DNA from: Candidatus Marinacidobacterales bacterium
GTDB taxonomy: Bacteria; Acidobacteriota; Vicinamibacteria; Marinacidobacterales; SMYC01
Direction: 5' to 3'
Assembly: GCA_965224085.1 (NCBI GenBank)
Contig: CBDCYI010000005.1
Span: forward strand, 1,856,001 to 1,920,000
Length of the DNA stretch: 64,000 nucleotides
The position numbers were made by a program, and so were the translations under genes. The notes under the pieces are model-generated. The model made no database searches. It was not told the origin of the DNA and was given only the letters and a program-made list of their open reading frames with translations. This document shows, piece by piece, positions 1 to 64,000 of the stretch; within the stretch, counting starts at the first letter, position 1; each line of letters opens with the position of its first letter.

Positions 1-278
1 GGCGCAGAGGGTCTTTTGCGATCTTGAGGACTTTCTTCCGTGCTCCACTGAGCTCGGGCGGCAGGTTGTCGAGGGTAATGGGTCGCCCTCGATTCTCCAC
101 GACGAGCCGGTGCATCACGTTCTCTAGCTGCCGGATGTTGCCCCGCCATTCGAAATTTTGGAGGCAGTCATAGACTTCGGTCGATCGGAACGACCCACAG
201 CCGGTAATAGAGATCCTCTCGGAACTCGCCTTGCTGCACCATCTCCCGCAAATCCCGATTCGTCGCCGCGACGAAGCG
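1..278 (-). pseudogene. Sigma-54-dependent activator (NtrC-like AAA+) fragment with internal deletion/frameshift
   Basis: Manual minus-strand translation gives [27 protein letters not shown], then in another frame FEWRGNIRQLENVMHRL. It is fused just after an unrelated ATG (283-285, AGGAG RBS) that follows the reductase gene. Confidence 0.8.
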
Positions 279-323
279 GTTGCATGGGCTCCTCTTTCCC
301 TTCCTCGGCTCTCTCCCTCGGTC

Positions 324-2573
324 TCATTCTTCGACGATGCGCGCGTGGCAGGCGTGCGTAGCCTCGATGAACAGTTGCGCTTCCTCGATAAGGTGGTGCG
401 CGTCGTCGGCGCTCAGACGGTCGAGCTCCTCTTCGTGGGCTCTGAACAGGTAGTGGGCGAACTTACCCTTTGCGAAGCGGTCGAAAAAAAGCCCGGTGTC
501 GTAGAATCGACTTCGGAACTCGCCCACAATCCGCGCTGGCTCTCCGTTGTTGTCCGTGGTCTGGGTGTGCACCAGCGCTGCCGCCGCCGAAACCATGGCG
601 TCGTACGCGCCCTCGGCCGCGCCACACGCATCACCACCCTCGAGTTTGAGCTGGGCCTCGAAGACGAGCCTTTCGCTCGCCGCGACCTCGAACGCGAACC
701 GGGAGACGAGTTCACCCGCACACTCACCGCGCCCCATGTCCCCGATCGTGAACTCGCGCGGATCGCCCCAGTCGGAATAGAGAATCGAGTCTTCCTCGTA
801 ACTGGGAACGACCATCAAGTCTTCGATTAGAGCGCGCACTTTTGCTTTACCCATGCTCCGAATCAACGCGGAGAACGTTTGCCCCGGCTGCGTCTCTCGC
901 CGGTAGAGATCCGTGAGCCTCGTGACGACCTCAGGAATACGTTTCGACGGCACCGCCCCAATGGCCAGCCCGAACGATTTCGCGTTCTCGGTCCACTGGC
1001 CACCGAGAACGACCTGGAAGTGCGGGACCGTTCTTCCTTCGACCTGTCGACTGACTCCGTAAAAGCCGATGTCGGCAACGTGGTGCTGCCCGCACGAGTT
1101 GAAACATCCGCTCACTTTGATGTGAAGATCCTTCACGGCTTTATCGGAGGCGAGGTTCTGCCCCAGGAGACGGCTTCTGAGCTCGCCAGCGAGACCGCGC
1201 GATGACGCGATGCCGAGCTTGCAGGTATCGGTCCCGGGGCACGCGGTGACGTCGACGATCGTGCCGCCGCCGGGTTGACCGAGCCCGATCGATTCGAGCC
1301 GGGCGAAAAGCTCCGGAAGGTGCGCTTGTGCGATGAAGCGCAGCACGAAGTTTTGGTCCACGGTGGTGCGGAGGGGGTCGCCGCTGAGCCGGCGCGCAAT
1401 GTCGGCTAGCGCTCTTGCTTGGAACGCCGAGATGTCCCCGAGGGGGAGGGTGACGAGGGCTGCGGCGTAGCCCTCCTGGCGTTGAGGACGAACGTTCGTG
1501 GCCTTCCATGCGTCGAACTCTGCCGGCGCGTTCGCCTTGTCTCCGTCCGCCGTTAACGGCACCATCGTCGCGTTCTCGCCATCGTCGTCGCGCGCGTTCG
1601 AGTATTCCGTCCAGCGAGGATCCTGTGGCAATTGCTTCCGCTCTTCGAGGACGAGACGCCGGAGCTCTTCGATTCCCAGCTTGCCGACGAGAAACTTAAG
1701 GCGGGCCCGTGCGCGGTTCTTCTTCTCCCCGAGCCTGGCGAAAACGCGGCAGATAGCTTGGGCGGTGGGAAGGAGCTCCTCCTCGGGAAGGAACGGCTCG
1801 AACAGCTTCGCGGGATAAGGAACGGCGCCGAGACCGCCCCCGACATAGAGCTCGAATCCGCGGCGCGTGCGGCCTTCGCCGGTTCGGGTTCGGGCGATGA
1901 AGCCGAGATCGTGAAACGTCGTGAGTCCGCAAGGCTCGTCCTTGCAGCCGGAAAAAGCAATCTTGAACTTGCGACCGAAGTCCTGCGCGTCCGGATGACC
2001 GAGCAGAAAATAGGCCAGCGCCCTCGCGTAGGGTGTGACATCGAACGTTTCACCTTTGCAGACGCCGGCTAAAGGACAAGCGGTCACGTTCCGCACCGAG
2101 TTGCCACAGGCCTCGCGTGTCGTGATACCAACTGCGGCAAGACGCCGCATGACGTCGGGCGTATCCTCGATATGAACATAGTGAAGCTGGAAGTCCTGGC
2201 GCGTCGTGACGTGAAGCACACCGACGGAGTACTCTTCGGCGAGTTCTGCCAAGACGTCGAGCTGATCCGGTGTGATTCTCCCGAACGGTATCTTGATCCG
2301 CTGCATCCCGGGTGCGTCCCAAAGCGTTTGCGGGCCCTTGGTGAGCTCCCCGGACGGGTAGCCGAGCACGCGTGGCCGGTTGCCGTCATGGCGCTGGCCG
2401 TTGTCGTAGCGTTGCCCATAGACGCCGCGTCGCAGCCGGCTTTCGGCGAAGAGCTTCTCATTGAGCTTGTCTTGCCGGCGAAGCTCGAGCTCCGTCTCAT
2501 AGATGTCGATCTCACGCCCGAGCGCGGCCGGGATACGGCTCTCGAGCTGTTCTCTCCAGGTCGGGATACTCAT
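324..2573 (-). CDS. Ferredoxin-dependent sulfite/nitrite reductase (siroheme, 4Fe-4S) with C-terminal HEPN-like extension
   Basis: Motifs LRRGVYGQR, HVTTRQDFQ, CGNSVRNV, ACPGTDTCKLG, SGCFNSCGQH. The start MSIPTW (ATG 2573) overlaps the upstream stop (ATGA). Confidence 0.9.
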   Translation of the reverse strand: MSIPTWREQLESRIPAALGREIDIYETELELRRQDKLNEKLFAESRLRRGVYGQRYDNGQRHDGNRPRVLGYPSGELTKGPQTLWDAPGMQRIKIPFGRITPDQLDVLAELAEEYSVGVLHVTTRQDFQLHYVHIEDTPDVMRRLAAVGITTREACGNSVRNVTACPLAGVCKGETFDVTPYARALAYFLLGHPDAQDFGRKFKIAFSGCKDEPCGLTTFHDLGFIARTRTGEGRTRRGFELYVGGGLGAVPYPAKLFEPFLPEEELLPTAQAICRVFARLGEKKNRARARLKFLVGKLGIEELRRLVLEERKQLPQDPRWTEYSNARDDDGENATMVPLTADGDKANAPAEFDAWKATNVRPQRQEGYAAALVTLPLGDISAFQARALADIARRLSGDPLRTTVDQNFVLRFIAQAHLPELFARLESIGLGQPGGGTIVDVTACPGTDTCKLGIASSRGLAGELRSRLLGQNLASDKAVKDLHIKVSGCFNSCGQHHVADIGFYGVSRQVEGRTVPHFQVVLGGQWTENAKSFGLAIGAVPSKRIPEVVTRLTDLYRRETQPGQTFSALIRSMGKAKVRALIEDLMVVPSYEEDSILYSDWGDPREFTIGDMGRGECAGELVSRFAFEVAASERLVFEAQLKLEGGDACGAAEGAYDAMVSAAAALVHTQTTDNNGEPARIVGEFRSRFYDTGLFFDRFAKGKFAHYLFRAHEEELDRLSADDAHHLIEEAQLFIEATHACHARIVEE

Positions 2574-3110
2574 GCAAGAACTCCTTTTGATGAGACATGC
2601 CCTTTCGATATGGGCTCGGCGAGGCGCACGACGTCTCCAATGACGATCACGCCGGGTGCGCCGGGGAGAGGCACGGCAACGCGGGAGAGCGCCGCGATCG
2701 TTCCGGTCCACACGGCGGCTTCGGGGGAGGAAGCGTTACAAGTGATAGCGGCCGGGGTCGTTTGGCTCCAGCCGCGCTCGATCAAACACCTGGCGAGCGT
2801 CGCCCGAGTCGCCAAGCCCATCAGCACGACGAGCGTCGCTCGGTGAGGGGTTACCGAGTCGAGTACTTCGACGAGAGCTTCCGTGCTGTGGCCCGACAGC
2901 ACGACGAACGCCGAGGTGACGCCGCGGTGCGTCAACGGCACCCCGGCGAGCGCGGGCGCCGCGAGCGCCGAGCTGATGCCGGGAACGATCTCGTAGGCTA
3001 CGCCCCGCTTCGCCGAGAGCGAGTGCTTCCTCACCGCCTCGACCAAAAACGAACGGGTCACCACCCTTCAGGCGAACGACACGGTCGCCTCCGCGGGCGA
3101 GATGGATCAT
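2570..3110 (-). pseudogene. cysG: Uroporphyrinogen-III C-methyltransferase half of siroheme synthase; frameshifted and 5'-truncated
   Basis: [18 protein letters not shown] in one frame and [22 protein letters not shown] in another (shift near 3005). Cut by an IS630 fragment. Confidence 0.85.
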
Positions 3111-3120
3111 GAGCTGATGG

Positions 3121-3563
3121 ATGGCTCTCTACGCCGCCTTTGACACGAAGACGGGGGAAGTTTTTGGCAAGACCGTCCGCCGACATACCAGCCAGGAGTT
3201 TGTCGCCTTCTTGGAGCAGCTGGTGCGAGCCACAAGCGAAAGCGTGAAATTCACGTCATCCTCGACAATCTCTCGGCCCACAAAACTGCCAAGGTCACCG
3301 AGTTCCTCCAGGCCAATCCGAAACTCCAATTGCACTTCACACCCACCTACTCCTCCTGGCTGAACAAAGTCGAGCCCTGGTTCTCCAAGATCGAGCGCGA
3401 CCTGATCCATCGAGGAGTGTTCACCTCCACCAAAGACCTAACCCGCAAGATCATGCGCTACATTCGCAAGTACAACAAAGACCCTAAGCCCGTGAAGTGG
3501 ACCTACAACGATCCGTCACGGCGCATCAAAACTACTAAACGTTCAGCTGTTACAGTCCACTAG
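3121..3563 (+). mobile_element. IS630-family transposase 3' fragment interrupting cysG
   Basis: [35 protein letters not shown]; ends ACAGTCCACTAG. Confidence 0.9.
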
Positions 3564-4019
3564 TTGCCGCCACCGCCCGAGGTCGCGAGGGAGGAGCGCA
3601 TCGAGACCCTCGCGCAGCAGCCGAGACAATGCAGGCGCCGACCCATCCGTCGAGATACTCAAAGTGACACCCGAGCGGCGGAGAACAGCACCGGCGTAGG
3701 CGCTGCAAGATGCCTTGTCGTCCACGGCGATCACGAACTGATGCCGTCTCTCGGCGCCCGTCGCGACGAGGCGATTGATCTTCGGCGTTGCCGCAGCCAT
3801 CACGAGCCAAGCATCGTCGAGATCGTGAAAGTAGAAGGCGCGAAGACGCACGGTCAGGTTCGGGTGGGTCCAGAAAAAGCCCACCGACGGGGCGACAAGG
3901 GTGACCCGCGCCCCTGCGTCCAGAAGGCCTCTCGTCTTGGACTCCGCCACGGTGCCGCCGCCGCCGACAAGGATGTCGCGTCCGTCGAGGCCTAGAAAAA
4001 CCGGAAACATTGCCGGCAT
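3564..4019 (-). pseudogene. cysG: Precorrin-2 dehydrogenase/ferrochelatase N-terminal half of siroheme synthase
   Basis: MFPVFLGLDGRDILVGGGGTVAESK and ISTDGSAPALSRLLRE; AGGAG RBS; truncated by IS630. Confidence 0.85.
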
Positions 4020-4037
4020 GATCTTGCTCCTAAAATG

Positions 4038-4074
4038 AAAAAGGCCCAGCTCCCGAAAAGGGGAAGCTGGGCCT
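4038..4074 (-). terminator. Intrinsic terminator in the 5' leader of cysG (attenuator 3:4 hairpin)
   Basis: Minus strand AGGCCCAGCTTCCC-CTTTTC-GGGAGCTGGGCCT-TTTT, about 20 nt upstream of the cysG start. Confidence 0.85.
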
Positions 4075-4097
4075 CAATCGCCGCGTCGATAACCGAT

Positions 4098-4226
4098 CTA
4101 CATAATTACCTGAAAGCTCGGGCTTGTCGCCTGGTCGCCCAGCGTCGCCCCGATACGATGCAGCAATTCCTCGAAAGGCCCAGTCCCACTGGGCCTGTTA
4201 CACTCGCAACCAAAGAAAATTGCCAT
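4098..4226 (-). CDS. Putative 42-aa Cys-containing leader peptide MAIFFGCECNRPSGTGPFEELLHRIGATLGDQATSPSFQVIM
   Basis: ATG 4226 to TAG 4098. Cys codons 7 and 9 lie directly before hairpin segment 1. Confidence 0.6.
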   Translation of the reverse strand: MAIFFGCECNRPSGTGPFEELLHRIGATLGDQATSPSFQVIM

Positions 4227-4251
4227 CGCCAAACTCTCGAATCAGAGATCC

Positions 4252-4280
4252 AATATGACCGAATGCATCGGCGTTGTCAA
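4252..4280 (-). promoter_or_regulatory. Sigma-70-type promoter for leader-cysG-sir
   Basis: TTGACA (4280-4275), 17-nt spacer, CATATT (4257-4252). Confidence 0.65.
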
Positions 4281-4291
4281 GATACCGCCCT

Positions 4292-5854
4292 CTATTCTTG
4301 AATATAGCCGAGTGCCTTGAGCTGCTCGATGGCCGCCGGGTCGAGACCTTCGAGCTCGCCTTGTTCCCCGGCTGTGTTGGCGTCGCGGGCCGGATCTCCT
4401 TCCACCCAAGCGCGAAGTATCGGCACGAGCCTAAAAGCCTCACCGGGAAGCTCGTCGTAGAGGTTTCGGGACTCTTCTGGATCGCTCACGATGTCGTAGA
4501 GCTCGTAGCGGTCGCCATCGGGATGGGGGATCTTGATGAGCTTCCAGCGCTCGGTGCGAAGGCTCCGCCACTTGCCGCGGATGCCTTCGAAGTAGATGCG
4601 CTCCTGCTCCGGGAACATGCGGCGCTTCGGAGCGCTCTCCGCGAAAGCGCTCAGAAACGGCAGACTCCCGCCTTCGAGTAGGGGCGCGAGGCTGGTCGCT
4701 TCGACGCCGTCGAAAGGATCGAGCTCCGCGAGCTCGAGAAGCGTCGGCCCGACGTCCATGAGGCGGACTTGCTGCTCAATTTCGGTGCCGGGCTCGATCA
4801 CGCCCGGGTAGCGGATCACGAGCGGCACGCGCAGGACTTCATCGTAGAGCACGAAGTCGTGGGTGAAGGAAAGGCCGTGCTCGCCCAACGCTTCTCCGTG
4901 GTCGGCGGTGACGGCAACAACGGTCGACGCTTCGAGCTCGAGCGCGTCGAGCGCGTTCAGGATCCTGGCGAGGTTGTCGTCCGTATAGGCGATCGCGCCG
5001 TCGTAGAGATCGCGCACTTCGCGAACGTCGTTCTCTCGGTAGCTCCCGTCGTCGAAGAAGATGCTCCCACGCGAGCGCCGCCAAAAGGCGAGATCGAGAA
5101 GGATGGAGTTTTTGGCGTAGTAGGGAAAGACGAGGTCGTAATAGGGGCCACCGGAAATGTCCGCATAAGGTGTTGGCTGGTAGCTCGCGCGATCGAGTTC
5201 CATCATGGCGCGTAGATGCTTGACACGCCCGTCCGCGGCGTATGCTTCGTGGAAGAGCACTGCATACGGGTAGGCCGGCGTATAAGGAAGATGGGGGTCC
5301 AGAAAGTGGAGCCAGAGGAAAAACGGCTTTTCGGGATCCCGCGCTTCGAGCCAATCAGTCGCGGCGAGCGAGAGGCTCCGCGCGTCCAGTCCCGCGGCGA
5401 ACTTGTTGTTGTGATACGCGTCGAAGCCTTGGTCGAGCCCCGAATTTCGGCGCAGCCACGTGTGCCGCGTCATCGCCGCCGTTTGATAGCCCGCTTCGTG
5501 GAAACGCTCGGCGAGGGTCTCGATCTCGGTCGCGAGTGTTGCGGGGTGGTTCCGCACACCATGATGGGGCGGCGTCCGTCCCGTCATCAGTGAAGTCACC
5601 GAAGGCAGCGTGAAGGGGGCTTGAGCGATGGTCGTCGCGAAACGTGCGCCTTCGGCTGCCAAACGATCGAGGTTCGGCGTCGTGTTCCGCGAGTAGCCGT
5701 AGCTTCCGACGTGATCGGCCCTGAGCGTCTCGATGGTGACGAGCAGAACATTTGGCTGCGCCCGATGCATGGAGGTCGCGGCGCTTTCTTCCGACCGCGG
5801 TTCGCATGCGGCCGCGAGGAGAGCTAAAAGAAGGACGAGCCGGGGGAAGCTCAA
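4292..5854 (-). CDS. Sulfatase-like (alkaline phosphatase superfamily) lipoprotein
   Basis: PNVLLVTIETLRADH, APFTLPSVTSLMTG, LHFLDPHLPY, TADHGE, C-terminal QLKALGYI; lipobox LAAAC. Start is approximate. Confidence 0.85.
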   Translation of the reverse strand: MSFPRLVLLLALLAAACEPRSEESAATSMHRAQPNVLLVTIETLRADHVGSYGYSRNTTPNLDRLAAEGARFATTIAQAPFTLPSVTSLMTGRTPPHHGVRNHPATLATEIETLAERFHEAGYQTAAMTRHTWLRRNSGLDQGFDAYHNNKFAAGLDARSLSLAATDWLEARDPEKPFFLWLHFLDPHLPYTPAYPYAVLFHEAYAADGRVKHLRAMMELDRASYQPTPYADISGGPYYDLVFPYYAKNSILLDLAFWRRSRGSIFFDDGSYRENDVREVRDLYDGAIAYTDDNLARILNALDALELEASTVVAVTADHGEALGEHGLSFTHDFVLYDEVLRVPLVIRYPGVIEPGTEIEQQVRLMDVGPTLLELAELDPFDGVEATSLAPLLEGGSLPFLSAFAESAPKRRMFPEQERIYFEGIRGKWRSLRTERWKLIKIPHPDGDRYELYDIVSDPEESRNLYDELPGEAFRLVPILRAWVEGDPARDANTAGEQGELEGLDPAAIEQLKALGYIQE

Positions 5855-5861
5855 AGAAACG

Positions 5862-8354
5862 TCAGGTGTTGTGCCCCCGCCCCGACGCGGGAATGGGTTG
5901 CGAGGCGAGCGCGACCGCGGTGACGACGCTGTCGTCCTGGAGCGAGATGAGAACGTGGTCGCCCTTTTTGATGTCACCGCTGATGAGCTGTTGGGCGAGG
6001 ATGTTCTCGAGCTGTGCTTCCATCGCACGGCGTAGAGGTCTTGCACCATAGACGGGATCATAACCGTCAGCGGCGAGTTTATCCTTCACCGCGTCCGTGA
6101 CTTGAATCGCTAAGTTCTGCTCCGCGAGGCGCTCGTTCAAATCATCGAGCGACAGGTCGACGATCTGGCGGATGTGCTCCCTATCGAGTTGATGGAACAC
6201 GATCAGGTCGTCGATGCGGTTCAGAAGCTCTGGCCTGAAGACCGTTTTGACCTCGCGCATCACACGGTCTTTGATCTCTTCGTACCTTCGTGAGGAGACC
6301 GGGCTCGAAAAACCGATGCCGGCAGATTCGCGTGTGACGTCCTCGCTGCCGATGTTAGACGTGGCGATGATGATCGTGTTGACGAAGCTGACCGTGCGTC
6401 CTTGCGCGTCCGTCAAACGACCGTCTTCCAGAATCTGCAGCATCATGTGATAAACGTCGGGATGCGCCTTCTCGAACTCGTCGAGAAGGATCACGCTGTA
6501 CGGGTTGCGCCTGACTTGCTCGGTGAGCTGCCCGCCTTCGCCGTAGCCGATATAGCCTGGAGGCGAGCCGATCATCTTGGAGACCGAGTGGCGCTCCATG
6601 TACTCGCTCATGTCGAGCCGGATGAGCCGCTCTTCGTCGTCGAGCAAAAATTGCGCGAGCGCTTTGGCGAGCTCCGTCTTCCCTACGCCCGTGGGTCCAA
6701 GAAAAATGAACGATCCGATCGGTCGCTTGCGGCCCTTGAGGCCCGCGCGATTTCGCCTTATGGCGTCGGAGACCGCGTGGACAGCGTTCTCCTGGCCGAC
6801 GATGCGTTGGTGGATGTTGTCTTCCATCCGCGTGAGCTTTTGCGCTTCGGATTCGAGCATACGCGTGACAGGAATGCCCGCCCAGCCTTGCACGACGCGT
6901 GCGATGTCCTCGGTCTCGACTGTCGCATCCTGTGGATCGCGGCTTTCGCGCCATGTTTTCATCATTTGTTTGAGGTCGCCCTCCAGTCGCATGATGTTTT
7001 GCTGGCAGACGGCCGCTCGCTCGTAATCCTGTGATTGGTAGGCCTCTCGTTGCTGCGAGATCAGCTTGTCCCGATCGCGCTTGGCGCGACGGACCTCGGG
7101 CGGCGCATAGACGAGCTCGAGATGTTTGCGCGAGCCCGCTTCATCCAGAAGATCGATCGCTTTGTCGGGAAGGAATCGGTCCGCGATATAGCGCTCCGCT
7201 AGCTTGGCCGCGGAATCGACGGCGTCGTTGCTGAAGCTGACGTTGTGATGGACCTCGTAGTGTCGCTGAAGGCCTTTCAGGATGCGCACCGTGTCCGAAA
7301 CCGTTGGCTCTTTGATCATGATGCTCTGGAACCGGCGCTCGAGTGCTTTGTCCTTCTCGATGTGTTTCTTGTAATCCTCGAGCGTGGTGGCGCCGATGCA
7401 GCGGAGCTGCCCGCGCGCCAGCGCGCTCTTCAGCATGTTGGACGCGTCGAGGCCGCCTTCGACATTGCCGGCGCCGACGACGGTGTGGAGCTCATCGATG
7501 AAGAGGATGACGCGCCCCTGCGCCGCGAGGACCTCCTCCTTGATGGTCTTGAGCCGTTCTTCGAACTCACCACGAAACTTAGAGCCGGAGACCACTTCGC
7601 TCATCTCGAGAAGCAGAACGCGCTTATTGGCGAGCGTGTCGGGAACTTCGGCGGTCACGATGCGCTGGGCGAGACCTTCGACGATGACCGTTTTGCCGAC
7701 GCCGGGCTCGCCGATGAGCACCGGGTTGTTCTTCTTACGACGCAACAGGATCTGGATGAGGCGATGGATCTCTTCCTCACGACCGATGACAGGGTCGAGC
7801 GAGCCTTTGCGGGCGAGCTCGGTGAGGTCCGTCGTGTACTTTTTGAGCGTCTCGAGCTTCGTGTCGCCACGCTTGTCGTCGACGGTCCGGCTTCCACGCT
7901 GCCGGAGATAGGCGTCTTTCGTGCGCTCGTAGCGGAAGCCGAGGTCGCGCAGGATGCGCGCCGAGAGACCCGCGGGTTCGCGATGGAGCGCTAAGAGCAT
8001 AGCGCCGACACCGACGAAGCGGTCTCCCAAATTGTCGGCTTCCTCTTTCGCCATACGGAGCACTTCTGCTGTCTGTGGCGAGACGAGGATTTGGAGCGAG
8101 CCTTCACGGCGCAATTTCAGCTTGTTGCGTTGGGCCGAGAGGATCAGGTCGACGATGGACTGTTTCGTCTCATCCGCCGAGTGACCGAGATCCCCCACCA
8201 GACGTATCGTCTCGGAGTTGTCTTGCTCTAGAAGCCCGAGAAGGATGAATTCTGGCGTGAGCTCGTTCTGCCTCAGGTTGACGAGCTCCATGGAGCCGAT
8301 ATTGACGGCCTCGATCACACGCTCCGTGCAATGACGAAAGAGGACATTGTTCAT
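5862..8354 (-). CDS. clpC: ATP-dependent Clp protease ATP-binding subunit ClpC
   Basis: Clp N-domains, two AAA+ modules ([16 protein letters not shown]), [31 protein letters not shown]. Confidence 0.92.
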
Positions 8355-8748
8355 AGAGATCCCCTATAAATTGGGCAGCCGGATGAGGAGAAGCGCCGAG
8401 CGAAGCATAACACAAACTTGAATTAATAGCGGTTTGCAGGAATCGAGCGAAGCACGGCGTTACGCGAGGCACGATGCTTGTAGAGCGAGCATTCGTGCAA
8501 ACCGTAATTGAACTAAGCCGCCCAGCTAGCGGCAACTATGCATAAATTGGAGTGAGAAGACGGTCGGACAGGAAGTCGGAGTTGGACGTCAGGGAGTTGC
8601 GAATCGACAGAGATATGGCGGGGAAGATAGAAGAAGGGCCTACCCGGTGCGGTAACCACCACGGTAGCGTTATGAGTTCGCGACGAGACACACGAGTCCG
8701 TTTCAACGACCGGTCGGCGTTGTGAGAGGCGGAGCGAAAGCATCGTGA

Positions 8749-9938
8749 TCATGACTCATCTGGAGGGGAGCGGATCTGGAGGTTGATCCGTCGAAGCTTC
8801 GTGGAGAGAGGGCATCGGAGCATGCGACCTTTCTTGCAGCGGGGACAGATGGTGAGGTCGATGCCGGTGAGCTCCTTGAGCCGCTCGCGCCAGTCCTTGT
8901 CCTCGGTGGCACGCGAGCTGACTTGCACGTCGTCGGCGTCGGTCGTGGGTTTTGTTTTCTCATCGAGCAACTGGCGCGCGACTACGAGCTTGGTGGTCGC
9001 ATTGGAGGAGGCCATTAAGCCGAAATGGCGAATCTTGACGAAACCTTTCGGCAGTACGTGCAGGAGGAAACGGCGGATAAATTCCTCTGGGGGGACGGTA
9101 ACGGTATTACCATTCTTGGTGGCGAAGCAGACGCCGTAGTGGTCGATGCGAATGAGTCGGCGGTTGGAGATGCCGACCCGGTGGGTATATCGGCCGAGGT
9201 AGTTGAAAACCTGCTCTGGGCCACCGAAGGGTCGTTTGCTGTAAACGACCCAATCGATGCGGTAGAGCTTGTCTTTCAGCTCCCGGAAGCGAGGTGGGTT
9301 TCTGAGGTGGGAAGCGTTTGCGCTCAACTCAAGCTCATCTTGGTCGTAAGCGAGCCTAAGGGCATCGAGAAACTTGCTGCGAAAAAGCCGCGACATGGCC
9401 TTGACGGGAAACAGAAAGCGAGGGTTTGCGGCGTTCCACAGCTGCTGAGGGTGGTTGAGCCCGCCCCCGGAGACGATGCAATGCAGGTGTGGATGGAACA
9501 GGAGCTTCCGGGTCCAGGTGTGCAGTACGGCGGTGAAGGCAAGTTGAGCTTCGAGCCGGCTTTGGCCGAACTCCAATAGAGTTCGCGAGGCGGCGCGAAA
9601 CAGGAGGTTGAACATGAACTTGGGATTGTCTCGGGCGAGAGGCTTGAGTTGCTGCGGGAGGGTGAAAACGACGTGGAAATAGTGAGTCGGAAGAATCCTC
9701 TGAGCTCGCTGCTCCATCCACTTCGCCTGGGCTAGGCTCTGACACTTGGGACAGTGCCGATTGCGGCACGAGTTAAACGAAGGCGCCGCGTATCCGCAAG
9801 CGTTACACACGTCGAGATGGCCACCTAGCACCGCCGTGCGACAGTTCTCTATAGCCCACATCACCTTGCGCTGCTCGGCTGTCAGCGCATGGGTTTGGCG
9901 AAAGCGTGGACCATGTTCGCGGAAGATTTCCGCGATCT
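8749..9938 (-). mobile_element. IS91-family rolling-circle transposase (5'-truncated)
   Basis: CRTAVLGGH, SCRNRHCPKCQ, HTW...HPHLH HUH motif, YLGRYTHR, LHVLPKGFVKIRHFG. Confidence 0.9.
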
Positions 9939-10259
9939 AGGCGGTTCGCTATGACCTTCACTTCGGTAGAGACAACGTCCAATTCTCCGGAAACGTGCCC
10001 AGTATAGAGTCGATTGAATTTCTCGGAAATGTCAACCAGCGTAATAGATTTTTGGGCCAATTCATCAGGCAGAAGGGAGATGTCAACCGTCGAGGTATGG
10101 AACACCTTCTTCAAACTCTTACGCAGATACAATTTCGTAATCTACTTAAACCGCTATACCGAGACGCTCATTACTTGCCAGCTGATCGGCGCCGGCATTA
10201 TGCACAGCCATAAAATGGCTGTGAGCACCTTCCTCCTGAACGCTACGAAGGCAGCGTTG

Positions 10260-10765
10260 CGTCAACCGCCAGCAGCAGGATGTGATTGATTACCTGCGAG
10301 AGGAGAACCGTGTGCTCCGAGCCGGGCTTCGGGGCAAGCGTCTCAGGCTCCTTAGCACCGGCGATGTTGGGTCGAGCCAGTCGTCGAAACGGTCGGGAGC
10401 GATGATTGCAGGCTGTCGATGGTGAATGCCGGCAAGCTCTGGAGAGGCCGTCGTCGTGATGATGGTGAAGGATTCGAGGGAGTTGTTGCCCTGACCTTAC
10501 CGTCCGGCTGCGCGCTCGAAGGTGCTTCCGCAGTCAAGTGTTGGTGGCCGCCGCGTAACCTATTCATGTGCTAGAGTTTCGCCTGATTTCGAGAGGCGCA
10601 GTTCTTTCGTCGATGCCGGCTGGGCCGAGTTTTGGCACAGGACGGGATGGCTCGGACGGCACTCGAACGTATCTACTCAGGCAGCCGCACGATAGTAATA
10701 ACGAAGTAGTAGGCCGCCGAATCGCTCGCGGCACTCGACGCTGTGCCCATCCGCGTCCTGGGGGT
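10260..10765. mobile_element. Cluster of IS remnants: rve transposase 5' piece, IS1-family left end (10521), long-IR end and rve 3' piece
   Basis: Matches by eye to 31250-31340, 49760-49812, 32480-32500 and 14525-14635. Confidence 0.75.
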
Positions 10766-10965
10766 GCTTCTGCCAACATTTGATTGCGGAAGCACCTGTC
10801 GAAACTCATGACGGAATGTCGGTTGAAGCAGCCAGTGAACTTCATCGGCTCAGAAACGGCAATCGCCAGTTAAAGCGTAGCTATCGATACACCCAAATCG
10901 GATCGCGGCTCTCAGCTTGCTTGCGAATTTCGTGATGGCAATTCTCAAGGCACTCGGATTCTTCC

Positions 10966-11814
10966 CTAAATGAGGTACTTGAAGCCGAGCACCATAGACC
11001 AGGGATTGATGCCACTGATTTCAGTGTCGCTCGGAATAGGAAGCGGATGCACCTCGTAAGGACTCGTGTCCTCAAGGTCATCGACCCAGATATAGGATGC
11101 CTTCACGCCGACTAGGAGCTTGTCGCCCAAACGATAGTCGACACCGACAAAGATCTGCTTGGAAAGCCCGCTGTCGGACAGATCGACGTCCTGCAGGCTG
11201 TTGTACTCCGCCGCGGGACGACCGTCGCACGGCTGATTGATGCAGGAATATTCGCTGCTGAAGTACAGCCCGGACAACTCCATGAAGGACAGCCCCAGCC
11301 CAACACCCAGATAAGGCATGATCCGGTTTTCCGCGAACGAGAAGTCGTGATAGGCGTTCAGGGACAGCGTGCGCACGGCCAGAGCATCGACTCTAGCTGT
11401 GCTGGTCGACGTATAGTTGCTGTCTTCGTTGGGTAGGACCGGAGACCCATCGAGCAAGGTGATGCCGGTGAATTCTTGCTCGACGTTGTTCGATCGCTGG
11501 GAGGCCGACACCTCCAAGCGCACTTCGCCGAAATCTCGACCGAAGGCAACTTCAAAGGCAGTACCGAGATCGGAGGGCAGGTCGTAAAACCACCGATAGC
11601 CCTCCGGCGTGCCGCTGCAAAGGTCGTTCGGATAACAGATGTTGTCCCGGTTATGGCCGGCCTGCTTCATGACGGGATTCGAGTTCGTACCGCCGCTTGC
11701 GCTCAAGTACCATCCGTAGGACCCCGGCTCTTGACCCGCGCTCCGTTCCGCTCCGCCGAGTACGGCGCAAATCGCAAGGGTGGCTCCGAAGGTCTGCTGC
11801 TTGGACAAATGCAC
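10966..11814 (-). CDS. Outer-membrane beta-barrel protein (opacity/porin-like)
   Basis: Signal peptide, WYLSASGG, RLEVS, SLNAYHDF, PYLGVGLG, terminal LGFKYLI. Confidence 0.75.
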   Translation of the reverse strand: MHLSKQQTFGATLAICAVLGGAERSAGQEPGSYGWYLSASGGTNSNPVMKQAGHNRDNICYPNDLCSGTPEGYRWFYDLPSDLGTAFEVAFGRDFGEVRLEVSASQRSNNVEQEFTGITLLDGSPVLPNEDSNYTSTSTARVDALAVRTLSLNAYHDFSFAENRIMPYLGVGLGLSFMELSGLYFSSEYSCINQPCDGRPAAEYNSLQDVDLSDSGLSKQIFVGVDYRLGDKLLVGVKASYIWVDDLEDTSPYEVHPLPIPSDTEISGINPWSMVLGFKYLI

Positions 11815-12339
11815 TTAAGTCACCTCCAGTTGAGTCCGGTCACCTTATTTGAGGCAACCAAGTTCCCAAGAATCCCGAGAAACGGATCTCACACTATGGA
11901 GCCGGTGAGGGGAGATATCAATCGCCCGACGGGGGGCAGGCCCAAGGTCCCATGATGTATGGTTCTCCTTTTCTGTCCCCATGACGGGGACGGGTTTGAG
12001 CTTGGGGAACCTACATCGTTTTTCTTTGACAGGAATCTTAAGACATCACCCGTTAAAACTGATGTAACCTATTGCACTACACAGTATTCTCCCTATGCCC
12101 GCAACAGTCAATGATGCCAGCACCCGTCGCGCAGCCGTCGGACCGCATCTGTGCGGACGGGACGATCCTCACGCGCAACACACGGCGGCGGGACAACGCC
12201 TGCTTCACCTGGGACATCCGGGTCTAGCGCCGCTTCGCGCTCCGCAACGGCACGGTCGTCGAGCCGATCGGCGAGGGGTTCAACCTGACCAACGCCGAAA
12301 ACTTCGTGGACACGACGGTAGAATCGCTCCTCTCGAGAA

Positions 12340-13006
12340 CCTCAAGCAGCACCTCGTGAATGGGGCCGGATTCTGCCGGAATTTATGGGAGGGCATCGGC
12401 ACCGGCCCGCCGCCGATCACGCAGATGATCTCCTCGATGCTCGGGGGGGACAGGTCGGCGGCAGACATACTTACGGAGGTCGACGGCGACGCCGAGAAGC
12501 TAGAGTATCCGCTCGGCGAGTTCTTCGCTGACGGGCACGACGACTGCGACACTGCCTGCTACCTGTGCCTGCTCCGTTACGGGAATCAACCGTTTCACGG
12601 CATCCTCGATTGGCAGCTCGGTGCCACTTTTCTCCGAGCGCTGGTTGACCCGCAATACCGCTGTGGCCTGGACGGCGACTTTGAGTTCTGGGGCATAGAG
12701 CGCTGGCCCGCCCTGGCACGGCGACTGGCCGAAGAAATGGCTATGCGTTTCTCCGGCGAGATCGCTGAGTTCGCCGGGATTCCCGCGTTTCGCGTGTCGA
12801 CGGGTCGAACGCTTAGCTCATGGGTCCTGGTGGCACACCCGCTGTGGGATTGGGGCGACGAATCCGAAATCGCGAGCGGTACCACCTTGTCGCGGGCCCG
12901 TGAGGACGCGGGAGAGCATGGGGAGCCGCTCTGCTGGGACACGTTTAATCTCTCAAGACGTCAGGTGCGCGTCCGCGAGTGGATTCGGACAACGCCCAGT
13001 GGCTGA
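12340..13006 (+). pseudogene. C-terminal DUF1998 (Zn-binding) region of a large DEAD/DEAH helicase, DruE-like; 5'-truncated
   Basis: LVNGAGFC ... CDTACYLCLLRYGNQPFHGILDWQLG. Sequence upstream (12160-12335) is an unrelated TonB-receptor tail. Confidence 0.75.
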
Positions 13007-14229
13007 TGACCATGAAACCGTCGCGGCTCCCAAGTCCGCTCACGAAGATCGTGGTCCCTGACGAATTTCACCCATCGAGCTTCGCGCAACTCGAACATTG
13101 TCCGTTGTCGGTCTTGGGACTGCTTGGAGCCAACGTTGACGATCTCCTCGTCTCACATCCAGCCGTTTTCCTCGGTATGGTTCTTCATCACGTTCGACAC
13201 GAGGTTCTTGAGGGACGTTGGGCCGAGGCCGGCGATCCCCGACAAGCCGCGCTCGAAGTGTTCAACGAGACGGTAGAAGAAGCAGAAGCCGCTCTGAGAA
13301 GCGACGACGCCACCGCAGGCCTGGTGCCACTGCGTGAGTCGTTGGGTCGTAGAGACTGGAGGTCCAGGACGCGGGATCTGGAACGCTGGGCTGCCAACGT
13401 GACAACGAGCGGGACCAATGAGCTGGCGCGTCCACTGAGAATTAGACGGCGCCCTCCGTCAGCGGCTCCCAGCGAGCCGGCTCACGTCAAAACCGGCTCG
13501 GAAAAGATTCTCGTGAATCCCGACTTGCGACTACGGGGTCGACCTGACTTGTCTGCTCACGCCGACGAGGAGCGCATCGAGGTCGTGGACCTCAAGAGTG
13601 GGTGGATTACTGATGTCGACGGCCAGCTGCTCGACGAGTACGTCGTGCAGGTGCAATTGTACGCGCTGATGCTTGAGGCCGCCTTCCCCGGGACTCGGGT
13701 CACGCCATTCCTGGAACGGATCGAGCGCGTTGAAGTGCCTTGGGGAGAACGAGAACGAGTCCGCGTGACGGAACGGCTTCGGGAAGCTGCCAGCGCGCTG
13801 CCCGCTGGAGCAAGCCTTAAATCCCGAGACCTCGCCCGACCGGGGGTGCACTGCCGCGCATGTCGGCTACGACCGATGTGCCCAGCGTACCTGGACACTG
13901 CACCGACCTGGTGGCCGGACAGCCGCGGGAATCCGCGGCCCATGCCGCTCGACGTCTGGGGAGAAATAGTGAGTATCCAGGCAGAAGATGAGGGCGTAAG
14001 CGTGCGGCTCATTGATGTGGCAGGCAGGCGCGTTCGTGTCGACGGCATTAGTCGATCTCACGGTGTGGAAGTGCTGAGCGACGGTGATACCGTCTGGTTC
14101 TTCGATCTCGAAGCATCGGAGGACTTGAGCCAGCACGGCGCCCTGGTGCAGCCGCGCAACTTCCACGAGCGTCCACCCGGCCCGCGATGGCGACGAGCTC
14201 GGCGAGTGCGAGTCTTCTGCCCCGGATGA
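13006..14229 (+). CDS. PD-(D/E)XK RecB/Cas4-like nuclease
   Basis: PSSFAQLEHCP, GMVLH, LRGRPD, VVDLKSG, QVQLYA, HCRACRLRPMC. TGATG coupling to the helicase stop. Confidence 0.85.
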   Translation: MTMKPSRLPSPLTKIVVPDEFHPSSFAQLEHCPLSVLGLLGANVDDLLVSHPAVFLGMVLHHVRHEVLEGRWAEAGDPRQAALEVFNETVEEAEAALRSDDATAGLVPLRESLGRRDWRSRTRDLERWAANVTTSGTNELARPLRIRRRPPSAAPSEPAHVKTGSEKILVNPDLRLRGRPDLSAHADEERIEVVDLKSGWITDVDGQLLDEYVVQVQLYALMLEAAFPGTRVTPFLERIERVEVPWGERERVRVTERLREAASALPAGASLKSRDLARPGVHCRACRLRPMCPAYLDTAPTWWPDSRGNPRPMPLDVWGEIVSIQAEDEGVSVRLIDVAGRRVRVDGISRSHGVEVLSDGDTVWFFDLEASEDLSQHGALVQPRNFHERPPGPRWRRARRVRVFCPG

Positions 14230-14553
14230 TCGCGCCGAACTCCTATCCGATGGTCGATCGCGTTTAACGCAACTATCGTTGTTTGTGAAGACCTGTCGAT
14301 CTCGACTCGTTTTCAGGCCGCACGAAAACCCGACTGGGCGCCGCACTCCTAAAGGCCTCCCGTAGAATCACGCCAACCGCCGATGAGACTTGCGCGTATG
14401 GTGCAAATAGTACGTCGAGCTCGACGTCGGCCTGTGGAGGGTCGATGACCGGATCTGCGCGAACGCGAGGATTCGATGGGCCGCCAGCCGAGGTCAATGC
14501 CACGACGATACGAAACCCACGGGGCGGCTCGGACGGCAGTCGAACGTATCTAC

Positions 14554-14770
14554 TCAGGCAGCCGCACGATAGTAATAACGAAGTAGGCCGCCGAGTCGCT
14601 CGCGGCACTCGACGCTGCGCCCATCCGCGTCCTGGGGAAAATCGTCTAGCAAACGGTTGCCGAGACCCTGGTGATTCCTCTCACGCAGATAATGGAGACG
14701 ATATTCGCGGAGAGCGCGTTCCAACGCATTCCGGCCAAACAAGACCATCCTGTTCAGGCTGTGCTCCGCA
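14554..14770 (-). mobile_element. rve integrase-type transposase 3' fragment
   Basis: [13 protein letters not shown]...CRERLGGLLRYYYRAAA. Confidence 0.8.
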
Positions 14771-15129
14771 AAAAAGTCGATCCAGCGTTGATTGCGCGGT
14801 TTAGACCTGCCATGTTTGGCTGCTTCGTGCCGCCCGCCTCTCCCGTCGGCGCAAACGCTCCTTTCGGAAATCAGGATTCGAGACCGAGACCGAAAATGAG
14901 GCTTGTTCCGCACTTCCTGCGCGTGTCGCGAACGGCACACTTCGGGTAAGAGCAGTCGCAAGGTTCGCGCACCAAATCGAGCAGTTTTGGTGTTGGAGGT
15001 TTCGAGCGCGGGTTGTCGCTGAGCCCGAGCGTGGAGGTTGGGTACTCCGAGACGGGAGCGGGTGTGGACATTGGCGCCAAGTAGTGACCGAGGCACACGG
15101 GCTGTGCGCCGGGGAAGATCCATAGGAGG

Positions 15130-16290
15130 TCCGGGCCCTGGTTGAGGTCCAATCCGAGACAAGTAAAGACATGAAGGACGCTCAGTCGCACCTGGACCAG
15201 AACGTGCTAGGGCAGCTACGCGGCAGTAGCCCTGGCCTCGATTCTGGACCCCTCGGGTGGGCCTCTTTTCCGACGCCGGACGGCCCTGTCAGCGGCCCGC
15301 TTCTCCCCTTTGGCGCAAACGTGGCACTCGAAAATCGGGATTAGAGACGAAAACCGAAAATGAGGCTCGTTCCGCCCTTCTAGCGCGTCTCTGGTGACAC
15401 CTATCTCCGTAAAACCCCGCCAACCGCGCGGAAAATCTCATCCGTCTCTGCAGTGCCACAATTGGCCAGACTGGGTGGCGGATGGTGCAGTCTGGAGCCA
15501 TCCGGTCTCGGCAAGAAGTGGTCCAGCTTGGGCGGAATGTTGGACCAGGGAATCAGTTGTCAATGGCGGTAATCACCCGCTGGCCCAACAAGTAGGTCAT
15601 CTGGCCTTCGTCGGAAGTCGCTTCTTTCCAGGCCGTTTCTTGGGCCAGCGGCCCGTGCGTACGATGGTCGGGGGGTGCTCGTTATTGTTTCGACAGATGG
15701 CGTTCGAAGTGATCGGCTTGCCTTGGCGAGCTTGGGCGACACGCTGTGCCTTCTATCTATTCATCCGCGCGCGCCGAACTTGATTAGTCTCCGCTCTGCC
15801 GGCACCATGCTGGCATGATTTCGTCGTTCGCTCACGCCTTGGCGGACCTAGTTGAGGTCCAATTCGAGAGCAAGATAAGGACATCAAGGAGGCCCAGGCG
15901 CACCTGGACCAGAACGTGCTAGGCCAGCTACACCGTGGTAGCCCTGGCCTCGATTCTGGGCCGCTCGGGTGGCCTCTTTTCCGCTGCCGCAGGGCCCGGT
16001 TCGCGGCCCTCTCCCTCCTTTGGCGCGAACTTGTCCCTCGAAAATCGAGATTAGAGACCAAATCCGAAAATGAGGCCCGTTCCGCCCTTCTAGCGCGTCT
16101 CTGGTGCCACCTAATCCTGGAAAACCCCGCCAACCGCGCGGAAAACCTCACCCGTCTCTGCAGGGCCACAATAGGCCAGACTGGGTGGCGGATGGTGCAG
16201 GTTGGAGCTATCCGGTCTCGGCAAAAGGTGGTCCAGCTTTTGGCGGAAATCCTCAAACAGAAAAGCCAGTGGAGATTCAGGAGGTTTCGA
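15130..16290 (+). repeat. Two adjacent copies of a 300-450 bp non-coding repeat; third copy at 24975-25275
   Basis: Shared blocks GAAAATGAGGCYCGTTCCGCCCTTCTAGCGCGTCTCTGGTG and GGCCAGACTGGGTGGCGGATGG. The second copy starts at a TGTGCCTTCTAT end (15746). Confidence 0.8.
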
Positions 16291-16323
16291 GTTTTTCCTA
16301 CCGTACACGGGGTTCTTCGCTCA

Positions 16324-16712
16324 CGTCGTGGCTGACCCTAGCACCCGGCAACAAGATCTCGGGCGGCCGCGTGCTGAGTTCGAAGTCGCGTCGGTCCTCG
16401 AATCGCGCCGCCGCGCTCTTTCGTATCGCTGCGGTGAACGTTGGGCGAACGCAGACCGCCCTTGGAGCATTCTACCGTCGAGTGGGCGCACGAGTCGGCA
16501 AGGCGAAGGCAGTGACCGCGACAGCGAGAAAGTTAGCAGTGCTGTTCTACAACGCCGTTCGCTTCGGACTCGCCTATGTCGATCCTGGCACCGACTACTA
16601 CGAGAGACATTATCAGGAGAGGGTCCTCCACAACCTCCAGCGTCGCGCTCGTCAATTAGTCTACACGTTGGTAGAGACGGCTGCATCGAGTCCGCACACC
16701 GGAGTTTCTTAG
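16324..16712 (+). mobile_element. IS110-family transposase C-terminal fragment
   Basis: SWLTLAPGNKISGG...KAVTATARKLAVLFY. Confidence 0.85.
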
Positions 16713-17949
16713 GAAAGCCTCCGAGCTCCTGGGGATCCCCCTGAACCCGATCGACGACGACGATAACGATTGATCGTGGCGGCCGAGGAGCTGGCGGGTC
16801 GGATTGGACAAACGGCGGAAGCTTGCGAGGCGCTGGGCGTGTCTCGTTCCACGTTGTATCGTCGACGCCGACCGGTGACGTCCAAGCCGAAGCGCCGTCC
16901 TCGGCCGCAGCGAGCCCTCGACACGACCGAGCGCGAGAGGGTCCTCAGTGCATTGCATTGCGAACGGTTCGTCGACAAGGCGCCGGCCCAGGTGTGGGCC
17001 ACGCTTCTGGACGAGGGAATCTACCATTGTTCGATCCGCACGATGTACCGGATTCTGTCGGAGCACGGAGAGGTGCGTGAGCGCCGGAACCAGCTGCGGC
17101 ATCCGAACTATCAGAAGCCGGAGCTCGTGGCGGAAGCGCCGAACCATGTTTGGTCGTGGGACATAACGAAGCTGCGCGGCCCGGTCAAGTGGACCTACTT
17201 TTACCTCTACGTGATTCTCGACATCTTCTCCCGGTACGTGACCGGGTGGATGTTGGCTCGGCGAGAAAGCGCCGAGCTCGCCCGTCGTCTCATCAGCGAG
17301 AGCTGCCTCAAGCAGAACATCGAAGCCGACCAGCTCACCATCCACGCAGACCGCGGCAGCTCGATGCGAAGCAAGTCCGTCGCCTTGCTCCTGGCCGACC
17401 TCGGCATAACCAAGACGCACTCGCGGCCGTACGTCTCGAACGATAATCCCTACTCCGAGTCCCAGTTCAAGACGATGAAGTATTGCCCTGAATTCCCAAG
17501 CCGCTTTGGCTGTCTGGAAGACGGCCGCCTGTTCTGCGGCGGTTTCTTCGACTACTACAACAACGCGCACCGGCACTCGGGACTGGGGCTCATGACGCCG
17601 GCCGCCGTTCACTACGGTCGCGCCGACGAGCTCAACGCCGCCCGGCACCAGGTCCTTCTCGAAGCTCATCGGGCTCACCCCGAGCGCTTCGTGCACGGAA
17701 CACCTCAACCTCCGGTTTTGCCTCGTCAGGTCTGGATCAACCCGCCGCCCGAGAAAACGACGCCACAGGAGGCCCTAGGAGCCACTTTCTCGGGGCGCCC
17801 CATACCTGAGCTACCCCCGGATTCAAGCTATCCGGACGCGATCGCGTCGGAACCCAATCGCGACCGCACCGCGCTCACGCCCCGTCCTTCACTGATCGAG
17901 GCTCACTAAATGCAGCCTGCGGGTGTCTCAAAGTCGTTGACACGTTCCG
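16713..17949 (+). mobile_element. IS3-family element: orfA tail, orfB 16770-17909 and right end
   Basis: PNHVWSWDITKL, HADRGSSM, DNPYSESQFKTMKY; end GTGTCTCAAAGTCGTTGACA. Confidence 0.9.
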
Positions 17950-18217
17950 CCGGGCCAAGGGCGTGCAATTCCTACTCCTCGTTCTGGCTGGCTGGCTCAA
18001 CCGCCAGGAGCAGGATGTGATCGACTACCTGCGAGAGGAGAACCGTGTGCTCCGATCCGGTGCGCGCGGATGAATAAATAGAAGGCACAGGTGCCATGGG
18101 TCAGGCGAAGATGTCCAGAGCCGCTTGGCGACGTGGGGCGTCTAAACCCGTTGTGATAAGCTCCCGGGTTGTAAATGAGTTCTCGGAAGACAAGGAGCGA
18201 TCAGGAGGTAAGACCCT

Positions 18218-18448
18218 TTGGCAAGACGAAGTAATGTTCACGTATCCAAGGACGGGGGACGGTGGAAGGTGACTCAGCGAGGCTCGAAGCTCTCGTCGCA
18301 CAACAAACAATCGAATGCTATACAGGCGGGCCGGCGAGAAGCGAGGCGTGATGCTGTCGACCTAGTGATCCACAGCCGAGATGGAAGAATTCGGTCTAAA
18401 GATAGTTATGGGCGGGATCCGTTTCCGCCAAGGGATCGAGAACATTAA
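18218..18448 (+). CDS. DUF2188-family small protein
   Basis: NVHVSKDGGRWKV...QSNAIQAGRREAR...VIHSRDGRIRSKDSYGRDPFPP; AGGAGG RBS. Confidence 0.85.
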   Translation: MARRSNVHVSKDGGRWKVTQRGSKLSSHNKQSNAIQAGRREARRDAVDLVIHSRDGRIRSKDSYGRDPFPPRDREH

Positions 18449-18495
18449 GTCAGTCATCGAGGAGCTTTGTGAGAAGCTGCTGAGATGAGGACTTT

Positions 18496-18987
18496 GTGGT
18501 GTGGCGGCCTTTAGCCTCGGCGCGATCGCCACGCGGGCGACGCTCCAAGCTTCATCTCGATGAATCGGTTCCACGGAGTGTTGAGAGACTGCTCGACCAT
18601 CACGGTTACCGCTTCAGTACTTCCAGGCGGCGTCGCCTAACCGGACACTCCGACGCAGACCATGCAGCCCTGTGTTGGAGAGAGCGACGCACACTGGTCA
18701 CATTTGATTTCGATTTCTTCGAACCGCAGAAGGTTCCTCGCCATCGAACACCGGCAACCGTGATTCTAGACTGCGATCGCCAACGCGAACAGAAAGTGGC
18801 CTCCGCTGTAAATGCCATGGCCACCTACGAACGCCTTGTTGGTGCGGTTCAGCAGCGAACAAGATTGATCGTTAGGTCTGACGGGGAAGTGTCCGTTTGG
18901 AGAAGCGCGCAACCGTACGAGCCCCCCGACGAACGATATCGGTTCAGGCCGAATCGTCCACCCCTCATGTGGAGGAAATCGTCGTAG
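18496..18987 (+). CDS. PIN-domain protein (DUF5615/VapC45-like)
   Basis: KLHLDESVP...GHSDADH...RTLVTFDFDF acidic PIN pattern. Confidence 0.75.
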   Translation: MVWRPLASARSPRGRRSKLHLDESVPRSVERLLDHHGYRFSTSRRRRLTGHSDADHAALCWRERRTLVTFDFDFFEPQKVPRHRTPATVILDCDRQREQKVASAVNAMATYERLVGAVQQRTRLIVRSDGEVSVWRSAQPYEPPDERYRFRPNRPPLMWRKSS

Positions 18988-19193
18988 ATGCGACCCCTTG
19001 ACTTGCCAAAGCGATGATCGCTTGGATTGTACAAGCGGAAACGAACGTTCAGAGTTTCAGGCATGACTGTTCTGGCTACACGCCGCCTCACTCCTCGACC
19101 CCTGTGGCCCTGACGATGAGAGAACTGTGTCTTCAGAATTCTGGTTCAAACTCTAGCACGCAGGCCAGTTACGGGCTGGCCGCCAACACTTAA

Positions 19194-19382
19194 CCCTAAT
19201 CGCAAATAAACGTCACCGTGTCTGAGGTCTTTGGCCCCGTGAATAGCACCTTTTCCAGGTTCTGCATACACCGTGCAGAATCACCTATAGTGGCGGCGAG
19301 CGGGTGCCCCAGCACGAGCTTCTCGCCTGCGCCCAGTGCGGCTGTTTCGCGTTTTCGTGCTTCGAAGATTTTGCGATTAGGG
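19194..19382 (+). mobile_element. 189-bp MITE copy 1 (TTAA-flanked)
   Basis: TTAA|CCCTAATCGCAAA...TTTGCGATTAGGG|TTAA. Confidence 0.9.
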
Positions 19383-19541
19383 TTAATTATCACAGGTAAA
19401 CCCCCGGCTGGTCCGGTTCGCAAACACAGATACTAAGCTGCTGATTTATAGTCTATTTCAAAAGGGCCGAGTTTTGGCACAGGACTCCATCCTCTCAAGA
19501 GTTGGAGTCTCCGGGAAACCTGTGACGGTTCAATACACCTA

Positions 19542-19985
19542 TCAGGGCGACCCTGTGCCATTGCCAAGAGGAGGCGTGGGTAGCATCGCCCAGCTAATGC
19601 ACCGCTCGGCATCATCAAGCCAACTTGCCGCACCGGGATCCTTAAGCAGGGGTAGTCCAAGCTTGACCAGACAACAAGGCAAGTCCAACTCCTCCGGTAG
19701 CTCCGTCCCCAACCAGCGCACGCCCTTTGCTGCGCCCTCAATCATCCAGGCTGTCACGCACTGAACCATGACCCGGTGCTCGGGTCCCTGGATGAGCCAG
19801 CCCACTGCGCCGAGCCAAGTGTTCCTGATGCTTAGAAAGTGTTCGGGGAATCCGGGTAACGGCACCGCATGCCCGCGGGTGGCCACCTCGATGTTGGACC
19901 GCGACGCAGCCAACGTCTCGGAGCGAATATCCGAGCGTCGCGTCTGGAACACGTGGCGCGTCGATAGGTGGTAGTGGTGCATCAT
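19542..19985 (-). CDS. Uncharacterised protein, paralogue of 40673-41116
   Basis: Shares VPLPGFP, LSIRNTWxGAVGWL, PCCLVK and LDDAERCISWA with the second copy. The ORF could start at 20123. Confidence 0.7.
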   Translation of the reverse strand: MMHHYHLSTRHVFQTRRSDIRSETLAASRSNIEVATRGHAVPLPGFPEHFLSIRNTWLGAVGWLIQGPEHRVMVQCVTAWMIEGAAKGVRWLGTELPEELDLPCCLVKLGLPLLKDPGAASWLDDAERCISWAMLPTPPLGNGTGSP

Positions 19986-20164
19986 CGACTCGCTGGCGAA
20001 GGACTGTTCAAGGGTAGCAACCCGTTCGCCAACATCTCCCTCGCCCGTTGGCACCTCCTGTGCTCCGCAAAAAGTCGATCCAGGCGGTACGCGATCTTCT
20101 TTTTTGCGGATCACAGGTTTCATGCACTAACGCCTATCCCCTGTCTCAGTTCTATTGCCGTCCA

Positions 20165-20905
20165 TTACTTTGCGCGGTCTTCCTGGGATTGCGAATCGCC
20201 ATCGTCTACCTCTGGCTCAGAAGTCTCCGGCTCAGCAGCCTCCGGCTCAGCAGCCTCAGGCTCAGCAGCCTCAGGCTCAGCAGCCTCAGGCTCAGAAGTC
20301 TCCGGCTCAGCAGCCTCAGGCTCAGAAGTCTCCGGCTCAGCAGCCTCAGGCTCAGAAGTCTCCGGCTCAGCAGCCTCAGGCTCAGAAGTCTCCGGCTCAG
20401 CAGCCTCAGGCTCAGAAGTCTCCGGCTCAGCAGCCTCAGGCTCAGAAGTCTCCGGCTCAGCAGCCTCAGGCTCAGCAGCCTCCGGCTCAGAAGCCTCTGG
20501 CTCAGCAACCTCTGGCTCAGAAGCCTCTGGCTCAGAAGCCTCCGGCTCAGAAGCCTCCGGCTCAGCAGCCTCCGGCTCAGAAGTCTCTGGTTCAGCAGCC
20601 TCCGGCTCAGCAGTCTCTGGTTCAGCAGCCTCTGGTTCGGCAGCCTCTGACTCAGCAGCCTCTGGCTCGGCAGCCTCTGGCCCAGCAGCCTCTGGTTCAG
20701 CAGCCTCCGGCTCAGCAGCCTCCGGCTCAGCAGCCTCCGGTTCAGCAGCCTCCGGTTCAGCAGCCTCTGGCCCAGCAGCCTCCGGCTCAGCAGCCTCCGG
20801 CTCAGCAAGAACAGTAGTAATTCGTGAATTTAGCTCATGCAGCTGCTTCTCCAACTGTGCTACAAACTCCGATATCAACTCGGCAATCATTCTATTGTCT
20901 TTCAT
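20165..20905 (-). CDS. Acidic pentapeptide-repeat protein ([10 protein letters not shown], about 39 units)
   Basis: GGAGG RBS; 34-aa N-terminal helix and 17-aa tail conserved with 41537-42226. Confidence 0.7.
20206..20808. repeat. 15-bp tandem repeat with 30-bp higher-order period
   Basis: Variants of GGCTCAGCAGCCTCC; units GGCTCAGAAGTCTCC and GGCTCAGCAGCCTCA alternate. Confidence 0.97.
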
Positions 20906-21220
20906 TGAAACCTCCCAAGTTCCTGGCTTTTCTCAACTCCGTGGACACGTTGCATCGGTTTCCGGACCCAAGAATCTATCACGCGGATCGGTGCGGGTTC
21001 AATAACTCCGAGGACTCCTCAACATTGAACCCGTCGTTCATCGAGCGGTTAAATCTGACCATCCGGCAAAGCTCGGCATACCTTTCGAGACGAACGCTTT
21101 CCCACGCTCGCTCGACGGAGAGGCTCGATGAGCATCGGTCCGACCGGTACGCCATCAGTTGGAAGGGTATCGTCGCAGCCTCTGTTGGAAGGGAAGAAGG
21201 AAAACACGAAAGTGGAGCCT

Positions 21221-21790
21221 CTATGCGGCCGCGGGCACCGACTGGAATTCACTCTCGCGGGTGGAGACGGCCCAGACTATCTGGGCGAGTTTGTTGGCGA
21301 CAGCAATCGCGGCTTTGTTGTGTCCCCGCGAGCGGTGGACCTTCCGCGCCCAGGCGCGGAGCTTGTCGGGCGGGCTCTTGCTGACGTTGGCCGCTCGGAG
21401 CACGGCGCGTCCGCCCCGCGTGAGGAGCGTACGGAGGTAGGAGTCGCCACGCTTGGTGATGCGCCCGAGGCGGCGAATGTCACCACTGGAGTTCTCTTTG
21501 GGAACGAGGCCGAGGTAACTCGAGAAGCGGCGTCCCGATGGGAAGCGGCGCAGATCCCCAACGAAGCCGACGATGGCGGTCGCGGTCAGAAGTCCGATGC
21601 CGGGAATGGTGAGAAGTCGTTGCACCTCAGGAAGCTGCTTGGCGAGCGCCTTGAGCTCGTGCTCGATGCCAGCGCACTTGTCCTTGAGCTCTCGAATCTC
21701 GGAGCACGCATCACGCAGGTGCGGACGGAGCACGTCGGGCAAATCAGAATCAGCGTCTTCGACGAGCTCGGAGATGGCGGGCACGACGAA
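21221..21790 (-). mobile_element. IS110/IS1111-type transposase C-terminal fragment
   Basis: LLTIPGIGLLTATA, SYLGLVPKENSSG, GRITKRGDSYLR, AVANKLA. Confidence 0.9.
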
Positions 21791-21974
21791 GTGAGCGCTG
21801 TACCTTCTATTTATTCATCCGCGCGCCCCAAACCTGATCGGTCTCCGATCTGCCGGGGCTATGCCTGCATGATTTCGTCGTTTGTTCGCGCTCGGCCCTG
21901 GGCACGGCCGCAAACACAGACTCTAAGTTGCTGATTTATGGGCTATTTCAAAAGGGCTGAGTTTTGGCACAGGA

Positions 21975-23205
21975 CGAGGTCGATGCCCTGCGACCGGGTG
22001 GCGAACGCGTTGGTGAAGAACCTGAATCGTTTCAGGTCGCGTGCGGCGTCCACACCCTGCGCCAGCAGCGCGTCGATCTCGTCATTCTCGAGAGTGAAGT
22101 TGCTCGTGATGCCGATCCGGTCCGAGACGTCGATGCGGAAGTAGTCGGCCGTGAAATTGAACAGCCCGGTATCGAAAACCACTCCGGCTGTGTAGTTGAT
22201 CGACGTTTCGGGACGCAGAGGCACACCGCCGCGAAGTGCCGCCACCGGGGAGTTCGACGGGATGGTGCCGTTGTTCACCAGATCGCCGAGCGCCGGGTCG
22301 AAGATGGTCGCAATGTTGAACCCGTTCTGCTGGCCTGGGGTCGGCGCGCGGAAGCCACTGCTCACGCTGGCGCGCACGAAGCCGAGCCGGCCGGAGACCT
22401 TACCGTTTGTCGTCGTGCCGAAATCTTCGAAGTTCTCGACCCGGACTGCGGCTCCGAGGGTCCAGCCGTCGTCTGGATCGTTCAGCTCCAGATCGCCGTA
22501 GACCGCTACGTTGCTCCGGTTCCAGGTGCCCGCGGCGAGCGGCCCGTAGCCGAAGAAGCCGTTGGAACCAGCCGAGAAGCCCTGCCCGCGTCCATAGGGA
22601 CCGACTGTCCACGATGTCGGATGACCCTCGGTAGTCTGGTACTGCTCGTCACGCCATTCCGCGCCAACGGCGAGGTTGACCATCTCGGTAGCGGCGTAGG
22701 AGACATCGAAGTTGACGCCGGTCTCCCGCTGCCGGTTGCTACCGAGATCGAACGCGGTCGGCGTGTCGGGACCGAGCGAGGCGTTGACGGTGTCGGAGAT
22801 GAACAGACCAGTCTCGTGAGCCCCGACCGAGCCGCTCACGTCCCAGACGAAGCCGGCCGCAGTGAAGCCACGGACGCCGACAACGAGTGACACGTCCGTC
22901 GCTTCGCCACCGAAGTTCGGGGTGAAACCGCCTGGAAACCGCTCCCGGAACGAGAAGCAGTTCGGGTCGTCGAACACCTGCTCCAGGGAGGCCGGGTCGG
23001 CGACGTGGTCGGTGATTGCGACCGTGGGGCAGTTCGCCGAGCCGGTGCCTGCCGCCATGAGCGCGTCGCCGATCAGCAGCGTCTTGCCGCCGTCGATGCT
23101 GAAGACACCGCCCCGCGTGTTCGGGTTCCGGAAGAAGAATCCCCCCGTCACTTTTTTGCTGGCGTAGTTTGTGTGGCTGTAGAACTGCACGCCGTTGGCG
23201 GCGCC
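21975..23205 (-). pseudogene. Internal fragment of a TonB-dependent receptor paralogous to 49933-52686
   Basis: GFFFRNPNTRGGVFS, NCFSFRERFPGGFTP, GFRAPTPGQQN. Both ends are cut exactly at long-IR IS ends. Confidence 0.9.
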
Positions 23206-23426
23206 GTCCTGTGCCAAAACTCGAACCTTTTGAAATAGACCACAAATCAGCAGCTTAGACGCCCTTGGAATCCGCGCAGAATCCAGGGTATTTCGCGCCG
23301 CAGGGCTGACTTCCGACCCATGGGCTGGCGGATGAATAAATAGAAGGCACAACCAAGAGCCCGAGACCTTTCGTAGGTCTCTGGCTCTTCGCAAGCAAGA
23401 ATCTGGTCCGCGTCGAGGGGTGGGGC

Positions 23427-23711
23427 TTACCGGCGCCGCCCGCCGCCACCGCGACCGCCGCCTTCGGTCCGGGGTCTGGCTTCGTTGACGTTCAATGTAC
23501 GACCACCGAGATCAGTTCCATTGACGCCACGGATGGCCGCTTGCGCGGCCGAGCTGTCCGACATCTCAACGAAAGCGAAACCACGCGGGCGACCGGTGTC
23601 GCGATCGATGATCACGTTGACTCTACTCACCTCGCCGTAAGTCGCGAAGACGTCTCTGAGCTGCTGCTCGGTGACGTCGAAGGAACAATTGCCTACATAA
23701 ATCGTACCCAT
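23427..23711 (-). CDS. RRM RNA-binding protein with Gly-rich tail
   Basis: RNP2 IYVGNC, RNP1 RGFAFVEM, LNVNEARPR; AGGAG RBS; hairpin downstream at about 23357-23388. Confidence 0.95.
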   Translation of the reverse strand: MGTIYVGNCSFDVTEQQLRDVFATYGEVSRVNVIIDRDTGRPRGFAFVEMSDSSAAQAAIRGVNGTDLGGRTLNVNEARPRTEGGGRGGGGRRR

Positions 23712-23930
23712 GAAATGAACTCCTGAACGGAAAGGGCCTAAGCGAGGGCTGACGGAGGTGTGGTGGAAGTCACCAGCAAAAAAATCTACAAAGAGCCATC
23801 GGATAGCCGAAGGCGCAATGCTGGACTATTTCCGGGCGCGTGTCAAACGCGGCATGTGCCGTGACTATCCACGGGCTGTTCTTGATTCACTGATACCTGC
23901 GACCTGCCCAGCATCCTCATTGCGCCATCC

Positions 23931-24968
23931 CGTCCTGTGCCAAAACTCGGCCCTTTTGAAATAGGCCATAAATCAACAGCTTAGCGTCTGTGTTTTGCGA
24001 CCGGGCCAAGGGCTGTAGGCTCTACAATCGTCTGGACCGAGGGTGTTGTCTTCAGCTCCATGATGACGTACCACGTGCGGTTCTTACTGCTCGTTGTGGC
24101 TGGCTGGGTCAACCGCCAACAGCAGGATGTGATTGATTACCTGCGAGAGGAGAACCGTGTGCTCCGAGCCGGGCTTCGGGGCAAGCGTCTCAGGCTCTCT
24201 GACGAAGACCGGCGCAGGCTTGCCGTCAAGGCCCAGGCCTTGGGCCGCGAGGTGCTGGCCCAGATTGCATCGGTTGCCACACCCGCTACGCTGCTGCGCT
24301 GGTACCGCTGCCTCATCGCAGCCAAGTACGATGGCAGCAAGAACCGGAGTCCAGGCCGACCTCCGACGGCGAAGGACATCCGTGAGTTCATTGTACGTGT
24401 TGCGCGGGAGAACCCGACGTGGGGCTATACGCGCCTGCGGGGCGCACTCAAGAACCTCGGACATGAACTCGGACGCAACACCATCAAGAGGGTTCTCGCC
24501 GAGCACGGTATCGCTCCTGCCCCGGAGCGGGGCAAGAGCATGTCGTGGAGCACCTTCCTCAAGGCTCATTGGGGCGCTATCGCTGCGACAGACCTGTTCA
24601 CCGTCGAGGTTGTGAACCCGTTCGGGCTCGTCCGCTACCATGTCCTGTTTGTCATCGATATCGCCACTCGCTGCGTATGCATCGGTGGGATAACCTCGGA
24701 CCCAAACGGGGAGTGGATGAAGCAGGTGGCAAGGAACCTCACTGACATGTGGGATGGTTTCCTCCTTGGCAGGCGAACCTCATCCACGACCGGGACCCGC
24801 TATTCACCGAGGCGGTACGTGGGCTGTTGAGAGATTCAGGCGTGAAGCCCCTGCGCCTTCCCGCAAAAAGTCCGAATCTGAACGCCTACGCGGAAAGATT
24901 CGTTCTCTCCATACGTCGAGAATGTCTGGACCGCTTCGTACCTCTCAGTGAGCGACACCTACGGACAG
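23931..24968 (+). mobile_element. Truncated, frameshifted copy of the long-IR rve element
   Basis: Near-identical to 31074-32110; frameshift near 24775. Confidence 0.9.
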
Positions 24969-25456
24969 CAGGCACGGCTCTGTCAGCGACCCGCTCCCCC
25001 CCTTTGGCGCAAACGTGGCACTCGAAAATCGAGATTAGAGACCAAAACCGAAAATGAAGCCCTTTCCGCCCTTCTAGCGCGTCTCTGGTGCCACGTGATC
25101 CTGCAAAACCGCGCCAACGGCGCGGAAAATCTCACCCGTCTCTGCAGTGCCACAATTGGGCAGACTGGGTGGCGGATGGGGAAGTCTGGAGCTATCCGGT
25201 CTCGGTAAAAGGTGGTCCAGCTTTTGGCGGAAATCCTCAAACAGAAAAGTCAGTGGAGATTCAGGAGGTTTCGAGTTTGCGCATTTCGAGAATTTTGGAA
25301 TGCGTACGCACAGGTTTTGCGAGAAGGTCGTTTTACGCGCTCTCGGGTTTCAACCTTGGTGCCCACGTCGTTCTATCCTATTTTTCTACAGTGATTTAAC
25401 GGCCGCCGTCACGTGCTGGTCCCCGCACGCATCATCGACGGGTGGTCGTTCGAGTG

Positions 25457-26540
25457 CCTTGGTGCACAACTCCGATAGAGGCCGAGAGCTCGCTTGGCCC
25501 CGACTCCCATCATCCGATCATCTCGCTATCAGGCATCCCGAGCGCCGTCATGGTGTTGAGAATCTTGCACCCGGTCCTTGCCTCAACTCTCTGTGCCGCC
25601 AACCCTCTCGCTCGCATCGCTGAGCCCACGATAGCCTTGTAGCGATGGAACGTTGTCTCGACTTTGCTCCGTTTGCTGTAGCCCGATTCTGTGTGCCACT
25701 TTCGTTTGCCGAGCCGAGCTTGTGCTGCAATGTTGCGATTACGCTGTCGGCTGCTCGCCGGCCCCGATGCGAGCAGGGCGCCCTTGCGCGGCGGTATCAG
25801 CACCCTCGGCGAGCGATGAGCGCTGTGATTCTCGATTGCCTCATAGACGCCGCTGGCGTCGTATGCGGTGTCAGCTCTGGCCGATGAGATGGGACTGTCG
25901 CTCTGTCCGACAAGCGATGCAACCCGCGATGAATCGTGGGCTCTTTTGCTCGTCAGCTCGCCGGCGACGACTTCGCCACTCTGCTCGTCGACACACAGAT
26001 GGAGCTTGCGATAGTCCCTGCTCTTTTGTGCTCTGCGCAGCTGGCCGGCGTGGACAGCGAGACCGCTGCTGTCGATCAAGATGTGCAACGGCGTCTTCTG
26101 CTTGTCTTGGTAGAAGGGGACCTTACCCAGCTTCACCTTGCGCCTCGAGATCGTGGTGTGATCGGGCACATCATTGTCTAGCTTCATCAGAGCGAACAAC
26201 GACCGCAGCAATCCCTCGCTCTGCCTAGATGACAGATGAAACACCATGCCCAGGGTGACAGCCGTCTCGATGGCGTGGTTCGACTACTTGCGTTGACGGC
26301 CCGGTTTCCTCCTCCTTGGCCGGGGCGCGTCCCAGTTCACAAGCTTGCCGGCGGTGAGCGAGATCCAGACGGTCAGGCTCCCGCGGTTGCGTAGACCCGC
26401 CTCATATTCACGCCAATTCCTCACGCGATAGGCCTTCTTCACATACTTCCGCTGAGTGCGTTTGAAAATGCTCATGGGGAACCTCGTATCCGCGAGTACA
26501 GGACAATTATGGACCGAGATCACGAGTTGTGCACCAAGGC
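25457..26540 (-). mobile_element. IS5 (IS903 group) element with frameshifted transposase 25510-26475
   Basis: IRs GCCTTGGTGCACAACTC / GAGTTGTGCACCAAGGC; YRVRNWREYEAGLRNRGSL, PDHTTISRR, IDSSGL, RKLHL. Confidence 0.9.
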
Positions 26541-26762
26541 AGAAGTGAAGAATCGCAGATGTCTCAATCTCGCATGTCCGTTGCGGGGCAAAGTCAGTTC
26601 CGGAAACATCGTTCGCCACGGATTCTACCGAACCAGGTCCGGGAAACGCCGTCGATACCGGTGCGGCGAGTGCGGAAAGACGTTCTCCTCGACGAAAGGC
26701 ACGCCCTACTACCGTCTCCAACATCGAAGAGCTACTTTCGATGTGGTCATCGCTCTCAGAGT
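26541..26762 (+). mobile_element. IS1-family transposase N-terminal Zn-finger fragment
   Basis: RRRYRCGECGKTFSSTKGTPYY, as in 49105-49703. Confidence 0.8.
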
Positions 26763-26842
26763 AGCGGTGCAACAACGCCTCGGGAGCTACGAGACCTGTC
26801 CTGGGGCCACTCGTGGAGGGCAGGCGGTATTGTCGCACCCTT

Positions 26843-27688
26843 CTACTTTTTCTTGCGCGTCCCGGCGCGAGCCGTCGGCTTCCTGAACGGGGTAGAACGT
26901 CTACCTGGTTTCCTTCCGGTCTGCCCAGCGCGCCGACTCTTCTTGGCAAGCGGCGCAAGATCGTCATCAGAGACCCCACCCATATCGATGTCGACACCGA
27001 AGACCGATGACAGCCTGTCGGATTTGAGCACCCTGCCACTCCGGGACTTGTCTCCAGTCGGTGGCTGGTCGACGGCGGCCTCCACCATCTCGGCTGGGTC
27101 GACACCTCGCAAGGTGAACAGTAGCTCCGGCTCGTGGTCGAGGCGTGCGCCTACGCCGTAGAGCGTCGCCGCCACGTGCTTGCACATGGTCGCCCAGTCG
27201 GGGCACGAGCAACTCAGCGAGATCTCCCGGGGGGCAGGAAACAATCCCTCTCCCTTGCAGGTCACGATCTCCATCACGCCCTTGGAGATGGAGCCCTGCA
27301 GCAGCTCGACCAGCGAGTCGATTTTGCCTGCACATTGGCCCTTGATGTCGGTCCAGTGCTTCTTCGCCAGGCTTTTGATCTGGGTGTCCACCTCATAGAT
27401 GTCGGAGCCGCTGACGAGAGATCGCACACGCCCCGCCTCGATCTGAAGATCGATCACCGAACCGTTGTGCACGTAGGTTCGGCCGCGAGGCAGGCGGTTC
27501 GAGTAGTCGCTGTACGACTCGAGGTTCTTGCACCAAGCATCACCCCAGAAGGTGGTTGCGATCTTGCGGCCCACGATCTCGATCGGTGAGATCTTGCGTC
27601 CGGCTTTTTTCATCTTAGCGACCGTCTTCGCGGCATGACGGCGGCGCGCTGCCACGGAGACGTAAGGGCGCCACGAGTACCAGCCCAT
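26843..27688 (-). CDS. SWIM zinc-finger protein
   Basis: NRLPRGRTY, CSCPDWATMCKHVAA SWIM motif. The 3' end may be clipped. Confidence 0.9.
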   Translation of the reverse strand: MGWYSWRPYVSVAARRRHAAKTVAKMKKAGRKISPIEIVGRKIATTFWGDAWCKNLESYSDYSNRLPRGRTYVHNGSVIDLQIEAGRVRSLVSGSDIYEVDTQIKSLAKKHWTDIKGQCAGKIDSLVELLQGSISKGVMEIVTCKGEGLFPAPREISLSCSCPDWATMCKHVAATLYGVGARLDHEPELLFTLRGVDPAEMVEAAVDQPPTGDKSRSGRVLKSDRLSSVFGVDIDMGGVSDDDLAPLAKKSRRAGQTGRKPGRRSTPFRKPTARAGTRKKK

Positions 27689-27733
27689 GAGCTCACCTCA
27701 CGCTTTCTTGTGACGAGCGCGTTCGTGCATCTT

Positions 27734-30472
27734 CTATTCCTCCAAGGCGCTGCTCAAGTCGAGGGACACCATAGAGATCAAATCCTCGTTGCTCATCTCC
27801 GTCAAGGCCGACTCCGCACCACCTGAAAGGAGCTTGCCTGCGAGCTTCTGCTTCCCGGCGATCAGTTCGTCGATGCGCTCCTCCACCGTGCCCCGGCAGA
27901 TGAACTTGTGAACGAGTACGTTCTTCTTCTGGCCGATGCGAAAGGCGCGATCCGTGGCCTGGTTTTCAACCGCCGGGTTCCACCATCGGTCAAAATGGAT
28001 GACATGGGACGCCGCGGTCAGATTGAGCCCAGTACCGCCAGCCTTTAGAGAAAGGACCATGAACGGTACCCGGTCGTCCTCCTGAAACCTGTTTACCAGC
28101 CCTTGGCGCTTCTTGACCGGCGTTCCGCCATGCAGCACGAGGCCGCCGTGACCGAAGACCTCGGTCAGAAAGCGAGACAGCGGCGCCGTCATCTCGCGGA
28201 ACTGGGTGAAGACCAGCACCTTATCCTGGCGCGCGGAGATGGACTCGCAAAGCTCGCGCAGCCGGGCGAGCTTGCCGCTGTCTTCGGCCTCGTAGCTTCC
28301 GTCGCCGAGCCAATGGGACGGGTGATTGCAGATTTGCTTGAAGCGCATCAGAAAGACCAGGACCATACCGCGCCGCTCGATGCCTTCCAGCTCCTCGATG
28401 ACCCTCTTCATCTCATCGACCGACTGCTTGTACAGGGCGGCCTGGCGCTTGCTCAGCAGGCAGTAGGCATTGACCTCGGTCTTGTCGGGCAGATCGGCAA
28501 TGACTCTCTTGTCGGTCTTGAGCCTTCTTAGAATATACGGTTGCACCAGCCTGCGCAGCGGCGCGTAGCCTCCTTGCTTACCCGACGCCATGGATTTGCA
28601 CAGGCCATTGAAGGCCTTCGCCGAGCCTAGCAGCCCCGGATTCAGGAAGTCGAAGATCGACCACAGGTCGCCGAGGCGATTCTCCACCGGTGTGCCGGTG
28701 AGAGCCAGGCGCCACCGCGAGTCCAGTGCTTTGACCACCCTGGTTTGCTTGGCGCTGGGGTTCTTGATGGCCTGGGCCTCGTCGAGGATTACGTTCCGCC
28801 AGGCATGCGACTTCATCCACTCGGTCCGCATGGCGGTGCCGTAGGTGGTGATCACCGCGTCGTGGGCATCCACCTTCTCCTTTGGCAGCTTCTTGAGCTC
28901 GGGCGAGGGGATGCGCGACGGGTGGGCGATGAGAAACTTCATATGGGGCGCGAAGCGTTCAATCTCCAGGCGCCAGTTGTCGACGAGCGAGGCCGGCACG
29001 ACCAGGAGGTCGGTACCCTTCTCCTTGTTGCGCCGGCTCATGGACAGCACACCGAGCACCTGGATGGTTTTCCCCAGGCCCATATCGTCGGCAAGGCAGC
29101 CGCCGAGCTCCAGGCCACGCAGGGTCCAGAGCCACTCCACACCGAGCTTCTGGTAGGGACGGAGCTCGCCCCGCAAGCCCGCGTCCGAGTCGATCTCGGC
29201 CCGTAGCTCAGGCGAGCGCAGCGCGTCGAGCCTTGACGAAAGCCATTTTCCTGCGATGACCTCCGACCATTCCTGTCGAGCGTCCTCGGTGCCGTTCGAG
29301 TCGTCGCCATCGAGCTCGGCGCCAGCCAGCATGCGCATGGCCTCGCCGAAGCTGACTCCGCCGGCCTGGGCCTGCTTTTGCACGTCCCGCCACTGTTCGA
29401 GAACCGCGCCGAGCTTGTCCTGGTCCACCTCGACCCACTTCCCCTTGACCAGCACCAGACCCTCGCTGGCTTCGAGCAGCATCTCGATCTCCCTCGTCGA
29501 CAGATTCTTGCCGTCGAGGGTCAGCTTGACGTCGAAGTCCAGGAGCGCGTCCATACCCAGCGTCGACGGCGCCTTGCCGCCCACCAACACGGAGACCTTG
29601 GGACGGGGGTGACTCTTGGCGCCCCACCAGTCGGGCATGCGCACAACGAGACCGGCTTGCTCGTACAGTGCGATCTCGCAGAGGAAGTGATGCGCTTCCG
29701 CGGGTCTCCAGGACAGGGGGTGGTAGATGTCGCCGGAGTCGACCAGCTCGCGGATGAACGCGCTCTGCCCGGCCGCGCGCGACAAGGGAGAGAGCAGCGC
29801 GAGTAGTTTCTGTCGGCTCTTCGCCCCGGCGTAGTCCTTGAGCGCTCGCCCGAGGGGCAGGTGCTGAGGCTTGGCCTCCTTGGAGACCTTGTGAACATAG
29901 GTCGCGATGAAGGCGAAGGGATACGAGGGGTCGCGTTTGTTCTCGGCCAGGTGGAAACAGACCCGGCCGACCACGTTCCATACCGAGCCCTGCTTCTTCA
30001 GGTATCCCTGGACGCCTAGCTCAAACCGTGCTGCTTCGGTGGTCAGGGCCTTCCCGATGTCGCGCCACAGCTCGCCGAGCATCGAGGGTGTGATCAGCTC
30101 GGCGCCCTGCATGGGAGGGGCCGCCTGGGTGAAATCCGAGAGCTCGTCCGGGGCGGGCTCGGGCACGACCAGAGACGTTGGGTCGGTTGGATCCAACCCG
30201 CCACAGACCCTGACCACCAAGGCCTTCCCGATGTCGCGCCAGTACGAAAGCGTAGGGTGAAGGTCGGTGCTCAGCTCTCCCACTCCCAGATGCAACACCC
30301 CATGCCCGCGCCCCACGTTGAACGCATCGATAATGCGCCGTTGCACTGCGGCGGACAGGCCCGTGCCCTCATCGGGCGAGCCGGGGTGGACGTCAATGCG
30401 GCCACTCGGGGTCAATCCGCAAAGAAGGGTGGCGTTGGCCCCGGTGGCACTATCGTGGAAAAGCTGCCTCAT
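27734..30472 (-). CDS. SNF2-family DEAD/DEAH helicase
   Basis: LRPYQ, LADDMGLGKT, LDEAQAIKN, TGTPVENRL, SLKAGGTGLNLTAA, QATDRAFRIGQ. Confidence 0.95.
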   Translation of the reverse strand: MRQLFHDSATGANATLLCGLTPSGRIDVHPGSPDEGTGLSAAVQRRIIDAFNVGRGHGVLHLGVGELSTDLHPTLSYWRDIGKALVVRVCGGLDPTDPTSLVVPEPAPDELSDFTQAAPPMQGAELITPSMLGELWRDIGKALTTEAARFELGVQGYLKKQGSVWNVVGRVCFHLAENKRDPSYPFAFIATYVHKVSKEAKPQHLPLGRALKDYAGAKSRQKLLALLSPLSRAAGQSAFIRELVDSGDIYHPLSWRPAEAHHFLCEIALYEQAGLVVRMPDWWGAKSHPRPKVSVLVGGKAPSTLGMDALLDFDVKLTLDGKNLSTREIEMLLEASEGLVLVKGKWVEVDQDKLGAVLEQWRDVQKQAQAGGVSFGEAMRMLAGAELDGDDSNGTEDARQEWSEVIAGKWLSSRLDALRSPELRAEIDSDAGLRGELRPYQKLGVEWLWTLRGLELGGCLADDMGLGKTIQVLGVLSMSRRNKEKGTDLLVVPASLVDNWRLEIERFAPHMKFLIAHPSRIPSPELKKLPKEKVDAHDAVITTYGTAMRTEWMKSHAWRNVILDEAQAIKNPSAKQTRVVKALDSRWRLALTGTPVENRLGDLWSIFDFLNPGLLGSAKAFNGLCKSMASGKQGGYAPLRRLVQPYILRRLKTDKRVIADLPDKTEVNAYCLLSKRQAALYKQSVDEMKRVIEELEGIERRGMVLVFLMRFKQICNHPSHWLGDGSYEAEDSGKLARLRELCESISARQDKVLVFTQFREMTAPLSRFLTEVFGHGGLVLHGGTPVKKRQGLVNRFQEDDRVPFMVLSLKAGGTGLNLTAASHVIHFDRWWNPAVENQATDRAFRIGQKKNVLVHKFICRGTVEERIDELIAGKQKLAGKLLSGGAESALTEMSNEDLISMVSLDLSSALEE

Positions 30473-30921
30473 TGGGTGTTGACCCGCGAGTGCAGCCGAC
30501 TCTCGGCAACGTCGGGCAACCCCGCGAGGAAGATGACTTCCGTTCGGTGATTCACGTAGGCCTGGAACATGAACTCAGTCCAGTAGTCTCTCATCATTAT
30601 TGATCCGGATTAGGACGAGCCAGTGGGTGGATTCGCTATCAAGACAGTCGATGTCTTCAAAACCCTCAGGGACGAGTTCAACAAAGGGGAGAACTCGCCT
30701 TCGGGACTCGGCGAGCAGGAGAGCTGTAACGGCCAGCTGGTAGCGAACGCCGGCGACGTTCCGAGCGCCATGGCGCAAGGCGCTCCATAGTGGTCCTTCA
30801 AAAGGTGCGGCGACAGGAGATTGGCCAGAGGTTCGCCTCGTTGGTTTATTCATGCGCTACGAGAAGCAGGCACTTCGCGCGATCGGGATTGTCTGCTGCT
30901 TCTTCTTGCTGACATTGGTGT

Positions 30922-31073
30922 TGTGAACCGTACCGGGTTTCCCGGAGAGTGTTTTAGTTGAGTCTCGCCATCTCTAGGAGCCTTCCTGCGACCGATAGTA
31001 GTTCATCTCGTACTCGACCGGGGGACATTTCCGATCGGCTCCAAGAGTCGTTGCGTGTTGTACCAATGCACCT
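30922..31073 (-). mobile_element. IS3-family 3' end remnant
   Basis: VHWYNTQRLLEPIGNVP; end TGAACCGTACCGGGTTTCCCGGAGAG. Confidence 0.7.
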
Positions 31074-32500
31074 CGTCCTGTGCCAAAACTCGGCCCTTTT
31101 GAAATAGGCCATAAATCAACAGCTTAGTGTCTGTGTTTGCGCCGGGGCCAAGGGCCGTAGGCTTTACAATCGTCTGGCCCGAGGGTGTTATCTTCAGATC
31201 CATGATGACGTACCACGTGCAATTCCTACTGCTCGTTCTAGCTGGCTGGGTCAACCGCCAGCAGCAGGATGTGATCGACTACCTGCAAGAGGAGAACCGT
31301 GTGCTCCGAGCCGGGCTTCGGGGCAAGCGTCTCAGGCTCTCGGACGACGATCGGCGCAGGCTCGCGGTCAAGGCCCACGCTTTGGGCCGCGAGGCGCTGG
31401 CCCAGATTGCGTCCGTTGCCACACCCGCTACGCTTCTGCGCTGGTACCGTCACCTCATCGCAGCCAAGTACGATGGCAGCAAGAACCGGAGTCCAGGCCG
31501 ACCTCCGACGGCGAAGGACATCCGTGAGCTCATTGTGCGCGTGGCGCGGGAGAACCCGACGTGGGGATATACGCGCCTGCGAGGCGCACTCAAGAACCTA
31601 GGACATGAACTCGGACGCAACACTATCAAGAGGATCCTCGCCGAGCACGGTATCGCGCCTGCGCCGGAGCGGGGCAGGAGCATGTTGTGGAGCACCTTCA
31701 TCAAGGCTCATTGGGGCGCCATCGCTGCGACAGACCTGTTCACCGTCGAGGTTGTGAACCCGTTCGGGCTCGTCCGCTACCATGTCCTGTTTGTCATCGA
31801 TATCGCCACTCGCTGCGTGTGCATCGGTGGGATGACCTCGGACCCCAACGGGGAGTGGATGAAGCAGGTGGCAAGAAACCTCACTGACATGTGGGATGGT
31901 TTCCTCCTTGGCAAGCGATACCTCATCCACGACCGGGACCCGCTATTCACCGAGGCAGTACGTGGGCTGTTGAGAGATTCAGGCGTGAAGCCCCTCCGCC
32001 TTCCCGCTAATAGTCCGAATCTGAACGCATACGCGGAAAGATTCGTTCTCTCCATACGTCGAGAGTGTCTCGACCGCTTCGTGCCTCTCAGTGAGCGACA
32101 CCTGCGGACAGCGATAACCGAATACGTAGTGCACTATCACACAGAACGGAACCACCAAGGTCTCGGCAACGAGCTCCTCACACCTCTGCCGGCAAGCGCG
32201 AATGACGCTGGCCCCATCGTGTCGCGAGAGCGACTTGGGGGCATTCTCAACTACTACTGCCGTGCCGCGTAGATGGTCGCCGGCGACGGTAGCCCCTTGG
32301 TGGGCCCGCTCGGCGTAGCGTGGAAACCGCTTCAGGAACACGCTTGGATATTCGCTCTCGACTAGGAGGTCATCTGCATGGTGACGACCCGCCCGCCCAA
32401 GACGATTGTAAAGCCCACGGCTCTTAGCCCGGTCGCAAACACAGACACTAAGTTGCTGATTTATGGCCTATTTCAAAAGGGCCGAGTTTTGGCACAGGAC
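31074..32500 (+). mobile_element. Complete IS with HTH-rve transposase (about 31202-32272) and roughly 105-bp imperfect terminal inverted repeats
   Basis: Left end CGTCCTGTGCCAAAACTCGGCCCTTTTGAAATAGGCC... is mirrored at 32395-32500. Motifs [28 protein letters not shown]. Confidence 0.92.
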
Positions 32501-32659
32501 GGGACCGTTTTATGGGAGTAAGGTTAGGTGACGTGAGTATCCAAGGCAACATCAAACCACTTCGATCGCTCGTTGAGTCCCTTCAGGTTCGTGGGTCGTG
32601 GAATCGAAGTTGCTCCGGTTCTCGGAGTCGACGTTCCTTCCTCATCAGCACCTCCTTCG

Positions 32660-32850
32660 CTTTTCGAAGAACAATTCTGAGCCTCTTCATCGCCGGGAAA
32701 CGGGCCTGGAACCAGACGTTCGACCTCGTACAGCTCTCCGATCAGGCGAAGCACTTCGGAGCACGCCTGCGGGTAGTGCTCGCTGGCTTCATCGAACTTC
32801 CGTTTGACGTGCGCCCAGCAATGGGCGAGTCGAAGCTCGGGGGCATCGCG
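32660..32850 (-). mobile_element. IS66-family transposase fragment
   Basis: LAHCWAHVKRKF...IGELYEVER. Confidence 0.8.
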
Positions 32851-32947
32851 ATCACTCGCTGCTTTTCTGGTGTTGTGGATGGTCACACGCGTGACAGAAA
32901 GGTCATTCTAGATCCGAGCTGTCGGGAATCGAGCGCAGCTTTCGGTA

Positions 32948-35290
32948 TCAGAAGCGAAACAGCTTCGTGAACTTGACCGCGAACGTCCTGTTCAACAGGA
33001 TGGGAAATCCATCCTCGTTGGTGAGCCGGCCGTCGCTATAAACCACGAAGAGGTCGCTCCCTGGTTCGTATTCCCACCGGAATCGCACGTTGGAGCTCAG
33101 CGTGTTGCTCGTGGAGTTCCACTGAAAAAGCCCTCCCACGAACATGCGGGGTGACATCGAGTATGTGATCCGGCTGCTCACGAGGCGGGCCGCGAAATCC
33201 CCTTCCTCGAGGCTCACCCAGTTGAGCGAGAGTCGCGGCTCGAGCGAGAACTTCGGTGTCACTTCGATGCGACCGTTGAACGCGAGCTCGTTGCGGCCGC
33301 CGCTGAAGAAGCTTCCCGTACGGTAGCTGACGAAGCCCGGCACCGGTCGCTGCGCTCCGAACCGGTACGCAACGTGGACGTCCTGGAAGTCGTAGCCGCC
33401 GATGGGCAGGATGATGCCGTCCGAGATCTCGAACTCCTCGGCCAGGAACTCGAACTGCGGGTTGTACTCGACGGTTAGCTCGTCGCCGGCCTCGAACTCC
33501 GCTTTGAATTGGGCCTGAGCACGACGTGTCTGAAGCTTTCCGGTGGGCTCGCCGGTGATGTAGTCGAAGGTTCCTTGGAATACGAACCTCCGGACGAGGT
33601 CGATCGAAGCGGGCCGTGGGCTGAACCGTGCCTCCACGAAACTGCGGGTAAACGCCTGCCGACTCGTGAACCCGAGTTCCGGCCGAAAAGCCTCGCCCAC
33701 TTTGAGGCGCTGGACCTGCAGGCCATAGCTATCTCCGTTGTAGTCGAATCGTCCGAGATAGCTGGTCTCGTCCCCAACGATCTGCGTACCGGTGGCGAGT
33801 GGTGTGTGGCTCAGCGCGTAGTAGGTGTTGATGGTCACGTTGGTACCGAAGAAGAAGTTGCCATCCAGGCCGAAGAGAGAGTTCGACGTTCCGGGCTCGG
33901 ACAGCGACGTCGTGCGGTGGGTCGCGATGACGCCGATATCGCTTCGGCGAAGGATGTCCCGCCGGAACCGCAGCACAGCGAAATTGGTGGGCTCCACGAA
34001 ACCCTCGACGCCTCGGGTCTGAATGTTCAGAGCGCCAACCCGGAACGGGCCGGCACGGCCGGTCACCCGCCCTCCCACCTGAATGGGGTCCACGCCGCTC
34101 GACGTGAGCCCGATGCGGCGGCTGAAGAACATGATCGGCGTCAAGTTCCCGATCGACCTACCCGGACGAAAGCCGAAGTCCGGTCGGCTCTGCACGCCAG
34201 CAAAGGAGAAGATACTCGCCCCTTCGAGAAAGAACTCTCGTTTCTCCGGGAAGAACAGGCTGAAACGGGTCAGGTTGACCTGCTGTTGATCCTCCTCGAC
34301 CTGCGCGAAGTCGGTGTTGTAGGTGAAGTCGGCAATGAGACCCCTGGTCAGCCCGTACTTGACATCGAATCCGGCGTCCGCGTTCCAGTCGTTCGACACG
34401 ACGGGCTCCGCGTCATTGTTGGTTACGGACGCCGTGATGCCGTAGGCCTTGAGCTCCAGATTCCGCGACGATGCTGGAGCCTCCAGCCCGACCAGCGTCG
34501 CGGATTCCGACATCCGGTAGACCCCCCTTGGGCCGTGCGACCGCGCAACGAGGGACAGGTACGAGTCCTCGTTCTTCCACTTGACCGCGCGGCGAATATT
34601 GATGCTCCAGACCTGATCCCTCCCAGCCTTGTACCGGAGAGACTTGAACGGAACGGCTATCTCCACAATCCAGCCCTGCTCGAACGTCGAAGCCTTCACG
34701 TCCCAGACCGTGTTCCAGTCCCGATTGATCGCCTGGCCCTCGTCACCGAACTGCTGGTCTCGGAGCGCCCCGAGCGGATTCGTCTGGAACATGAAGCCAT
34801 TCCGGCGGTCGTAGAACGTGTCGAACACCACCGTGACGCTCTCGTTCTGGTAGATGCCGAAATTGTCCCGCCGCATTTCGTTGACGACCATCCTCTCCGG
34901 GTGGCTGTCCCAGCAGCGCATGCCGACGTAGATGTTCCTGTCGTCGAAAAAAACCCAGGCCTCGGTTTTCTCCGTAGCGGGCTCGCCCTCGTCGGGCACC
35001 TGCTGGATGAAGTCGCTGACCGCAGTTACCCGGGTATAGATGGCGTCGTCCAGCTTGCCATCGAGGACGAAGGGCTCGCTGAGACGGTTCGCGCGAAGAG
35101 TCACTCGTCCCTGGTCGTCGCGAGCCACCACTTCGGGCGGCTCTGGCGCGGGTGGTCCGTGCAGGTCGACGTCTGCGGGAGTGTCTTCATCGTGCCCGTC
35201 ATCACGGTCGTCTGCCCTTGCCTGCGCGGCCAGCGTCAGTGCGAGCAGAACTGACGCCGCGACACACCAACCCACGGGTGCTACCGCCAT
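32948..35290 (-). CDS. DUF5916-type outer-membrane protein with CBM9-like N-domain
   Basis: LDGKLDD, FIQQVPDEGEPATEKTE, NTDFAQVEED, LFFPEKREFFLEG, FFSRRIG, terminal KFTKLFRF. Confidence 0.85.
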   Translation of the reverse strand: MAVAPVGWCVAASVLLALTLAAQARADDRDDGHDEDTPADVDLHGPPAPEPPEVVARDDQGRVTLRANRLSEPFVLDGKLDDAIYTRVTAVSDFIQQVPDEGEPATEKTEAWVFFDDRNIYVGMRCWDSHPERMVVNEMRRDNFGIYQNESVTVVFDTFYDRRNGFMFQTNPLGALRDQQFGDEGQAINRDWNTVWDVKASTFEQGWIVEIAVPFKSLRYKAGRDQVWSINIRRAVKWKNEDSYLSLVARSHGPRGVYRMSESATLVGLEAPASSRNLELKAYGITASVTNNDAEPVVSNDWNADAGFDVKYGLTRGLIADFTYNTDFAQVEEDQQQVNLTRFSLFFPEKREFFLEGASIFSFAGVQSRPDFGFRPGRSIGNLTPIMFFSRRIGLTSSGVDPIQVGGRVTGRAGPFRVGALNIQTRGVEGFVEPTNFAVLRFRRDILRRSDIGVIATHRTTSLSEPGTSNSLFGLDGNFFFGTNVTINTYYALSHTPLATGTQIVGDETSYLGRFDYNGDSYGLQVQRLKVGEAFRPELGFTSRQAFTRSFVEARFSPRPASIDLVRRFVFQGTFDYITGEPTGKLQTRRAQAQFKAEFEAGDELTVEYNPQFEFLAEEFEISDGIILPIGGYDFQDVHVAYRFGAQRPVPGFVSYRTGSFFSGGRNELAFNGRIEVTPKFSLEPRLSLNWVSLEEGDFAARLVSSRITYSMSPRMFVGGLFQWNSTSNTLSSNVRFRWEYEPGSDLFVVYSDGRLTNEDGFPILLNRTFAVKFTKLFRF

Positions 35291-35634
35291 TAAATGTTGG
35301 TGATTTGTACGCATCCCTTTGCAAAGAAGTCGCTTACGCTCAATTTAGCGCGCGGCGAAGGTCGTGAGCCCTATTTTGGCTGTAATTTAATGCACCGCAA
35401 AGTCTTAGCGTTATCTCACCAACACTTAACCCTAATCGCAAATAAACGTCACCGTGTCTGAGGTCTTTGGCCCCGTGAATAGCACCTTTTCCAGGTTCTG
35501 CATACACCGTGCAGAATCACCTATGTGGCGGCGAGCGGGTGCCCCAGCACGAGCTTCTCGCCTGCGCCCAGTGCGGCTGTTTCGCGTTTTCGTGCTTCGA
35601 AGATTTTGCGATTAGGGTTAATAGCAGAAGCACC
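35277..35634. mobile_element. IS1-derived MITE carrying TTAA MITE copy 2 (35430-35617)
   Basis: Outer IRs GGTGCT..TGTTGGTGA / CACCAACACTTAA..AAGCACC; inner CCCTAATCGC..GCGATTAGGG. Confidence 0.85.
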
Positions 35635-36293
35635 TCTTCGTTACGATCGAGGTCTGGTCTCGGCTCTGGCCATCGACGGTGACGGGAAGGCGAAGCTATC
35701 GGAACACTCACGCTCTGTTTCGCGACCTTTCGAAGCGGATGAATTTCGAGCGTCTTCCCTTGATCGTCACGGATGGATTCGAATTCTACCGGAAGGTCAT
35801 CCGTCGCTTCTTCGGGCCAGCGTGTCTCTACGGCCAGGTCCTCAAGACGCGCAGGAACGATCGTATCATCAAGGTCGAACGCAGAGCGCTGCACGGAGCC
35901 GCGTGGCGATTTGATGACGCGCTCAATAACTCCGAGGACTCCTCGACATTGAACACGTCGTTCATCGAGCGGTTGAATCTGACGATCCGGCAAAGCTCAG
36001 CATACCTTTCGAGACGAACACTTTCCCACGCTCGCTCGACGGAGAGGCTCGATGAGCACCTGGAGTTGCTCCGTTGCTATTACAATTTCGTCCGACCGCA
36101 CGGAGCTCTGAAGTTCGGACGTGAGATCCGAACTCCGGCCATGCAAGCCGGTCTGACCATTCGACGGCTCACCTTTCGAGACATCTTCTTGGCGACGACG
36201 ATTCCTTTGTGGTTGCAGATCGAGGTTTTCCTGCTCAGTTGGGCGCGCAACCCGGTCTCTTCCGAACCTGTACCACTGCCCGCAGCCGCGTAG
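35635..36293 (+). mobile_element. IS1-family transposase C-terminal part
   Basis: LIVTDGFEFY, NTSFIERLNLTIRQ, YYNFVRPH, RTPAMQAGL. A second piece lies at 20998-21135. Confidence 0.85.
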
Positions 36294-36594
36294 CAACATA
36301 TCTGGACTCCTCAATCAACACCTTTCTCAAAGAAGTCTTCCTCAGAGCTGCTCGTCCAAATCGGTGACGAGTGGGTCAGACTGCAAACATATCTACGGCC
36401 TCAGTGAGGAGCGTCTTGGGTGCTCCGGGCCATGACGGAAAATCCGCGCGCGAGGAGCCAATCACTTTGAGCGACCTCTGAGGGCCAGTGTTGCTATCGG
36501 CTTGACCCCGTCCTGTGCCAAAACTCGGCCCTTTTGAAATAGACCATAAATCAGCAGCTTAGTGTCTATGGTGCGCTCCCGTGAACGGCTTGGC

Positions 36595-36692
36595 GGTAGT
36601 AGACCCGCCGTCCCTTCTGTGCCGCGGCGATCGCGAGGCTGATCGCGAGATGGGTCTTACCGACGCCGGGCGGTCCCAACAAAACGACGTCA
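36595..36692 (-). mobile_element. IS21 IstB ATPase fragment
   Basis: Manual translation VVLLGPPGVGKTHLAISLAIAAAQKGRRVYY. Confidence 0.8.
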
Positions 36693-36890
36693 GCATCTTG
36701 GTTGTAAGCAGTTCGCCAATCTCATACAGCTCGAGTTTATGGAAGGGACAGGTAGCTCGCCAACATCGTGGTTCCACCATCCGCATCGTTGACGGCGGAC
36801 GCCGGTGTCAAACCGTAGACTTTGCAACGAGTTATCCATCTGTAGCTCTTTTTTGCGATGGTGGCCGGAAAACGTTTCTATAATGGCGGT

Positions 36891-37367
36891 ATGGGAAAGC
36901 TTCTTTTGCTGTTCATCATCGTCCCCGCCGTGGAGCTCGGTCTTCTCATCCAAGCGGGAATCTATCTCGGTACGTGGCCGACGCTCGCGTTGATCGTCCT
37001 CACCGGCATCGTGGGCGCGTATCTGGCACGGCGGCAAGGTTTCTCGGTTTTGACCCGCGCTGAGGAGCGGATGGACCGTGGCGAGTTCCCCGCGGGCTCG
37101 CTCGCGGACGGCGTCATGATCCTCGTCGCGGGCGCACTGCTGATGACACCGGGGATCCTCACCGACGCATTCGGCTTCTCACTGCTCGTGCCCGGCTTCC
37201 GCAACCTCATCAAGCACACCTTGCTGGCGCGCTTCCGTAAAGCGGTTGAAGAAAATCGAGTGCATGTGCACGTCTCCGGGATGGGATTCGACACCGACTC
37301 GGACCCGATGGTGGACATCCGCCTCGAGAGCTTCGGGCCCGGTCCGCCGAAATACAAAGTGCATTGA
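36891..37367 (+). CDS. fxsA: FxsA-family membrane protein
   Basis: LLLLFIIVPAVEL, TGIVGAYLARRQG, GALLMTPGILTD. TATAAT lies 6 nt before the ATG (possibly leaderless). Confidence 0.9.
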   Translation: MGKLLLLFIIVPAVELGLLIQAGIYLGTWPTLALIVLTGIVGAYLARRQGFSVLTRAEERMDRGEFPAGSLADGVMILVAGALLMTPGILTDAFGFSLLVPGFRNLIKHTLLARFRKAVEENRVHVHVSGMGFDTDSDPMVDIRLESFGPGPPKYKVH

Positions 37368-37715
37368 CCGTCTTCTGGCGCTACTGGCTCCTCCAAATTC
37401 CCGGATGGGTCGTCTTGGCCTGTCTTCTCACGGCAGCGCATTATTAGCTCAGGCTGTCGCCGCTCGCTGCCGTCGTCGTCCTCGGCTTGTGGCTCGTCAA
37501 GGACGCGCTCCTCGATCCGATCCTCAAACCGCGCACTACATGTTTCGTGAGCGCGATGTGCATCAACGTTTGCTTGGCGAGCGCGCGGTAGCGTAGGAGG
37601 TCCTGACCCCTCGAGGCTACGTCAAGCTCCGCGGTGAGCTTTTGGTCGCCGAGCTGACCATGAAAGACACGTCGGTGCCCGCGGGCGAGCAAGTCGTCGT
37701 CGAGTCGCCAGCGAT
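37364..37715 (+). pseudogene. Degenerate NfeD-like (OB-fold) membrane protein
   Basis: MTVFWRYWLLQIPGW...LTPRGYVKLRGEL...VPAGEQVVVES with in-frame stops and frameshifts; coupled to the fxsA stop. Confidence 0.65.
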
Positions 37716-38083
37716 CACGGTGTGGCCGGCCTCGAGTTTCCCGGGCGCTACCTTTCGGAGGCCGACGGTGCCGCGGTGCGGACGGAGAAGTGGCTGCTCG
37801 GCCGCTTCCGCATGTCGCCATGTATCCCGGACCCGGATTTCGACGGAGCGGACGTCGTGCCAAAGTGTGTGAGTTCCGCAACGCTCTTCACCGTCGGGTG
37901 CCGGTACGCTAGCGCGTTTAACGGGCGTGCGTGACTACTATAATCGCACGAGGCCGCATTCGTCTCTCGGATCAAATGTTCCCGAGCCAGCGAGCGCTCT
38001 TCATGTCGATCCTGCTCTCCATCGTCACCAGATTCCGAGCGGAAAGCCGTACTATTTACACCATACGGGCGTCTAGGTCGTTG

Positions 38084-38395
38084 CTACCCCTGCAGCATTG
38101 TCCCAACGTAACTGTCCTTGTCTTCTTCCTGAAAAAGGACGTGCCGCTTCTGCATCTCGCTCTTCTCCATGTGCCACAGCATGCGCATCGTTGTGGACGG
38201 AGTGTTTGAAACGATGAAGGAGTGCAAGCGCACGAGCGGATCGCCGAGGCGTTGTTCGATTTCCTTGATGGTCTTGTAAAACTGGATCTTTGGATCGTGT
38301 GGCCCGAGGTTCCGGATTCCCTTGGGATCCACAAAGATGACCCGCTGCTGACCGTCCGCGAGCAACCACAAGATGAAGTCGGGGTGGAAGTTATC
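38084..38395 (-). pseudogene. C-terminal nuclease fragment of a type III restriction (Res)-like protein
   Basis: [10 protein letters not shown]...IFVDPKG PD-(D/E)XK motif; cut by the IS1-derived MITE. Confidence 0.7.
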
Positions 38396-38396
38396 G

Positions 38397-38755
38397 GGTG
38401 CTTGCGCTGTTTGCTGTTGGTGATGTGTACGTATCTCTTTGCAAAAAAAGCGCTTACGCTCCATTTAGATCCAGGCGAAGGTCGCGAGCGCTATTTTGGC
38501 TGTAATTTAATGCAGCGTAAAGTCTTAGCGTCATCTCACCAACACTTAACCCTAATCGCAAAATCTTCGAAGCACGAAAACGCGAAACAGCCGCACTGGG
38601 CGCAGGCGAGAAGCTCGTGCTGGGGCACCCGCTCGCCGCCACTATAGGTGATTCTGCACGGTGTATGCAGAACCTGGAAAAGGTGCTATTCACGGGGCCA
38701 AAGACCTCAGACACGGTGACGTTTATTTGCGATTAGGGTTAATAGCGGAAGCACC
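38397..38755. mobile_element. IS1-derived MITE carrying TTAA MITE copy 3 (38550-38738, inverted)
   Basis: Same outer and inner IRs as 35277-35634. Confidence 0.85.
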
Positions 38756-39066
38756 GGCACAGGACGGGGTCACCGAGACAAAACCGGTGCCGGCCGCGTC
38801 GAGCCGTTCGACGAGCTTTGCAAAGTCGGAGAGGGAACGGGTCAGCCGGTCGACCGCAGGACGTCTCTCTTCATGGCTGTCTGCCCGTCAATACGCGATC
38901 TTCTTTTTTGCGGATCACAGCTCGGCCAACCGAACCGTTGTGGTCCATACAGACCGAAAGATCAGATGCAAAATGTACCGATACTGGGACTTTACTGACG
39001 GACAATCACTTCATCCAGGGAGCGGATTTGGTCAAGCAGGTCAATAGTGAGAACATTGGATCGAGC

Positions 39067-39714
39067 ATGAAGAAACGTTCCCTCCGATACGCTGGCGACA
39101 AGGCCGTTCGCGCTCTATTGGAGCGTTATGCGTGTCCGACTTTATTCCATGTCGTCCGCACACGATTCCTCGGCAACATCGCGACGCCCAAGCTCGACGC
39201 ATCGCCCCTCCGGACCATAGAGAGCTGTTGGGAAGGTGAGCTGCCGGAGTTGGACAATGTCGGCGCAGCCAATGAGCTATTCGAGTCCCTGATGGGGCTT
39301 TGGAACGAACTGGCAAGGCATCAATCGGCAACCAAGCCGTTCCGTTTGACGCGGATGGAGGCCAAGCCGGATGCGGACGACATTCGCCGTCTGTGCCGGA
39401 CCCGCACCGAGGAGCTTGAAGGCTTCATCGACGGACTGTTTGGTGACGCGGAGATCATGGATCTGCCCGAATGGGCCAACGAGGCCCTGGATAACCTCGG
39501 CCAGACTTATGCCATGATCCGCGGTATCATCGATCTCCTGGAGAGAGAGTCGGCGGCACCGGCGTCAGAGGGGGACCTGAGGGGAATTCTCAAGAACGTT
39601 GGGGAACTCTCACACATCGCGGAGAAGGAACTGCACACGGTAGTGCTTGCCTGCAAGCGCGCCCGCCAACAGACCCTTTCCACTATCGCCGTGGGCAAGC
39701 CCACCGTTCATTGA
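39067..39714 (+). CDS. Hypothetical helical protein
   Basis: Protein-like ORF ending KPTVH; start uncertain (open from 38818). Confidence 0.7.
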   Translation: MKKRSLRYAGDKAVRALLERYACPTLFHVVRTRFLGNIATPKLDASPLRTIESCWEGELPELDNVGAANELFESLMGLWNELARHQSATKPFRLTRMEAKPDADDIRRLCRTRTEELEGFIDGLFGDAEIMDLPEWANEALDNLGQTYAMIRGIIDLLERESAAPASEGDLRGILKNVGELSHIAEKELHTVVLACKRARQQTLSTIAVGKPTVH

Positions 39715-39799
39715 AGGGAAGTACCACGAGCAGCCGGAAGTAGTTCTCGGTCAAGTCTTAATTTTCCTGTCAAATCTCCGCATGGTTCCCCGAGCTCGG

Positions 39800-40510
39800 T
39801 TAAGCAGCTGATTCCTCCGACGTGAGTTGCGGAAGGAGTTCATTGCGAAGCTCCTCGACTTGCCTGGTCGTGAAGACATCCATCCTCACACCGCGCCATT
39901 TCCCGGCGACGGCCAACAGGACAGCAAAAGAAAGTTTCATCGCGGCCTCCTCGGTGAAGAAGTGAGGGATCACCTTCGTCCGACGTTTGTGCTCTCCGAA
40001 GGTGCGCTCAAGCAGGTTCGCTGTTCGAAGCCTCTTGTGATGCGCCGGAGGAAGTCGAAGGGCCTGAAGACACGCTTCGAGGGTCTCCTCCATGCACTTC
40101 ATCGCGCTCGGGAATCGTTGACGGTACCGAGCGAGCACTTCCCGGCCCGTCTTCAGCTGTGCCTTCCATTTATTCATCCGCGCGCCCCGAACTTGATTAG
40201 TCTCCGGTCGGTGCGTGCGCGGATGCGTCCCCTGAAGTCGTGGAAAAAGAACGTCGCTCCTCCACTTCGTAGAAAGGGTATCAGATCATGCCGCGACGTC
40301 GCCTCGTGCGAGAGACGTCGGCCAAGTGGTGGTAGCCGTCGATACAACGTAGCTTGATCTGACCGGAAGCTACGAGTCCGAAAAGCAAAGCGATGGCGGA
40401 TTCTTCGGTGGTGAACGACGCCTGGGTCTTGGTCCGGCGGCGAAACTCGCGGTTCAAGTTTTCCAAGGCGTTGGTTGTGCGGATCGACTTCCACCTCGCA
40501 CGCGGGAACT
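39800..40510 (-). mobile_element. Two IS256-family transposase C-terminal fragments
   Basis: RLRTANLLERTFGEHKRRTKV and SIRTTNALENLNREFRRRTK. Confidence 0.85.
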
Positions 40511-40672
40511 CGTGGTCGCTCGCGTTAACTCGGCTGGTCGCCGAGAAGTTCGTCCTCAGCACCTTCCCTCGCGCGCTGACCACGCTCTCCAGCATGTGCT
40601 CAAGGGCGGTCCGGGCCCTAGAGTCCAGTCCCGGACTAGTAATGATGATGGACAACCCACCCTGGCCTCGAA

Positions 40673-41116
40673 TCAGGCCGCCGTCTCGGGGTCGGGCGCG
40701 CTCGCATCGACGAGCGCCCAGCTAATGCAACGTTCCGCGTCATCAAGACAACTAGCCGCGCCGGAATCCTTAAGGAATGCTACTCCAGGCTTGACCAGAC
40801 AGCAGGGAAACTCTAGAGCCAGATCCGCCGGTAGTGTCGCCGCCAACCAGGCCAAGCCCTTCGTCACGCCCCCGCCCGTCCAGGCGGTCACGCAACGAAC
40901 CAGGACGCGCCGCTCGGCTCCCTCGAGAAGCCAGCCCACCGCGCCGGTCCAGGTGTTCCTGATGCTGAGCGCGTAATAGGGGAATCCTGGCAATGGCACC
41001 GCCTTGCCACCGATGGCTACCTCGGCGGTAGAACGCAATGCGGCCAGCATCTCGAGTCGTACATCCGAGCGTGGCGTCTTCTCTGTGTGGCAGGTTGATA
41101 GGGTGTAGTGGAACAT
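40673..41116 (-). CDS. Uncharacterised protein, paralogue of 19542-19985
   Basis: GAGGTG RBS; shared motifs VPLPGFP, SIRNTW, PCCLVK, LDDAERCISWA. Confidence 0.75.
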   Translation of the reverse strand: MFHYTLSTCHTEKTPRSDVRLEMLAALRSTAEVAIGGKAVPLPGFPYYALSIRNTWTGAVGWLLEGAERRVLVRCVTAWTGGGVTKGLAWLAATLPADLALEFPCCLVKPGVAFLKDSGAASCLDDAERCISWALVDASAPDPETAA

Positions 41117-41162
41117 CACCTCACCGCCGCTCATTCTGGGCCATCCTGGCCGGAGATCTGCT

Positions 41163-41428
41163 GCCTTGGTGCACAACTCCGATAGAGGCCGAGAACTCGC
41201 TTGGCCCCGACTCCCATCATCCGATCATCTCGCTATCAGGCATCCCGAGCGCCGTCATCGTGTTGAGAATCTTGCACCCGATCCTTGCCTCGACTCTCTG
41301 TGCCGCCAACCCTCTCGCTCGCATTGCTGAGCCCACGATAGCCTTGTAGCGATGGAACGTTGTCTCGACTTTGCTCCGTTTGCTGTAGCCCGATTCTGTG
41401 TGCCACTTTCGTTTGCCGAGCCGAGCTT
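41163..41428 (-). mobile_element. IS5 (IS903 group) 3' end fragment
   Basis: Near-identical to 25457-25720. Confidence 0.85.
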
Positions 41429-41536
41429 CCCCGCTCTGGCCGAGGGTTTCGACTTAATCATCGGTAGAAGAAGGGTTCTATCCCCGCAGCGTTCGGGGGA
41501 AGAATCATATCCCCTGCCTCAGTTCTATGCCCTCCA

Positions 41537-42226
41537 TTACTTTGCGCGGTCTTCCGGGGATTGCGAATCGCCATCGTCGACCTCTGGCTCAGCAACCTCT
41601 GGCTCGGCAGCCTCTGGCTCGGCAGCCTCTGGCTCGGCAGCCTCTGGCTCGGCAGCGTCCGGCTCGGCAGCGTCCGGCTCAGCAGCGTCCGGCTCAGCAG
41701 CGTCCGGCTCGGCAGCGTCCGGCTCAGCAGCGTCCGGCTCAGCAGCGTCCGGCTCAGCAGCGTCCGGCTCAGCAGCGTCCGGCTCAGCAGCGTCCGGCTC
41801 AGCAGCGTCCGGCTCAGCAGCGTCCGGCTCGGCAGCCTCTGGCTCGGCAGCCTCTCCGGGCTCGGCAGCAGCGTCCGGCTCGGCGTCCGGCTCAGCAGCG
41901 TCCGGCTCGGCAGCGTCCGGCTCAGGCTCCGGCTCAGCAGCAGCCTCTGGCTCCGGCTCGGCAGCGTCCGGCTCAGCAGCGTCCGGCTCAGCAGCGTCCG
42001 GCTCGGCAACCTCTGGCTCGGCAGCCTCTGGCTCGGCAGCGTCCGGCTCAGCAGCGTCCGGCTCAGCAGCGTCCGGCTCAGCAGCGTCCGGCTCAGCAGC
42101 GTCCGGCTCAGCAGCCTCCGGCTCAGCAAGAACAGCGGTGATTCGTGGAACTAGCTTATGCAGCAGCTTCTCCACCCGTGCTACCAACTCCGATGTCAGC
42201 TCGGCAATCGTTTTATTGTCTTTCAT
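41537..42226 (-). CDS. Acidic pentapeptide-repeat protein (mostly EPDAA), paralogue of 20165-20905
   Basis: MKDNKTIAEL...TAVLA-(EPDAA)[18 protein letters not shown]; 15-bp tandem repeat at 41580-42128. Confidence 0.7.
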   Translation of the reverse strand: MKDNKTIAELTSELVARVEKLLHKLVPRITAVLAEPEAAEPDAAEPDAAEPDAAEPDAAEPDAAEPEAAEPEVAEPDAAEPDAAEPDAAEPEPEAAAEPEPEPDAAEPDAAEPDAEPDAAAEPGEAAEPEAAEPDAAEPDAAEPDAAEPDAAEPDAAEPDAAEPDAAEPDAAEPDAAEPDAAEPDAAEPDAAEPEAAEPEAAEPEAAEPEVAEPEVDDGDSQSPEDRAK

Positions 42227-42322
42227 TGAAACCTCTCAAATTCCTGGCATTTCTCAAGCCCGTGGACACGTTGCATCGGTTTCCGGACCCAAGAATCTAT
42301 CACACGACAGCTTGATTTCGGT

Positions 42323-43009
42323 TGTGCCTTCTATTTATTCATCCGCGCGCCCCGAACTTGATTAATCTCCGGTCTGCCGGCACCATGCCGGCATGATTTC
42401 GTCGTTGGTTCGCGCGCTCATCTCTAGCCGTCCCATACTTGGCGGAGCTTTCTCGATAATCATGTAAAGGACTTGGTGTCGCTCGACTTTTTCACTTTGC
42501 CGACCGCAACCTTCAGAGTTCTGTTCGTCTTCATCGTCCTTCGCCACGAGCGTCGCCGTATCGTTCATTTCAATGTCACCGAGCATCCTTCCGCCGAGTG
42601 GACGGCGCAGCAAATGGTCGATGCTTTTCCATGGGACACGGCGCCTCGGTACCTGGTACGGGACCGAGACCAGACCTACGGAGCGTACTTCGATAGTCGC
42701 GTCGACGGTCTCGGGATAGAGCAGGTCCTTACCGCACCGCGCTCCCCGTGGCAGAATCCATTTGTCGAAAGGATGATCGGCTCCATTCGACGTGAGTGTC
42801 TCGACCACGTGATCGTCCTTGATGAGCGGCACCTGAAGCGAATCCTACGCAAATACGTCGACTACTATCATTCGTGCCGGACTCATTTGTCGCTTGAGAA
42901 GGACGCGCCTGAGCCTCGCCGGGTAGAGTCACCGGCGATGGGCAAAGTGAGAGCCATTCCAAAGGTCGGTGGTCTCCATCATTATTACACTCGACACGCC
43001 GCTGCTTGA
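42323..43009 (+). mobile_element. TGT-ended element end plus rve integrase core fragment
   Basis: TGTGCCTTCTATTTATTCATCCGCGCG; [33 protein letters not shown]. Confidence 0.85.
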
Positions 43010-43100
43010 GCCGATCCGATCCGCTCGGGACGGCTACGGGACTTCGCGCCAGCTTACACCTATACCCCTGAGTAGAGCCGACGCCGATCCTCGAAACGTC

Positions 43101-43652
43101 CTACATGAAGACGACCCAAGCATCCTGGTTGCAGGCAAAGGCGTCTACTTCTTTGCCTTTGCAGAACGTCGTTGCCGGAAGATTCGGGCGTTCCCGTGTG
43201 GTGAGCGGTTTGATAATCCGTCGCACCGGGCAACTCCGGAGGTCGAAGCGGAGCCGCAGATTCTCCGGCCACCTGGCGGGCATTGGCTTAGACCGTGCCC
43301 CGTCCCAGTCGATCGTGACATGAAGCTCTTCTTTGGCGAGTTGAGCCGCCGTCCGAAGGGTCTCCGCAGGTGCCCGTGCATAACCGAACACATTGATGAA
43401 ACCGACGCGGCGTTCCGGCGTCGCCGCCACGCGCCGCCCCTCGCACTGACCTCCGGGTGAAATGGCGAACGGACGAGGTGCCTGTGCGCCGAATAGGCCG
43501 GTAAGGGCTGCATGCATAGCATAGCCGATCTCAGCGTCCCGCGGCCGACCGCGGCTATCGCCGGCCGGCGTGTCCAGGTAGCCTCGGTCAAGCGCCCAGG
43601 CGGTAAACGCGCGGAGATCAAATGGCAGGCGAACAAGGTGCAAGTCGGTCAT
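43101..43652 (-). pseudogene. cas6e: Type I-E Cas6e (Cse3), 3'-truncated
   Basis: Follows cas5e with ATGA overlap; GYAMHAAL, LRFDLRSCPVRR, KEVDAF. Lacks the G-rich C-terminal loop. Confidence 0.8.
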
Positions 43653-44434
43653 GATGCATCTCCAGAGCCCGGAGCATCCACGCGGTTCAGGACGAGCTTG
43701 CCGCGCGCCACGACACGCTCGCCGCCATGCAGTTGGTTTCGCCAGTCTCGTCGGTCGATGACGCGGTGCGTTACTTGCCGCGCTTCAGGCGACAAGTCGC
43801 GGTCAACTATAGGCCACTCGGCCATGACTTCTGTGAGGCCATCCGAAGCCGCGATCTCCGACCATCGGTCCGGGAAGGTGCTGGGCACACGCGTGAGTGC
43901 GTCGGTAAGACTGTTTGCATCCGCGATGACGCCGACGAACAGGCGAGTCGATGGAAGGCACGGTTTGCGTCCAATGAACAGTGGCCGCGCGGGCATCATC
44001 AGAGCGTCGCCAACCTGGCTCAACATTGGCACCTCCTTCGCTGGCGTGAGTGCCACCGCGCTCAGTCCGCTGGCGTCCGCGCGGTAGCGACGGAACCGAA
44101 TATGCGTGCCGTACCGTGCATCAGGACCACCGGCGCGATGCTCAGTGCGCCCGCGTGTCGTCCAGGCCGGGTTGCGCAGGTGTGCCTGGCCGAGATCTAC
44201 GGTCTGGTAGTCCTGTAACTCTTCACCTTCGCGCACCAGTGCGCTGGCGATTGACAAGCGCACTTGCAAGGCCTGCAACCGGTCGAAGTCGCCATGCGCG
44301 TAGCCGAGCGCGTTCGCAAGCAGGCCAGTGATCTGGCTTATCGTTGGGAACCGTCCCGTCGGTCCGATCTGGTCGACTTGGGGGCTGCCGAAACTCATGA
44401 GCGGCGCTTCCAGGTGAAGAATGAGCGCCTGCAT
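43649..44434 (-). CDS. cas5e: Type I-E Cas5e (CasD)
   Basis: LILHLEAPLMSFG, FPTISQITGLLANALG, DYQTV, PLFIGRKPCLPS. Confidence 0.93.
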   Translation of the reverse strand: MQALILHLEAPLMSFGSPQVDQIGPTGRFPTISQITGLLANALGYAHGDFDRLQALQVRLSIASALVREGEELQDYQTVDLGQAHLRNPAWTTRGRTEHRAGGPDARYGTHIRFRRYRADASGLSAVALTPAKEVPMLSQVGDALMMPARPLFIGRKPCLPSTRLFVGVIADANSLTDALTRVPSTFPDRWSEIAASDGLTEVMAEWPIVDRDLSPEARQVTHRVIDRRDWRNQLHGGERVVARGKLVLNRVDAPGSGDAS

Positions 44435-45603
44435 CAGCCAGCCTCCCCCACCTGATCGGCCACCCATTGCGCGAGCGCGTCCACTGTGACTCTCTCGCCG
44501 GCGTGGTCCGGCGCTGGCTCAATCATGGTTGCGACCCGGCGGTCCTCGTGCGCGCCGTACATGACGTCGTAGCGGCCAAGATATTTGCCGATCTCGTCGG
44601 CCGCTTTCTCCTTGGCGCCCTTCTTGGGGACGGGACTCATGAAGGCGTTCGCAAGTGTGCGTGGTTGGCGCTCACCGGTCTCCGCCAACATCAGTTCGGC
44701 GCAGGCGTACGGAGCTGTCGCTCCTCGCTTGGCGCCGGGGGAGACCGTTGCGATCAGGTGAACCAGTCGGCGGAGAACTTCCGCTGTCAGCACGTGATCG
44801 CCGGACAGGTTGTTGACAAGCTGGCGCAAATCGACGACGATGTAGGCGTAGAACAGCCCACTGGTCAGTTCGCTCGTGTTGATATGACCGGAGCCGAGTT
44901 CACCCTTAGCGGCGACCAGGTCGTCGAGCGCCGAGAAATAATCGGGCTCTGTCTCTTCGGCCTGGACAGTGAAGCTGTGTGCCACATGCACGGCCGCGTC
45001 GGCGCGCGCCATCAGGTCAGAGGTCACCATGCGCCCGAAGATCGAGGCATCAAGGCCGGAACCCATGGCCAGCGCCTTCAGATTCGTCTTCTTTGCCTTG
45101 TCCTTAAAGTAGGCATCAACCGCTTTGGCAGTCGCCTCAGCATCGTCCTGGGCGAGCTCAGCGGCACAGTCCGTGAGGAAAGCGATTTCAGGCTCGCCCA
45201 GGACAATCACCTGTTCCGTGTGCAAGCCCTCAAGCGGGTTGGCGCCCTCGCTCGGCTTTTCCTTACGTGCCTGCTTCGCCTTGATGCTCTCGCCCAGCAC
45301 CGCAGCCCGGATAGGCTTGAGCACATTGACGATCTGCTGCTCCGAGAATCCTCGTTCCTGCAACCGGCCGGCGATCACGTCGCTGAACACGCGACGTGAT
45401 CGGGTGGATTTGCCGCTGCCCAGCTCCTGCAGTGACCACTCGCCGGTCGCTTCCCGCCAGTGCCTCTTGAGGCACTGCGACGAGACGCGAATGCGATCAT
45501 AGCCGCCGAACGGCAGGCGCTTCGCTCGGCCGACATCGTCGCGGTTCAGCAGCGTTGCTGAGTAGCCGGTGAGGGTGTGGAGTTGGAGAAAGCGTGGGTT
45601 CAT
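44434..45603 (-). CDS. cas7e: Type I-E Cas7 (Cse4/CasC)
   Basis: FLQLHTL, LLNRDDVGRAK, RIRVSSQCLKR, IFGRMVTSD, VHVAHSFTV, DYFSALDDL, QPRTLANAF. Confidence 0.95.
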   Translation of the reverse strand: MNPRFLQLHTLTGYSATLLNRDDVGRAKRLPFGGYDRIRVSSQCLKRHWREATGEWSLQELGSGKSTRSRRVFSDVIAGRLQERGFSEQQIVNVLKPIRAAVLGESIKAKQARKEKPSEGANPLEGLHTEQVIVLGEPEIAFLTDCAAELAQDDAEATAKAVDAYFKDKAKKTNLKALAMGSGLDASIFGRMVTSDLMARADAAVHVAHSFTVQAEETEPDYFSALDDLVAAKGELGSGHINTSELTSGLFYAYIVVDLRQLVNNLSGDHVLTAEVLRRLVHLIATVSPGAKRGATAPYACAELMLAETGERQPRTLANAFMSPVPKKGAKEKAADEIGKYLGRYDVMYGAHEDRRVATMIEPAPDHAGERVTVDALAQWVADQVGEAG

Positions 45604-45618
45604 AATCGGGTCTCCTTA

Positions 45619-46056
45619 CTAATTGGATGATCGCTGGGCCGGTACACGGAAGTAATCTTGCGCCATCCGGTGGCTGGCGATCCGATGGTGGACTCTTAGG
45701 CCCAAGTGCTTGAGCATTAGGTGAGCCGGCTGCTCCCAGTTGGCTTTACCCCGGCACGCGCGAGCCAAGCGCCGGCGACACGAAGTTCGCGAGCCAGCGC
45801 CGAGCCTTCGGCGCGTAACAACCGGACGAAACGACCTTCTGAGTATTCCGTGGCGGCAAGCGCCGCACCGAACGGCTGATCGAACGAGTGTGGGTTCGGT
45901 GCCATCTCGGCCATGGCGCGAACAAGCGCAGCCCATGCTAGATCGACACCTGTGTTGACGTGACCATCGCGTTCCCGCCATTCCGCGGGTACGTTCGTCA
46001 GGTACTGTTTCCAGAACGCTGGCGGAAGGTCGTCGTCCGTAATCCGCCGAAGCGCT
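45619..46056 (-). pseudogene. cse2: Type I-E Cse2 (Cas11/CasB), 5'-truncated and frameshifted
   Basis: AALRR...PPAFW, FGAALA...SEGRFVRLLRA, C-terminal RMAQDYFR. Confidence 0.8.
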
Positions 46057-46497
46057 GCCTTGGTGCACAACTCCGATAGAGGCCGAGAACTCGCTTGGCC
46101 CCGGCTCCCATCATCCGATCATCTCGCTATCAGGCATCCCGAGCGCCGTCATGGTGTTGAGAATCTTGCACCCGATCCTTGCCTCGACTCTCTGTGCCGC
46201 CAACCCTCTCGCTCGCATCGCTGAGCCCACGATAGCCTTGTAGCGATGGAACGTTGTCTCGACTTTGCTCCGTTTGCTGTAGCCCGATTCTGTGTGCCAC
46301 TTTCGTTTGCCGAGCCGAGCTTGTGCTGCAATGTTGCGATTGCGCTGTCGGCTGCTCGCCGGCCCCGATGCGAGCTGGGCGCCCTTGCGCGGCGGTATCA
46401 GCACCCTCGGCGAGCGATGAGCGCTGTGATTCTCGATTGCCTCATAGACGCCGCTGGCGTCGTATGCGGTGTCAGCTCTGGCCGATGAGATGGGACT
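46057..46497 (-). mobile_element. IS5 (IS903 group) 3' fragment cutting cse2
   Basis: Near-identical to 25457-25895. Confidence 0.9.
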
Positions 46498-47117
46498 AGT
46501 TCGGGACGGTAGGACAGCCCGTCGAGGGAGTCGAGGTCAGGATCGCGAAGGATGGAGAGATCCTGGTCCGTGGGCCCAACGTCATGAAGGGCTACTACAA
46601 GAACGAGGCAGCCACTCGAGAGGCCATTGACGAGGACGACTTCTTCCATACCGGTGACGTAGGGGTTCTCGACTCAGACGGGTTTCTTGCCATCACCGAC
46701 CGCAAGAAGGACCTCATCGTTACCGCGGGAGGCAAGAACATCGCTCCCCAGCCCATCGAGGGCCGCGTCAAGACGAACGCTTACATTGCGGAGTTCGTCC
46801 TGGTGGGCAACAAGCGGAAGTTCCCGGCAGCGATCGTGGTGCCTGATTTCGAGAAGCTCGGTGCCTGGTGCAAGGAGCAATCCATCGACGCCTCCGACCG
46901 GAACTCGATGACCGGTCATCCCGATGTGATCGCTTTCATGGAGAGCCAAGTACAGTCGATGACCTCGCACCTCGCGCAGTTCGAGAAGATCAAGAAGATC
47001 ACCCTGATAGCAACGGAATTCACTCTGGAGGGCGGGGAGCTGACGCCGACGCTCAAGGTGAAACGAAAGGTTATCGAGGCCCGTTACAAGGACGTCATCG
47101 ATCGGATGTACGAGTGA
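46498..47117 (+). pseudogene. Long-chain fatty-acid-CoA ligase C-terminal fragment
   Basis: GEILVRGPNVMKGYY, FHTGDVG, TDRKKDLIVTAGGKNIAPQPIE, ELTPTLKVKR. Confidence 0.9.
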
Positions 47118-47625
47118 CCCCGTCCTGTGCCAAAACTCGGCCCTTTTGAAATAGACTATAAATCAGCAGCTTAGTATCTGTGTTTGCGACCGGACCAAGG
47201 AGGGTAGCTCTGCTCAATGGTTGTTGCAGGCCCCACCGTCCACGCCGCGTCAACTGGTCGCTTGTAACGTTACCAGTGGATCAAGTTTTGGCACAGGACG
47301 GGGTATAGCCACGCTCCATCTCTGGATCCAGCCGCAGCCCGTTACGGGTGAGGAGTAGGGTTGGAGTCGTTCGACCCAAGAGGCTGAGAAATTTGTAAGT
47401 CACTAGCCAGTGTGGTAGCGATCATCAGACGGGCCCGAGCTAGCTCCCTGGGGTAATAGTCCTTGTGCGGCTCCATGCTTAGAAGGTGGTACCACTTGTG
47501 GGGGGTGCGGCGACAGGAGCAGGGATGGACTCGGTGAACGCGTCAAGGTGACTGGAATGAACGGGCTCGTCCTCCGAGTGAAGCCCTTTTCGGGGGACTC
47601 GACGGAATCAGAAAAGGAGTGAGCG

Positions 47626-48055
47626 ATGTTTGGGCTACCGTTGGGTTGGTTTATTGGTCTTATTCTTCTCGCAATCTTTTTCCTCAATTGGATCAAGGTT
47701 CTCAACGAGTACGAGCGAGGAGTCATCTTTCGCTTCGGGAAGCTCCTGCCCTATCCCAAGGGGCCGGGACTCATCTTCGTCTTCAGCCCGATCGATCGCA
47801 TGGTGAAGATGAGTCTCCGACTGGTGGCTCTCGACGTGCCGCCCCAGGATGTGATCACTCGCGACAACGTTTCGGTGAAGGTAAACGCGGTGGTTTTCTT
47901 CCGTGTCGTTCATCCGATCAAGGCGGTGGTCGAGGTGGAGAACTTTCTCCATGCGACTTCTCAGCTTGCGCAAACGATGCTCCGCAGCGTCCTCGGTCAA
48001 GTGGAGCTCGATGATCTTCTATCCGAACGTGAGCGGCTCAACATGCAGCTCCAGG
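47626..48055 (+). pseudogene. Stomatin/SPFH (slipin) protein, 3'-truncated; preceded by an nfeD tail
   Basis: [46 protein letters not shown]; upstream GERVKVTGMNGLVLRV. Confidence 0.9.
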
Positions 48056-49104
48056 CTCCTTGGACGACTCTGAGCGAAAGCCGGGTGAGGCTCGCCGCGG
48101 TTATCACTACGCTGATCCTCGGGATTACGACGTATTGCTGTGCACGTCATCGGTCGAGGTGGGCGTCACCTTTCACAGCACGCTCATGTTCATGGAGCCC
48201 GGGCATGATCTCGCGAGTTTCGTGCAGCGTATCGGGCGGGTCTCTCGCGGCAAAGACGATGGACAGGTCATTGTATCCTTGTCCAAGGATCGGCGTAATC
48301 GCCACACCTGGATCCGACACATCGCGACGATCATTGAAAGTGACGAGGAACTAAGCCCCCAGACGGTCACGGATAAGATTCTTCGCGATGCGCGAAATCG
48401 TATTTGTCCGACGCGCAAAGAAGCAGAAGCAGACTTCGCCTCGGACGGTTCGACGGTGCCATTCTATCGACGGGCCTCGTGGCGTGGAGCATTCTGGGCA
48501 GCACTGTTCATCGTAGCAGTACGGCGAACCAAAATGAAGGTACAGAAAGAGGCGAAAGAACGTCTGCGCCAAATTTCACCGCGCGTGGTGAAGTTCGTGG
48601 AGGCAAAAATCTGGGAGATTTTGTCGGTCGATGTGGTCAACGATAACCTGCCGCAGCGCTCGCAGCCGCACAAGCGCTGGGTCGACGCGTTGCTTAGCAG
48701 TGCGCTCACGTACCGCGACATCGGCTCGACGATCACGGTTGTGGACCCAAATGGTACGCGTCATTCCGCAACGGAGTCCTTTCTGTGCCGCGCAACGAAC
48801 ATTCTCAATCGGCACATTGAATCTGAAGCGGACGGAGAGCGGGTCATCCATTTGAGATCGCGGACTCTCAACGAGGAAATCAACTCGTTCCCCGGCAAAC
48901 CAGAGCTGCAGAGGATGACGCTTCACATTCGTTCGCCGATTGGGGATCGTGGATTCTCGCTTTCGATTTCGGAACAGGAGAAGCGAACCGAGCGACTGAA
49001 CGCTCGTTTGGTCGAGGAGTGGAAACACCAGTTTGCCAAATTCATCCCGGCGGGGGACGAGCACGTGCAAGACCCGCGCAAAAAGGTGATGGGCGCCGCG
49101 ACCG
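48056..49104 (+). pseudogene. SF2 helicase C-terminal fragment resembling type I-D Cas3'
   Basis: [15 protein letters not shown]...[13 protein letters not shown] (motifs V/VI), later LTYRD; cut on both sides. Confidence 0.55.
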
Positions 49105-49812
49105 CCCGCTGGCCCGAAGAAGCGACGGATGACCTTCTGGTAGAATTCGAATCCATCCGTGACGATCAGGGGAAGACGTCCGAAATTCATCCGCCTCGAA
49201 AGGTCGCGAAACAGAGCGTGAGTGTTCCGGTAGCTTCGCCTTCCCGTCACCGTCGATGGCCAGAGCCGAGACCAGACCTCGATCGTAACGAAGACCCAAC
49301 TCGGCGTCTTCTTGTTGCCCGCGAACGTGCGAATCTCGTCGGCTTGAAGCTCTTCGGCAGCGAAGCCAGCGATCCTTCTGTGATTGAATCGACGACACAC
49401 TTGGGCTGCCTTCTCGAGCCAGCGGGCGACGGTGTTCCAGGCAATCCCTTCGATCCGGGAAATCGCGGAAATGCTGACACCCTCGACTCTGAGAGCGATG
49501 ACCCCATCGAAAGTAGCTCTTCGATGTTGGAGACGGTAGTAGGGCGTGCCTTTCGTCGAAGAGAACGTCTTGCCGCACTCGCCGCACCGGTATCGACGGC
49601 GTTTCCCGGACCTCGTTCTGTAGAATCCGTTGTGAATAATGCTTCTGGAACCGACTGTTCCATACGACGGACATGCGGGATTGAGACATCTGCGATTCTT
49701 CACTTCGGCTCGGCCCTGACGATGAGAGAACTGTGTCTTCAGAATTCTGGTTCAAACTCTAGCACGCGAACGGGTTACGCGGCAGCCACCAACACTTCAT
49801 GGCGGAAGCACC
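49105..49812 (-). mobile_element. IS1-family element left end and transposase N-terminal part
   Basis: End GGTGCTTCCGCCATGAAGTGTTGGTGG; Zn finger, HTH (NTVARWL), LQADE. Confidence 0.85.
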
Positions 49813-49932
49813 ACCTTTTTTGCAAAGGGATGCGTACACATCACCAACAGCAAACAGCGCAAGCATCCAACAGCAAGGGGCTGCGGCTTGACTCAAACTA
49901 ACGAGTCTCCGGGAACCCCCCGTGGGCGGTTC

Positions 49933-52686
49933 ATGCGAGGAATCTGTGTAGTCGTCTTGGCGGGCGTTGTGTTGCTGTTGGGCCTATCTCCCAGTACGTT
50001 TGCCCAGGAGAATGCCACATTGAGTGGAACCGTGACCGACAGCACTGGAGCAGTCATTCCCGGTGCGGTCGTCACGGCGACCAACAACACAACTGAAATG
50101 GTTGCTACACGTGTGACGAACGAAATCGGAAATTACGAGTTCAGTTTGCCACCCGGGCTCTACACACTCACCGCGGAGGTGCCCTACTTCCAAACCGGGA
50201 TTTATAGCGATGTCGAACTGAGGGCGGCCCAACCGGTCCTGCTGCACTTTATCCTTGAGGTGGGCGCGGTGACCACGACCGTCATGGTCGGAACCCGCGT
50301 GCGGCCACGGTCGGTAACCGAGTCGACGGTACCGATTGACGTCATCTTAACCGACGAACTCGTTAATCAAGGCGACACCGATTTGAGTAATCGGTTGCGA
50401 ACCATCATTCCGTCTTACAATGTCAATACTCAACTCACCGACGCGTCCAAAATTTCCCGGCCGGCGAATCTACGCAACCTGGCACCCGACCACACGCTGG
50501 TACTGGTCAATGGGAAACGCCGCCATCGCTCGGCGATCATCACCTGGGGTGGCAACGGCGTGGCCGATGGCGCACAGGGGCCGGATATCTCGGCCATCCC
50601 ATCGATCGCACTGCGGCAGGTGGAGGTGCTGCGCGACGGCGCAGCGGCGCAGTACGGCTCGGATGCCATAGCCGGTGTGCTTAATTTCCAGCTCAAGGAC
50701 GCCCGGTCTGGTGGCAGTGTCGAGTTTCACACCGGGATCCACCACGACGGTGGAGGGGAAGGGTACACCATTGCCAGCAATGTCGGGTTGCCGCTCGGCG
50801 TGACCGGCTTCGCCAACCTCAGTCTCGAATACGGCAACTCCAATTCGACCAACCGCAGCATTCAGCGCGCTGATGCGGCGGCACTGATCGCGGTCGGTAA
50901 CAACCATGTCCGCAATCCGGCCCAGATCTGGGGCTCTCCGGAGTTCGACGATGATCTCAAGTTTTTCGGCAATTTCGGCTACCGGTTTAGCAATGGCTTG
51001 CAGTTCTACGGCCACACCAACTATGCCAGCAAGAAGGCAACATGGGGCTTTTTCTTCAGGAATCCCAACACCCGCGGTGGGGTGTTCAGCAATGACAGCG
51101 GCAAGACCCTGCTCATCGGCGACCTGCTCGCCGCGCGCGGCGAAGGCTCCGCGAACTGCCCCACGGTGACCATCACCAACCATGTGCCCGATCCGGAGGC
51201 CCTCGCCCAGGTTTTCGCCGATCCAAACTGTTTTTCCTTCCAGGAACGTTTTCCGGGCGGCTTCACTCCGAGTTTCGGCGGCGACGCGACCGATGGGTCG
51301 GTGGTCGCCGGCCTGCGCGGGGTCACGTCCCGTGGCATCGTCTGGGATGCGAGCTTCAGCATCGGCTCCAACGAGGCGGACTTTTTCATCCATAACACCG
51401 TCAACGCCTCCTTTGGACCGGATACGCCCACGTCGTTCGATCCCGGCCTCTACCGACAGCAGGAACTCGGCATCAACGTCGACGTCTCCTATGCTGTCAA
51501 CGACAGGGTCCACCTCGCCGGTGGTGCCGAATGGCGTGACGAACAGTTCACGATCGGCCTCGGCCAGCGCGAGTCGTGGGACTTCGGTCCCTTGGCTGCG
51601 CAGGGCTTTTCCGCCGGGTCCAACGGCTTCCCAGGCTTCAGCCCGATTGCAGCGGGGAAGTGGAGTCGCAGCAACGTGGCGCTCTACGGCGACGTCGAGT
51701 TGCGAGGCCTGGAAGACCGGTGGAACCTCGGCATTGCCGCGAGGGTCGAAGACTTCGAGGACTTCGGCACCACGGTCAATGGCAAGCTCTCCGGCAGGTT
51801 CCGGCTCAACCGGGTCGTCGCGCTCCGCGCCAGCGTCAGTAGAGGCTTCCGTGCGCCGACGCCCGGGCAGCAGAACGCGTTCAATGTGTCGACTCTATAC
51901 GACTCGACGCTCATGGACTTGGTGAACCGAGGCACGATTCCATCGACTTCCGAACTCGCGCAACGATACGGCGGGCAGCCGCTCCAGCCTGAGACATCGG
52001 CCAACTACACTGTCGGGACGACCGTCGATACCGGCCCCTTCACCTTCACGGCTGACTACTTTCGCATCGATCTGTCCGACCGCTTTGGGAACTCGAGAGA
52101 CATCAATCTCTCGCCGGACGAAGTCGACATCCTCGTCGCGGAGGGGATCACCAGCGCCAGCAACCTACGAAGCTTCCGGTTCTTCATTAATGACTTTGCG
52201 ACGAAGACTCAGGGAATCGACGTGGTTTCGACCTACACGCCGCTAGCCCTCGGAGGCGACACCATGTTCAGCGTCGCCTTCAACCACACCAACACGGATG
52301 TCACGGAGTTCAACCCGCAGACGCTCTCGCCCAACCGAATCCGTCGATTGGAAGCAGCATTGCCTGAAACCCGCTGGAATTTCAGCGCCAAACAGCGCAT
52401 CGGGCGGATGAACCTCCTTGGCCGCTTGAGTTACTACGGCGGCTGGTTCGACGGCGACGACCCGGCATTCTACGACGGTAAACCCCTCGTTGATCTCGAA
52501 TTCAGCTTGCCACTCTCCGATTCCACCACGTTGAGATTCGGCTCACGCAATGTGTTCAATACCTACCCGGACGAGAGCATCATCGCGTTGCGTACAGGGG
52601 AACTCTACAGCAGGTACACGCCGTGGGGCTTCAACGGCGGCTACTACTACCTCAGCCTAAGCTACATTTGGAAGACATCACCGTAG
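49933..52686 (+). CDS. TonB-dependent receptor with carboxypeptidase-regulatory-like N-domain
   Basis: Signal peptide, LSGTVTDSTGAVIPGA, LVLVNGKRRH, VEVLRDGAAAQYGSDAIAGVLN, NVFNTYPD. Confidence 0.93.
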   Translation: MRGICVVVLAGVVLLLGLSPSTFAQENATLSGTVTDSTGAVIPGAVVTATNNTTEMVATRVTNEIGNYEFSLPPGLYTLTAEVPYFQTGIYSDVELRAAQPVLLHFILEVGAVTTTVMVGTRVRPRSVTESTVPIDVILTDELVNQGDTDLSNRLRTIIPSYNVNTQLTDASKISRPANLRNLAPDHTLVLVNGKRRHRSAIITWGGNGVADGAQGPDISAIPSIALRQVEVLRDGAAAQYGSDAIAGVLNFQLKDARSGGSVEFHTGIHHDGGGEGYTIASNVGLPLGVTGFANLSLEYGNSNSTNRSIQRADAAALIAVGNNHVRNPAQIWGSPEFDDDLKFFGNFGYRFSNGLQFYGHTNYASKKATWGFFFRNPNTRGGVFSNDSGKTLLIGDLLAARGEGSANCPTVTITNHVPDPEALAQVFADPNCFSFQERFPGGFTPSFGGDATDGSVVAGLRGVTSRGIVWDASFSIGSNEADFFIHNTVNASFGPDTPTSFDPGLYRQQELGINVDVSYAVNDRVHLAGGAEWRDEQFTIGLGQRESWDFGPLAAQGFSAGSNGFPGFSPIAAGKWSRSNVALYGDVELRGLEDRWNLGIAARVEDFEDFGTTVNGKLSGRFRLNRVVALRASVSRGFRAPTPGQQNAFNVSTLYDSTLMDLVNRGTIPSTSELAQRYGGQPLQPETSANYTVGTTVDTGPFTFTADYFRIDLSDRFGNSRDINLSPDEVDILVAEGITSASNLRSFRFFINDFATKTQGIDVVSTYTPLALGGDTMFSVAFNHTNTDVTEFNPQTLSPNRIRRLEAALPETRWNFSAKQRIGRMNLLGRLSYYGGWFDGDDPAFYDGKPLVDLEFSLPLSDSTTLRFGSRNVFNTYPDESIIALRTGELYSRYTPWGFNGGYYYLSLSYIWKTSP

Positions 52687-52807
52687 GTTGTGCATCATCA
52701 ATATCCGTCCGCTCCTGAAATCAAGGACTTACGCACCGTTCACGCCTCGGCCAACGAGCGCATCTCCCGCTTGAGATCCCGGTCTTGAGACGGCAAACTC
52801 TGCCGCC

Positions 52808-52987
52808 ATGCTCCGTGTCCTCATCTTCCTCGTCTCACTCGGCGCCCGTGCGATCCGGGCGATGTGTCGGTGCCGAGCCGACCTCGTGATTGAAAACCTG
52901 GCCCTGCGGCAGCAAGTTACGGCGTTGAAGAAGGAACGCCCCCGGCCACCGCTCGAGGACACGGACCGAGCATTCTGGGTTGCGCTC
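52808..52987 (+). mobile_element. rve-type transposase N-terminal fragment
   Basis: DLVIENLALRQQV...RPPLEDTDRAFWV. Confidence 0.75.
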
Positions 52988-54074
52988 GGCGTTGTTGCAC
53001 CGCTCTTGGCTGAGCGCGAAATCTACCTATGGTGGTGGCCGAGGTAATGTTCGACCATGAAGTATCCCAAGCGCAGCCAGTACAAGCACGCGAAGCAGAA
53101 GAAGTACCACGTTTCCAACTGGGCGGAATACAACGAAGGGCTGCGCCGCCGGGGCGATTTGACGGTCTGGTTTGACGAGGAGGCAATCGCGAACTGGAAG
53201 GCCGACAAGAGCGGTAAGCCTGGCGGTCAACGGGTCTATTCAGAGATGGCGATTGAAACGGGCCTGGTTGTCCGGATGGTGTACAAGCTTGCCTACCGCC
53301 AAACCGAAGGCTTCTTGAACTCGATCGCCTCGCTTCTCCGGCTGTGTATCGAGATCCCGGACTACTCGACATTGTGTCGGCGGTCGAGGCTGCTCCGCAA
53401 GAAGCTGCGGATTGGGAAAGCCGCAAGCAATCAACCAATCCACCTGATGATCGATAGCACGGGCTTGAGGATTCATGTTGGAACCACCCGCAAACCGCCA
53501 AAGCAGCGCGCCTGGCGCAAGTTGCACATCGCCGTTGATCGCAAGACCGGCAACATTGTTGCGTCCGAACTGACGGCGTCACGAGCTCGCGACGCAACGC
53601 GAGTCCCCCCTTTGCTAACACAGATTCAAGCACCTATAGCGTCGGTGGCGGCGGACAGTGCATACGACAAGGAAGCGGTCTACGAAGCCATCGAAGCGCA
53701 CAGCCCTGGACGAAGGACGCGCGTGGTGATTCCGCCGCAACGAAACGCCACGCTCAGTCAGAATTCGAACACCGCCATGCGGGAACGCGACCGCCATATT
53801 CGTGCCATCGAAAGACACGGCCGACGTGAATGGTACAAGCTCTCAGGCTGCACCGAGCGAAGCATGGTGGAGAACGCGGTCTATCGTTACAAGGCGATCA
53901 TGGGGCCCGAGATGCGGGCTCGAACGTTGGCGAGGCAACGAGTTGAACACAGAATTGGGTGCGAGATACTCAACAAGATGACCGCGCTCGGCATGCCCGA
54001 TACTTACTGCGCCGGGTGACTCTCCGACCGGCACAGGGAGGTCAGCGATTTGCTCCGGGCCGTGCAACAACGCC
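52988..54074 (+). mobile_element. Complete IS5 (IS903 group) element, transposase 53057-54019
   Basis: IRs GGCGTTGTTGCAC / GTGCAACAACGCC; PDYSTLCRR, IDSTGL, WRKLH, ADSAYD. Confidence 0.93.
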
Positions 54075-54331
54075 TCGCTGAGCCCACGATAGCCTTGTAG
54101 CGATGGAACGTTGTCTCGACTTTGCTCCGTTTGCTGTAGCCCGATTCTGTGTGCCACTTTCGTTTGCCGAGCCGAGCTTGTGCTGCAATGTTGCGATTGC
54201 GCTGTCGGCTGCTCGCCGGCAGGCCTTCTTCACATACTTCCGCTGAGTGCGTTTGAAAATGCTCATGGGGAACCTCGTATCCGCGAGTACAGGACAATTG
54301 TGGACCGAGATCGCGAGTTGTGCACCAAGGC

Positions 54332-54815
54332 ATCGACTCGCCAGCTTCTTTTCGATCCGAGACTGGCGCTGGATCAACCAATCCATTGCCGCATAGAGAT
54401 CATCTTCGTCCGCATCGACCACGCCGAGCTCTTGCGCCAGCGTTGTCGTGTGCCACAGTCGTGTCGTGCCCAACTTCGAGCTGGGATGAATGAGTTGCTC
54501 GGCAATCATGGCGATAACCAGATCGCGTTCGCGACATCGTTTCGACGCGATGAGTCTATCGAGTTCCAGTTGGTGGATGGTGCCGAGCACTGCCTCGACA
54601 TGGCCGTGGGGCAGTGTCCGCTGCACGACGAACACATCCGACGGAGCCATCAAGGGCTCGTCTCTCAGTAAGCGTCGCAGGGCTTCGACCTTGGCCTTGG
54701 GCCACTCCGTCAGATTGGCGATGGTGCGCTTTCGGATGCGCTTTCCCTCTCGCCAACCCTCGCGCAACAAGATGGCTGGCCGGGAGTTCCGGTTGGGAAC
54801 GATGTCGACATACAT
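54332..54815 (-). mobile_element. IS1634-family transposase N-terminal fragment (flanked by IS5 pieces 54075-54331)
   Basis: PAILLREGWREG, HGHVEAV, PSSKL, LYAAMDWL. Confidence 0.85.
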
Positions 54816-54933
54816 GGCAACAATAATACACATAAAAAGCTTAATATCAATATAAAACAGATCAATACATGGGAAAACTTGTGGGGCCACATTTTCTCGT
54901 TTCCCACTTAGAATCAATGAATTACACCCCGTT

Positions 54934-56140
54934 CTAGGTGTTTCTGTTAGGGGAACTTCTGTTTAATTACTATCCATATTCGATTGGCCATGTGTATCGA
55001 GCGTTCGCTGAGCGAACCGAGCGATGGATTCGAGGACTTGGTCGGCGGATTTTGTCCACATGAACGGCTTGGGTTCGTCGTTGTGAGCATCGAGATAGTC
55101 TTGTATCGCATTGCGGCGCTGAGGCACGCTCGTGTGCGAGCCCTGCCGCAAGGCGTGTTCGGTGAGCAATCCAAAGAAGCGCTCAGCGAGGTTGAGCCAA
55201 GAGGCGTGTGTGGGCGTGAAGTGAAAGTGGAACCGAGGTCGCTTGGCGAGCCAACGTTTGATCGCCGGCGTCTTGTGCGTGGCGAGATTGTCGAGCACGA
55301 CATGGATGTCCAACTCGCGAGGAATGGCTGCTTCAATCTCAACGAGGAACTTCTTGAACTTCTATCGCTCGATGTCGCGTGTAGCACTTTCCGAGGACTT
55401 CGCCGGTTGCGGCGTCGAGCGCAGCAAACAGGTCAGTCGTTCCATGGCGAATGTTAGTCGTGGGTTTGTCGTTCGGGCTGGCCCAAACTCATCGGCAGGA
55501 CCGGTTGAAGCACGCTCGAGCGCTTGAATCTGCGATTTCTCGTCAACGCACAGCACGACCGCGTTGTCCGGCGGGTTCATATACAGGCCAACAACGTCGC
55601 GTACCTTTTCGACGAGTTGCGGGTCCTGCGAGAGACGAAACGATTCCGAGCGATGGGGTTGAAGTCCGAACGTTCGCCAAATACGGCCGATCGTCGAATG
55701 ACTCAGCCCAAGATGCTTGGCCATAGACCGCGTACTCCAATGGGTTCTTCCCTTGGGAGTCGTCTCCAGCGTCTTGGTCACGACTTCCTCGATTTGGTCG
55801 TCCGTGATCGTGCGCTCTACCCCGGGCCTGGGTTCGTCGTACAGCCCTTCCAATCGCTGTGCTACAAAGCGACTTCGCCACTTGCCCACCGTGCTCCTCA
55901 TGGTGCGCAGCTTCCTCGCGACCTCCGAATTCGTCAGTCCCGACGCGCACTGCAGCACGATTCTGGCCCGGAACGCTTGGTGCGGCGACGCCCGTCTGCG
56001 GCGAGTCAGTCGCTCAAGCGCTTTGGTTTCTTCAGAAGGTCAGCTTCAACTCAGCCAATTGCCGCCCGTTGTTGTTTCATGCACTTAGCAGATCACAACT
56101 GGACATGGTATGTCTACCGTTTTTTGTTCCAGGGGACTAG
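54934..56140 (-). mobile_element. IS630-family element, frameshifted transposase
   Basis: THWSTRSMA, CVDEKSQIQAL, HVVLDNLATHK, HFTPTHASWLN; CTAG at both ends. Confidence 0.9.
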
Positions 56141-56601
56141 AGAGCGCCGGACCCGTTCGGCGAGCTCGTCATCGTCGCGCGATTGGGCCGCAGAAAGCCC
56201 CGGCGCGCATACGACTCCAAAAGCGAGAAACAGAACCGCCGCAAGCCTTCGCATCGTCCCCTATGTCCATACCAAAGGAGGGCTGGAACTCCGGTGAAGG
56301 AGTGCCCACCCGATGCAACGCTTGCTTCGGCAGAATCTAGATACAGGCTGACGGCGAGGTTTTTCTCGGGATGGACTCGACGGCTCGGACGAGCGCCGTC
56401 CACAGGTTCTCGTGGGCTACCGGGAAGCTCGATCATCGCGCCGTTGTGTTTGCGATTCTAGCAAGGTTGGCGAGCGAGCCGGAAAACCCAGGTTCGCTTT
56501 TCACCCCAGGGGCTGGACACAGTAGAATTGTGTGGCTCTCAGTCAGGCTCGGCCAATCACAGACGGGAGCTGTGCCCATCTGGGGTGGGCGGCTTCGGCA
56601 G

Positions 56602-58047
56602 ATGCAGACATTTTTCGAGTTTATCGATCAAAGCTTCTACTTCCCGCCCGAGGGGTTTCAGGTCCTCGACGACGAGCTCTATTTTCACGGGATCAACGTG
56701 ATGGAGCTGATCGAGACCTACAAGACACCTCTGCGGTTCACCTACATGCCGATTATCTCGGAGAGAGTGAGGCGGGCGCGGAAGTACTTCCAGGACGCGA
56801 TTGACAAGGTTGGCTACCGTGGCAGCTACACCTATATGTATTGCACCAAGAGCGCCCACTTCAAACACGTAATGGTCGAGGTGCTCAAAGCCGGCGCGCA
56901 ACTGGAAACGTCGTCGGCCCTCGACATCCCGATCATCGACGCCCTCGAGCGTTCCGGCCACGTCAACAAACAGATCCGGGTGTTGTGCAACGGATTCAAA
57001 GACTACGAGTACAAGCAATACATCGTGGACATGCTGCACGACGGCTTCGAGAACTTCGTTCCGATACTCGACAACAAAGACGAGCTCGGTTTCTACGAGC
57101 AGGAGCTCCACGTGCCGTGCACGCTGGGGATTCGGCTTGCGACCGAGGAGCCGCCGGAATCGGGTTTCTATACGAGCCGCCTCGGGATGAGAGAGGACCA
57201 GATTATTCCGTTCTACATGCAAAAGCTCTCCGATCATCCGAGCCTGGGCGTGAAGTTGCTGCATTTCTTCGTGCACACCGGCATTCAAGACACGCCGTTT
57301 TTTTGGAGCGAGCTCCGTCGCTTCGTCAACTTCTACTGTCAGTTCAAGGTCGTCAATCCGAAGCTCGCAATGCTCGACCTCGGTGGTGGCCTGCCGTTCA
57401 GGAACTCGCTCGCGTTCGAGTACGACTACGAGTACGTCATCGGCGAGATCGTGCGGACGGTGCAAGAGATCTGCCGGGAGAACTCGGTCGAAGAGCCCGA
57501 CCTCATCACCGAGTTCGGAAGCTACACCGTTGCCGAGAGCAGCGGAACGCTCTTCAAAGTGTTGGGGAAGAAAGAGCAGAACGATCGTGAAAAGTGGCAC
57601 ATGATCGATGGCAGCGTCATCACCATGCTCCCTGACGTGTGGGCGCTCGGCCGCCGGTTCATGCTCCTGCCCATCAACAATTGGGACGCCGGTTACGAAA
57701 AAGTCGTCATCGGCGGTATGACCTGCGATGCCGATGATTATTACAGCGAAGAAACCCATCGCGGCTCGATCTTCATGCCGGACACACGCTTGCAGCAATA
57801 CATCGGGTTCTTCCACACCGGCGCCTACCAGGAAGTTCTGAGCGGAGTGGGAGGCCTCCACCACTGCCTCATGCCGGATCCGAAACACGTCGTGATCTCG
57901 CTCGACGATGAAGGGCATCGCGTGTTCCGCGTGCTCAGCGAAGAGCAGGTTTCCAAGCAAGTTCTCCGGACTCTCGGCTACCGGCGTGATCCAGATGCGC
58001 CTCCGGTGCGCTCCGCGAAATACCGGGACAAGAAGCTCGTCGAGTAG
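56602..58047 (+). CDS. speA: Arginine decarboxylase (alanine-racemase fold, short form)
   Basis: YCTKSAH PLP lysine, LETSS, CNGFK, DLGGG, GMTCDADDYY, HTGAYQE. Confidence 0.88.
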   Translation: MQTFFEFIDQSFYFPPEGFQVLDDELYFHGINVMELIETYKTPLRFTYMPIISERVRRARKYFQDAIDKVGYRGSYTYMYCTKSAHFKHVMVEVLKAGAQLETSSALDIPIIDALERSGHVNKQIRVLCNGFKDYEYKQYIVDMLHDGFENFVPILDNKDELGFYEQELHVPCTLGIRLATEEPPESGFYTSRLGMREDQIIPFYMQKLSDHPSLGVKLLHFFVHTGIQDTPFFWSELRRFVNFYCQFKVVNPKLAMLDLGGGLPFRNSLAFEYDYEYVIGEIVRTVQEICRENSVEEPDLITEFGSYTVAESSGTLFKVLGKKEQNDREKWHMIDGSVITMLPDVWALGRRFMLLPINNWDAGYEKVVIGGMTCDADDYYSEETHRGSIFMPDTRLQQYIGFFHTGAYQEVLSGVGGLHHCLMPDPKHVVISLDDEGHRVFRVLSEEQVSKQVLRTLGYRRDPDAPPVRSAKYRDKKLVE

Positions 58048-58059
58048 ACGCCCATCGGC

Positions 58060-59097
58060 ATGACGCGCGAAAACAACGTTCGCGATTTCGATCCGAGCCA
58101 ACCCGCTGCCACCAATACGCTCTGGGGTCTTCCGTTCGATGTGGACGACGCGGCTCTCGTCGTGCTTCCGGTGCCGTGGGAAGTGACGGTATCGTACGGT
58201 GCCGGCACCGCGAACGCACCCGCTGCCGTTCTTACGGCGTCGCGCCAGGTCGACCTCGAGAACGAGACGTATCCGAATGCGTGGAAGCAGGGGATTGCCA
58301 TGGCGCCCGAGCCCGAGGACGTGAGGCGCCTGAACGACGTGACCCGACCGAAGGCTCTCGAGGTCATCGACGCGATTGCACGGGGAAATGCGGAAAGCGG
58401 GGCCGCGTCGCTAGCCGAAGTGAACCGCGCTTGTGAAACGATGGTCGCCCGGGTGCGAAGCGATGCGACCGGTCTTCTCGATCGAGGCAAGCGGGTCGGC
58501 GTTCTCGGCGGTGACCATAGCGTGGCGCTTGGGCTCATGCAGGCGCTCGCCGAGCGTTACGACGATTTCGGCATCCTGCATATCGACGCCCATTGCGACC
58601 TTCGGGACGCTTACGATGGTTTCGTACACTCGCATGCATCGATCATGAGACACGCGCTCGGGTTACCAGGTCTTTCGAAAATGGTTCAAGTCGGCGTGCG
58701 CGGCACCTGCGAAGAAGAGATCGAGGTGATACGTGGTAGCGGACGCGTGGTGCAACTTTTTAGCGATCACATGCTGTCGGGACGAAGCTTCCACGGTGAG
58801 ACCTGGTCCGCGATGACCGACGATATCGTGCGGGAGCTTCCGGAGAATGTCTACGTGAGCTTCGACGTCGACGGGCTCGACCCGTCACTGTGCCCGGGAA
58901 CGGGAACGCCGGTGCCGGGAGGGCTGGCGTACGAACAAGCGCTCTATCTCGTCGAGCGGCTAGGCGCCACCGAGCGCAACATCGTGGGCTTCGACCTGAG
59001 TGAGGTATCGCCATCGGGCGAGAGGGGAAGCGAGTGGGACGCAAACGTCGGCGCGCGGTTACTCTATCGGCTGAGCTCGGCCGCGCTATCGCGGTAA
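58060..59097 (+). CDS. speB: Agmatinase
   Basis: GGDHS, HIDAHCDLR, SFDVDGLDP, PGTGTPVPGG. Confidence 0.9.
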   Translation: MTRENNVRDFDPSQPAATNTLWGLPFDVDDAALVVLPVPWEVTVSYGAGTANAPAAVLTASRQVDLENETYPNAWKQGIAMAPEPEDVRRLNDVTRPKALEVIDAIARGNAESGAASLAEVNRACETMVARVRSDATGLLDRGKRVGVLGGDHSVALGLMQALAERYDDFGILHIDAHCDLRDAYDGFVHSHASIMRHALGLPGLSKMVQVGVRGTCEEEIEVIRGSGRVVQLFSDHMLSGRSFHGETWSAMTDDIVRELPENVYVSFDVDGLDPSLCPGTGTPVPGGLAYEQALYLVERLGATERNIVGFDLSEVSPSGERGSEWDANVGARLLYRLSSAALSR

Positions 59098-59107
59098 GCG
59101 CGAGGAG

Positions 59108-60103
59108 ATGGACATGAAAAGGGAAAAAGGGCCGGTCTCTCGATTCATGGAGCACCACTTTCGCCATTTCAACGCGGCCACGGTCATCGATGCTTCGCGC
59201 GCGTACGAGGAGCTCGTCGACGGGGACGGCAAGATGATGATCACGCTCGCGGGGGCCATGAGCACGGCGGAGCTCGGACGCTCGCTCGCCGAGATGATCC
59301 GGCAGGAAAAAGTCGACATCATCTGTTGTACCGGTGCCAACCTTGAGGAAGACGTCTTCAACCTCGTCGCGCACAGCCACTACCAGCGGGTGCCGCACTA
59401 CCGCGAGCTCACCGCCGAGGACGAGGAGGCGCTCCTTGAGCAGCACTACAACCGCGTAACCGATACGTGCATCCCTGAGGAGGAGGCGATGCGGCGCATC
59501 GAGCACGGCATCTACGGGCTATGGGAGCGCGCCCACAAGGACAACGCACGCTATTTCCCCCATGAGTTCATCTACGAGCTCGTGCGCTCGGGCGAGCTCG
59601 AATCGTCCTACGACATCGATCCGGCAGATAGCTGGGTCGTCGCGGCATGCGAGAGGAACCTTCCGCTCGTCGTTCCCGGTTGGGAAGACTCGACCCTCGG
59701 CAATTTCTTCGCTGCCCACTGCATCCAAAAGGAGCTGGACCCGAACGTGATGCGTAACGGGATCGAGTATATGATCGAGCTTTCTAGCTGGTACAGCGAC
59801 AACGCCGAGCACGTCGAGAAAGGCGGCATCGGGTTCTACCAAATTGGAGGCGGGATTGCGGGCGATTTTCCGATCTGCGTCGTTCCGATGCTCCACCAGG
59901 ATCTTGGCAAAACCGACGTGCCCCGGTGGAGCTACTTCTGTCAGATCTCCGATTCCACCACCAGCTTCGGCTCGTACTCGGGCGCTGTCCCCAACGAGAA
60001 GATCACGTGGGGGAAACTCGGTGTCGACACGCCGAAATTCATCATCGAGTCGGACGCGTCGATCGTCGCCCCGCTGATGTTCGCCTGGATCCTCGGGCTG
60101 TAG
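59108..60103 (+). CDS. Deoxyhypusine-synthase-like protein (probable homospermidine synthase)
   Basis: TLAGAMSTAELG, CTGANLEED, IGGGIAGDF, GSYSGAVPNEKITWGKL, SDASIVAPL. Confidence 0.9.
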   Translation: MDMKREKGPVSRFMEHHFRHFNAATVIDASRAYEELVDGDGKMMITLAGAMSTAELGRSLAEMIRQEKVDIICCTGANLEEDVFNLVAHSHYQRVPHYRELTAEDEEALLEQHYNRVTDTCIPEEEAMRRIEHGIYGLWERAHKDNARYFPHEFIYELVRSGELESSYDIDPADSWVVAACERNLPLVVPGWEDSTLGNFFAAHCIQKELDPNVMRNGIEYMIELSSWYSDNAEHVEKGGIGFYQIGGGIAGDFPICVVPMLHQDLGKTDVPRWSYFCQISDSTTSFGSYSGAVPNEKITWGKLGVDTPKFIIESDASIVAPLMFAWILGL

Positions 60104-60162
60104 CCCCCCCGGCTTCGCCAAGGCTACGGCGAGGCCTTTCCGTTTTGACAAACACGCAAGTT

Positions 60163-60522
60163 GGTGCTTGCGCTGTTTGCTGTTGGTGATGTGTACGTAT
60201 CCGTTTGCAAAAAAAGCGCTTACACTCCGTTTACCGCGCGGCGAAGGTCATGAGCGTTATTTTGGCTGTAATTTAACCCTAATCGCAAAATCTTCGAAGC
60301 ACGAAAACGCGAAACAGCCGCACTGGGCGCAGGCGAGAAGCTCGTGCTGGGGCACCCGCTCGCCGCCACTATAGGTGATTCTGCACGGTGTATGCAGAAC
60401 CTGGAAAAGGTGCTATTCACGGGGCCAAAGACCTCAGACACGGTGACGTTTATTTGCGATTAGGGTTAATGCAGCGTAAAGTCTTAGCGTCATCTTACCA
60501 ACACTTAATGGCGGAAGCACCA
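60163..60522. mobile_element. IS1-derived MITE carrying TTAA MITE copy 4 (60277-60465) at a different TTAA
   Basis: GCTGTAAT-TTAA|CCC...GGG|TTAA-TGCAGCG; the IR-proximal TTAA (CCAACACTTAATGG) is empty here. Confidence 0.88.
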
Positions 60523-61315
60523 GACCTTCGGGAATCTAATGCCGGAATTGGCGCTCTATGCCGCCCTCGAAGGCGTCATTCCTCGTTTCGACGTACTGGT
60601 CATGGATGAAGAACAAGACGTGTTGAACGCGGACACGCTCGAGGTCTTGTCCGAGCTCCTTGAGCATGGCGCAGAGTATGGCCGTTGGTGGCGGTTCCTC
60701 GACTCCAACAACCAAGCGTCGCTATACGGCAAGCTGGACGACACGGTCTTCGATCAATTGAGGGGTGTCGTACACTCTCAATTCCTCACCGTGAACTCTA
60801 GGAACACACGGGAAATCGCCTATCACACAACTCTGATGGCGCAACCGAAACTAGCGAGCCATGGAAGGGTCGGCGGACGTCCTGTAGAGTTCGTTTCGTT
60901 CTCAAGCGGGAAGTCCCTGTTTGGTAAGCTGGACGACATCTTGGTCCAGCCCATGAAACAAGGGGTGTCTGATGGACGTGTCACGGTGCTGCTAGCGCGC
61001 GTCTCGAGGCCAGCCGACGAAAGCAAATTTCGAGAACTCGGCGTGTCCCCGGTCAGAAACGAATCGTTCGATCATATTGGGGCAAGATCGGCTCCGACCT
61101 CGGCCGTAGTATCGCGATTCAAACGGCTAGAGAACGGCGTGATCGTCCTCGTGGGCGTCGAAAACGTCGACGAAGACTGGTGGTGGGCGGTCTGCTACGT
61201 CGGAATGTCTCGGGCGCGCACGCGTCTGCACGTGATTTTGTCGGCCAATTGCGAGGGGATCAGAAAACAACGTTGGGAGGCTCAGCTCGAAAGCGCCTAC
61301 GAAGGAAAGTCGTAG
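60523..61315 (+). pseudogene. SF1/UvrD-like helicase C-terminal part (5'-truncated)
   Basis: FDVLVMDEEQD, LTVNSRNT, RFKRLE, YVGMSRARTRL. Confidence 0.75.
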
Positions 61316-61319
61316 CGAA

Positions 61320-63329
61320 GTGGATTCGGTAACAGATGTAAGAGGAACGCTGATCGACTTCGTGCGCGCCGATTTGGTAGGACCTGCACACGGCAGGGAC
61401 GAGGTGATCGAAGATCCGCCGTACGTGAAGTACGCGGCTGGCGTGCTTCCGCAGGAGTCGAAGGTCGACGGATCGGGTTCGGTACGAGGTGTCGAAGCGG
61501 ACGATGGCGAGGACTCGGACGGTGGCTTCGATGACGACATCGTCGAGACCGAAGGAGCCTCGTTACCGGACCAAACCGAGACGCGCGAAGACGGCGAGGT
61601 GTACGACGAAGCCGTCAGACTAGCGAACCAGTACAAACCGTCGGCGATTGCCTTGACGTTCGCTATTCCGGAAGCCGTTCGTCACCTCGACATCGCGATC
61701 ACAGCCGCCGAATACGACGGCGAAACGAGGTCATCGGCGGACGGACGCCGACAAAACAGAGTGTGGAAACGGCGTGAACTATCACTCGATCCCATTCGGT
61801 TGCCTCTGCCTGGTGCATCCATCGAACACCATTCCGTAGCTGATGGGCTCAAATTCTGCCTGCTGGTGAGCGACAAACCAGTTCGCCATATCGTCACCGC
61901 TAGTCTGTACAACGACACGGAAGCTGGCGGCGGCGATACTCGGACGTTCTATCAAGTCGGGTTCTCGGTAAGTTGTGCCGAATCGGGTTGCGAGCTGGTG
62001 GAGTACTCCGATTCAGAGCACGCGATGGCGTTCGACGACGAGGAACTGTCGCTGGAGATGATGTATCGCGATCGCAAGAGTTTCGCCGTGGGCCACGGCT
62101 GCGCGGCAGATTGGGTCGAGGGGGACCGCGGTGGGGCGACATCGGTGCGCACAGAATCTATTCCACGAGTCGTCGTTCCGCCTGTCGAACCTCGATCAGG
62201 AGAGTCTTCCTATCTCAGCATGGAGTTCTTGCAGGGCACCTCGCCGGATCCGGTGAGCGACATACCTCGCGCGCTCGGTGAGCTCTGCGGAAACTATGAA
62301 GCATGGATCGACTCGAAGTCGGAGCAGGCGGTCGAACTGCCTGCAAAGTACGAGGGCGTCGCAGCTTCCAACTTGACGTTGTGCCGACTTGCCGTCGACC
62401 GAATACGTCGTGGTGTGGACACGATCGCTGCGGATGAGATCGCGATGGAAGCGTTCAAGCTTGCAAATCGAGCGATCCTTATGCAGCAACATCACTCTCG
62501 ATTGCCGGTGCACAAGATCGATGGTGATCCGGTGAATTTCCACGGATGGACGGACTACGAAAGTGACTGGGTGAGACAGCGTGGATACTGGCGGACCTTC
62601 CAGCTCGCGTTCGTGTTGATGGTCATACCGGGACTCGTCGATGAGACCGATTGGATACGTTTGGACGACGAGGACATTGCCACTCGCGACCTCGTCGATC
62701 TGATTTGGTTTCCAACGGGCGGTGGCAAGACGGAGGCTTATCTCGGATTGAGTGCTTTCCTCATCTTCCTGACACGACTTCGAAACCCGAGCCGCACAGG
62801 GTGTAACGTCCTCATGCGATACACGTTGCGACTGCTGACCAGTCAACAGTTCCAACGCGCAGCGTCGCTCATCTGCGCCTGTGAATTGATCCGGGCGAAG
62901 GACCCCGATCGATTCGGCGTGGAACCGATTTCGATCGGCTTATGGGTCGGCAAGTCGCTGACACCGAACGACGAGAAGGCCGCTCAGAGCGCTGTGCGAA
63001 GCCTCATGAAGCAGGGGGAGTTAGGGCGGGCCGCGACGTTCGTAAAAGCAGACATCCCCGAGTTTCTGCCTACCATGCATCGTCGTTACGGCCTATCGAA
63101 AGACGATGACCCGGACCGCCGACGATACATGCACACTTCTGAAGAGCTCACGAGCCGTAGAAACGAGGATGAAATTCCAAAGATACTCGCCCGGCTCGAA
63201 CAACGTTACAGCCACACGGGTCGATACGAGTCGCAGGCGCTCGATACTGTGTTGGCGACCAACATGATATCGGTTGGTATAGACGTCGAGCGACTCGGTC
63301 TGATGATAGCCGTGGAACATTTCAAGTGA
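61320..63329 (+). pseudogene. DISARM DrmA-like SF2 helicase, internally deleted and 3'-truncated
   Basis: DLVGP, FQLAF, LIWFPTGGGKTEAYLG, RYTLRLLTSQQFQRA, IGLWVG, LATNMISVGIDVERLGLM. Walker B region and motif VI are absent. Confidence 0.8.
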
Positions 63330-63865
63330 ACAACCACCGCCTAGAAGGCGGTGGCTTCAAGGGCTGTCAATTGGAAATTGACTGTCGTCGTGAAGAGGCT
63401 CGCCATCCTGGGAGTCTATGTACTCCTTTACCATCTCGTCCGTTATGCTTCCTGAACTCACCGCCAGATATCCTCGGGCCCAGAAGTGCCGGCCCCAAAA
63501 CTTCTTCCTCAGGTGAGCAAACTCCTGAAGGAGTACTCGGGAGCTTATTCCTTTTAGCCACTGCACGATCGTACTCAGGTCCTGGTGTGGTCGGTAGGAT
63601 ACGAACACGTGGACGTGGTCGCGTGCAACCTTACCCGAGATTATGTGCAGCTCATGTTCCATCGCGATCTGACGAATCAGATCGCGCACACGAACCGCTA
63701 CTGGACCGATCAAAACCTTTTTACGGTATTTCGGTATCCAAACGATGTGCGCTTTTAGGTCCGTTTTCGTGTGCGCTCCGTGCCTGTAGTGACGCACGCG
63801 ACCACAATACCACGATCTTCTCTTCGCCTAAAGGCGAGGGGTTTCGACCATCCCCGGAAGAGACA
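63326..63865 (-). mobile_element. tnpA: IS200 element, tnpA 63357-63797
   Basis: HIVWIPKYRK, DHVH HUH motif, FWARGY, YIDSQ; subterminal hairpins CCACCGCCTAGAAGGCGGTGG and TTCGCCTAAAGGCGAG. Confidence 0.95.
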
Positions 63866-64000
63866 GTGAACAACCACCGCCTAGAAGGCGGTGGCTTCAA
63901 GGGCTGTCAATTGGAAATTGACTGTCGTCGTGAAGAGGCTCGCCATCCTGGGAGTCTATGTACTCCTTTACCATCTCGTCCGTTATGCTTCCTGAACTCA
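63866..64000 (-). mobile_element. Second head-to-tail IS200 copy (runs off the window)
   Basis: Identical to 63326-63460; period 540 bp. Confidence 0.9.

Follow-up and report, generated by a model that had tools for sequence, protein, structure and literature searches.

A candidate cysteine-responsive leader-peptide attenuator upstream of siroheme and sulfite reductase genes in Candidatus Marinacidobacterales, with possible counterparts in other Acidobacteriota

Introduction

In the E. coli trp and Salmonella his operons, a leader ORF carries codons for the amino acid that the pathway makes and the leader RNA can pair as strands 1:2, 2:3 and 3:4, of which 3:4 is a U-tailed terminator located just before the first gene. 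The stalled ribosome masks strand 1, and trp uses only two regulatory codons for this purpose. The same attenuator logic is also outlined in the introduction of a mycobacterial study (bioRxiv 10.1101/834739).

The cysteine versions described so far, in the accessible portions of the respective reports, are a mycobacterial translational mechanism, actinobacterial predictions that lack a terminator, and leaders predicted before cysS in Rhodobacterales and Deinococcus. The mycobacterial polycysteine leaderless short ORFs, e.g. Ms5788A, have been shown experimentally to respond to cysteine (bioRxiv 10.1101/834739, published in Mol Microbiol 2020). They resemble the leader described here in placing a Cys-codon short ORF upstream of cysteine-related genes, yet the mechanism given in the available text is translational, with the polycysteine tract pairing with the Shine-Dalgarno of the next gene and no intrinsic terminator (10.1101/834739). 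At our locus, in contrast, a strong terminator is the predicted output and the Shine-Dalgarno of the sirC-like gene lies outside it. Cys-codon leader ORFs were also predicted for cys/cbs operons of Actinobacteria, for which the cited sections report no conserved terminator hairpins and the authors suggest Rho (PMC1262725), and a leaderless leader of 10 aa with 2 Cys was reported for Deinococcus deserti cysS (PMC4007540). Both cases, which come from comparative genomics or transcriptomics, share with ours short Cys leader ORFs before sulfur- or Cys-related genes but, as presented in those sections, concern neither sulfite reductase nor Acidobacteriota. According to the original prediction, Actinobacteria are the main group from which Cys leader ORFs are known, a view that fits the corresponding parts of two of these reports (PMC1262725 and bioRxiv 10.1101/834739).

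Another comparable case is uORFC-8-2, a predicted attenuator of Rhodobacterales cysS that was proposed to sense Cys-tRNA charging (PMC8632094). In the available description, it combines a conserved AUG and two Cys codons that are likewise conserved with two stems and a U run at its end, as does our leader, whereas it precedes a cysteinyl-tRNA synthetase gene in alphaproteobacteria and its tandem Cys codons (14-15) are inside the first stem (PMC8632094). The leader studied here is set apart from it, by description, in preceding sirC/cysH-sir genes and in having a C-x-C at codons 7/9 that lies 4 nt upstream of the stem. As for Acidobacteriota, attenuators predicted in a 2010 survey were left almost without assigned function, according to the accessible part of that survey (PMC2965389).

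Here we analyse a candidate attenuator in a 64,000-nt stretch of a Candidatus Marinacidobacterales genome, this whole stretch being referred to as the window. Unlike trp/his, it would sense cysteine, and it belongs to a siroheme/sulfite-reduction operon of an acidobacterial host. Its ORF, moreover, spans strands 1 and 2 and ends 23–29 nt before strand 3, a GGCCCRG/CYGGGCC word occurs in all four strands, and the predicted antiterminator is bipartite.

Results

Layout of the leader

The promoter, the 42-codon ORF with Cys7 and Cys9, the four segments and the U-tailed terminator of the original prediction were all found where it had placed them (Table 1).

Table 1. Coordinates of the leader features and of the genes downstream of it
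Feature	Position	Strand	Remarks
-35 hexamer TTGACA	4280-4275	-	Invariant in window, L001, L002, L014
-10 hexamer CATATT	4257-4252	-	17-nt spacer from -35
Leader ORF	ATG 4226 to TAG 4100-4098	-	42 codons + stop
Regulatory codons Cys7-Glu8-Cys9, TGC GAG TGT	4208-4200	-	Cys7 4208-4206, Cys9 4202-4200
Strand 1 AGGCCCAGT	4196-4188	-	5' arm of hairpin 1 (anti-antiterminator); starts 3 nt past Cys9
Strand 2 ACTGGGCCT	4184-4176	-	Partner is strand 1 or strand 3
AATTGCTGC, 5' strand of the antiterminator 2:3 extension	4168-4160	-	Pairing in masked folds
GCGGCGATT, 3' strand of the antiterminator extension	4084-4076	-	Includes conserved GCGGC just 5' of strand 3
Intrinsic terminator, strands 3 + 4	Stem 4075-4041, U-tail 4040-4031	-	14 pairs, 7-nt loop, then TTTTTCATTTT
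AGGAG and start of sirC-like gene	AGGAG 4031-4027, ATG 4019	-	Terminator ends 22 nt before ATG
sirC-like gene (CysG N-terminal domain: precorrin-2 dehydrogenase / ferrochelatase)	3543..4019	-	TIGR01470, PF13241
IS630-family transposase remnant	3121..3563	+	C-terminal part only, two frames; NF033545, PF13358; interrupts operon
cobA (uroporphyrinogen-III methyltransferase) remnant	2678..3122	-	First ~67 residues absent, remainder frameshifted
NirA/Sir-type assimilatory sulfite reductase	324..2711	-	Intact ORF; PF01077, PF03460, NF007126

The promoter-like site, with 10/12 matches, is unique within positions 3000–6500 (shuffles: mean 0.7), and a Shine-Dalgarno-like GAGAG is found 7 nt 5' of the leader ATG. 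Hairpin 1, closed by a loop of 3 nt, has an energy of -16.0 kcal/mol when folded alone. Energies between -27.6 and -29.8 kcal/mol were obtained for the terminator and, at -29.8 kcal/mol, it was the strongest terminator-like hairpin on both strands of the 64-kb window in a script scan; no second Cys leader was found among the 16 strong terminator-like hairpins of the window. The AGGAG of the sirC-like gene is outside the terminator and unpaired in the MFE structure of the leader. For the 231-nt leader as a whole the folding z-score is -3.39, with 0/200 shuffles folding equally well. The leader frame of the window, taken alone, is open in 877/5000 shuffles.

The reuse of one 8-mer that had been pointed out at the start was borne out, as AGGCCCAG is present in all four hairpin strands. 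These account for 4 of its 9 copies in the window, against 1.76 expected (0/100 shuffles reach 9). The other five copies lie in ordinary contexts and have no such hairpins, and a reading as a dispersed repeat (REP/MITE) was rejected. Another candidate, a plus-strand gene at 4035–4301 (88 aa), has no Pfam match and was also rejected, because the 1-, 2-, 3- and 12-nt indels seen among the relatives would break its frame. The leader peptide itself matched no Pfam family. A search of the protein collection yielded no relative of it either, an outcome that is uninformative.

Genes behind the leader

The operon had been taken for a cysG-sulfite reductase operon; the sulfite reductase is indeed downstream, but the first gene is a truncated sirC-like gene and not an intact cysG. 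It encodes 158 aa with the sirC-like domain only, and is cut off by the IS630-family remnant at about residue 153 of 189 (tblastn with SirC of the related loci L001 and L014 ends at 153 and 151, respectively). In the cobA remnant, tblastn matches of the L014 CobA cover residues 68–92 in frame -3 and 108–215 in frame -1. As both siroheme genes behind the attenuator of the window are broken, its present-day function at this locus is not assured. The sulfite reductase probably starts about 46 codons downstream of 2711, since the alignments of most homologues begin at query residue ~47. On the other side of the leader, the upstream neighbour is a co-directional sulfatase gene (4292–6061).

Conservation among Candidatus Marinacidobacterales

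Five instances of the leader were compared, the one of the window and four from three Candidatus Marinacidobacterales MAGs, in each of which it precedes the homologous sulfur operon: L001, L002 (two copies, L002a and L002b) and L014. Four of them (window, L001, L002 and L014) form the aligned set, the second L002 copy being otherwise unalignable. By blastn, the leader (positions ~20–279 of 281) was found with 74% identity in L001 and L002, directly 5' of sirC. The original prediction had proposed aligning homologous upstream regions, and in this alignment the leader ORF with its ATG, C-x-C and ATGTAG stop is kept in L001, L002 and the more distant L014, together with the promoter, hairpin 1, GCGGC and the terminator. 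In L014, the first gene downstream of the leader is cysH. The second L002 leader, which has the same design, lies on the opposite strand and is divergently oriented, before cysH as well.

The -10 hexamer reads CATACT in L001, CATATT in L002 and CAGAAT in L014. Over the Cys codons, the window, L001 and L002 all have TGCGAGTGT, in place of which L014 has TGCAAGTGT; the GCGGC block is invariant in all four aligned sequences. Cys codons and a terminator are present in 5/5 leaders, in all of which the ORF has 42–47 codons, the gap between the last Cys codon and GGCCC is exactly 4 nt and the stop lies 23–29 nt before the GGCCC of strand 3. The frame and its ATGTAG end survive indels of 3 and 12 nt between the window and L002, and of 1+2 nt in L001. 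In every leader, the ORF body is free of stops in its own frame and the other two frames jointly hold 1–4 stops, the chance of an open frame being 17–30% per leader. Which ATG serves as the start is uncertain for L014 and for L002b, each of which has an in-frame ATG ~10 nt past the -10 box; in L002b, the ATG taken for a 45-codon ORF overlaps the -10 hexamer.

When a profile of the four leaders was run with nhmmer against 80 loci and the window, the matches were the four inputs, reverse-strand echoes of terminators and one further match in L002, which is the terminator of the second L002 leader. No sulfatase homologue was found in any of the 80 loci, L001, L002 and L014 included, and in L014 the sole ORF of at least 150 aa just upstream points the opposite way. 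Judged from this gene order, the leader travels with the sulfur operon and not with the upstream gene.

Alternative pairings and covariation

The mutually exclusive 2:3 antiterminator of the original prediction can be formed, as a predicted structure, in all four aligned sequences, with 8 possible pairs in each. One U-A to C-G double change occurs in this helix in L014, where strand 1 has changed from A to G, strand 2 from U to C and strand 3 from A to G; strand 4 of L014 keeps its U and thus gives a G.U pair with the changed strand 3. Across the four sequences, 96.2% of the cells of the terminator pair. Double changes were counted at 2 pairs in each structure (n=4). The covariation that the original prediction had proposed to examine is not significant with n=4: the observed score is reached by 47/500 shuffles for the terminator plus hairpin 1 and by 99/500 for the antiterminator.

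The leaders were folded in silico with the last Cys codon covered by a ribosome footprint, thereby masking segment 1. In transcripts cut before strand 4, strands 2 and 3 paired in 5/5 leaders; with no ribosome on the cut transcript, strand 3 was not paired with strand 2 in 3/5 leaders, and the folds of L002a and L002b already showed 2:3 pairing. In these masked folds GCGGC pairs with a stretch 3' of strand 2. At equilibrium, on the other hand, full-length folds with the footprint masked retained the terminator in the window, L001 and L002, and only L014 switched. For cut transcripts the masked-fold check came out in favour of the prediction, and of the complete ones 1/4 switched; we make no claim of a thermodynamic switch of the complete leader, and persistence of the terminator in 3/4 masked full-length folds means that the model needs a kinetic argument. 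The bipartite antiterminator duplex of the window was calculated at -29.0 kcal/mol with the loop penalty left out. Across the leaders, the 2:3 duplex with its extension ranged from -17 to -39 kcal/mol, hairpin 1 from -11.8 to -17.3 kcal/mol and the terminators from -20.6 to -30.2 kcal/mol.

Cys-rich leaders before other sulfite reductase genes

For a wider comparison, the sequence upstream of the sulfite reductase gene was inspected in 75 loci, mostly of Acidobacteriota, for Cys-rich short ORFs (at least 3 Cys in 6 codons) accompanied by an intrinsic terminator. Such combinations are linked to sir genes across Acidobacteriota: 41 cases in 40/75 loci lie directly before sir, and 20 cases lie elsewhere, two of them being the leaders of L001 and L002. 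Of the 120 runs with three or more TGY codons, 43 occupy the sense strand no further than 450 nt before sir (41/75 loci), as do 21 of the 25 with four or more. An ATG-started short ORF is found in the Cys frame of 32/43 runs, vs 10 and 6 in the other two frames. With poly-Cys short ORFs and terminators in 40/75 loci, the phylum would as a rule regulate this gene through leader translation that senses Cys. With looser criteria, namely a short ORF containing CC or C-x-C and a terminator within 4.5 kb upstream, the 35 loci that have no Cys-rich ORF/terminator combination before sir, or too little upstream sequence, gave only scattered and unconvincing matches.

Discussion

The layout kept in homologous leaders supports the originally suggested reading of a Cys-sensing attenuator of trp/his type, as far as comparison of sequences can do so. 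We consider it quite probable that the element is a transcription attenuator of the ribosome-mediated, leader-peptide type, which gauges how much charged tRNA-Cys is available and controls read-through into the siroheme/sulfite reductase genes. Transcription would start from the TTGACA/CATATT promoter, with the 42-codon leader ORF being translated behind the moving RNA polymerase. With ample Cys-tRNA, or with no ribosome loaded, the 1:2 hairpin would form and leave strand 3 free for strand 4, and the resulting 14-bp U-tailed terminator, 22 nt before the sirC start, would end the transcript. When Cys-tRNA is scarce, a ribosome whose A site holds Cys9 would stall and cover the GGCCC of strand 1 with its leading edge. 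The footprint of such a ribosome would reach to strand 1, 4 nt past the Cys codon. Strand 2 and AATTGCTGC would then be free to pair with strand 3 and GCGGCGATT once these are transcribed, and this bipartite antiterminator would block the terminator and let the polymerase read through. We infer that the leader ORF is translated, that stalling at the Cys codons is the signal and that the switch is kinetic and co-transcriptional. Given the layout shared with the relatives, the element most likely turns the sulfite reductase genes on under cysteine shortage. It should be mentioned that the window leader has only two Cys codons, which are not adjacent, and that its ORF continues for ~30 codons past hairpin 1, for which the classical model gives no reason.

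Part of these data would also fit another regulator, namely a protein or small molecule that binds the leader RNA (riboswitch-like, or an antiterminator protein) next to an incidental ORF. Hairpin 1 and GCGGC are conserved at the RNA level, the covariation fails to separate the models and masking leaves the full-length equilibrium folds unswitched in 3/4 leaders. Nevertheless, Rfam 15 at gathering score, with SAM classes, T-box and amino-acid leaders included, gave 0 matches over the whole window and, at E up to 10, only 3 matches at positions 3900–4400 (E 1.4 to 8.9); 10 related loci gave 0 matches, so that a known riboswitch family, which the original prediction had listed as a possible refutation, was matched neither in the window nor in these loci. 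From strand 2 to the stop, moreover, the leader is poorly conserved and indel-rich over ~90 nt and thus offers no aptamer-like core, whereas the frame, stop, Cys codons and 4-nt gap are all kept, and relatives have runs of 3–6 Cys codons at the same place. We therefore regard RNA binding by another regulator as unlikely. The length of the ORF (42–47 codons) and its stop, always 23–29 nt before strand 3, suggest that the position of the ribosome near the terminator matters and, together with the presence of just two Cys codons, could point to a general sensor of translation or coupling, or to another amino acid being sensed. Against this, the Cys codons alone among the conserved ones find no explanation in the hairpin sequence and keep a constant distance to the hairpin (5/5 leaders), the regulated pathway makes cysteine and the same gene has poly-Cys leaders in 40/75 loci, which renders sensing unrelated to the Cys codons decidedly improbable.

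The leader could also serve through its product, either a functional small protein (e.g. a C-x-C metal- or redox-active peptide) or a trans-acting sRNA of ~200 nt, with attenuation being secondary. There is precedent in the trans-acting sRNAs and leader peptides derived from the Sinorhizobium trp attenuator, as reported in the accessible parts of two papers (PMC6614838, PMC7298713). However, the peptide is unconserved beyond C-x-C-x-R-P-x-G-x-G, which overlaps hairpin nucleotides, substitutions fall at first and second codon positions, and neither the Pfam nor the protein-collection searches returned a relative; a role of this kind appears very improbable. Finally, the co-directional sulfatase gene has both hairpins downstream of it, each followed by T residues, as would be seen if they were tandem terminators of that gene and the promoter and ORF chance matches. 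Yet the unit recurs before sirC/cysH in L001, L002 and L014 with no upstream sulfatase and its promoter hexamers are conserved, so this explanation is hardly credible; between the end of the terminator and the sirC ATG there are 22 nt, too few to hold another promoter. Attenuation by ribosome stalling at the Cys codons accordingly remains the reading we prefer.

Leader-peptide attenuation is a textbook mechanism, and it is the cysteine, sulfite reductase and acidobacterial case that would be new. In the openly accessible literature covered, no attenuators with Cys leaders are described for Acidobacteria or upstream of sulfite reductase; one subscription paper, Lopatovskaya et al. 2010, Mol Biol 44:128 (cited in PMC4833913), could bear on novelty. 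We lean towards the view that the window element is a branch of an undescribed, phylum-wide set of terminator-based cysteine attenuators in Acidobacteriota and a few Chloroflexota, which would comprise the poly-Cys leaders of Terriglobia and the C-x-C design of Marinacidobacterales and would set assimilatory sulfate reduction (cysH, siroheme synthesis and sulfite reductase). If this set is real, cysteine biosynthesis genes would for the first time have an attenuator family of the classical kind. Sulfite reduction, and in some members also cysH and siroheme synthesis, would then be controlled via tRNA-Cys charging in a major phylum of soils and the sea, and a Cys-rich short ORF with a terminator before sir could serve as an annotation rule for hundreds of MAGs. 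The Marinacidobacterales leaders may represent a minimal C-x-C design, with its fixed 4-nt gap, its word of 7–8 nt in four strands and the divergent copies in L002; as a compact natural Cys-responsive switch with fixed 4-nt spacing, it would be directly testable.

Between the window leader and the other acidobacterial sir leaders, nhmmer detected no sequence similarity. The latter differ in having 3–6 consecutive Cys codons (up to 6 Cys in 6 codons) and a terminator word CCCACC/GGTGGG rather than GGCCC, and in a 13-member aligned subfamily the Cys codons are inside the first stem, unlike in the window. What they have in common with it is a promoter, a Cys short ORF and a strong terminator, 50–150 nt before sir, at the same position before the same gene. 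In addition, a segment of the ORF mimics the 3' arm of the terminator in these leaders, as it does in the window.

The leader and the partly decayed operon

The original prediction, made from the sequence only, had placed a cysteine-sensing leader-peptide attenuator before a "cysG"-sulfite reductase operon. Its promoter, ORF, Cys codons and hairpins are all present on the minus strand, and comparative evidence speaks for the interpretation: the parts are conserved, the gap between Cys codons and hairpin is fixed and both pairings can form. Judging from these comparisons, it is quite probable that the leader is a classical ribosome-mediated attenuator sensing tRNA-Cys charging. The leader ORF would be translated, a ribosome stalling at Cys9 would provide the signal, and a kinetic choice would follow between the antiterminator, in which strand 2 of hairpin 1 (strands 1:2) pairs with strand 3, and the terminator (strands 3:4).

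Features of the leader and neighbouring genes in the window
Feature	Position	Strand	Remarks
-35 hexamer TTGACA	4280-4275	minus	followed by 17-nt spacer
-10 hexamer CATATT	4257-4252	minus	
GAGAG stretch	7 nt 5' of leader ATG (4226)	minus	
Leader ORF	ATG 4226 to TAG 4100-4098	minus	42 codons
Leader Cys codons	4208-4206; 4202-4200	minus	codons 7 and 9
Hairpin 1	4196-4176	minus	perfect 9 bp, 3-nt loop; begins 3 nt past Cys9
Terminator hairpin	4075-4041	minus	14 bp, then TTTTTCATTTT
AGGAG	4031-4027	minus	next-gene ATG at 4019
sirC-like gene	ATG 4019		158-aa product; matches CysG N-terminal domain only (TIGR01470, PF13241)
IS630-family transposase remnant	3121-3563	plus	two ORF fragments in two frames
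cobA (uroporphyrinogen-III methyltransferase)			C-terminal two thirds over two frames; first ~67 residues missing, frameshifted
sir (NirA/Sir-type sulfite reductase)	324-2711		intact
Sulfatase gene	4292-6061		upstream of leader
ClpB-like gene	5862-8354		upstream of leader

A consensus scan of 3000-6500 found the leader promoter as the only sigma-70-like site, and the terminator ranked first in the terminator listing for the same region; of the terminator-like hairpins detected by script on both strands of the 64 kb, it is the strongest. For the 231-nt leader, the folding energy is -93.6 kcal/mol (z = -3.39). The octamer AGGCCCAG occurs in 9 copies in the window versus 1.76 expected, a number reached by none of 100 shuffles, and four of these copies are the four hairpin strands. 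The remaining five sit in unremarkable contexts, thus a dispersed repeat was rejected as their source. At window 4160-4168, a strand of the antiterminator extension reads AAT TGC TGC (Asn-Cys-Cys) in a frame other than that of the leader ORF, and in the related MAG L001 a 1-nt indel brings the equivalent AAT TAC TGC into the leader frame. The reading in the window is probably incidental to pairing with GCGGC.

The label "cysG" holds only in part, as the gene matches the CysG N-terminal domain, yet it is sirC-like and truncated rather than an intact cysG. In relatives, the operon consists of sirC (189 aa), cobA (250-262 aa) and sir, with cysH placed first in L014, another Candidatus Marinacidobacterales MAG. 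In the window, sirC is cut at about residue 153 of 189, and the operon has decayed in its siroheme section (2678-4019), where the IS remnant breaks both siroheme genes. The leader looks intact, as does sir, whose product needs siroheme. The first ~46 codons of the sir ORF (window 324-2711; L001 6001-6142) run over the end of cobA in a different frame, and most homologues align only from residue ~47; thus, the true sir start is probably near window 2573. The ClpB-like and sulfatase ORFs, as listed, lie on one strand and overlap by ~200 nt (5862-6061), and the sulfatase start probably lies downstream of 6061.

Conservation in relatives

Among 80 homologous loci, the best sulfite reductase matches (81% amino acid identity) were L001 and L002, both MAG chromosomes of Candidatus Marinacidobacterales; L014, the third MAG of this order, showed 66%, and most of the other 77 are Acidobacteriota with 59-69%. 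An acidobacterium belonging to this order, or close to it, is therefore the most likely origin of the window. L001 and L002 both carry a blastn match to the leader directly 5' of sirC, with 74% identity across nearly its full length. Their alignment with the window keeps both promoter hexamers, the ATG, nine bases TGCGAGTGT (Cys-Glu-Cys), the hairpin 1 core, the ATGTAG ending the ORF, the GCGGC block, the terminator, its U-tail and AGGAG. The stretch from hairpin 1 to the stop is poorly conserved, with indels of 3 and 12 nt (window versus L002) and 1+2 nt (L001), so that the stop remains in frame.

In L014, the gene upstream of cysH runs in the opposite direction and a corresponding layout stands 280 nt before cysH: TTGACA, 17 nt and CAGAAT, then an ATG, five codons and TGC AAG TGT, with a hairpin GGCCCGG / CCGGGCC beginning 4 nt past the Cys codons. 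Its 43-codon ORF ends ATGTAG as in the window, and the GCGGC block and a 13-bp terminator with U-tail are kept. Moreover, the gene diverging from the sirC leader of L002 (L002a) is cysH (PF01507), preceded by a fifth Cys leader, L002b (L002 ~4300-4545, minus strand), back to back with L002a. It has a TTGACA box, a short ORF with Cys at 3 of 6 codons, a GGCCCG / CGGGCC hairpin 4 nt past the last Cys codon, and a GGCCCAGGTC / GACCTGGGC terminator with T5 just 5' of the cysH start.

The leader ORF and its Cys codons are thus kept in homologues (L001, L002, L014), and in all five leaders 4 nt separate the last Cys codon from GGCCC. The ORFs comprise 42-47 codons, with tentative start codons in L014 and L002b, and extend ~30 codons past hairpin 1, leaving 23-29 nt between the stop and GGCCC in strand 3. 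That the leader might be the tail of the upstream sulfatase gene was ruled out, since none of the 80 loci, L001, L002 and L014 included, carries a sulfatase homologue; the leader unit therefore goes with the sulfur genes.

Alternative RNA structures

RNAalifold recovered hairpin 1 and the terminator, with an extra stem joining the leader ATG region to a stretch 3' of hairpin 1. In the four-sequence alignment (window, L001, L002, L014), hairpin 1 plus terminator had 91.9% of cells paired and 2 double-change pairs, its score being reached by 47 of 500 shuffles; for 2:3 with its extension (AATTGCTGC with GCGGCGATT), the values were 90.8%, 2 and 99 of 500. Within this second structure, 100% of cells were paired in the 8-bp 2:3 core and 82% in the extension. 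At n=4, covariation is not significant. At one pair position, L014 changes A to G in strand 1, U to C in strand 2 and A to G in strand 3 while strand 4 stays U, so that 1:2 and 2:3 remain Watson-Crick and 3:4 becomes G.U; this triple change is the sole informative one.

Constrained folding with segment 1 masked gave a divided answer. In complete leaders with the ribosome footprint masked, 2:3 displaced the terminator only in L014, whereas the terminator persisted in the window, L001 and L002. When the transcript ended ahead of strand 4 and the footprint sat on the last Cys codon, 2:3 paired in 5/5 leaders; without a ribosome it was unpaired in three, the exceptions being L002a and L002b. Isolated energies were -11.8 to -17.3 kcal/mol for hairpin 1, -20.6 to -30.2 for the terminator and -17.0 to -39.0 for the bipartite 2:3 duplex with no loop penalty counted. 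In the trp attenuator, stabilities follow the same order, which argues that the decision must fall co-transcriptionally.

Comparison with known systems

No match to an Rfam family was found in the window or in 10 related loci. The attenuator mechanism is of a known kind. The poly-Cys short ORFs of mycobacteria work at the level of translation and, unlike the window leader, have no terminator, the authors stating in 2020 that uORF-mediated attenuation for cysteine was hitherto undescribed (10.1101/834739). Actinobacterial cys leaders likewise differ in having no terminators (PMC1262725). A two-Cys uORF with terminator predicted in Rhodobacterales (PMC8632094) and a two-Cys leader predicted in Deinococcus deserti (PMC4007540) resemble the window leader, yet both precede cysS. 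Full-text searches of the literature available outside subscription turned up no description of Cys leaders from Acidobacteria or upstream of sulfite reductase genes. The combination of cysteine, sulfur operon and Acidobacteriota appears new, as does the C-x-C / GGCCC layout.

Cys-rich leaders before sir across the phylum

A terminator scan of the 4 kb upstream of sir, run on every locus, revealed strong terminators 50-150 nt 5' of sir in many Acidobacteriota, and the sequences in front of them carry Cys-codon runs. Counting both strands, the 80 loci (923,001 nt) contain 120 runs of at least 3 consecutive TGY codons. Of the 75 loci having at least 450 nt upstream of sir, 41 carry such runs in sense orientation within that distance, 43 runs in all; for runs of at least 4, the proportion was 21/25. 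An ATG-started short ORF lay in the Cys frame in 32 of the 43 runs, versus 10 and 6 in the remaining frames.

Short ORFs of 8-90 codons that have 3 or more Cys in a stretch of 6 codons and a terminator at most 150 nt downstream occurred right before sir in 41 cases (40/75 loci) and elsewhere in 20, two of which are the L001 and L002b leaders, while pre-sir windows make up ~1.6% of the strand-bases searched. The 40 loci (L006, L008, L012, L017-L020, L023, L024, L026, L028-L031, L033-L035, L037, L039, L043, L051-L053, L055, L056, L058-L061, L064, L065, L068, L072, L073, L075-L077, L079, L080 and L027) belong by record title almost entirely to Acidobacteriota (Terriglobia, Acidiferrales, gp2, gp13 and others), apart from two Chloroflexota (L008, L012), a doubtful SAR324 match and L065 (a MAG labelled Rugosimonospora). 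L027 lies inside a cysG-like coding region and is probably spurious.

Cys-rich leader ORFs with terminators are thus associated with sir across the phylum. They lie in the 100-300 nt before sir, have as many as 6 consecutive Cys codons and form several peptide subfamilies. One subfamily, of 13 members, has its Cys codons within a conserved hairpin, on the 5' arm, followed by an invariant GTGTGG (GTGTGGGG in 11/13) that mimics the terminator 3' arm GGTGGG. No sequence similarity between these poly-Cys leaders and the window leader was detected in the 80 loci; gene, position and logic are what they have in common. This context is regarded as the strongest support for the putative attenuator. The attenuator logic would not surprise a specialist; its breadth across a major phylum and a directly testable design make it worth pursuing. 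Downstream of sir in L015, ~850 nt before a sirC-like match (10896-11324), there is also a short ORF that has three Cys codons in succession and a terminator (9907-10041); it may be a further Cys leader.
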